Assembly: GCF_000018105.1 (NCBI RefSeq)
Contig: NC_009925.1
Coordinates: forward strand, 2,490,001 to 2,522,000
From: Acaryochloris marina MBIC11017
Lineage (GTDB): Bacteria > Cyanobacteriota > Cyanobacteriia > Thermosynechococcales > Thermosynechococcaceae
Reading direction: 5' to 3'
DNA length: 32,000 nt
A program made the translations under genes and the position numbers. Of this stretch, positions 1 through 32,000 are shown piece after piece (within the stretch, counting starts at the first letter, position 1; the number at the start of each line of letters is the position of its first letter). A model generated the notes under the pieces. It had not been told where the DNA came from. It was given only the letters and a program-made list of their open reading frames with translations, and ran no database searches.

Positions 1-1
1 C

Positions 2-1501
2 CAAGCCAAACGTCAGGCCACCATCCAAGCAAACCTGCCCGTTGAATATGGCCTAGAAGATGATCTAGATCGCCTACAGGGGATTGAAGATCTCTCCAGC
101 AATGATGCAGATATCAATCTGGATGAAGCCCTACTAGATGAAAATGCAGCGCCAGTCATTTCTTTAGTTAATAAAATATTGGCAAAAGCATTACAAAATG
201 GCATTTCTGATATTCATATTGAGCCGCAGGAAGACAATTTGCGCGTTCGTTTTCGCAAAGATGGCTTATTGCATAATGCGTTTCAGCCCCTACCTCGGCG
301 CATTGCCCCTGCCCTCGTCTCCCGTTTCAAAATCATCGCCAACTTAGATATCGCCGAACGGCGTTTACCCCAAGATGGTCGGATTCTCCGGTTATTTCAG
401 GGCCGCAAAGTTGACTTTCGTGTCAGTACCTTACCGAGTCGCTATGGCGAAAAGGTCGTTTTGCGGATCTTAGACAACTCATCGATGCAGCTAGGTCTCA
501 ACCATCTGATTGATGATCCGACCAGCCTCGCAATGGTCCGTGAAATGGTGGATCGGCCTTTTGGGTTGATTTTGGTGACCGGCCCTACTGGTTCGGGTAA
601 AACGACGACCCTATATTCAGCCTTGACGGAGCGCAATACTCCCGAAGTCAATATCAGTACCGTTGAGGACCCCATTGAATATACGCTGCCGGGGATTACC
701 CAGGTACAGGTCTTGCGGGAAAAAGGCATGGACTTTGCCTCCATTCTGCGGGCCTTTCTACGGCAAGACCCTGATGTCCTACTCGTGGGTGAGACCCGAG
801 ACAAGGAAACGGCTAAAACGGCGATTGAAGCCGCGTTAACGGGACACTTAGTGTTAACAACCCTACACACCAACGATGCAGCCAGTGCCATTGTTCGTTT
901 GGCAGAAATGGATGTTGAACCGTTTATGGTCTCAGCGTCCTTATTGGGTGTGGTGGCTCAACGACTCGTCCGCCGCCTCTGTCCAGACTGTCGAATTCCC
1001 TATCGTCCTTCCCCAGAAAAGCTAGCTCAGTTTGGGTTAATGGCTTCGGCCAAAACAGAAATCACCTTTTACAAGGCCAATACCTCTACGTCTGACGATA
1101 TTTTGGCAACGGCAAATACAGAGGATGCCTGTCCCACCTGTTCCGGTATCGGCTATTCCGGGCGATGCGGGGTCTATGAAGTTATGCAGGTGACCGAAAA
1201 GTTAAAGGGACTAATTACCGAAGGTGCACCAACAGAGCATATCAAGGAAGTGGCTGTTGAAGAAGGGATGCAAACCTTGTTGGCTTATAGTTTGAAGCTG
1301 GTTGAGCAAGGCGCTACATCCTTAGAAGAAGTAGAACGGGTGACCTTCTCTGATAGCGGCTTGAAAACGGAGCTCAAGGCAAAGCGAAAAACAGCCCTCA
1401 ACTGTCATGTTTGCAATGCAGGACTCTTACCGGAGTGGTTAGACTGTCCCTACTGCCTAACGCCCAGGTTTGCAGAGCATCATCCAGCCAATCAACTCTA
1501 A
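2..1501 (+). CDS. Type II secretion / type IV pilus assembly ATPase (GspE/PilB family), 5' end cut by the window edge
   Basis: The frame is open from nt 2. AAPVISLVNKILAKALQNGISDIHIEP is the conserved start of the GspE N2 domain, so the track Met at 179 is internal. Motifs seen: Walker A GPTGSGKTT, Asp box/Walker B DPDVLLVGETRD, His box TGHLVLTTLHTND, tetracysteine CPDC...CPTC...GRCGVYE. Confidence 0.9.
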   Translation, partial: QAKRQATIQANLPVEYGLEDDLDRLQGIEDLSSNDADINLDEALLDENAAPVISLVNKILAKALQNGISDIHIEPQEDNLRVRFRKDGLLHNAFQPLPRRIAPALVSRFKIIANLDIAERRLPQDGRILRLFQGRKVDFRVSTLPSRYGEKVVLRILDNSSMQLGLNHLIDDPTSLAMVREMVDRPFGLILVTGPTGSGKTTTLYSALTERNTPEVNISTVEDPIEYTLPGITQVQVLREKGMDFASILRAFLRQDPDVLLVGETRDKETAKTAIEAALTGHLVLTTLHTNDAASAIVRLAEMDVEPFMVSASLLGVVAQRLVRRLCPDCRIPYRPSPEKLAQFGLMASAKTEITFYKANTSTSDDILATANTEDACPTCSGIGYSGRCGVYEVMQVTEKLKGLITEGAPTEHIKEVAVEEGMQTLLAYSLKLVEQGATSLEEVERVTFSDSGLKTELKAKRKTALNCHVCNAGLLPEWLDCPYCLTPRFAEHHPANQL

Positions 1502-1546
1502 AGGGTGTTGTCCCAAAAGAGATCGGGCTATGGCAAGCTGTGAACT

Positions 1547-2701
1547 GTGAGCTTGCCCCGTTTGCTATTCCTGACTGAACGTTTTCCACCCGATATGGGC
1601 GGCGTCGCCCGCAGTGCGGGGCGGATTGTCACCTCTATTCAAAGCTTGGGAATTGCCGTAGATGTGGTGACCTGGAGTCGGTATCTACAGCCAGGGGAGG
1701 TGAGCGCCGAGCAGGTCGGCTCAGGCCGAGTCTATCGACTGGGGTTGTATCGTCATTGGGATGCAACAATGCCCCATACCCTTAATATTTTGGATGGCCT
1801 ACATCAAGCGTCTCCCTTTGAGGCTGTTTGGGGGCATTATTTATTTCCTGCTGGTTTTTTAGGGGTGTGGTTTGGCCGACAACATCAAATACCGACGCTG
1901 GTGAGTGCACGGGGTAACGACATCGATCGAGAACTATTTCCCCCTGGAGACTTTGCCCGCTTGCAGTGGACACTCACCCATGCCTCAACCCTCACAGCAG
2001 TCAGTCACGACATGGCCCGTAAGATGCAGATGGTGAGCGACCGCACCCCTATCACTGTTCTTCCTAATACCCTCGATTGTGAGATTTTTCATCCTCTCCC
2101 ACCTCATGACCTGCAAGACCTACGCCACAATTTAGGCATTGTCGATCAAGAAGTCGTTTTGGGGTTTTCAGGAGAGCTGCGAGAAAAGAAAGGTCAGGGA
2201 TTTTTATTACAAGCCCTCGCTCAGCTCCGAGCCCAGCGGCCAGTCTGTCTGTTGATTATCGGCGAGCTGCGTTCAGCTGCCCAATCATTGCTGCAAACGT
2301 TTGCGATTGACCATCCTGATCATGCGGCTCGGGTGATTGTCACTGGCCAGTTATCAGACCCTGAGGTGATCGTTCAGCACTTAAATCTCTGTGATATCTA
2401 TCTGCAGCCGTCTTTGTGGGAAGGTATGCCTAATGCACTGCTAGAAGCCATGGCCTGTGAACGTTGCTGTATTGCCAGTGATGCGGGTGGCATCCCAGAG
2501 GTGCTGGAGTCGGGACACACGGGATGGGTCATACCGCGATCGCAACTGCATCACTTAGGCGATGCCATTCTAGACTGTCTTTCTCTTTCGGTGGAGGAAC
2601 GACGACAGATGGGACAACGCGCCCGACAATTTGTTCAAACCCACCATGCCCCCTCTCAGGAGAAAGTCCAGCTCCAACAACTGTTGCAACAGATTGTATG
2701 A
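1547..2701 (+). CDS. Group-1 (GT4-like, GT-B fold) glycosyltransferase
   Basis: GTG start. The N-terminus LLFLTERFPPDMGGV is typical of GT4. The C-terminal donor-binding region is PSLWEGMPNALLEAMACERCCIASDAGGIPEV...GHTGWV. Confidence 0.8.
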   Translation: MSLPRLLFLTERFPPDMGGVARSAGRIVTSIQSLGIAVDVVTWSRYLQPGEVSAEQVGSGRVYRLGLYRHWDATMPHTLNILDGLHQASPFEAVWGHYLFPAGFLGVWFGRQHQIPTLVSARGNDIDRELFPPGDFARLQWTLTHASTLTAVSHDMARKMQMVSDRTPITVLPNTLDCEIFHPLPPHDLQDLRHNLGIVDQEVVLGFSGELREKKGQGFLLQALAQLRAQRPVCLLIIGELRSAAQSLLQTFAIDHPDHAARVIVTGQLSDPEVIVQHLNLCDIYLQPSLWEGMPNALLEAMACERCCIASDAGGIPEVLESGHTGWVIPRSQLHHLGDAILDCLSLSVEERRQMGQRARQFVQTHHAPSQEKVQLQQLLQQIV

Positions 2702-2727
2702 GGGGTCTTCGCTAACTTTTATAACTG

Positions 2728-3903
2728 CTAGTCGCAGCTCTCCAACAAGGTCTGGTAACAGTCAATCAGCTTATGGGTCGCTTGCTGCCAGGTGAACTGT
2801 TGCGTGATCTGCGATCGCGCATTCTGAGACAACTGCATACCTAGCTCTGGATGAGCTCTGAGTCGAAGCAACCCATCTTTAATGGCTTTGGCAGAACCGG
2901 GGTGAACCGCCAAAAAATGGGTATCCGACATCCCTAATTCACGCACCACTGGCAGATCACTAGTAATGACAGGCGTGCCAGATGCCATCCCCTCCAACAC
3001 TTTTAATGGACAACAGCCTTGAGTACAGTTGCGATCATTCGGTTTTAATGGGGCGAGAATCACGTCCGCAGTATGCATTTGTAGACAGAGATCGGACTGG
3101 GACAGCGGTTCCAGAATATTCAGGCGCTTGTCTACACCTAATTTAGTCGCGAGTTTAGTCAGCACTCTCACCTGTTTAGGTTTTGCGGGTCCTACAACCG
3201 TCAGAGTGGCGGGGAAGTCTCGGCAGAAAAGCCCCAACGCTTCAACGGCTAAATCCACCCCTTGCCAAGCGGATAACGTGCCAAAGTACAGCAAATGCAA
3301 GCTCTCAGGGTCTAGCTGCGAAGCTTGGTACGGGAAAAAGTCGAGATTCACACCATTGGCAATCACCTGAATTTTGGTTGGAGAGACGCCCCGCTGAATT
3401 AAATAGTCACGAGTCACTTGACTCACGGTGAGGACTCGATCCGCTTGCTCTAAACACAGATCTTCTTGAGCGATCAGCTTATGCATCAGTTCGCGATCAT
3501 CTGCCACTCGCGGATAGCGGTATTTCAGCTCAATAGACGGTAAACCATTCACTTCCAAAATCAAAGCTTGGCAATACTTTGACTTTTGCAGTGCAATGGG
3601 GAATCCTTCATACATTGACCGCACATGAATGACATCAAACCATTGGCCTACCAACCATTGTTCAAGTCGCTGGCGAAATGTAATTACCCGGTCAATTAAG
3701 GTCTTACCGCTGGTGGGAAGAGCGGTATGTATCACTCCTGGCCATCGCTCTACGGTCGGGGATATCTCCAGCGTGGGGGCAACACTGACGAACTGGACTG
3801 AACCACACCATTGAGCAAGGGCTTGAGTAAAAGCAGCAATATGGATCGCAGCTCCTTTAGGAGCAGGAACTACATCAAAACAAAGATAAGCCAACTTGGG
3901 CAT
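2728..3903 (-). CDS. Group-1 (GT-B fold) glycosyltransferase
   Basis: 391-aa ORF, convergent with the previous GT across a 26-nt gap. The C-terminal CPLKVLEGMASGTPVITSDLPVVRE matches the GT-B group-1 nucleotide-sugar binding region. Confidence 0.7.
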   Translation of the reverse strand: MPKLAYLCFDVVPAPKGAAIHIAAFTQALAQWCGSVQFVSVAPTLEISPTVERWPGVIHTALPTSGKTLIDRVITFRQRLEQWLVGQWFDVIHVRSMYEGFPIALQKSKYCQALILEVNGLPSIELKYRYPRVADDRELMHKLIAQEDLCLEQADRVLTVSQVTRDYLIQRGVSPTKIQVIANGVNLDFFPYQASQLDPESLHLLYFGTLSAWQGVDLAVEALGLFCRDFPATLTVVGPAKPKQVRVLTKLATKLGVDKRLNILEPLSQSDLCLQMHTADVILAPLKPNDRNCTQGCCPLKVLEGMASGTPVITSDLPVVRELGMSDTHFLAVHPGSAKAIKDGLLRLRAHPELGMQLSQNARSQITQQFTWQQATHKLIDCYQTLLESCD

Positions 3904-3985
3904 AAATGAGGAATTAGCGATAAATGCAGCTATATCTTATGCTAGGGCTTGATTAGGAGCCATCCAGTCTGGGGGAAGGTGTTAT

Positions 3986-4906
3986 ATGTCTCTCAATCTT
4001 GCAAGATTTAGGCTAAAGCTGAAGTACAAACACATTGGTTTTGCGAGCGAGATCCAGACTGACTTAGCGAAATTGGAGGATCGAGTTCAACAAGCACAAG
4101 CTCGACATCATCTTTACAACTACATTGCCCGTTTTGCTTGGATCGGATTAATTGGCTCGTTTGTGTTCGGGGTGTTTGGCTCGGTACTACTGGAGCAGCC
4201 ATTGTCACCATTATTTTGGCTATTTCTCTTCTCTTTGGGGGTGCTGTTGGTTCTAGGGATTTTGAAATTATTTGAACGCCCCTGGTTGATCCCTAAAGAG
4301 CGGTATATGCTCCCTCTGGGACTCATCAAAAAAGTTATCCGTGATATGGAGCTAGAGCCTTCGCTCCACTTGTCCCTCAATTGCTCTCCTGTCATCGCAA
4401 AGCGTAAACGAATTGACACGATACCCGATCCGAAGCGAGACAGGTGGAAAATCGACCGTTATGCAGATCCTTGGTTATTGCTAGAAGGTCAGTTTTTGGA
4501 TCAAACCGTCTTTACCTTGACGTTGACAGAACTCTACATTGAAAAACATGGCTGGAAACGGAGTCGTAGCGGCAAGACCAAACACAAACGGAAGAGCAAG
4601 CCCAAAGGGTTATCCCTCACTTTAACGTTACGGTTTCAGCGCAAGAAGTATGGCGCGGTTACTGTCTTAAAAGACTCCCTGAAAGATGCCCTAGAACTCC
4701 CCCCGACCGCGCGAGTCAAACGGATAAAAGTCAGCGATCGCACCCTATCTCTCACGGTGAAGATGCCTCCCTATCCACCTCTAAAACGTTTTGAGGTTGA
4801 TCAAAACGTTGATGTTAAACAAGTTGAAGAGTTGATCACACAGATGTTTTTGAGTCTGTACCATGTGCTCAATTTGGCGCAAAAGTTATCAAAAGTGACA
4901 TTATGA
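3986..4906 (+). CDS. Hypothetical membrane protein (two predicted TM helices, polybasic stretch)
   Basis: 306-aa ORF. Hydrophobic segments are FAWIGLIGSFVFGVFGSVLL and LFWLFLFSLGVLLVLGILKLF. There is a KRSRSGKTKHKRKSKPK basic patch. I recognise no family. Confidence 0.5.
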   Translation: MSLNLARFRLKLKYKHIGFASEIQTDLAKLEDRVQQAQARHHLYNYIARFAWIGLIGSFVFGVFGSVLLEQPLSPLFWLFLFSLGVLLVLGILKLFERPWLIPKERYMLPLGLIKKVIRDMELEPSLHLSLNCSPVIAKRKRIDTIPDPKRDRWKIDRYADPWLLLEGQFLDQTVFTLTLTELYIEKHGWKRSRSGKTKHKRKSKPKGLSLTLTLRFQRKKYGAVTVLKDSLKDALELPPTARVKRIKVSDRTLSLTVKMPPYPPLKRFEVDQNVDVKQVEELITQMFLSLYHVLNLAQKLSKVTL

Positions 4907-4990
4907 GAAGCTCTTCTCTGAAAGCCGTTTTGCCGATGAATGTCTGACTTATTGACGGGAAATAAGCTCACAATGTTGAGAATGCCTTGA

Positions 4991-6289
4991 CTATAACGTT
5001 GAGCGAATCTGATCGACCGCCTGTTGGAATGGTTCGAAGTCAATTGCTTTGCCAATGGCTTCAGCCTGGGCCAACGATTCTTCTACACCATCTAAGTCGC
5101 CTAGCTGTTGTTGGGCAGAAACAATAAACATTAACAAGTTACGACCTTGACAATATTGATCACCAATTTGCTGAAAAATAGTTTGAGCAGAGTGATAGTA
5201 ATCCATTGCTTGTGCTGGACGGTCTTGCAAACTTCCTAAACCCAATAAGGTATTGGCTTCCCCCAGCCGATCACCCACCTCGCGATACAGACGCAACGCT
5301 TCGTCATAGCGTTCTAAGGCCTCTTGACTTTGCTTGAGAAATTGGAGGACATCACCCAGGGCTTTTAACGTATTGGCTTCCCCCAGCCGATCACCCACCT
5401 CGCGATACAGACGCAACGCTTCGTCATAGCAAATACCAGCCTCGCGGGCGTTATATCTACGTTCAAAATAGAGATTACCCAGTTGTTTTAAACTGGTGGC
5501 CAATTCTGCGGGCAAATCCAGTTTTTCTAATAATTGCACGGCTCGTTTATAGACCTGGATGGCAAACTCACGATTTTGCCTGCTTTGACTTCGCTTCGTA
5601 TAAACTTGCCCCAATTGAGCATACAGGTCTACTAATTGGGCTGAATCTTTATCGGCCCGCTGCTCCAGTGATTCAATCAGGCTCATCAACGCTTCTATAT
5701 CAGGATCTAACCCCCTAGTTGTCGCTTTTTCCGTCGCCTTGGAAGCCGTAGATGTTAAGAGAGCCGCATCACTGGGGTCAACGCCAAACCAAAAAACGCC
5801 ACTGCGCCAACTCCAAAAATCAGGTGATTGCTCTGCTAATAAACGCACCACCTTGCGATTGACCCAGAGCACAACCGGAAACCGAAATTGCCGCAAAGCT
5901 TCTCGGGTCCATTGCAAGTACCCTAGAAATCGGGCTTGCTGAGACTCTGGGATCGCCAACATTGGCGGCAGTAAATCTCCAATCCCTAGCACCGTGACCA
6001 CTGCAGGCTGATGCTCCTGTAAAACAGGCTGTTGATCGACCAACTGCTCTAATCCCGTCCGCAAACTGGGGTCTTGACGGTTAATAAACAACCGAAAGGC
6101 ATGTACCCCCTGTTCCCGTAAAGCTTGCTCATAGTCCTCAATTACGGCAGTTTGCAAGTTACGGTTTTCTGCCACGGCAATCAGTAACCCCAATTGCCCC
6201 TGATTCGCCTCTAGGGCAACTAGCAGCCGCAGGTATTGGCGTTGTTCTTCCGCAGAGCGCTCAATGGTGGGCATCCTCAGCACTCCCAT
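4991..6289 (-). CDS. TPR-repeat protein with an unassigned ~175-aa N-terminal alpha/beta-looking domain
   Basis: The C-terminal half is made of 40-42 aa TPR units of the kinesin-light-chain-like type (LGNLYFERRYNAREAGICYDEALRLYREVGDRLGEANTLKALGDVLQF...). Its start overlaps the end of the upstream ATPase gene. Confidence 0.85.
   Translation of the reverse strand: MGVLRMPTIERSAEEQRQYLRLLVALEANQGQLGLLIAVAENRNLQTAVIEDYEQALREQGVHAFRLFINRQDPSLRTGLEQLVDQQPVLQEHQPAVVTVLGIGDLLPPMLAIPESQQARFLGYLQWTREALRQFRFPVVLWVNRKVVRLLAEQSPDFWSWRSGVFWFGVDPSDAALLTSTASKATEKATTRGLDPDIEALMSLIESLEQRADKDSAQLVDLYAQLGQVYTKRSQSRQNREFAIQVYKRAVQLLEKLDLPAELATSLKQLGNLYFERRYNAREAGICYDEALRLYREVGDRLGEANTLKALGDVLQFLKQSQEALERYDEALRLYREVGDRLGEANTLLGLGSLQDRPAQAMDYYHSAQTIFQQIGDQYCQGRNLLMFIVSAQQQLGDLDGVEESLAQAEAIGKAIDFEPFQQAVDQIRSTL
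5250..5430. repeat. Two identical 61-bp copies (5250-5310 and 5370-5430) with a 120-bp period, inside the TPR gene
   Basis: Direct reading: gtattggcttcccccagccgatcacccacctcgcgatacagacgcaacgcttcgtcatagc occurs twice without mismatch. It encodes YDEALRLYREVGDRLGEANT twice. Confidence 0.95.
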
Positions 6290-7607
6290 AGTCCATCGTT
6301 GGCAGCAATTGCTCTAGCTGGAGATGTTTTTTCACAATCGGATGCACATCGTACCAGACCTGATTGTTGCGATATTCCAAGATATATAAACCGTGCAACA
6401 GCAGGGCAAAATCTTCATCATCGACTTCTTCTGGCTTAGCCTCTTTATAGGTTTTGACTAAAATCTCAGACCGCCGCTTGCCCAAAGACAGAGAAAATTC
6501 ATTCCGCAGTTCCTGCACAGCCAGGTCCAGCACCTGAGCATCAATTTTCATCTCAGTCCGTTCCGGCTCCAGCCGCAGCAGCAGCGAACATTGACTGAAA
6601 CATTCCCGAGCAATCCGCACCATTTCCCGCAATACTCCTCCACTCAGCAACACAATCTGCCGGGCCGTTTGCGGAGACATTACTTCTGACCAGTGCTCAC
6701 CAAAGCGACGTTCTAATACTTTGAGAAAAATATCGACCTTGCGTTGATCCGGCTGCTGTTGAAGATGACGATCGGCCTTAGTAAAAAATTTAGCAACTCC
6801 CATTTGCAAAATCGGACGACCACAAGCCGACTGCAAAATCGTGCGGAGTTCAATATCTCTGACCACGGCTATCGGAATAGTAAACACCATCCGCATTTTG
6901 GGCTGAAAAAGCGCCAGGATATTGTTCTTGTAAATTTCCTCCACCAGTTTCCAATCCAATTTATCCAGATCATCAATAATTACCAATAGGGGCCGGATTG
7001 CATGATGCTGAATCAGGTCAGCTATCTCTTCTATTTTGGCTACCAGTTCAGAGATACGCCGCTCATAGGTGCGTTTAATTTCTTCCCTAAAGGTGGATTC
7101 CGTTTGTAGCTTAGCGGTCAAAACTTTCAGAACATCGCCACCAATCCCAATTTGAGATTTGAGATCCTTAGTTTCAGTGGTGGAGTGAGTGGTAATGAAC
7201 CAATTTAAAATCTCTTCCTGAGTGGTCGAGGGAATATCCACCTCGGACTCACTCGCCTTACTCAGAAGCTGTAAAGCGATAGCATAAAGAATATTGACAT
7301 GATCCACTGCCGACATTTCCACCATGTCAGAGATGGAAAAGCGCACGACAAAATAGCGAGGCTCTCGCTCTGGATCACTCATCAGGCGGCCAAACTGGGC
7401 GAGTAGCGTTGACTTCCCACACCCCCGATGTCCTGCAAAAATGATTTTGCCGTCTTTTGGAGCATCATCCACAGCCTGCTCTAGCCGCACCAATGCATCC
7501 TGACCATAATCGACGCGAAATGACTCAACTTCGTCGTCAGACAATAAGGGAAATAAATCTAAATCCCGATAAGCCTGCCGAAAGGTTGCTAGAAGGGGGT
7601 TATTCAT
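6261..7607 (-). CDS. P-loop NTPase, STAND/AAA+-like (nucleotide-binding domain plus winged-helix-like C-terminus), no sensor or effector domain
   Basis: Walker A is GHRGCGKST (nt 7407-7433). Walker B is LLVIIDDLD (nt 6963-6989). The C-terminal LLLHGLYILEYRNNQVWYDVHPIVKKHL resembles the WH/MHD-like end of STAND modules. The stop lies 14-29 nt inside the next ORF. Confidence 0.75.
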   Translation of the reverse strand: MNNPLLATFRQAYRDLDLFPLLSDDEVESFRVDYGQDALVRLEQAVDDAPKDGKIIFAGHRGCGKSTLLAQFGRLMSDPEREPRYFVVRFSISDMVEMSAVDHVNILYAIALQLLSKASESEVDIPSTTQEEILNWFITTHSTTETKDLKSQIGIGGDVLKVLTAKLQTESTFREEIKRTYERRISELVAKIEEIADLIQHHAIRPLLVIIDDLDKLDWKLVEEIYKNNILALFQPKMRMVFTIPIAVVRDIELRTILQSACGRPILQMGVAKFFTKADRHLQQQPDQRKVDIFLKVLERRFGEHWSEVMSPQTARQIVLLSGGVLREMVRIARECFSQCSLLLRLEPERTEMKIDAQVLDLAVQELRNEFSLSLGKRRSEILVKTYKEAKPEEVDDEDFALLLHGLYILEYRNNQVWYDVHPIVKKHLQLEQLLPTMDYGSAEDAHH

Positions 7608-7767
7608 AGGTAATGAATCGTGCTGGCCTTCATCATACCCAACCTCAGCAATTCAAATGCAAAAAATACTAACCAATACACGGTTCACACCGTTCAATGC
7701 CCATTCCCTGACATTCTGATATGAATTCATTTCTCCAGTGGCGAAATCATAATCATGGTTTATCTTA

Positions 7768-8665
7768 GAGGCTGTTTGAGAAGTTTTAGTGCTCCTGCGC
7801 TAGCCTTCGAACCATGAGTCGAATCATCGCCACATAAACAAGCGCTTCAGCCGTCCTAGTCAGCACCTCATAATCTTTATTAAGACGTCGAGACCACAAC
7901 AACCATCCAAACGTCCGTTCTACAATCCATCGTTTGGAAACAACCTGAAACCCCGCTAGATTATCTGAGCGTTTGATCACTTCCAAGACATATTGAGAAC
8001 GGTCCATTACCCACTTCATCAAAGCTTGTCCTTGATAGCCAGCATCGGCCCATATCCGAACTAGACGGGACAAACTCGCACCTTGGCGTCGAGCTTTCCA
8101 AAACAGTATTTTGGCCCCTCGTTGGTCAGAGATATTGGCAGCAGTGACCATCACCATCAAAACCAGCCCTAAAGTATCAACGAGCACATGACGTTTACGA
8201 CCTTTGACCATTTTCCCACCATCAAACCCAATCGAGTGACACCGAGGATTGCCGACTTTAACCGATTGAGCATCGCAGATGGCGGCACTGGGACTTGGAT
8301 GACGGTCTTCACTCACCCGCTCTTGCATGCGCAGATGTTCATTGATGTGGACCCAAGTCCCATCATCGCGCCACCTTCGAAAATAGCTATAGACCGTTGA
8401 CCAACAGGGAAAATCATGGGGTAGCTGTCTCCACTGGCAACCCGTAACCACAAGATAAAAAATGGCATTGAGAACACTGAGCATATCAGTGGTGCGAGGT
8501 CTACCTCCAGGTTTAGCAGCAGGAATCAAGGGCTCAAGTAATTCCCATTGCAGGGTGGTGAGGTCGCTATCATATGCTGTAGGCATTGCTCTCTAGGTCC
8601 TGTCCAGTGTTTGTGTATTGACAGATTAGTACCTTGAGAGCTTTACTCACTTCTCAAACAGCCTC
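7768..8665 (-). mobile_element. IS5-family insertion sequence (short IS1031/IS427-like type), complete, 898 bp
   Basis: Perfect 17-bp terminal inverted repeats: gaggctgtttgagaagt at 7768-7784 and its reverse complement at 8649-8665. Flanking 3-bp direct repeat TTA at 7765-7767 and 8666-8668. A single transposase ORF lies inside. Confidence 0.9.
7786..8586 (-). CDS. IS5-family DDE transposase
   Basis: The N-terminal LTTLQWELLEPLIPAAKPGGRPR is a DUF4096-type HTH. The DDE region contains VDTLGLVL...IWADAGYQG...KRWIVERTFGWL..RRLNKDYE. Confidence 0.9.
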   Translation of the reverse strand: MPTAYDSDLTTLQWELLEPLIPAAKPGGRPRTTDMLSVLNAIFYLVVTGCQWRQLPHDFPCWSTVYSYFRRWRDDGTWVHINEHLRMQERVSEDRHPSPSAAICDAQSVKVGNPRCHSIGFDGGKMVKGRKRHVLVDTLGLVLMVMVTAANISDQRGAKILFWKARRQGASLSRLVRIWADAGYQGQALMKWVMDRSQYVLEVIKRSDNLAGFQVVSKRWIVERTFGWLLWSRRLNKDYEVLTRTAEALVYVAMIRLMVRRLAQEH

Positions 8666-8694
8666 TTAGATGAGGCCGCCTATTCAACCTCCTG

Positions 8695-9468
8695 GTGCCA
8701 ACGGTGCAAATTCAACTCGTTTGGACTGATCCAACTTCTGGTAAAACCTATCAGCCCCATTTTCAGCCTCCGGTTGCTTTGGGACAAAGCTTTAATCTGA
8801 TGCCTGCCACCCATCAAGGGCAAGCAGTGAGTCGAATTGTGCTCCATGATGACGCAGTACAGGCATTTCATGCTTTGTTGGAAGTGCGACAGAGTAGCGT
8901 TTGGTTATGCAGCCAGGCAGACAGCCAAATTAACGGGGTCACTGTTACTGAGGGAGTTTTAACCCATGGTGACCGAATTCAGATCGGTCCCTTTGAACTC
9001 ACATTCACGCTTGTCCCAAAGCCAACCACCACCGAGGACCCCCTCCAAGATCAAGCATCGGCCATCAGTGGAGACTCTCGTTCTACCTCACTTTCGGGTA
9101 TGGCCCAGATCCCTACAGAGCGCCCCGCGCAAACAGCACAGGCGAATCGTTCTTCTAGGGAATGGGTTTGCGATCGCAAAATCGGTTTCTTGTTCAAACG
9201 GAACTGCGATCGCACCACAGCATTGGGATGTCCCTACTGTCTCGATGGTCAAAGCAAGCTCAACCAAGACCCTTACTGGTTAGACTATGACCTCTATCCT
9301 GGTTATGGCACCTATCGTCCCGGCAGTTGGGGCTATGAATACTATCGTGATCGCGCTTACTACTGTTACAACCGCGAATCCCGAAACGTCGACTTTACGG
9401 AAGCGGATGCCGCCAGCTTTGAAGAGGAATTAGACACAGATTACGAGATGAATTTTGGGGCCAGCTAA
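8695..9468 (+). CDS. FHA-like domain protein with a Cys4 and Tyr/Gly-rich acidic C-terminal tail
   Basis: GTG start 27 nt after the IS5 end. FHA-like core: SRIVLHDDAVQAFHALLEV...SQINGVTVTEGVLTHGDRIQIGPFELTF. The tail is WVCDRK..NCDR..GCPYCLDG followed by YWLDYDLYPGYGTYRPGSWGYEYYRDRAYYCY. Confidence 0.7.
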   Translation: MPTVQIQLVWTDPTSGKTYQPHFQPPVALGQSFNLMPATHQGQAVSRIVLHDDAVQAFHALLEVRQSSVWLCSQADSQINGVTVTEGVLTHGDRIQIGPFELTFTLVPKPTTTEDPLQDQASAISGDSRSTSLSGMAQIPTERPAQTAQANRSSREWVCDRKIGFLFKRNCDRTTALGCPYCLDGQSKLNQDPYWLDYDLYPGYGTYRPGSWGYEYYRDRAYYCYNRESRNVDFTEADAASFEEELDTDYEMNFGAS

Positions 9469-10469
9469 TGGCCACTTGGCTGATTTATGCCTTAGGTGGT
9501 GGCTGGGGACATCTCAATCGGGCCATCGCTTTGGGCCGACAGGCCGCCCCTCAGCATCACGTTCGCATCCTCACCAATTCACCCTATGCCCCTTGGGTTG
9601 AAACTCAATTGCATCAGATTGCTTGCAGCCCATCTGTGGTGTCGAATTTATCCTTGCAGATTTTGCCTACAGCTTCCTTTACCGAAACGCGGCATCAGGT
9701 GCAAAGGATAATTCAAAACAAAAATTATGACTGCTTAATCGTCGATACTTTTCCCCGTGGCTTGGGGGGAGAGTTGGTGGACTGCTTGCCCTCCCTCTCT
9801 TCTATTCCCACAATACTGATTCATCGGGATATCGATCCAGCTTACGTTCAAGCCAAGCAGGTGGGGCAATTTGTTGAGGCTTACTATGACACCATTCTAA
9901 TTCCAGGCGAGGGGGATGACGTCCCGTTTGCTGATTTTCCCCAAGCCGTTCATACCGAACCCTGGGTAATATTGAATGCCCCAGAGTTACCCCCTGTTCT
10001 GCCAACAGAAAAACCCACCCTCGTCGTCGTAGCAGCCGGGAATCTTGAGGAGATGGCTTTTTGGGGACAGTTGATGGTGCGATTACAGGCCACCTTTTCG
10101 GAAGCTAACTGCCGCTGTCTTGCCTATACTTGTCCTCCTGGGTGTCCACCCCACCTATGGATCCAACAATGGCCAGGACTGCCCATCTTGCACCAGGCTG
10201 ATGTGGTGATTGGCGGTGCAGGCTACAATACCGTCTTTGAATGTCACGCTTTGGGTAAGCCACTGATTGCCATTGCTTGGCCTCGTCAATATGATCAGCA
10301 ACGGCGCCGAGGTCAGCAATGGGCAACGCTGGTGGAGACGCCTCAAGCAGCTATAGATGCGGTAAAAGATTTATTGCAAGCTTCCCGGAATCCAAACCAG
10401 ATCCAACTGTATAGGAATGGGATTGGGGATGCGATCGCAATCATAGACAAGACATACTCAGCTCCATAG
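9468..10469 (+). CDS. GT-B fold glycosyltransferase (GT1/GT28, MurG/PseG-like)
   Basis: The ATG shares its A with the TAA stop of the FHA gene (TAATG at 9466-9470). N-terminal glycine loop GGGWGHLNRAIALG. C-terminal ADVVIGGAGYNTVFECHALGKPLIAI. Confidence 0.6.
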   Translation: MATWLIYALGGGWGHLNRAIALGRQAAPQHHVRILTNSPYAPWVETQLHQIACSPSVVSNLSLQILPTASFTETRHQVQRIIQNKNYDCLIVDTFPRGLGGELVDCLPSLSSIPTILIHRDIDPAYVQAKQVGQFVEAYYDTILIPGEGDDVPFADFPQAVHTEPWVILNAPELPPVLPTEKPTLVVVAAGNLEEMAFWGQLMVRLQATFSEANCRCLAYTCPPGCPPHLWIQQWPGLPILHQADVVIGGAGYNTVFECHALGKPLIAIAWPRQYDQQRRRGQQWATLVETPQAAIDAVKDLLQASRNPNQIQLYRNGIGDAIAIIDKTYSAP

Positions 10470-10781
10470 AGCCACAGGCAGCTCAATCCAAAGTTTCAAC
10501 CTCAACGTTTTGTGAGCAAGGCCCTATTGCTTCCAACCAGATATTGTTGATCTTGCGCTTCCGCAACAGCGAATCCTGAGCACTGAATTCCAGTCTATCT
10601 TCCAAGGTCTTGATGGCGCGTCACAGCATAACCAGAGGGGTTAATTAAGATCTTTTGAGGTTTTAACCGTTGACGAATGATGGGTAAAGCGCAGGGCTAC
10701 AGTACTAGTTAAGTGAAGTGACCCCCCAAGATTCGGACAAGTCCTTAAGCATCGTAATCTTGTACCGAATGAGGGAAATTA

Positions 10782-11087
10782 ATGTCATCAAAACGTCGTC
10801 AATATAGTGCTGAGTTCAAAGCTCAAGTGGTCTTACAATTGTTAAGCGGTGAAAAAACGAGCAGTGCATTGTGTCGCATCCATACCCTGCACTCTAGCCT
10901 CCTCAACCGCTGGCGCAAGGAATTTCTAGCGCACGCCAGTAGCATTTTTGAGAGTCAGAACAACGACGACAACGCTGAAGCGAAAATTGCTCAGTTAGAG
11001 CGTCTAGTCGGCCAATTGACGCTGCAATTAGAGATCGCAAAAAAAGCCTCAATGTCCTTACACCTAACCAAAAACGGCAGATGGTGA
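10782..11087 (+). CDS. IS3-family transposase OrfA (HTH)
   Basis: RRQYSAEFKAQVVLQLLSGEKTSSALCRIHTLHSSLLNRWRKEF is a typical IS3 OrfA HTH, followed by a leucine-zipper-like region. Confidence 0.85.
   Translation: MSSKRRQYSAEFKAQVVLQLLSGEKTSSALCRIHTLHSSLLNRWRKEFLAHASSIFESQNNDDNAEAKIAQLERLVGQLTLQLEIAKKASMSLHLTKNGRW
11039..11045 (+). other. Programmed -1 ribosomal frameshift site (A AAA AAA) joining OrfA to OrfB
   Basis: Seven consecutive A at 11039-11045, in register with the orfA codons AAA AAA. The -1 frame is open from here into orfB (KKSLNVLTPNQKRQMVRQL...). Confidence 0.7.
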
Positions 11088-11938
11088 GACAGTTGCAGCA
11101 GGACTATTCCATTCGCCAAATTTGTCAGGTACTCAATTACCCACGCTCTCAAGTGTATTACCATGCCAGAGGCCAACCGGATGAGAGCGAACTAAAAGCG
11201 GCCATTGCTGGAGTTGCTGGAGCCTATCCGACTTATGGCTATCGTCGAATCACCGCCCAACTGCAGCGTCAGGGGTATTGCGTTAACCATAAACGCGTGG
11301 CTCGACTAATGCGACAGATAGGGATTATGGCCAAGACCAAAGTCAAACGCAAACGCACCACCAATAGCGAACATTCGTTCCCTCGCTATGGCAATCGAGT
11401 GTTGAATCTCTCCATCGACCATCCTGAGCAGGTGTGGGTGGCGGACATCACGTACATTCGCTTACAGCAGGAGTTTGTCTATTTGGCCGTCGTGATGGAT
11501 GTCTTTACTCGCGCCATTCGTGGCTGGCATCTGTCCCGCCATATCGACCAGCAACTAACGTTGAGGGCGTTGAACAAGGCGTTGGAGCGGGCAACGCCTG
11601 AGATTCACCATTCTGACCAAGGGGTTCAGTATGCCGCTGCAGCCTATATGCAATTGCTCCAACAACACCAAGTGCAAATCAGTATGGCCGAGGTGGGACA
11701 GGCTTGGCAAAATGGCTATGCTGAGCGATTGATGAGAACGATAAAAGAAGAAGAGGTCGATTTATCAGACTATCGAAATTTTACTGAAGCGTATGAGCAC
11801 ATTGAGCAGTTTCTAGAAGATGTGTATATGCATAAGCGGATTCATTCATCACTGGGGTATTTGACACCCTGTGAATATGAGCAGCAGTGGAGACAACAGA
11901 ACAATCACTATTGTATGAATAAGGAGGATAGCGCTTAA
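11081..11938 (+). CDS. IS3-family transposase OrfB (DDE integrase core), expressed as an OrfAB fusion
   Basis: WVADITYI...HSDQGVQYAA...NGYAERLMRTIKEE is the rve-type D,D(35)E catalytic core. It lies in the -1 frame relative to orfA. Confidence 0.85.
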   Translation: MVRQLQQDYSIRQICQVLNYPRSQVYYHARGQPDESELKAAIAGVAGAYPTYGYRRITAQLQRQGYCVNHKRVARLMRQIGIMAKTKVKRKRTTNSEHSFPRYGNRVLNLSIDHPEQVWVADITYIRLQQEFVYLAVVMDVFTRAIRGWHLSRHIDQQLTLRALNKALERATPEIHHSDQGVQYAAAAYMQLLQQHQVQISMAEVGQAWQNGYAERLMRTIKEEEVDLSDYRNFTEAYEHIEQFLEDVYMHKRIHSSLGYLTPCEYEQQWRQQNNHYCMNKEDSA

Positions 11939-11996
11939 TTCATCTATTGCCCTGTCCGAATATAGGGGTTCACGTCATCGCCATTCCTAAAGACCC

Positions 11997-12662
11997 ATGT
12001 ATTTGCCATCTCCATCGCAACACAAATATCGACAGCTTTTTGGGGTGCTGATTGCCAATTATTTAGTCACTCCCTTTTTACAGGGTGGACTAGGCAGTCT
12101 CATCTCGGCCTTGCTACTGCTGTACGTGATGGTTGTGATTGTTAAAAGTTTTTCGCTCCCCCCAAAACTGTTTTGGGCATATGTCTTTATTGCGGTCTTA
12201 GCGTTCTCTCTGCAATTAGGCCCCAGAGTGGGATGGACTACAACTGCAACCTTACCGTTTTCTCTGCTTGCTCAATCCATTTATGTCCTCTATTTGGGGG
12301 TAGCCGCGTTGTTAATTATGCGGGAAATTATTACGGTCACCACCATCACTATGGATACGATTAGGGGAGGCATTTGCGCCTACTTTCTGCTTGCTTTTAT
12401 CTGGGCATTATTCTATGGCATGGTTGCAACCCTCAATCCCCATGCTTTTTCGGCAACTTTAATTCAGCCCGGTTCCTATTTACAACCCATTCACTTTAGC
12501 GTTACGACATTAACAACCCTCGGGTTTGGCGATATTGTTCCCGTGAGTACGTTAGCCATTGTGCTCACGGATACAGAAGCGATCATTGGTCAGCTCTACC
12601 CTACAGTATTCATCGCCATTCTGGTGGGTGGTTACTTGTCTCAGAAAGTAGATCAACCCTGA
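11997..12662 (+). CDS. Ion-channel protein with a K+ channel pore loop
   Basis: Multiple TM segments and a pore signature FSVTTLTTLGFGDIVP (T-x-G-F-G-D selectivity filter). The ATG is 19 nt after the IS3 right end. Confidence 0.7.
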   Translation: MYLPSPSQHKYRQLFGVLIANYLVTPFLQGGLGSLISALLLLYVMVVIVKSFSLPPKLFWAYVFIAVLAFSLQLGPRVGWTTTATLPFSLLAQSIYVLYLGVAALLIMREIITVTTITMDTIRGGICAYFLLAFIWALFYGMVATLNPHAFSATLIQPGSYLQPIHFSVTTLTTLGFGDIVPVSTLAIVLTDTEAIIGQLYPTVFIAILVGGYLSQKVDQP

Positions 12663-12815
12663 AGTCTCTCCTACTGTTTGAATCATCTTTATTGCGATAT
12701 CTGTATACGGTTTGTAATGCTATAGAAATCCCGTAAAGTAATAGCTATAAGCTTTATCACATCAGCCTTATGGGTTCAACCAGCGGCATAATCCTATCAA
12801 CATGGAACGAAACAC

Positions 12816-14300
12816 ATGAAGACGGATGAACGTACGCCAAAGGATACAGGAGATTTGGCTAATACTGATACTCCTTCTCAATTGGAACTAGATATTCAAG
12901 TCCCTGGAGACAAGCAGCCCCCCCACTCCAGACCTTCAGTATTTAGTAAAAAATCTCCCTGGCCCATTGCCATTCTCGTCATGTTGGTGATTGCAGGGTT
13001 GTTCGGATGGCGACTCTACAACAACAGTCAGTCTCCGGCCGTATCGGAACCTGAAACCACGTCTACAGCCAAATTACCGGTGCGGGCAGTGCGGGCTCAA
13101 CTCTCACCGATTCGCCGTTGGGTCACCAGCCCGGATGGCGATGTGAGAGCAGAACGATACAAACAACTGATTTTTGAATCCAGTGGAGAAGTCACCCAAC
13201 TCGCCAAAATCAATGGCCGCTTCCTGCGAGAAGGCGATCGCGTGGGTAAAGGTCAATTACTCGCAACCCTGGATGATCGCAAATATCAATCCGATATTCG
13301 AGCCGCTGCCGCCGATCGCGAAGTTGCCAAACGTACAGAAGAGCAGGCGGTGGCCAGCTTACGTCAGACAGAAGCCAATCTCAGGCAAGCCAAAGCTGAC
13401 CTAGAACTCGCAAAAATAGAAGCCAAACGACGACAAACCTTGTACAAACAGGGAGTGATTCCAGCGACGGAACGGGATACCTACAATAACCGCGTTATTC
13501 AGGCCCAAGTTGGGGTCAAGGTAGCCCAAGAAAATGTCAAAACGGCCCAAGATCAAATTGCCGTATCCAAGGCAGGGGTGGTCTCCAACCAAGCTCGATT
13601 ATTAAACACAGTGATTGCCAGGGAAGATACGCAGCTCGTGTCTCCCATCAATGGCATTGTCGCCTATATGAATATTCGGGAAGGAGAATATTGGAGTCCT
13701 TCCAGAGTACAGTCCGCCACCAGTTATCAAGCTGCTATCGAATCCGTCCCTATTGTGGTGGTTGACCCCAATAGTTTTGAGGTTGCCTTTGAACTTCCCG
13801 CCTCAGAAGGGAGTTTGCTGCGCCCCAATCAACCCGCCTATGTTGCCTTAGATGACGATATTAGCCAAGCCTTTGTCCAAGGGCTCAATCAAAGCAATCT
13901 CGTTAGTGTGTCTAAAGCTCGAGGCAAGGTGTTTTCCGTCACGCCAGCGGTCACTCCTGGGGGCAGAGCCGTCCAAGTGAGGGTTCGGATCACAGAAGGG
14001 CGAGAGAACTTACGCCTAGGAGCCCGTGTGCAAACCTGGATTGCTGCTCAATCCAGAAGCCAAGCCATTACGTTGCCCTTTGGGTCCGTGATCACCCGCG
14101 ATCGCAAATCCTATGTGTTTGTTGTCAATGAGGAGACGGGCCGAGTGGAGCAGCGTCCTGTGGTTTTAGATATTGAAGGGTTAGATCGGATCTCGATTGC
14201 TCAGGGACTACAGCCCGGTGAATTGGTGGTCACCGAAGGCAGTAATCGACTGGTGAATGATTCTCCCGTCGATGTTGTCGATATTGAAGATCCGGCCTAA
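12816..14300 (+). CDS. RND efflux periplasmic adaptor (membrane fusion protein, HlyD family)
   Basis: N-terminal TM anchor WPIAILVMLVIAGLFGW. Long alpha-hairpin region (EEQAVASLRQTEANLRQAKADLELAKIEAKRRQTLYKQGVI). Sits immediately upstream of the RND permease. Confidence 0.85.
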   Translation: MKTDERTPKDTGDLANTDTPSQLELDIQVPGDKQPPHSRPSVFSKKSPWPIAILVMLVIAGLFGWRLYNNSQSPAVSEPETTSTAKLPVRAVRAQLSPIRRWVTSPDGDVRAERYKQLIFESSGEVTQLAKINGRFLREGDRVGKGQLLATLDDRKYQSDIRAAAADREVAKRTEEQAVASLRQTEANLRQAKADLELAKIEAKRRQTLYKQGVIPATERDTYNNRVIQAQVGVKVAQENVKTAQDQIAVSKAGVVSNQARLLNTVIAREDTQLVSPINGIVAYMNIREGEYWSPSRVQSATSYQAAIESVPIVVVDPNSFEVAFELPASEGSLLRPNQPAYVALDDDISQAFVQGLNQSNLVSVSKARGKVFSVTPAVTPGGRAVQVRVRITEGRENLRLGARVQTWIAAQSRSQAITLPFGSVITRDRKSYVFVVNEETGRVEQRPVVLDIEGLDRISIAQGLQPGELVVTEGSNRLVNDSPVDVVDIEDPA

Positions 14301-14344
14301 GTCAGCAGATTGCATTACCGCACTACACCGCAAGGATAAACCCC

Positions 14345-17300
14345 ATGCAAACAGAGGATCGGCCAACTACCCTGGACGTTCGGGATGCCCCCGTGCATGG
14401 CGCTTCCGAGTTAGAGAACGCCTCTCCACTGGCTCAGTTTTTCTTTACCCGTCAGGTGTTTGGGATTCTGCTGTGTTTTTTGCTGGTGATGGGTGGCCTG
14501 ATGGGGTATGTCTCCATGGTCAAAGAATCCGACCCCGATATCAAAATTGCCCGAGCCAATATCACCACTGCTTGGCCCGGCACCGATGCCGAGACCATTG
14601 AAAACCGAGTCACGGACAAACTAGAAAAGGAAATTAAGTCCCTACAAGGCTTGAAGGATGTTAAAAGTGCCACCTTCAATTCCTATTCCATTATCGATGT
14701 TGAGTTTCGAGCAGAAGCCCCGGTGGCCTCATCGATTCAAGAGCTGCGAGGTAAAGTCGATGATGCAGAGCCAGAACTTCCTGCTGAATCCGAAGGGCGC
14801 GAGCAGTCCGATTTTGTCCAAGTGTCTCAACAAGATGCGCCAGTTTTAACGATTGGCCTATTTGGCCCCAACCTAGACGCCGCCACCTTAAGTCAAACCG
14901 CAGAAGATCTCAAAGACATCTTAGAGTCGGTTAAAAACCTGCGAGAAGTCAATCTATCAGGTAATCGGGATGAGGTTATTCATGTCCAGCTGATTCCCAG
15001 CCGTCTGACCAGCTTAGGCATTGCCTCTACACAGGTGCGAAACGCCATTCAAGGGGGCAATCAAGATGCGTCTTGGGATCGGGTTCGAGATGATGCCATT
15101 GGGGCTCAGGTCCGAATGTTCGGACGATTTCGCAGCATTCAGGATCTTAAATCTCTGCCCGTGGCTCGATTAACGGACAACCGAATTGTCCGCTTAGAAG
15201 AAGTGGCGGATGTGCGGCGAGATTTAGAGCGGGAAACCAATCGAGCCTTTCTCAGTTGGGAAAATCAGCCGTTCCAATCCACCATTACCTTAGACATCGT
15301 CAAAGTTGCTGGCAGTGACACCATTCAAGTGATTACTGATGCCCTACAAACCTTAGACGACGCCAGCCAAAATCCCAAGGTTTGGCCAGCCGGGATGGAA
15401 TATCGGATTCTGAACAACGATGCGATCACCATTAATGATGAACTCGCCAATTTGCTCAGTAATGTCGGTCAAGCCTCCTTTTTTGTCTTTATTATTCTCC
15501 TGGTGGCCCTAACCTGGCGAGAAGCGCTGATTGCGGGTTTAGCCATTCCCCTAACCTTTATTGGTGCCATCTTCTTCCTCTGGTTAGGGGGACAAACCCT
15601 CAACTCCATGGTGTTAATTGGCATGATCCTGGCCCTCGGGCTGCTGGTGGATGTGTTTATTTTGATGCTGGAAGGCATGCATGACGGCATTTTTGTCGAA
15701 GGTTTGGGATTTTCAGAATCAGCATTGCGGACCGTTAAAGCCTATGCTGGACCCGCCTTTGCAGGACAGCTCACCACCATCTTGGCCCTCGCCCCCTTGA
15801 TGGCGATTTCCGGCACCATGGGCAAATTTATTCGCCTGATTCCCATTAGCGCGATTACCTGTTTGGTGATCAGCTATTTCCTGTCCCTACTGGTGGTGAT
15901 TCCCCTATCCAAGTTTTTGCTGGGGAATGTCAAAGGTGGATCGAATAAAACCTTGGTGGATCGGATGACAGAAGTGGCCTCGGCCCGCTTTGCAGACTGG
16001 AGTCTGGCCATGACCGTTCCTAATAAGGCCGTGGCTCGGCTCTGGTCCTTGGGGGCAGTCGGACTCTTTGTCTTTGCCTGTGTTTTGTTTACCTCCTTGC
16101 CATCCAATCTATTCCCCCAAAATGACGGCACTAAGCTCAGTCTGAATGTAGAACTAGCCCCCAGCACAACTCTCGAAAGCTCCCAAACCGTCGCCGATCA
16201 AATGGGAGATTTGCTGCTGGCCTATCGCGATCCAGATGGTCAACCCGTCTTCAAAAGTGTGGTCAAGCTAGTGGGCAAACGCAGCAGCCTAGTCTCTTCC
16301 GGGGAATTGAAGCCCGGTAATGCTGACTATTTTGTGGGCTTCTCCGTCATCTTTGTCGAGTCCAACCAACGTCAACGTCAGTCTTTTGAATATGCGCGGG
16401 AGTTGCGATCGCAACTCCAAAACGAGATCCTCCGCAACTATCCTGGTTCCACCCTCGCCGTCCAATATGAGCGCGCGGGGGGCGGCGTCGATCCCATTCA
16501 AGTGGCCATTAGTGGAGAAGACATGCAGGTACTGAGAGAAATCTCTGTGCAGGTACAGCAAGTCTTGCGAGAGATTCCAGGAACGATGGATGTGCGAGAT
16601 GACCTCGGCAACTTGCGAGAAGACTACAAACTGATTCCGAAGCGAGAAGCCCTGGACTTCTATGGTCTGAGCCAAAGCGAGCTGGCCTCTCAAGGCCGCT
16701 ATTTAATGATTGATAACGATATTGGTGACTTTCCGATTGGCAGTGGGGAAGAAGATCTAGAGATCCATATGAGTACGCTTTGGCCCTCCCGCCAGGGAGA
16801 AGTCGGTGGACCGTCTCGCCAAGATGAATTTCAAACCATTCGGTTTGTGACTTCTGATGGGAAAACCATTCCGGCTGAAGCCGTGTTAGAACCCGCCCCT
16901 GGAGCCGTGCCTTTATCCATTACCCATCGCAAGAGCCAACGCACAGTCACGGTTTTAGCCAAAAACATTCCGGGCATTGGGGTATACGATGCCGATATTT
17001 TGGCCAAGCTAACGCCGAAACTCCAGGAAATGCAAAAAACCTGGCCCCAAGGCTATCAATATAGTTTCGGCGGCGATGCCGAGACTAGCGGTGAAACCTT
17101 TGGCTCCGCAGGTCAGATGTTGGTGGTCGCCATCTTCTTGGTCTTTGCTGTGTTAGTGCTGCAATTTGGCTCTTATTCTCAGCCTTTGATTATTATTCTC
17201 ACGATTCCGTTTGCCTTAACCGGAACCTTTATTGGCTTTTATTTCCTCAATTTACCCTTCTCGTTTCCAGCCGCCATTGGCGTCATTTCCTTAACGGGGA

Positions 17301-17593
17301 TTGTGGTCAATGATGCCATTGTGATGGTAGAGACCATGAATGAACGACGTAAACAGGGGTTAGAGGTCCGCCAAGCGGCGGCCTTGGGTGCGAGCGATCG
17401 CCTGCGTCCCATTTTGACCACCTCTATTACCACGGTGATTGGGCTACTCCCGTTGGCCTTCAGTGAAGCAGAATGGTTCCCCCTCTGTATGGCCATCATC
17501 TTTGGTCTGATCGCCGCCACGTTAATCGCCCTATTAGTGGTACCAGGACTCTACTTACAGCTCACCCCCAATAAGGTGCGAGTAGAACATTAA
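14345..17593 (+). CDS. RND efflux transporter permease (AcrB/AcrD/AcrF family)
   Basis: 1082 aa with the duplicated 6-TM plus large-loop architecture. Conserved TM4/TM10-type segments are LALGLLVDVFILMLEG and LTGIVVNDAIVMVETMNE. Confidence 0.9.
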   Translation: MQTEDRPTTLDVRDAPVHGASELENASPLAQFFFTRQVFGILLCFLLVMGGLMGYVSMVKESDPDIKIARANITTAWPGTDAETIENRVTDKLEKEIKSLQGLKDVKSATFNSYSIIDVEFRAEAPVASSIQELRGKVDDAEPELPAESEGREQSDFVQVSQQDAPVLTIGLFGPNLDAATLSQTAEDLKDILESVKNLREVNLSGNRDEVIHVQLIPSRLTSLGIASTQVRNAIQGGNQDASWDRVRDDAIGAQVRMFGRFRSIQDLKSLPVARLTDNRIVRLEEVADVRRDLERETNRAFLSWENQPFQSTITLDIVKVAGSDTIQVITDALQTLDDASQNPKVWPAGMEYRILNNDAITINDELANLLSNVGQASFFVFIILLVALTWREALIAGLAIPLTFIGAIFFLWLGGQTLNSMVLIGMILALGLLVDVFILMLEGMHDGIFVEGLGFSESALRTVKAYAGPAFAGQLTTILALAPLMAISGTMGKFIRLIPISAITCLVISYFLSLLVVIPLSKFLLGNVKGGSNKTLVDRMTEVASARFADWSLAMTVPNKAVARLWSLGAVGLFVFACVLFTSLPSNLFPQNDGTKLSLNVELAPSTTLESSQTVADQMGDLLLAYRDPDGQPVFKSVVKLVGKRSSLVSSGELKPGNADYFVGFSVIFVESNQRQRQSFEYARELRSQLQNEILRNYPGSTLAVQYERAGGGVDPIQVAISGEDMQVLREISVQVQQVLREIPGTMDVRDDLGNLREDYKLIPKREALDFYGLSQSELASQGRYLMIDNDIGDFPIGSGEEDLEIHMSTLWPSRQGEVGGPSRQDEFQTIRFVTSDGKTIPAEAVLEPAPGAVPLSITHRKSQRTVTVLAKNIPGIGVYDADILAKLTPKLQEMQKTWPQGYQYSFGGDAETSGETFGSAGQMLVVAIFLVFAVLVLQFGSYSQPLIIILTIPFALTGTFIGFYFLNLPFSFPAAIGVISLTGIVVNDAIVMVETMNERRKQGLEVRQAAALGASDRLRPILTTSITTVIGLLPLAFSEAEWFPLCMAIIFGLIAATLIALLVVPGLYLQLTPNKVRVEH

Positions 17594-17624
17594 GGATTCA
17601 GTCGTAGTCAAGACAGCACATCAC

Positions 17625-18974
17625 CTAGCCCAGTCCTAAAGCAGGTAAGAAAATTCGGGGATCAAATAGCACTTTTGGAGACTTCACCATGTGCATCACT
17701 TCCCAAAACGTTTGACTGACGTAAGAACGATTTAAAGAAGCCCGAACGACTAAATCAAGGTATTGATGCATCAGGCGAGTTTGCCAGTTAGGTGTGGATC
17801 CTACCGTAGTAGGCCATCGCAGGTCCTCACTCGTGGCCAGCAGCCATGGTACTTCTAACATTTTGGCCAACTGTTTATGAAATTTTGAGGGAAAACCTTG
17901 CAACGCAGTTTTTTGCTTTTGAACCATTAGACTCAAACATTGGTCCAACGTTTGAGCACCCAATGCTGCTACCGTCATCCCCTGAGCATAAACTGGATTA
18001 AAAGCACAAACCGCATCTCCTATCGCGACTAGATGGCCTGGGAAACGCTGCAAGTCTTCATAATGTTGCCAGCAGTTGTCAGTCCGTCGGTAGCTATAAA
18101 TGGGGCTTAAGGGTTGAGCTTGTTGGATGGCATTATAGATTTCATGACTCCGAAGACTTTGGGCAAAGTGGAGGAAGTCTGTTTCATCGATGGGGGGATA
18201 GTCATGGCCCACGCCCGCAAGGGTCACAACCCACCGATTTTCTTCAACGGGATACAGCACAGCACTTCGACGATGATCTGGGGGTTTCGTGTGAATGAGC
18301 ATCACCTTCCAAGGGGCTTCCCAACCCTCAGGGATCTGATACCAACGACTGCTATACCCTAAAAAGGAGTTGATCATCGTTTGAGTCGGTGCAGCATATC
18401 CTAACTGAGTTAACCATTTCGGTAAGGCAGAATTCCGTCCACTCGCATCGACCACTAGGTCTGCCTTCAGGGTGTCAAGTCCCTGCTCAGTTTGAATTTG
18501 AACACCCGTAACTATGGTGTTTTGGGCATTCATCACCAGGCCAATCGCTTGAGTCGAGGTTAAAAATTTTAGATGGTCATATTGCTCTAGTCGTCGATGA
18601 ATCAGCCACTCAAGTAATATACGGCTACAAGGATGAGTATTCAGATCAGAAGACGTCTGATAAGACCAACCCCAGATGCTAAACCACCGTAAATCATGAG
18701 TCCAGTTGACCTGAGGAGCACCTGCGGCTTCTAGTTCTGCTTCCAAGCCTGGAAACAGTTGTTCTAAAATGCGTTGACCTTGAGTGAGCAGAATATGGAC
18801 ATGATGGGATTGGGGTACGCCTGACCGGGGTTTGGGCTGATCAGGGATGCGATCGCGTTCCAATACCGTGACTCGGCCAAAGTGGTTCAGCAACACCCGA
18901 GCAGCCAACAGCCCGGCCATACTGCCACCAATCACCACAGCATGTTGTTCTGAGAGGGATGTGGAAGCAACCAT
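17625..18974 (-). CDS. FAD-dependent oxidoreductase / monooxygenase
   Basis: N-terminal Rossmann dinucleotide fold: VVIGGSMAGLLAARVL...VTVLERD. Later GDAVCAFNPVYAQGM resembles a flavoprotein monooxygenase GD motif. Confidence 0.75.
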   Translation of the reverse strand: MVASTSLSEQHAVVIGGSMAGLLAARVLLNHFGRVTVLERDRIPDQPKPRSGVPQSHHVHILLTQGQRILEQLFPGLEAELEAAGAPQVNWTHDLRWFSIWGWSYQTSSDLNTHPCSRILLEWLIHRRLEQYDHLKFLTSTQAIGLVMNAQNTIVTGVQIQTEQGLDTLKADLVVDASGRNSALPKWLTQLGYAAPTQTMINSFLGYSSRWYQIPEGWEAPWKVMLIHTKPPDHRRSAVLYPVEENRWVVTLAGVGHDYPPIDETDFLHFAQSLRSHEIYNAIQQAQPLSPIYSYRRTDNCWQHYEDLQRFPGHLVAIGDAVCAFNPVYAQGMTVAALGAQTLDQCLSLMVQKQKTALQGFPSKFHKQLAKMLEVPWLLATSEDLRWPTTVGSTPNWQTRLMHQYLDLVVRASLNRSYVSQTFWEVMHMVKSPKVLFDPRIFLPALGLG

Positions 18975-19077
18975 GAATCGTGTTTAATCCACTGCTACAA
19001 ACCCTGAATGGAATCAGCATAGCACTGGAATTTCTTGGCGTAGGCTAGATATTAGCCCCCTGAGGTCTTCACCCTTC

Positions 19078-19722
19078 ATGGACAAGCAACGTTGGCAAAC
19101 CTTAATGCATGACTTGGCAGGTCAGCCCTCTCTGGACACATACCAGCAGTTAGTTTGCGCCTATAGCGAGCCCCACCGTTACTATCACACAGCCACTCAT
19201 ATAGATGCTTGCTTAGATCACTTAGATCGGGTGAAAGTATTAGCTCAAGCCCCTGCCATTTTAGAAATGGCTCTCTGGTTTCACGATGCTGTTTATCAAA
19301 CCCAGTCCAACCAAAACGAGCAAGATAGCGCCGACTGGGCCGTCCATTTTTTACAGACCGCAGGGGTTGCAGTGAACGTATGCCATCAAGTTCATCATTT
19401 GATTATGGCCACTGCGACTCATACCACCCATGACCATCCAGATACTGCATTGATGGTCGATATTGATTTAGCGATCCTCGGCCAAAATACCCAGACGTTT
19501 GCCGATTTTGAAACTCAGATTCGCCAGGAATACGCTTGGGTGCCAATTACCGAATACTGTCAGCAGCGGAGTCAGATATTAGAAACCTTTGCGCAACGCC
19601 CCCATCTTTATCAAACCGCTTATTTTCAAGAACGGTATGAGGCCATGGCCCGGTCCAATCTTCAAACCGCTATCCGGTGTCTACAAGCTGGCATCCTGAC
19701 CAACAATGGGGATAATAAATAA
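19078..19722 (+). CDS. HD-superfamily-like metal-dependent phosphohydrolase (COG4339-like)
   Basis: EPHRYYHTATHIDACL and ALWFHDAVY give an H...HD pattern. Recognition is by memory only. Confidence 0.5.
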   Translation: MDKQRWQTLMHDLAGQPSLDTYQQLVCAYSEPHRYYHTATHIDACLDHLDRVKVLAQAPAILEMALWFHDAVYQTQSNQNEQDSADWAVHFLQTAGVAVNVCHQVHHLIMATATHTTHDHPDTALMVDIDLAILGQNTQTFADFETQIRQEYAWVPITEYCQQRSQILETFAQRPHLYQTAYFQERYEAMARSNLQTAIRCLQAGILTNNGDNK

Positions 19723-19743
19723 ATTCAAACAGAGGACGTCTGT

Positions 19744-20319
19744 GTGACCATTCACCTACATTGCGATAGTTCAGACGCTTGGCTGCAAACGGTTCTGGCA
19801 GACTTTGACACTTTCCTGCTCGATCATGCCGCCAACGAGAAAAAAGCCTCTGGGGTCGCCCTCAACCTTGCAGCCCACTATCCTGACAAGCCAGACCTAG
19901 TGGCGGCCATGATTGACTTAGCCATTGAGGAGTTGAGCCATTATCGCGATGTCTTCAAATTAATCCGAGAACGCCACTTAACTATTCCTCCCGATGCCAA
20001 AGACCCCTACGTCAATCAACTGCGAGGTCTGATTCGTAAAGGCTCCGAAAATTACTTTCTCGATCGGCTCCTGGTCGCCGGAATTATTGAGGCTCGGGGC
20101 CTAGAACGCTTCACTAAAATTGCTTTAGCTTTGCCGAGTGGACCGTTAAAAGGCTTTTACCAAGCCATTGCCCATTCAGAGGCCAGGCATGCAAACTTAT
20201 TTTTCAAACTCGCAGAACAATATTGTCCAAATGTAGCCCTACAGGCTCGTCTAGATGAACTCTTAGCGACTGAAATGAAGATTTTGAATCAATTACCCCA
20301 TCGGGCCATGCTGCATTAG
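19744..20319 (+). CDS. miaE: tRNA-(ms2io6A37)-hydroxylase MiaE-like diiron protein
   Basis: LLDHAANEKKASGVAL, AIEELSHYRDV, IIEARGLERF and SEARHANLF give two E...ExxH-type diiron motifs. The length (~190 aa) fits the short MiaE family. Confidence 0.7.
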   Translation: MTIHLHCDSSDAWLQTVLADFDTFLLDHAANEKKASGVALNLAAHYPDKPDLVAAMIDLAIEELSHYRDVFKLIRERHLTIPPDAKDPYVNQLRGLIRKGSENYFLDRLLVAGIIEARGLERFTKIALALPSGPLKGFYQAIAHSEARHANLFFKLAEQYCPNVALQARLDELLATEMKILNQLPHRAMLH

Positions 20320-20410
20320 AGGATAGGAGGCAGCATTCTGCTTGTTATGGCGAAAGCAGACACGCTATTGTGCGGTGGTCTCCGATCCTTCTCTATGCTT
20401 CTGCCCCCTC

Positions 20411-21781
20411 ATGATCTCTAAGGCCATCCGCCGCTATCTAGACCACTATGCCGAACCTATTGCCCGTATGATTCAAGTCGAGTGGCTCTCAGCCCTCGAC
20501 CAGACCTATCAATATGTTCTTGTCCTTCCCCTTTTTGATGAAGCTCTCGACTGCCTAGAGAGCATCTTGCCCAACAGCACTCACCATACGCTGGTGGTTG
20601 CAGTAGTCAATGCTTCAGAGGATGCAAATAGAGCGGAAATCCAGCGAACCCAGGCGTTTCTCGCACAATTTCAACCGCACCCCCAGCTCCCGTTTACGGT
20701 AGTGAACAACCCCTCGGGAAATACCTTGCTGCTCATCGATTGCTGCACTTCTTCTCGACAACTACCTCCCAAGCAGGGGGTGGGGCTAGCCCGCAAAATT
20801 GGTAGTGATATTGCCCTGGCCTGTATTGCCGCCCAGACCATCCAAACCCCTTGGATTTACTGTAGCGATGGTGATGTGCAGTTACCGGAAGATTACTTTG
20901 CCACCCCCAACTTTGGCCCAGACGTGGCGGTCGCCATTTATCCCTTCCGCCACCATCCCCACCATCCCGATATTCTGGAATATGAAATTTCTCTTCGATA
21001 TTACGTTCTCGGCTTAGCTCAAGCCGGTTCGCCCTACGCTTTTCAAACCATTGGTAGTTTGTTAAAAATCAATGCGGAGCACTACGCCAAAGTTCGGGGT
21101 TTCCCCAAACGTCAAGCGGCGGAAGATTTCTACATGCTCAATAAGCTGGCCAAAACAGGACAGGTTATTCGCTTAAAACAACCGACGGTCGTCCTGTCTT
21201 CCCGGTTATCCCATCGGGTTCCTTTTGGCACGGGAGCGGCAATGGTTAAACTGTCCCAAGATCCAGGTTTTCACCTTTATCACCCTCAAATTTTTGGAGA
21301 ACTACAGCGTTGGCTGGCCTTAGAACAACACTTATGGCAAGGGCTGCGCCCCCATGCATTCCCTGACGTCACGATGAGTTTCCAAGCCTGGTGGCAGCAA
21401 CAACATCTAGCGCCTTCGCTCTTAGAAACCTTACTGCATCTCAAAGTGGATCAAGCCCTCCAACAAGCTTTCCAGCAATGTCAGGATTTTCCGCATTTTC
21501 AGTTTTACCTAAGGGTTTGGTTTGATGCCTTTCGAACGCTCAAATTTGTGCATTATCAAAGAGATCACTATTGGCCCTCTCTACCGATTCCAGAAGCGAT
21601 CACTTTGTTCAAGGGTTCCAACCTATGCAACTTCTCTCAGAGGCCACCACACTCATTGCCCGTAAGCCACCAGGAGTTACAGCCGTCTTCTCCAAAAATT
21701 CTCGATATTATGCAAGAATTATGCACGCTAGAATTACAATTGCCAACTTATGTAGGTCCGACTCAAAGTCTCACCCCATAA
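20411..21781 (+). CDS. Hypothetical protein with a GT-A (GT2-like) looking N-terminal half
   Basis: I prefer the ATG at 20411 to the track TTG at 20342. VLVLPLFDEA, VVAVVNASED, GVGLARKIGSD, CSDGDVQL (DxD-like) and AAEDFYMLNKL resemble a nucleotide-sugar transferase fold. The C-terminal ~180 aa are unassigned. Confidence 0.4.
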   Translation: MISKAIRRYLDHYAEPIARMIQVEWLSALDQTYQYVLVLPLFDEALDCLESILPNSTHHTLVVAVVNASEDANRAEIQRTQAFLAQFQPHPQLPFTVVNNPSGNTLLLIDCCTSSRQLPPKQGVGLARKIGSDIALACIAAQTIQTPWIYCSDGDVQLPEDYFATPNFGPDVAVAIYPFRHHPHHPDILEYEISLRYYVLGLAQAGSPYAFQTIGSLLKINAEHYAKVRGFPKRQAAEDFYMLNKLAKTGQVIRLKQPTVVLSSRLSHRVPFGTGAAMVKLSQDPGFHLYHPQIFGELQRWLALEQHLWQGLRPHAFPDVTMSFQAWWQQQHLAPSLLETLLHLKVDQALQQAFQQCQDFPHFQFYLRVWFDAFRTLKFVHYQRDHYWPSLPIPEAITLFKGSNLCNFSQRPPHSLPVSHQELQPSSPKILDIMQELCTLELQLPTYVGPTQSLTP

Positions 21782-22072
21782 GCAGGCAAATCTCACTGAT
21801 ACCAACACCTATCTAATCAATAGATGTTGCTGGAATTGATTCAAAACCTACCGATTCTTCATCAGTCAGTGTGATATAAATTCAAACCAAGTTGTCTCTC
21901 AGACACACACAAGTCTGCGAAACGCTAGCAGCAAAATACAGACACTCACCCATCATATCTATGCCTAGTGAGTTGCTTAGTACTACTCAAATGATCCTGT
22001 CAAAGGAATTAACCGCGTAAACCAATATGTGCAAGTGATAGGTCTGTCAACTACTAAAGGGGGATTTCAATA

Positions 22073-22657
22073 ATGAAAGATCAGGAATATACACTTAGTA
22101 TTCTCAAGATGGTCATCAATAATGATTTAGAGAATCATCATGTAGAAACTAGCCAAGATTTAGAACATCTGGAATCCAAGCGAGATCAGTTAGTTTGGGA
22201 GATCGCGACTAAAATCTATACCTACAGCGGCCATAAAGTTGAGCTATCCATGGTTCGTGATTTGGTTACGATTCATCTGAAACGGAAAAGACGCCAGTTT
22301 TCTGCTGCTAAACCTCTCGAAAGACAAGAACGGCAACCTCAGCCTAAAACCCCCATCCGTTCTAATGTAGACTCTGTGAGATGGATATTCCTGAAGACTT
22401 GCTCCATCATTTGCAACTATACAGATGTCAATGCCCATCGAGTCAGTATGGCGAGTCGTATTGCAGATTTCGCTGATGAGAAGGAATTGACTCAGATTTT
22501 GCGAGATCTAGAAGAAGTTTTTGATATTAAATTCCCCCATCAAGCCACGACCCAGATTAAAACCGTTAAACATCTGGTGGACGTAATTGGCTACCAAATT
22601 AAACTTCATGCTGACTATCAACCGGCTGCTAACTATGAATCAGCGATAGCCATATAA
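22073..22657 (+). CDS. Hypothetical protein with a C-terminal acyl-carrier-protein-like domain lacking the attachment serine
   Basis: ATG preceded by aaggggga. IADFADEKELTQILRDLEEVFDIKFPHQATTQIKTVKHLVDVI aligns by eye with ACP helices II-IV, but DEKE replaces DSLD. The gene and its upstream region are AT-rich. Confidence 0.45.
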   Translation: MKDQEYTLSILKMVINNDLENHHVETSQDLEHLESKRDQLVWEIATKIYTYSGHKVELSMVRDLVTIHLKRKRRQFSAAKPLERQERQPQPKTPIRSNVDSVRWIFLKTCSIICNYTDVNAHRVSMASRIADFADEKELTQILRDLEEVFDIKFPHQATTQIKTVKHLVDVIGYQIKLHADYQPAANYESAIAI

Positions 22658-22800
22658 AACAGCTGCATTCTACACAATCACGCAGAAATTACATCAAAGT
22701 CATGCAGAAAACGGGTTTAGGACGGTAGATCCGTCCCCCTAATAGGGCATAACTAGAATCAGATGTCTTTCTGCCAAGGAAACATCACCACAATTTCAGA

Positions 22801-22832
22801 AAGCCCCACGACTAGAGTTGCGGGGCTTTTTA
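22801..22832 (+). terminator. Candidate intrinsic terminator between convergent genes
   Basis: The sequence aagccccacgactagagttgcggggcttttta has an agcccc/ggggct stem followed by a T-run. Confidence 0.35.
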
Positions 22833-22840
22833 TCTTGGTA

Positions 22841-23263
22841 TTAACGCTTTGAAACAGGCTGCGAGGCACCAGAATGCTGAGACAGTTGGTGCCGGGCCAG
22901 CCAGTATCCCACCAAAATTCCCAGCACGCTACATACTAGATCTAGCGCATCTAAGGAGCGAGTCGGGGCAAAAAACTGAGCCCCTTCTTCGGCTAAGGTC
23001 CATCCACTAAACGCGAGTACCCATAGGGGTAAACGATAACGGCCTAATCGTAGGGTAAAGGGATGTAATAAACGATGGCCTAGATAGGCAGCCAAGCCAT
23101 AGAGAATGACATGCCCCAACTTGTCATAGTAGGGAATGATAGCCAGTTGAGACGGTAAATTTCCGGTATAGGCTAAAACCAATATCCAGCCAAACAAGGC
23201 GGCATAGAGAAGGGCTAGCCACTTTAATCGTGAGTGCGATCTCAGTTTCGAGGACATCAGCAA
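22841..23263 (-). CDS. VanZ-family membrane protein
   Basis: Four hydrophobic helices and the VanZ hallmark YDKLGHVILYGLAAYL. Confidence 0.7.
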   Translation of the reverse strand: MLMSSKLRSHSRLKWLALLYAALFGWILVLAYTGNLPSQLAIIPYYDKLGHVILYGLAAYLGHRLLHPFTLRLGRYRLPLWVLAFSGWTLAEEGAQFFAPTRSLDALDLVCSVLGILVGYWLARHQLSQHSGASQPVSKR

Positions 23264-23342
23264 GCGGAAGTGAATTGAGAAGAGACTCCAATCTAGCCTC
23301 CGCTTCTATTCAATGCCCAATATGGGATAAAGTGCGGCCACC

Positions 23343-23606
23343 TTAAACGTCGTAAACGCGGCACTCTTCTGCATTAGGGTTATCATCACAAAAGTCTTCA
23401 AACTGAGAAGGCTGCTCTTGTACTTTCTTGTGAGAATATTCAGCTTGGAGCTCTTCGACGATATCCCAGGCAACTGCACAGGCTTTGGAAGTCGCGCCTT
23501 CGCTCGCACACGTTTCACGAGCTTGGCTTAAGGCATCTTCCATACGGGTTTCCATGGCTACAGATTGCTCAAGGGTCGGTGCAGCTGTCTCTAAAGTAAG
23601 GGGCAT
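23343..23606 (-). CDS. CP12-domain protein (second paralogue, ends YDV)
   Basis: ARETCASEGATSKACAVAWDIVEELQAE...FCDDNPNAEECRVYDV. Both Cys pairs and the AWDxVEEL core are present. The true start may be an internal Met (METRMED...). Confidence 0.8.
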   Translation of the reverse strand: MPLTLETAAPTLEQSVAMETRMEDALSQARETCASEGATSKACAVAWDIVEELQAEYSHKKVQEQPSQFEDFCDDNPNAEECRVYDV

Positions 23607-23794
23607 TGTTAATCACATTCCTATCATTGTGGTCAGAGTTGAGTCTTAATGAAGTAAAATCGTCACTCTGAAGACTTCTCCTCTAACCTAGCTAGGCCGT
23701 CCTCGTACCGACAGCGGTAGAAACCCGTAACTCCTCGATCGGTTTATTCGGCAAACCCAAAATCAACTCAGTAATAGTACCGACCAATTTTGCT

Positions 23795-24673
23795 CTAGCA
23801 CATTGTTAAAACCTGCTCAATCATTCCCTGGGCCTGTGATGCATATCCACCACCAAATAAATTGAAGTGATTCAGGATGTGATACAGATTGTAGAGAGTT
23901 TTACGCTGTTGATAGCCTTCGGCTAGGGGCCAAGCCGCTTGATACCCCCGATAAAATGCTGGCGGGAATCCCCCAAACAGCTCAGTCATGGCAAGATCGA
24001 CTTCTCGATCGCCATAGTAGGTTGCAGGGTCTAGAATAATTGGTTCTCCGGCCTGACTAAAGGCTGCATTGCCTGACCACAGATCGCCGTGAACTAAAGA
24101 GGACGCGACAGGGTGAGTCAACAGTGCAGGAATTTTATCCACAAGCGCATCCCCCTGGCGAAAATGCCCGCCATGTCGTTGAGCCAGCTGGAGCTGATAG
24201 CCAATGCGATGTTCAGCAAAAAATTCTCCCCAATTCTCAGTCCAAGGATTGCGCTGAGGGGTATCGCCAATCGTGTTGTTCTGGTGCCAGCCAAAACCTT
24301 GATCATGAGCCTGGCGATGCATCGCGGCCAGTTGTTGCCCCATCGCAAACCACGCTTGGGAATCGCCATGGCCTAAGGGAATCCATTCCAGGATGATATA
24401 GCTTTGTCCTTCGGCAGCGCCCCATCCTATCGGCTTCGGCACCCGAATACTGCGGGACGCCTGCATGGCTTTGAGGCCCTCTGCTTCTGCTTCAAACATC
24501 GCCACTTTGCTGGCCTGATTGAGTTTGACGAAATAGTGCTCCTGACCGTCACTCACCTGATAGGCCTGATTGATGCTGCCACCGCCCACAGAATTGCGAG
24601 TTGCGATCGCAAAGTCTTTCCCTTGTATTTGACTAATCTGGCGCTGAATCTCAGTCCATACAGACATATACAC
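23795..24673 (-). CDS. Fructosamine/ketosamine-3-kinase family protein
   Basis: SVGGGSINQAY, LVHGDLWSGNA and ILDPATYYGDREVDLAMTELFGGF match the fructosamine kinase family catalytic region. Confidence 0.85.
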   Translation of the reverse strand: MYMSVWTEIQRQISQIQGKDFAIATRNSVGGGSINQAYQVSDGQEHYFVKLNQASKVAMFEAEAEGLKAMQASRSIRVPKPIGWGAAEGQSYIILEWIPLGHGDSQAWFAMGQQLAAMHRQAHDQGFGWHQNNTIGDTPQRNPWTENWGEFFAEHRIGYQLQLAQRHGGHFRQGDALVDKIPALLTHPVASSLVHGDLWSGNAAFSQAGEPIILDPATYYGDREVDLAMTELFGGFPPAFYRGYQAAWPLAEGYQQRKTLYNLYHILNHFNLFGGGYASQAQGMIEQVLTMC

Positions 24674-24690
24674 CTCCTAAGCCCTGACAG

Positions 24691-24721
24691 AAAAAAGACA
24701 ACCTCAGTGAGGTTGCCTTTT
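24691..24721 (-). terminator. Intrinsic terminator downstream of cp12
   Basis: The minus strand reads ggcaacctc-act-gaggttgtc, a 9-bp stem with one G-U pair, followed by tttttt. It lies 40 nt after the cp12 stop. Confidence 0.6.
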
Positions 24722-24760
24722 CGAAGAAGCTAATGAATCAATACCTGAAAACCGGCGCAA

Positions 24761-24988
24761 TTAGTCATCGTAAATCCGACACTCAGCAGCATCAGGATTA
24801 TCATCACAATATTGCTCAAGGGAGTTTTTATCTTCGTTATTACCTTTACGCTGATGGGAGGCTTCGGCTTGCAGCTCTTCTACAGCATCCCAGGCTGCTG
24901 CACACTCACCAGAAGTGGCACCGCTAGTATCACAAGTTTCTCGGGCTTGCTCTAGCTCTTTTTCAATTTTTTCTTGGATATTGGTCAT
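24761..24988 (-). CDS. cp12: CP12, Calvin-cycle GAPDH/PRK regulator
   Basis: 75 aa. ARETCDTSGATSGECAAAWDAVEELQAE...YCDDNPDAAECRIYDD carries the canonical four cysteines, the AWDAVEEL core and the YDD C-terminus. Confidence 0.9.
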   Translation of the reverse strand: MTNIQEKIEKELEQARETCDTSGATSGECAAAWDAVEELQAEASHQRKGNNEDKNSLEQYCDDNPDAAECRIYDD

Positions 24989-25327
24989 AGGTCAATTCTC
25001 AACCACTCTTATCTATGTGTTTAACTGAGCAAACGACAGTATTTTGATACTGCAGTTAGGTCATCCAAAGGAGTTTCTGGTTCATGCATTTAGTGTAACC
25101 ATATCTCACAGTAATTGACTGGCTAGAGAAATAGGGTGCCCTTTAACACTGTTTTAGGAATGTCTTAGCAAAGCGCTAGATAAGTCTTTCAGAAGCAAAA
25201 ACTAGTCATTAATCGAATGATTGTAAATAGGATTACACAATTTTTCATGAAGCTGTAGCACAGCCTACAACCGATTTATAGCAAGCATAGATATACTTCA
25301 TGGGTATCGAAGCTAACGGAGTCTGAC

Positions 25328-25471
25328 ATGATGACTATCTGCGACAATACCGACCAAACAGAACTGCTGCGATTCTGGGTGCAAGAACTGACTCACTTAT
25401 CTCCCCATGAAGTAGACGAAGTGGTAACGGCCCTCAGTCAAGAGAAGGCTACTCTCAATCCTGCTGCATAA
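25328..25471 (+). CDS. Small ORF (47 aa) of unknown function
   Basis: Not in the track because it is under 60 aa. Product: MMTICDNTDQTELLRFWVQELTHLSPHEVDEVVTALSQEKATLNPAA. GGAG lies 7 nt upstream of the ATG, and an intrinsic terminator lies 34 nt downstream. Confidence 0.35.
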   Translation: MMTICDNTDQTELLRFWVQELTHLSPHEVDEVVTALSQEKATLNPAA

Positions 25472-25504
25472 GGCTGGATCATTCCATATTATGCCCTTCA
25501 ATAT

Positions 25505-25543
25505 ACCGATGGTTTGAGCCTCTCATCCATCGGTTAATTTTTT
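25505..25543 (+). terminator. Intrinsic terminator after the small ORF
   Basis: accgatgg (25505-25512) pairs with ccatcggt (25527-25534) around a 14-nt loop, followed by taatttttt. Confidence 0.55.
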
Positions 25544-25612
25544 CTCGAATCCCCATTCCCGTAGTGGTTTAACTCTGTTAGACTGCTGAGGTCATACAAT
25601 CGGTCTTTCTCG

Positions 25613-26701
25613 TTGATTGCTGCGGGTCAATCCTATCGATTACTATTTGTCTCTACTCCTCTAGGACCTTTAGGATCTGGGGTTGGGGGAGGAGTAGAAC
25701 TGACGCTCCTGAATATGCTGGATGCCTTAACCCAGCAGGGCCACCACATCCAGGTAGTTGCACCTCAGCAATCTCAGTTGCCCCAAGATGAGGTGATCAC
25801 CGTGGCTGGAGCGCCCCAGATTCCAGCCCAAACCCAAACTCGCCAGACCCCTATTCATCTTCCTGAAAACTCAGTTCTCGCCAATATGTGGCTGCAGGTT
25901 TTGGCTCTGCAGTCTGAGTTTGACCTGATTATCAACTTTGCCTACGATTGGCTGCCTCTGTACTTAACGCCCTTCTTAAACACACCTGTTGCCCATCTGA
26001 TCAGTATGGGGTCGCTTTCGGATGCGATGGATCAAATTATCGGTCAAATGGCCGATCAGTTTCCCCATACGATTGGCGTCCATACTCAAGCCCAGGCCAA
26101 TACCTTTCCCTTTGCCCAGCACTGCTATCCCGTCGGCAATGGCTTTAATTTAGACCTTTACCAATTCACCCCTGAGCCAGAGGACTATTTATGTTGGCTG
26201 GGGCGGATTGCTCCCGAGAAAGCCTTAGAAGATGCAGTCGCTGCCGTCGACCAAACGGGGCAAGCTCTCAAAATTATGGGCCATATTCAAGATCAAGCCT
26301 ATTTTGACCACATTCAGGCCCAGTTTCCCAACGCTAACATTGACTATCTAGGGTTTCTGGAGACCACAGCAATGCAAGAAGTCTTGCGCCATAGCCGGGG
26401 ATTGCTCGTGACCCCTCGCTGGGTGGAAGCTTTTGGCAATGTTGTGATTGAAGCCTTGGCCTGTGGCGTTCCAGTGATTGCTTATCATCGAGGCGGTCCC
26501 GCAGAAATTGTCCAGCCAGGAAAAACAGGCTGGCTCGTCGAACCCGATAGTGTCGATGGCTTAGTGGAGGCCATTCACAAACTGCCTGAGATTGATCGAC
26601 AGATCTGTCGCCAACAGGCCGAGCAGGAGTACTCTCTGACGGCTTTTGCCCAGCGCCTGGAGCAATGGTTTGTTAAAATCCTGTCTCAACCCGATCAATA
26701 A
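25613..26701 (+). CDS. Group-1 (GT4-like, GT-B fold) glycosyltransferase
   Basis: TTG start. N-terminal LLFVSTPLGPLGSGVGGGVE. C-terminal EAFGNVVIEALACGVPVIAYHRGGPAEIV..GKTGWLV. Confidence 0.8.
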   Translation: MIAAGQSYRLLFVSTPLGPLGSGVGGGVELTLLNMLDALTQQGHHIQVVAPQQSQLPQDEVITVAGAPQIPAQTQTRQTPIHLPENSVLANMWLQVLALQSEFDLIINFAYDWLPLYLTPFLNTPVAHLISMGSLSDAMDQIIGQMADQFPHTIGVHTQAQANTFPFAQHCYPVGNGFNLDLYQFTPEPEDYLCWLGRIAPEKALEDAVAAVDQTGQALKIMGHIQDQAYFDHIQAQFPNANIDYLGFLETTAMQEVLRHSRGLLVTPRWVEAFGNVVIEALACGVPVIAYHRGGPAEIVQPGKTGWLVEPDSVDGLVEAIHKLPEIDRQICRQQAEQEYSLTAFAQRLEQWFVKILSQPDQ

Positions 26702-26705
26702 ATCC

Positions 26706-27599
26706 ATGCAGCCTTGTCAGCTCCCTCCTTTTTTACAACCCGGTGATGATCTTTGGGTGACAATGCCCAGTGGCACCCTCCGGGAGCGGCAGGATTTTGA
26801 TCAAGGTGTTGCGGTGTTGCGATCTCACTCCTACACCATCCGCCTATCCCCGAACATCACCGCCCAGTGGGGCTATCTCGCTGGCACCGATACTCAGCGC
26901 AGACAAGCCCTAATCGAAGGACTCAAAGGCAACTACTCCGGCATTTTTTGTGGACGGGGCGGCTATGGCGGCGCTCGACTTTTAGAAGACTGGCAATGGC
27001 CCCCTACCCCTACCAAATGGCTGGTGGGTTTTTCCGATGTGACGGCTCTGCTCTGGGGACTGGCCACTCAGGGGATTGCTAGTGTTCACGGCCCGGTGAT
27101 GACCACCTTGGTCCAGGAACCCGACTGGTCCCAGCAGAGACTGTTTGATTGGCTCTCTGGCCGCCCTATCCCCGCCCTAACGGGTAAAGGCTGGGGCCAG
27201 GGCAAAGCAACTGGCATCTTATTACCCGGCAATTTAACAGTGGCAACCCACATCTTAGGAACATCTCTCTGCCCGAAGCTAGACCAGGTGATCTTAGCCC
27301 TAGAAGATGTGGGGGAAGCGCCCTATCGGCTGGATCGGATGCTGACCCAATGGCGGATGAGTGGGGTATTCAAGCAGGTCAAAGGTATTGCCCTAGGGCG
27401 CTTTAGCGATTGCGAAGCCCCTACCGGGATTCCTAGCTTAACGGTGGAAGAAGTCCTTCGCGATCGCTTGGGGGATTTAGGTATCCCCATTGTGTCGGGG
27501 TTACCCTTTGGCCATGGCGCTCCCAACGCAGCTTTACCCGTGGGTGTTCCCGCGCAGTTAGATGGCGATCAGGGGACATTGGCCGTTGGCGCTCCCTAG
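26706..27599 (+). CDS. LD-carboxypeptidase (peptidase S66, muramoyl-tetrapeptide carboxypeptidase type)
   Basis: I prefer the ATG at 26706 to the track start at 26646, which overlaps the GT gene. Motifs: GRGGYGGARLL, nucleophile elbow GFSDVTAL, LEDVGEAPYRLDRML and GLPFGHG. Confidence 0.8.
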   Translation: MQPCQLPPFLQPGDDLWVTMPSGTLRERQDFDQGVAVLRSHSYTIRLSPNITAQWGYLAGTDTQRRQALIEGLKGNYSGIFCGRGGYGGARLLEDWQWPPTPTKWLVGFSDVTALLWGLATQGIASVHGPVMTTLVQEPDWSQQRLFDWLSGRPIPALTGKGWGQGKATGILLPGNLTVATHILGTSLCPKLDQVILALEDVGEAPYRLDRMLTQWRMSGVFKQVKGIALGRFSDCEAPTGIPSLTVEEVLRDRLGDLGIPIVSGLPFGHGAPNAALPVGVPAQLDGDQGTLAVGAP

Positions 27600-27658
27600 G
27601 GATCAGCTCTCAAATCTGTACGCTATCGTAAAAAGTAGAGACCATCAGGACCCTAGGC

Positions 27659-28477
27659 ATGAACGAGCTGAGGCAGGCACTAGAATTAGCGACGGAAGAA
27701 GAATTGCAGGACCTGACGGATTTGCTGTTTCGGCGCCGATATAACCCCCTTGATTACCTGCGAGAACCCACCCCGGATCAGGTACAAGCCGCTAGTCGCC
27801 AAGAGTGGTTAGAAACCATCGAAAACCGCTTTCGCTTTGTAGCCGCCGACGGGTTTACAGTCCTCAAAGGGCAAACGGAAACCTTGAGCTATCGCCAGGT
27901 TCTGGTTCAGGTTAGCCGTCACTTGAAGATAAAATATTCCCCCACCCTATCCACTACAGATTTGGAAGCTGAAATCTATTTGAACCTGATCAAGGAAGTT
28001 TGGCAAAAGCTACCAGAGAATCAGCAGGAGCAGCTGCAACAGCGAATCCAAAAAGTGTTGGCTGAGGCCCCTGGAACGCCTTTACCCGTTAATTGCCAAA
28101 CGGATCTCCGACGATGGCTGCTGGAAGGAAGCAGCGCTTTAGCCGTATCATCAGTGTTGCGCCCGTTGCTGTTAAAGCATCTGGCGCGGCAATTTGCGGC
28201 TCAGATGGCAGTGTATCAAGTGGCTCGACAAGCAGCCCCCCAAATCGAAGGACAAATCGCGGTGCAAGCAGCACGGCGCGGTATGGCTTGGAATGCAGCT
28301 CGATATGGCGTGATGCGTGGGGCGTTGACGGTAGTGAGTTCAGCCCTGTGGATTGGCTTGTTTGCAGACCTGGGTTGGCGTGCGATCGCAACCAACTACG
28401 GGCGCGTCATTCCGGTAATCTTTACTCTGGCCCAAATTCGCCTCATCCGGGGGGACACGTCTTGGCAGTCTGTTTGA
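27659..28477 (+). CDS. YaaW/UPF0174-like protein
   Basis: The N-terminal EEELQDLTDLLF and SYRQVLVQVSRHLKIKYSPTLSTTDLEAEIYLNLIKEVWQKLPENQQEQL parallel E. coli YaaW as I remember it. The C-terminus is hydrophobic. Confidence 0.5.
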   Translation: MNELRQALELATEEELQDLTDLLFRRRYNPLDYLREPTPDQVQAASRQEWLETIENRFRFVAADGFTVLKGQTETLSYRQVLVQVSRHLKIKYSPTLSTTDLEAEIYLNLIKEVWQKLPENQQEQLQQRIQKVLAEAPGTPLPVNCQTDLRRWLLEGSSALAVSSVLRPLLLKHLARQFAAQMAVYQVARQAAPQIEGQIAVQAARRGMAWNAARYGVMRGALTVVSSALWIGLFADLGWRAIATNYGRVIPVIFTLAQIRLIRGDTSWQSV

Positions 28478-28489
28478 GTATGATTCGAA

Positions 28490-29212
28490 ATGTCCACTGA
28501 TCCCCATTCTTGGTTTGCTCCCTCTCACTTCATCATGTTGGCCTTACTGGGCGGCTTTGGGTTAACCCATAGCGGCTTGGCCTCCCTACGGATGGCCGCA
28601 GAGAAAAAATTAGGGGCACGACTTTATCGCGTGATTTTTGCCTTGGCCAGCATCACCGTCGCTGTGATTGTAATCGGCTATTTTCTTAAGCATCGCTACG
28701 ATGGGGTGTTGCTCTGGCAATTGCAGGGCACCCCTGGTTTAAAAAGCTTCATTTGGGCTTTATCAGCGATTTCCTTTATTTTTCTCTATCCTGCTACGTT
28801 TAACCTGCTTGAAATTGCGGCCATCCAGAAGCCCCAGGTCCATCTCTACGAAACTGGCATTATTCGCATTTGTCGCCATCCCCAAATGGTGGGCCAGGTG
28901 ATTTGGTGCATCGCCCATTTACTTTGGGTGGGCACCTCCTTTACCCTAGCCACCTGTTTGGGATTGATTGGCTATCACCTATTTGGCGTCTGGCATGGCG
29001 ATCAGCGTTTGGCTAAACGCTATGGAGATGCCTTTGCAGCGGTCAAAGCGCGCACCTCCATCGTGCCCTTTCTAGCTATTGCCCAGGGCAAACAAACCTT
29101 CCAGCTAAAAGAGTTTTTGAAGCCTGCCTATGTCGGGGTGGCTGGCTTTGTTTGGCTATTTTGGATTGCCCATCCCTTAATGATGCGTGCAGCATTCAAC
29201 GTTCGCTGGTAG
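28490..29212 (+). CDS. NnrU-family membrane protein
   Basis: Multi-TM protein with ICRHPQMVGQVIWCIAHLLW, the NnrU signature region. Confidence 0.7.
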   Translation: MSTDPHSWFAPSHFIMLALLGGFGLTHSGLASLRMAAEKKLGARLYRVIFALASITVAVIVIGYFLKHRYDGVLLWQLQGTPGLKSFIWALSAISFIFLYPATFNLLEIAAIQKPQVHLYETGIIRICRHPQMVGQVIWCIAHLLWVGTSFTLATCLGLIGYHLFGVWHGDQRLAKRYGDAFAAVKARTSIVPFLAIAQGKQTFQLKEFLKPAYVGVAGFVWLFWIAHPLMMRAAFNVRW

Positions 29213-29257
29213 CATGATCCCAGCTTATAAAATCTCTTGTTTAAAACACCGTTGAGC

Positions 29258-29608
29258 ATGCTGTCTACGACTAGTACCCAGACTTTCAACCCAGACGTTT
29301 TACAATCTGAGACGCCCGTTCTAGTTAGCTTTTGGGCGCCTTGGTGTGGAGTCTGTCGTTGGGTGGAGCCGATGCTGATCCAGGTACAAGCAGATTACGG
29401 TTCGGCACTCAAAATTGTCACCATCAATGCCGACGAAAATTTTCTCATTGCCAGCCAATATCGGCTCACGAATATTCCGAGTTTGTTGCTATTCCAGCAG
29501 GGCCGTCTGGTTCACCGAATTGACCAGTTTTGCGATCGCACCGAAGCATTGAACTTACTAGAGAAAGCCCTCGGCAAGATTGTTCCATCCCTAATGTCTG
29601 CCGGGTAA
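29258..29608 (+). CDS. Thioredoxin-fold protein with atypical WCGVC active site
   Basis: VLVSFWAPWCGVCRWVEPML...NIPSLLLFQQGRLV. I prefer the ATG at 29258 to the track TTG at 29237. Confidence 0.8.
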   Translation: MLSTTSTQTFNPDVLQSETPVLVSFWAPWCGVCRWVEPMLIQVQADYGSALKIVTINADENFLIASQYRLTNIPSLLLFQQGRLVHRIDQFCDRTEALNLLEKALGKIVPSLMSAG

Positions 29609-29738
29609 CCTAACTTTACATACCTTAGTGCTCACAACCAAAATTTTCCAAGATATCCCAAATAGTCTTTGGGACTCATATTCGATGGGTTAATCTTAAG
29701 ATTTCTCAGTCGAAAAAGGGCCTGACAATATGTAACAA

Positions 29739-29754
29739 TGTAAAATGTTTTACA
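29739..29754. promoter_or_regulatory. NtcA/CRP-family type palindrome TGTA-N8-TACA upstream of ndhF
   Basis: tgta aaatgttt taca was read directly, 36 nt before the ndhF ATG. It is embedded in repeated TGTAA motifs. Spacing to a -10 box is not canonical. Confidence 0.3.
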
Positions 29755-29789
29755 AACTGTAAAGTTTTTTATCGAAAACAGCGTCAACG

Positions 29790-31853
29790 ATGGATTCGTT
29801 ATATCAATTTGCTTGGCTTATCCCTGTATTGCCACTTGGCGGTGCATTTCTCGTAGGTTTGGGGTTAATTTCCTATAACAAACAAACCAACGCTCTCCGT
29901 CAAATCAACGCGGCCTTTATTGTGTCTTTGATGGGAGCGGCAATGGTCCTCTCCTTCTCCATCTTATGGAGTCAGATTCAAGGTCACGAGCCCTATCTGA
30001 TGACCTTTGAATGGGCCTCAGCAGGAGCATTTCACCTGACGATGGGCTATACCATCGATCATCTGACCTCCTTGATGTTAGTGGTGGTCACCACTGTTGC
30101 CTTCCTGGTGATGATCTATACCGATGGGTACATGGCTCATGACCCCGGTTATGTAAGGTTTTATGCATATTTAAGTCTATTTAGCTTCTCCATGTTGGGG
30201 CTCGTGGTTAGCCCGAACTTGGTGCAAATTTATATTTTTTGGGAATTGGTAGGGATGTGTTCCTACCTGCTGGTGGGATTCTGGTACGACCGCAAGCCCG
30301 CCGCCAACGCCTGCCAAAAAGCATTTGTAACAAACCGAGTCGGTGACTTTGGGTTACTGCTCGGTATTTTAGGCCTGTACTGGGCAACGAATAGTTTTGA
30401 GTTCGACATTATGGGAGAGCGATTGCAGTCCCTCGTGTCGACCGGTGAACTCAGCGGGGTGGTGGCTGCCATCTTCGCTATTTTGGTGTTTATGGGACCC
30501 ATGGCTAAATCAGCCCAGTTCCCCCTCCATGTCTGGCTGCCCGAAGCCATGGAAGGTCCGACCCCCATTTCGGCCCTGATTCACGCAGCGACCATGGTTG
30601 CCGCTGGTGTTTTCCTCGTGGCTCGGATGTTCCCTGTATTCTCGGGCATCCCCACCGCCATGCAGTTTATTGCCTGGACGGGCGCGATTACCGCCTTCTT
30701 AGGCGCTACGATTGCGGTTACTCAAAACGATATTAAGAAGGGTCTAGCCTACTCCACCATCTCCCAATTGGGCTATATGGTGATGGCTATGGGCATCGGT
30801 GCCTACTCCGCAGGTCTATTCCACCTCATGACCCATGCTTACTTTAAGGCCATGTTGTTTCTAGGGTCTGGCTCTGTGATCCACGGTATGGAAGCGGTGG
30901 TGGGCCATAACCCTGCTTTAGCCCAAGATATGCGTCTGATGGGCGGCCTGCGCAAGTACATGCCCTATACCGGCATCACATTTTTAATCGGTTGCCTAGC
31001 GATTTGCGGTATTCCGCCTTTTGCGGGTTTCTGGTCTAAAGACGAGATTCTCAGTTCCGCCTTTGAAGCCAATCCAGCCTTATGGTTGGTGGGCTGGCTA
31101 ACGGCAGGTCTGACTGCCTTCTATATGTTCCGGATGTATTTCTCCACCTTTGAAGGAGACTTCCGGGGTAATATCAATGCTTTGCGTGAGCAGATTGATG
31201 GCAAATCTCCAGCCCTCAACTTCGGCCCTGGCGCCATGGATCCCCGGGAGTTGACTATGGTGGCTGAGCAAGAGGCTCATCATCATGACGATCATCACCA
31301 TGCGGATGAACCCCATGAATCTCCGATTACCATGACCTTGCCGCTCATGGTGTTAGCGATTCCCTCCATTGCCATCGGTTTGCTAGGAATGCCCTTTAAC
31401 AACCGGTTTGAAGCTTTTATTTATGCTCCCGGTGAAGCCAATGCAGCCCTTGAAGCAGCGGCTGAGTTTGAATGGTCCGAGTTTCTGCTGATGGCCGGAA
31501 ATTCCGTCGGTATCGCTTTAATCGGCATTACTCTGGCTTCGCTGATGTACCGGACTCGGAAAGTGGATCCGGCTGCGATCTCAAACCGGTTCCCATCCCT
31601 CTATGAGTTCTCCCTCAACAAGTGGTTTATTGATGACCTCTATGAGCGCACCATCATCAAGGGCTGTCGCCGGATTGCTCGTCAGGTTCTAGAGGTTGAC
31701 TTCAAAGTCGTCGATGGCATCGTTAACTTCGCTGGATTCCTCGCAGTATTGACTGGGGAAGGGCTTAAGTACTTGGAAAGTGGCCGTATCCAGTTCTACC
31801 TGTTCATCATCTTTATGGCAGTCTTGGGGATCTCGATTGCCACGGTCATCTAA
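29790..31853 (+). CDS. ndhF: NAD(P)H-quinone oxidoreductase subunit 5 (NDH-1 NdhF, NuoL family)
   Basis: 687 aa. AKSAQFPLHVWLPEAMEGPTPISALIHAATMV is the NuoL/NdhF signature. It has many TM helices and is followed by ndhD. Confidence 0.92.
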   Translation: MDSLYQFAWLIPVLPLGGAFLVGLGLISYNKQTNALRQINAAFIVSLMGAAMVLSFSILWSQIQGHEPYLMTFEWASAGAFHLTMGYTIDHLTSLMLVVVTTVAFLVMIYTDGYMAHDPGYVRFYAYLSLFSFSMLGLVVSPNLVQIYIFWELVGMCSYLLVGFWYDRKPAANACQKAFVTNRVGDFGLLLGILGLYWATNSFEFDIMGERLQSLVSTGELSGVVAAIFAILVFMGPMAKSAQFPLHVWLPEAMEGPTPISALIHAATMVAAGVFLVARMFPVFSGIPTAMQFIAWTGAITAFLGATIAVTQNDIKKGLAYSTISQLGYMVMAMGIGAYSAGLFHLMTHAYFKAMLFLGSGSVIHGMEAVVGHNPALAQDMRLMGGLRKYMPYTGITFLIGCLAICGIPPFAGFWSKDEILSSAFEANPALWLVGWLTAGLTAFYMFRMYFSTFEGDFRGNINALREQIDGKSPALNFGPGAMDPRELTMVAEQEAHHHDDHHHADEPHESPITMTLPLMVLAIPSIAIGLLGMPFNNRFEAFIYAPGEANAALEAAAEFEWSEFLLMAGNSVGIALIGITLASLMYRTRKVDPAAISNRFPSLYEFSLNKWFIDDLYERTIIKGCRRIARQVLEVDFKVVDGIVNFAGFLAVLTGEGLKYLESGRIQFYLFIIFMAVLGISIATVI

Positions 31854-31909
31854 AGTCTTTTCATTTTTTCCTCGTCGTTGCTCAATCCGTTGAATAGAGA
31901 TAGCGGTTC

Positions 31910-32000
31910 ATGAATCCAGATACATTTCCTTGGCTGTCAACCCTGATTTTCTTCCCAATTATGGCCACCGTCGCCCTGCCCTTTATTCCAGATCCAAAGG
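31910..32000 (+). CDS. ndhD: NAD(P)H-quinone oxidoreductase subunit 4 (NdhD, NuoM family), 3' end cut by the window edge
   Basis: ATG at 31910. MNPDTFPWLSTLIFFPIMATVALPFIPDPK matches the usual NdhD N-terminus, and the gene sits directly after ndhF. Confidence 0.7.
   Translation, partial: MNPDTFPWLSTLIFFPIMATVALPFIPDPK

Follow-up and report, generated by a model that had tools for sequence, protein, structure and literature searches.

Two overlapping ORFs lie on the minus strand of the window (the whole 32,000-nt stretch of Acaryochloris marina MBIC11017 DNA that was analysed), the first encoding a P-loop ATPase and the second a partner protein that ends in a TPR array (Table 1). The preliminary description of this DNA had reported the two ORFs, the Walker A and Walker B motifs with about 145 aa between them, and an ATPase stop codon inside the next ORF. 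ORF calls and translation agree on each of these points: K65 and D212 are 147 residues apart, with the helical stretch noted earlier in between, and the stop codon (6261-6263) falls within the partner ORF, so that the two genes share 29 or 14 nt. The alternative partner start at 6274 has a GGGAG sequence 8 nt upstream, and in the sister contig L091 the overlap is called as 14 nt. Both ORFs are intact in the window, and the ATPase retains every family-invariant residue in an alignment with 40 homologues.

Table 1. Features of the gene pair and its surroundings, with positions in the window.
Feature	Position	Strand	Basis or remark
Gene 1, 448-aa ATPase of predicted active AAA+ type (STAND/KAP-like)	6261..7607	-	ORF call; motifs; AF2 model
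Walker A GHRGCGKST, residues 59-67 (K65)	7407..7433	-	translation; alignment
Helical insert of ~100 aa, residues 103-203, between strand 2 and the Walker B strand	6999..7301	-	AF2 model
Walker B LLVIIDDLD, residues 207-215, then KLD	6963..6989	-	translation; alignment
Lid motif SGGVLREMVR, S322-R331, sensor-2-like arginine	6615..6644	-	alignment; AF2 model
Winged-helix domain, end WYDVHP (H422 = 6342-6344)	6300..6491	-	AF2 model; alignment
Gene overlap, putative coupling junction	6261..6289	-	14 nt (ATG 6274) or 29 nt (ATG 6289)
Gene 2, 432-aa partner: predicted pseudo-AAA+ N-domain, linker and TPR repeats	4991..6289	-	ORF call
Partner N-domain, residues 1-170, AAA+-like alpha/beta, without P-loop	5780..6289	-	AF2; Foldseek
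QWTRE motif (R129)	5900..5914	-	100% conserved in 79 sequences
DFWSWR motif; R162 just ahead of strand 5 (E164-168)	5804..5821	-	alignment; AF2 model
TPR array (TPR_12 / LGN / kinesin-light-chain type)	4994..5644	-	Pfam TPR_12, E 3.8e-19
Two 65-nt copies, 5246-5310 and 5366-5430, 98% identical	5246..5430	-	120-nt spacing
IS element beside the pair	inverted repeats 7762-7784 and 8649-8671; transposase ORF 7786-8586		

Homologues of the ATPase include more than 1,134 standalone proteins of ~430 aa, and a relative is encoded in at least 521 GTDB species genomes. The 80 loci that were kept are all cyanobacterial and include Candidatus Cyanaurora, Pseudanabaena, Acaryochloris and Nostocales; the pair is chromosomal and phylum-wide, unicellular forms included. 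Of 85 fetched loci, 83 encode the partner N-domain directly after the ATPase, with 39-59% identity, and in the other two the contig stops at that point. Orthologues of the two genes are separate ORFs (~430 aa and ~230-830 aa), so that the separate encoding of NTPase and repeat protein proposed earlier is real. Their junctions overlap in 58 of 83 loci (median -11 nt), and in most others the gap is no longer than ~10 nt. Group-A Nostocales loci have an ATGA overlap, and in Trichormus variabilis the pair is located after ndhC-K-J, with an 11-nt overlap. This frequent overlap, together with the strict synteny, fits the translational coupling suggested in the preliminary description. The locus is an intact, overlapping two-gene operon found across cyanobacteria.

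Over 39 lineage groups, only the ATPase and its partner are conserved in synteny; the next most frequent neighbour cluster occurs in five lineages, the flanking genes across loci are unrelated housekeeping genes, and no conserved third gene or effector was detected in the 39 lineages. The FHA protein that adjoins the pair in the lineage of the window is not conserved elsewhere. The ATPase, the partner N-domain and the TPR part are all under purifying selection, with dN/dS values of 0.06, 0.12 and 0.12, respectively, obtained from 117 pairs out of 41 Nostoc-clade loci. Copy number varies in the family, whose tree contains two deep clades: some genomes have two or three pairs. The same arrangement of an ATPase and an N-domain-TPR protein is preserved in a more distant pair (L086). 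Searches of viral contigs and phage genomes returned no relatives of the pair, and plasmids carry no orthologous copies, only distant paralogues of at most 24% identity. Distant ATPase paralogues fused to TIR do exist (P0430 and a Calothrix plasmid pair), and through these the wider family is connected with conflict systems. The ORF that follows the TIR-fused relative encodes an unrelated zinc-ribbon-like protein.

The ATPase homologues have a mean column identity of 57% over 40 sequences. The segment G59-L69 is invariant in these homologues except for R61 (>=90% conserved), as is the Walker B motif IDDLDK.D. The long spacing between the two motifs, already noted in the preliminary description, reflects a real and conserved helical insert, which in the AF2 model consists of six helices (from H103-120 to H185-203) and has a net charge of -5. 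R174 is invariant within it, and K166, L167, E170, F173 and E176 are nearly so; the alignment to the Pfam KAP_NTPase model spans the insert. Beyond the core, S322, G323, G324, V325, R327, E328 and R331 are invariant in a motif that sits in lid helix H326-346 of the model, and which we take to resemble the GDAR motif of ORC/Cdc6. The C-terminal portion of the ORF reads ...LYILEYRNNQVWYDVHPIVKKHL..., and the earlier proposal that the protein ends in a winged helix agrees with the AF2 model, where a beta hairpin (E409-413 / E417-421) and a last helix (423-431) come after the other helices. The pattern LLHGL..LEY.N..W..HP is invariant in the homologues, and the invariant H422 of WYDVHP stands at the start of that last helix, a position that may correspond to that of the STAND MHD histidine, which contacts the bound nucleotide.

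The AF2 model of the whole ATPase (pLDDT 84, pTM 0.83) has the order AAA+ core with helical insert, lid (H288-372) and winged helix with beta hairpin. Its best Foldseek matches are archaeal Cdc6/Orc1 (1fnn, 2qby), CED-4 (E 1.9e-5, with a TM-score of only 0.37), TnsC (2e-5) and RdrA (4e-5), all at E ~1e-5. All 40 aligned homologues give weak AAA_16 matches and 37 of 40 match NACHT and KAP_NTPase, with the window ATPase itself below the Pfam gathering thresholds for AAA_16 (28.0 vs 32.6), NACHT (22.2 vs 26.7) and NB-ARC (10.9 vs 23.5), and marginal for KAP (PF07693; 20.1 bits at a cut-off of 20, E 4e-4; best homologue E 2e-7). An ORC-CDC6-like model matches it at E 0.089 and has weak matches in 7 of the 40 homologues. 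Some database records are named 'KAP family P-loop domain protein'. Taken together, profile matches and predicted structure place the protein in the STAND/KAP/ORC-Cdc6 part of AAA+. Searches of the PDB by sequence (phmmer and profile) found no solved relative of either the ATPase or the partner N-domain, the only matches being to the TPR array (LGN/Pins, E 1e-22).

The partner was previously described as a protein with TPR repeats in its C-terminal half. That half is real, as the Pfam TPR_12 match confirms, but the conserved element is the P-loop-less AAA+-like N-domain (residues 1-170), which had been overlooked, and not the TPR array. The array varies from about one to more than ten repeats across orthologues and is almost absent from some (233-269 aa, the Cyanaurora protein having 233 aa). 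The near-identical 65-nt copies in the window represent one duplicated or converted 40-aa TPR unit, and this unit is repeated many times in the Scytonema orthologue (L007).

The N-domain has no Pfam match. Its AF2 model (pLDDT 88) has five beta-alpha units, and all of its top Foldseek PDB matches are AAA+ cores, including ORC2 (1w5t, E 1.4e-5) and TnsC (7rzy, TM 0.61), with further matches to ORC4, Avs4, NSF, p97, IstB and DnaC. It is therefore predicted, from the model, to have an AAA+ fold. A GxxxxGK[ST] Walker A motif is absent from the domain, and in the model strand 1 enters helix 1 via a two-residue turn, at a site where the consensus is LLIAVCDD and the window sequence is AVAEN. Conservation was measured on 79 sequences that are pairwise <80% identical. 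In DFWSW, the D, F and both W residues are 100% conserved, and R162 is conserved in 94%; its position in the model is arginine-finger-like, and it may act as such a finger. The window partner deviates at three strongly conserved positions (N15E, C40A and D41E). That the N-domain might be a degenerate ATPase copy was considered and rejected, as hhalign finds no relation between the two (probability 0.2%).

Two features of the surroundings remarked on in the preliminary description, an adjacent IS element and a lack of HIP1 sites, are both real and both incidental. The IS element, which sister contig L091 lacks, inserted recently and incidentally. From 4742 to 9169 the sequence contains no HIP1 site; the expectation of 15 sites per 32 kb corresponds to ~1.2 in the 2.6-kb pair, and the absence is not informative because P(0) is ~0.3. 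The GC content of the pair (~0.48) is similar to that of its flanks. A foreign origin argued from HIP1 absence and IS adjacency is rejected on these three grounds.

On balance, the locus is probably a self-contained, cyanobacteria-wide two-gene operon for a STAND/KAP-like nucleotide switch that consists of two subunits, has no effector and most likely plays a cell-intrinsic role. We infer a physical interaction in which the pseudo-AAA+ domain would dock on the ATPase core to form a hetero-oligomer, and may provide the active site in trans with the conserved R162 and R129; this supply of arginines is proposed because the arginine-finger position of the ATPase itself lacks an invariant arginine. 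Assembly would be controlled by the binding and hydrolysis of ATP, and a conserved cellular ligand or client would be held by the TPR array. Because the pair is chromosomal, phylum-wide, slowly evolving and without a linked effector, its role is most likely to be in regulation, assembly or scaffolding rather than in mobile anti-phage defence. The occurrence of multiple copies in some genomes counts against this explanation, since such a pattern is also known in signalling and immune families, and so do the TIR-fused distant paralogues and the three deviating positions of the window partner.

The preliminary description had suggested a conflict or defence system of the kind common in multicellular cyanobacteria. 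For this orthologous group, that reading is not favoured, and a role of the pair as an Avs/NLR-type STAND sensor in anti-phage defence or conflict is unlikely. In such a system the TPR protein would detect a protein of the invader, the ATPase would form oligomers, and the response would come from an effector encoded elsewhere or from simple sequestration. The STAND/KAP-like features of the ATPase, with weak NACHT, AAA_16 and nSTAND matches, speak for such a sensor, as do the structural matches to CED-4 and RdrA (and to Avs4 for the partner), the TIR-fused distant paralogues that adjoin WD40 and GUN4 proteins on a plasmid, the shifts in TPR array length through repeat-unit duplication and the two or three paralogous pairs of some genomes. 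Purifying selection and a chromosomal location would, by themselves, be compatible with defence. However, the earlier statement that neither protein has a recognisable effector holds good: Pfam, NCBIfam and PADLOC detect no nuclease, protease, TIR, kinase or TM domain in either (maximum 19-residue hydropathy 1.4-1.7), and none is found in the conserved neighbourhood of the 39 lineages. PADLOC-DB v2 gives nothing above noise that would identify an already named system, the best ATPase match being to PtuA (18.8 bits, P-loop region only) and the partner matching a generic TPR model only. No defence-island context was found at the pair loci. The TPR part is under the same constraint as the rest of the pair and the array is nearly lacking in some orthologues, the flanks are housekeeping genes, and the phylum-wide chromosomal distribution extends to unicellular forms, with no viral or orthologous plasmid copies.

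It is also possible, at a considerably lower probability, that the pair is a cytoskeletal or scaffold module like Anabaena All4981 and the upstream All4982, in which the TPR protein would polymerise or bridge envelope or cytoskeletal proteins and the ATPase would regulate it. All4981 is a TPR protein of ~650 aa that interacts with All4982, forms filaments and is probably essential, and all4981 overlaps all4982 by 4 bp and is co-transcribed with it (PMC7002697). The operon grammar of all4982-all4981 is that of the group-A Nostocales loci with their ATGA overlap, and a membrane anchor at the C terminus occurs in two of 70 partners. Against this, primer-derived peptides (All4981 N-terminus MNSELFQKLAKA, All4982 C-terminus ..LKSEQL and internal primers) find no counterpart in 93 loci, the family-invariant motifs are missing from the supplementary sequence files of PMC7002697, and the position of the Trichormus variabilis pair after ndhC-K-J is unlike the all4983-all4981 arrangement. 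As far as the primer-derived peptides and these supplementary files allow comparison, a link of the pair to All4981/All4982 appears unlikely.

A role as an ORC/Cdc6-like or TnsC/MuB-like DNA-transaction factor, for example as an alternative replication-initiation or DNA-loading ATPase with the pseudo-AAA+ protein as an inactive ORC subunit, is very improbable. The layout of AAA+ core, lid and winged helix would suit such a factor, and the best Foldseek matches (Cdc6/Orc1 for the ATPase; ORC2 and ORC4 for the N-domain) point in the same direction. Some cyanobacteria, moreover, replicate independently of DnaA. However, the ATPase TM-scores are low (0.35-0.42), with CED-4 practically level with Cdc6, the weak profile matches in 7 of 40 homologues do not amount to a sequence-level ORC/Cdc6 link, and the pair is unlinked to replication genes. 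Both proteins are also acidic (pI 5.45 for the ATPase and 5.0 for the partner), with a net charge of -2 on the winged helix in addition to that of the insert.

Finally, a frameshifted pseudogene or sequencing error in a single fused ~880-aa STAND-TPR gene can be dismissed, despite an 811-aa database protein (P0362) in which TPR repeats follow the first 245 residues of the ATPase, since essentially all homologues are separate ~430-aa proteins, every one of the 83 informative loci has the split arrangement, neither window ORF is disrupted, and the partner owns a conserved N-terminal domain that would not be expected of a mere C-terminal half.

If the effector-less nucleotide switch is accepted as the preferred reading, a more specific and decidedly tentative extension of it, which we regard as rather doubtful, is that a STAND/KAP-type lineage related to the TIR-fused proteins has been domesticated. 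The result would be a phylum-wide, effector-less obligate heteromer of an active ATPase and a pseudo-AAA+ subunit that completes or gates the site in trans through R162/R129, with the TPR array as a platform for a conserved host client. Such a lineage would represent a housekeeping 'NLR-like' switch, built from subunits in a way that has not yet been described among STAND proteins. In nearly all discussions, STAND/NLR-like ATPases figure as single-chain immune or death switches that combine sensor, NTPase and effector, whereas here the switch is divided over two proteins, the part of the partner that stays constant is a dead AAA+-like domain and not the repeat array, and no effector is attached, in a pair maintained by purifying selection in hundreds of cyanobacterial species. 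A literature search found no named cyanobacterial P-loop and TPR pair and no relevant work on KAP NTPases in cyanobacteria. If the hetero-oligomer is real, the pair would provide a tractable example of pseudo-ATPase subunits regulating STAND-type ATPases, would show an immune-type module turned to a core cellular task, and would give a testable role to the 'ATP-binding protein' and 'TPR protein' annotations that are widespread in cyanobacterial genomes.

Several known systems share parts of this architecture. The ORC/Cdc6 initiator clade, which provides the top Foldseek matches for both proteins, has the same order of core, lid and winged helix and likewise pairs active with degenerate AAA+ subunits, but the cyanobacterial proteins are acidic and without sequence relationship to it, and the TM-scores are only 0.35-0.5. 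The ring- or filament-forming AAA+ proteins RADAR RdrA and Tn7 TnsC are structural matches as well; the pair differs in having no RdrB deaminase or transposition genes nearby and no sequence similarity to these proteins. The KAP family (PF07693; Kidins220/ARMS, PifA) likewise has a large insertion that separates Walker A from Walker B. KAP inserts typically hold transmembrane helices, whereas the insert of the pair is soluble and acidic, with a maximum 19-residue hydropathy of 1.41 in the ATPase.

The iSTAND ternary systems, which consist of MoxR, vWA and an inactive STAND (Kaur et al. 2020, PMC7159879), resemble the pair in having a dead STAND/AAA+-like domain as a conserved component and in their cyanobacterial enrichment (PMC7159879). 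They differ in that the partner of the dead domain is here an active ATPase, and the pair has neither effector/EAD domains nor MoxR or vWA neighbours, none being present in its Pfam-annotated contexts or as a third conserved neighbour in the 39 lineages.

The STAND NTPases are similar in their P-loop core with Walker A and B, helical lid and winged helix, in the conserved histidine that opens the last winged-helix helix, and in being associated with a solenoid of TPR type. The structural matches include CED-4 and Avs4, and weak matches are obtained with AAA_16, NACHT, NPHP3_N and nSTAND. Unlike the STAND NTPases, the pair has no effector domain and reaches no curated STAND model at threshold. 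Its ATPase has an invariant arginine in the lid (SGGVxRE) where STAND proteins have a GxP motif, and a ~100-aa helical insert between Walker A and Walker B, and its solenoid is located on a separate polypeptide, joined to a P-loop-less AAA+-like domain.

The two ORFs of the pair overlap, with the stop codon of the ATPase gene falling within the partner ORF. The ATPase contains a Walker A motif (GHRGCGKST, including K65) and a Walker B motif (LLVIIDDLD, including D212/D213) separated by 147 residues, and the C-terminal half of the partner consists of TPRs (TPR_12, E 3.8e-19). No effector-type or transmembrane domain was detected in either protein using Pfam, NCBIfam or PADLOC. The preliminary description of two overlapping genes for a P-loop ATPase and a TPR protein, both lacking an effector domain, is therefore confirmed. 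The overlap is probably 14 nt, since the second partner ATG, at 6274, is preceded by GGGAG 8 nt upstream and is also the start called in L091, a metagenomic sister contig that is 89% identical over the aligned ATPase-partner region; a start at 6289 would extend it to 29 nt.

Features of the pair and its surroundings (positions in the window)
Feature	Position	Strand	Remarks
Partner ORF	4991..6289	minus	432 aa
65-nt copies in the partner gene	5246-5310, 5366-5430		98% identical; 120 nt (one 40-aa unit) apart
Partner residues 38-45	6155-6178		AVAEN in place of AVCDD (C40A, D41E)
ATPase ORF	6261..7607	minus	448 aa
IS4/5-type insertion sequence	7762-8671		23-nt inverted repeats 7762-7784, 8649-8671
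Transposase of the insertion sequence	7786-8586	minus	DUF4096 + DDE_Tnp_1, DDE
FHA-domain protein gene	8695-9468	plus	upstream of and divergent from the pair
Glyco_tran_28_C-like gene	9468-10469	plus	upstream of and divergent from the pair
IS3-like mobile-element gene	11081-11938		rve integrase core, HTH_21; ~2.4 kb past the first insertion sequence

Homologues of the ATPase number more than 1,134 in databases, are nearly all cyanobacterial and about 430 aa in length, and bear generic names ('P-loop NTPase fold protein', 'ATP-binding protein', 'KAP family P-loop domain protein'). When one genome per GTDB species was scanned, at least 521 genomes were found to encode a relative, and the loci kept (80/80 cyanobacterial) include Candidatus Cyanaurora, Pseudanabaena, Acaryochloris, Leptolyngbya, Oscillatoria, Okeania, Microcoleus and many Nostocales. 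A tblastn search with partner residues 1-185 placed a partner homologue immediately 3' of the ATPase and in the same orientation in 83 of 85 loci (39-59% identity, E 1e-32 to 1e-61), the two exceptions being contigs that end at the ATPase. As the homologues are separate proteins of about 430 aa with the partner adjoining, the possibility of a broken fused gene was rejected, and the proposal of a split module is upheld by the orthologues. Translational coupling, also proposed earlier, is supported by the junctions, 58 of 83 of which overlap (median -11 nt, some ATGA), with most others within about 10 nt.

No conserved third component accompanies the pair. All flanking ORFs were clustered across 39 lineage groups (ATPases <80% identical), in which the ATPase is present in 39/39 and the partner in 36/39, the other three being truncated contigs; no other family, and thus no conserved third gene, occurs in more than five of the 39 lineages. 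Contexts annotated with Pfam consist of unrelated housekeeping genes (e.g. rnpA/yidC, ndhC-K-J, isocitrate dehydrogenase, GUN4, CoaBC and dnaX), and the window itself is ordinary chromosome with pilB, glycosyltransferases, RND efflux genes, miaE and ndhF. One copy in Trichormus variabilis (L092/L093) lies 174 nt 3' of ndhC-ndhK-ndhJ, on the same strand.

Residues 1-170 of the partner are recognised by no domain library (Pfam, NCBIfam, PADLOC), and define a cyanobacterial family with 88 matches. Among 79 sequences sharing less than 80% pairwise identity, the QWTRE and D-F-W-x-W motifs are 100% conserved, R162 is conserved at 94%, and C40 and D41 each exceed 90%. The AF2 model (pLDDT 88) contains five beta-alpha units, and its top Foldseek matches are without exception AAA+ cores, including A. 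pernix ORC2 (E 1.4e-5), TnsC (TM 0.61, rmsd 4.3), human ORC4, Avs4, NSF, p97, IstB, DnaC and Vps4. A two-residue turn (consensus LLIAVCDD) joins strand 1 to helix 1 where the P-loop should be, and the modelled domain is thus best described as a putative pseudo-AAA+ domain. No relationship between this domain and the ATPase was found by hhalign. In the model, R162 immediately precedes strand 5, the place occupied by AAA+ arginine fingers, and a 40-sequence alignment of the ATPase shows no invariant arginine at the corresponding position; R162 may therefore act in trans at the ATPase. The window partner departs from more than 90% of the family at residues 40 and 41 and also carries N15E, and the sister contig has T at position 40. 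The C40A/D41E change is specific to the lineage and falls on the segment that stands in for the P-loop.

The C-terminal part of the partner, of the TPR_12/LGN/kinesin-light-chain type, is far less constant. Partners are between 233 and 833 aa long (median 587, 83 loci), with about one TPR repeat left in Cyanaurora and one Pseudanabaena partner. The two 65-nt copies in the window gene indicate a probable recent duplication of a repeat unit or gene conversion, and the Scytonema orthologue (L007) contains many near-identical copies of the same duplicated 40-aa unit; judging from such sequences, the array changes in length by gain and loss of units. Because array length varies among orthologues, the constant part of the partner is the pseudo-AAA+ domain and not the TPR array, which had been regarded as a 'sensor arm'. 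Two of 70 partners (L007 and L031) have a strongly hydrophobic C-terminal end of about 19 residues, e.g. LTFICVGIVAFFCLWFLLH, which suggests a possible membrane tail anchor in some lineages.

The ATPase is well conserved, with a mean column identity of 57% over 40 sequences. Invariant motifs include GH.GCGKSTLL, I.DDLDK.D, IP after the fourth strand, SGGV.RE..R in the lid and LLHGL..LEY.N...W...HP in the C-terminal domain. The SGGVxRE motif presumably resembles the sensor-2 motif of ORC/Cdc6, and we take WYDVHP to resemble the STAND MHD/'YRxHPL' position. In the AF2 model (pLDDT 84, pTM 0.83), an alpha/beta core is followed by a helical lid and then a winged helix; six helices (residues 103-203) form an insert in the core between strand 2 and the strand of the Walker B motif. 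Foldseek matches in the PDB are archaeal Cdc6/Orc1 (E 1.0-1.4e-5), CED-4 (E 1.9e-5), Tn7 TnsC (E 2e-5) and RADAR RdrA (E 4e-5), along with ORC subunits and MuB, all with low TM-scores (0.35-0.42). Sequence models match the family weakly (AAA_16 40/40, NACHT 37/40, KAP_NTPase 37/40). Together, the structural and sequence matches place the ATPase in the STAND/KAP/initiator part of AAA+, without a dedicated family model. The earlier STAND-like label is consistent with these matches. In the window protein, KAP_NTPase alone touches its threshold (20.1 bits vs 20).

Since ORC/Cdc6 proteins are the top Foldseek matches, the pair could instead be read as an initiator-like DNA-binding factor. However, CED-4 scores the same as Cdc6 in the ATPase search, both proteins are acidic (pI 5.45 for the ATPase and 4.99 for the partner; family medians 5.41 and 4.98), and the net charge is -2 in the ATPase winged helix and -5 in its insert.

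A conflict or defence role, as suggested in the preliminary description, is not favoured for the orthologous group of the window pair. PADLOC gives no match to a named system, no relatives were found in 2.9 million viral contigs and 50,697 phage genomes, and 72,556 plasmids contain only ATPase paralogues at ≤24% identity and nothing resembling the partner N-domain. These results, the housekeeping flanks and low dN/dS values (0.06 for the ATPase, 0.12 for the N-domain and 0.12 for the TPR part; 117 pairs from 41 Nostoc-clade loci) argue against a mobile defence role. An exhaustive representative search yielded 3,611 relatives, 457 of them at E <1e-30, including a TIR_2-ATPase fusion (P0430). 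On Calothrix sp. NIES-4101 plasmid4 (L094, 4824-8279), two distant paralogous ATPase modules lie in tandem, the second of them ending in a fused TIR-like domain, next to proteins with WD40 repeats and a GUN4 domain, respectively. Both fusions count in favour of a conflict ancestry for the family. A second-tier chromosomal pair (L086) retains the ATPase plus N-domain-TPR arrangement. In several genomes (Nostoc, Pseudanabaena, Mastigocladopsis) the whole pair is present as two to three paralogues (L044+L076, L065+L083, L002 vs P0241); these divide between two deep clades in an NJ tree of the ATPase and so imply a likely ancient duplication of the module; the window copy groups with Egbenema, 'J069' and one set of Nostocales loci (Scytonema/Mastigocladopsis group A).

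The insertion sequence previously noted beside the pair is present, and is judged incidental. The element occupies the intergenic region between the divergent ATPase and FHA genes, 155 nt upstream of the ATPase start, with TCTAAGA as its probable target duplication, and may affect the promoter of the pair. Its insertion is recent, as it is absent from the sister contig, where the FHA gene and the ATPase gene diverge with no element between them and the Glyco_tran_28_C-like gene is likewise upstream of and divergent from the pair. The FHA protein is not conserved beside the pair in other lineages; an unrelated FHA/carbonic-anhydrase protein is located near the pair in Egbenema (L001). The reported absence of HIP1 from the pair is correct but has no significance, given that with 15 sites in the window a stretch of 2.6 kb would lack HIP1 by chance in about 30% of cases. 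GC content of the pair shows no anomaly.

The description of a split, translationally coupled, effector-less STAND-like module is thus supported, and is sharpened by the assignment of a pseudo-AAA+ domain as the constant partner. From anatomy, conservation and context, we infer that the ATPase and partner would together form a heteromeric nucleotide switch, whose TPR platform may serve a conserved cellular client.

A literature search found no description of this ATPase/partner pair. The Anabaena TPR protein All4981, which forms filaments and is probably essential, is co-transcribed with, overlaps and interacts with All4982 (Springstein et al., PMC7002697), an operon grammar resembling that of the pair; correspondence nevertheless seems unlikely, as primer-derived All4981/All4982 peptides and the invariant motifs of the family do not match. 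A dead STAND-type domain, such as the partner appears to contain, is also used by the iSTAND systems (Kaur et al., PMC7159879), but these depend on MoxR and vWA, neither of which is found beside the pair.
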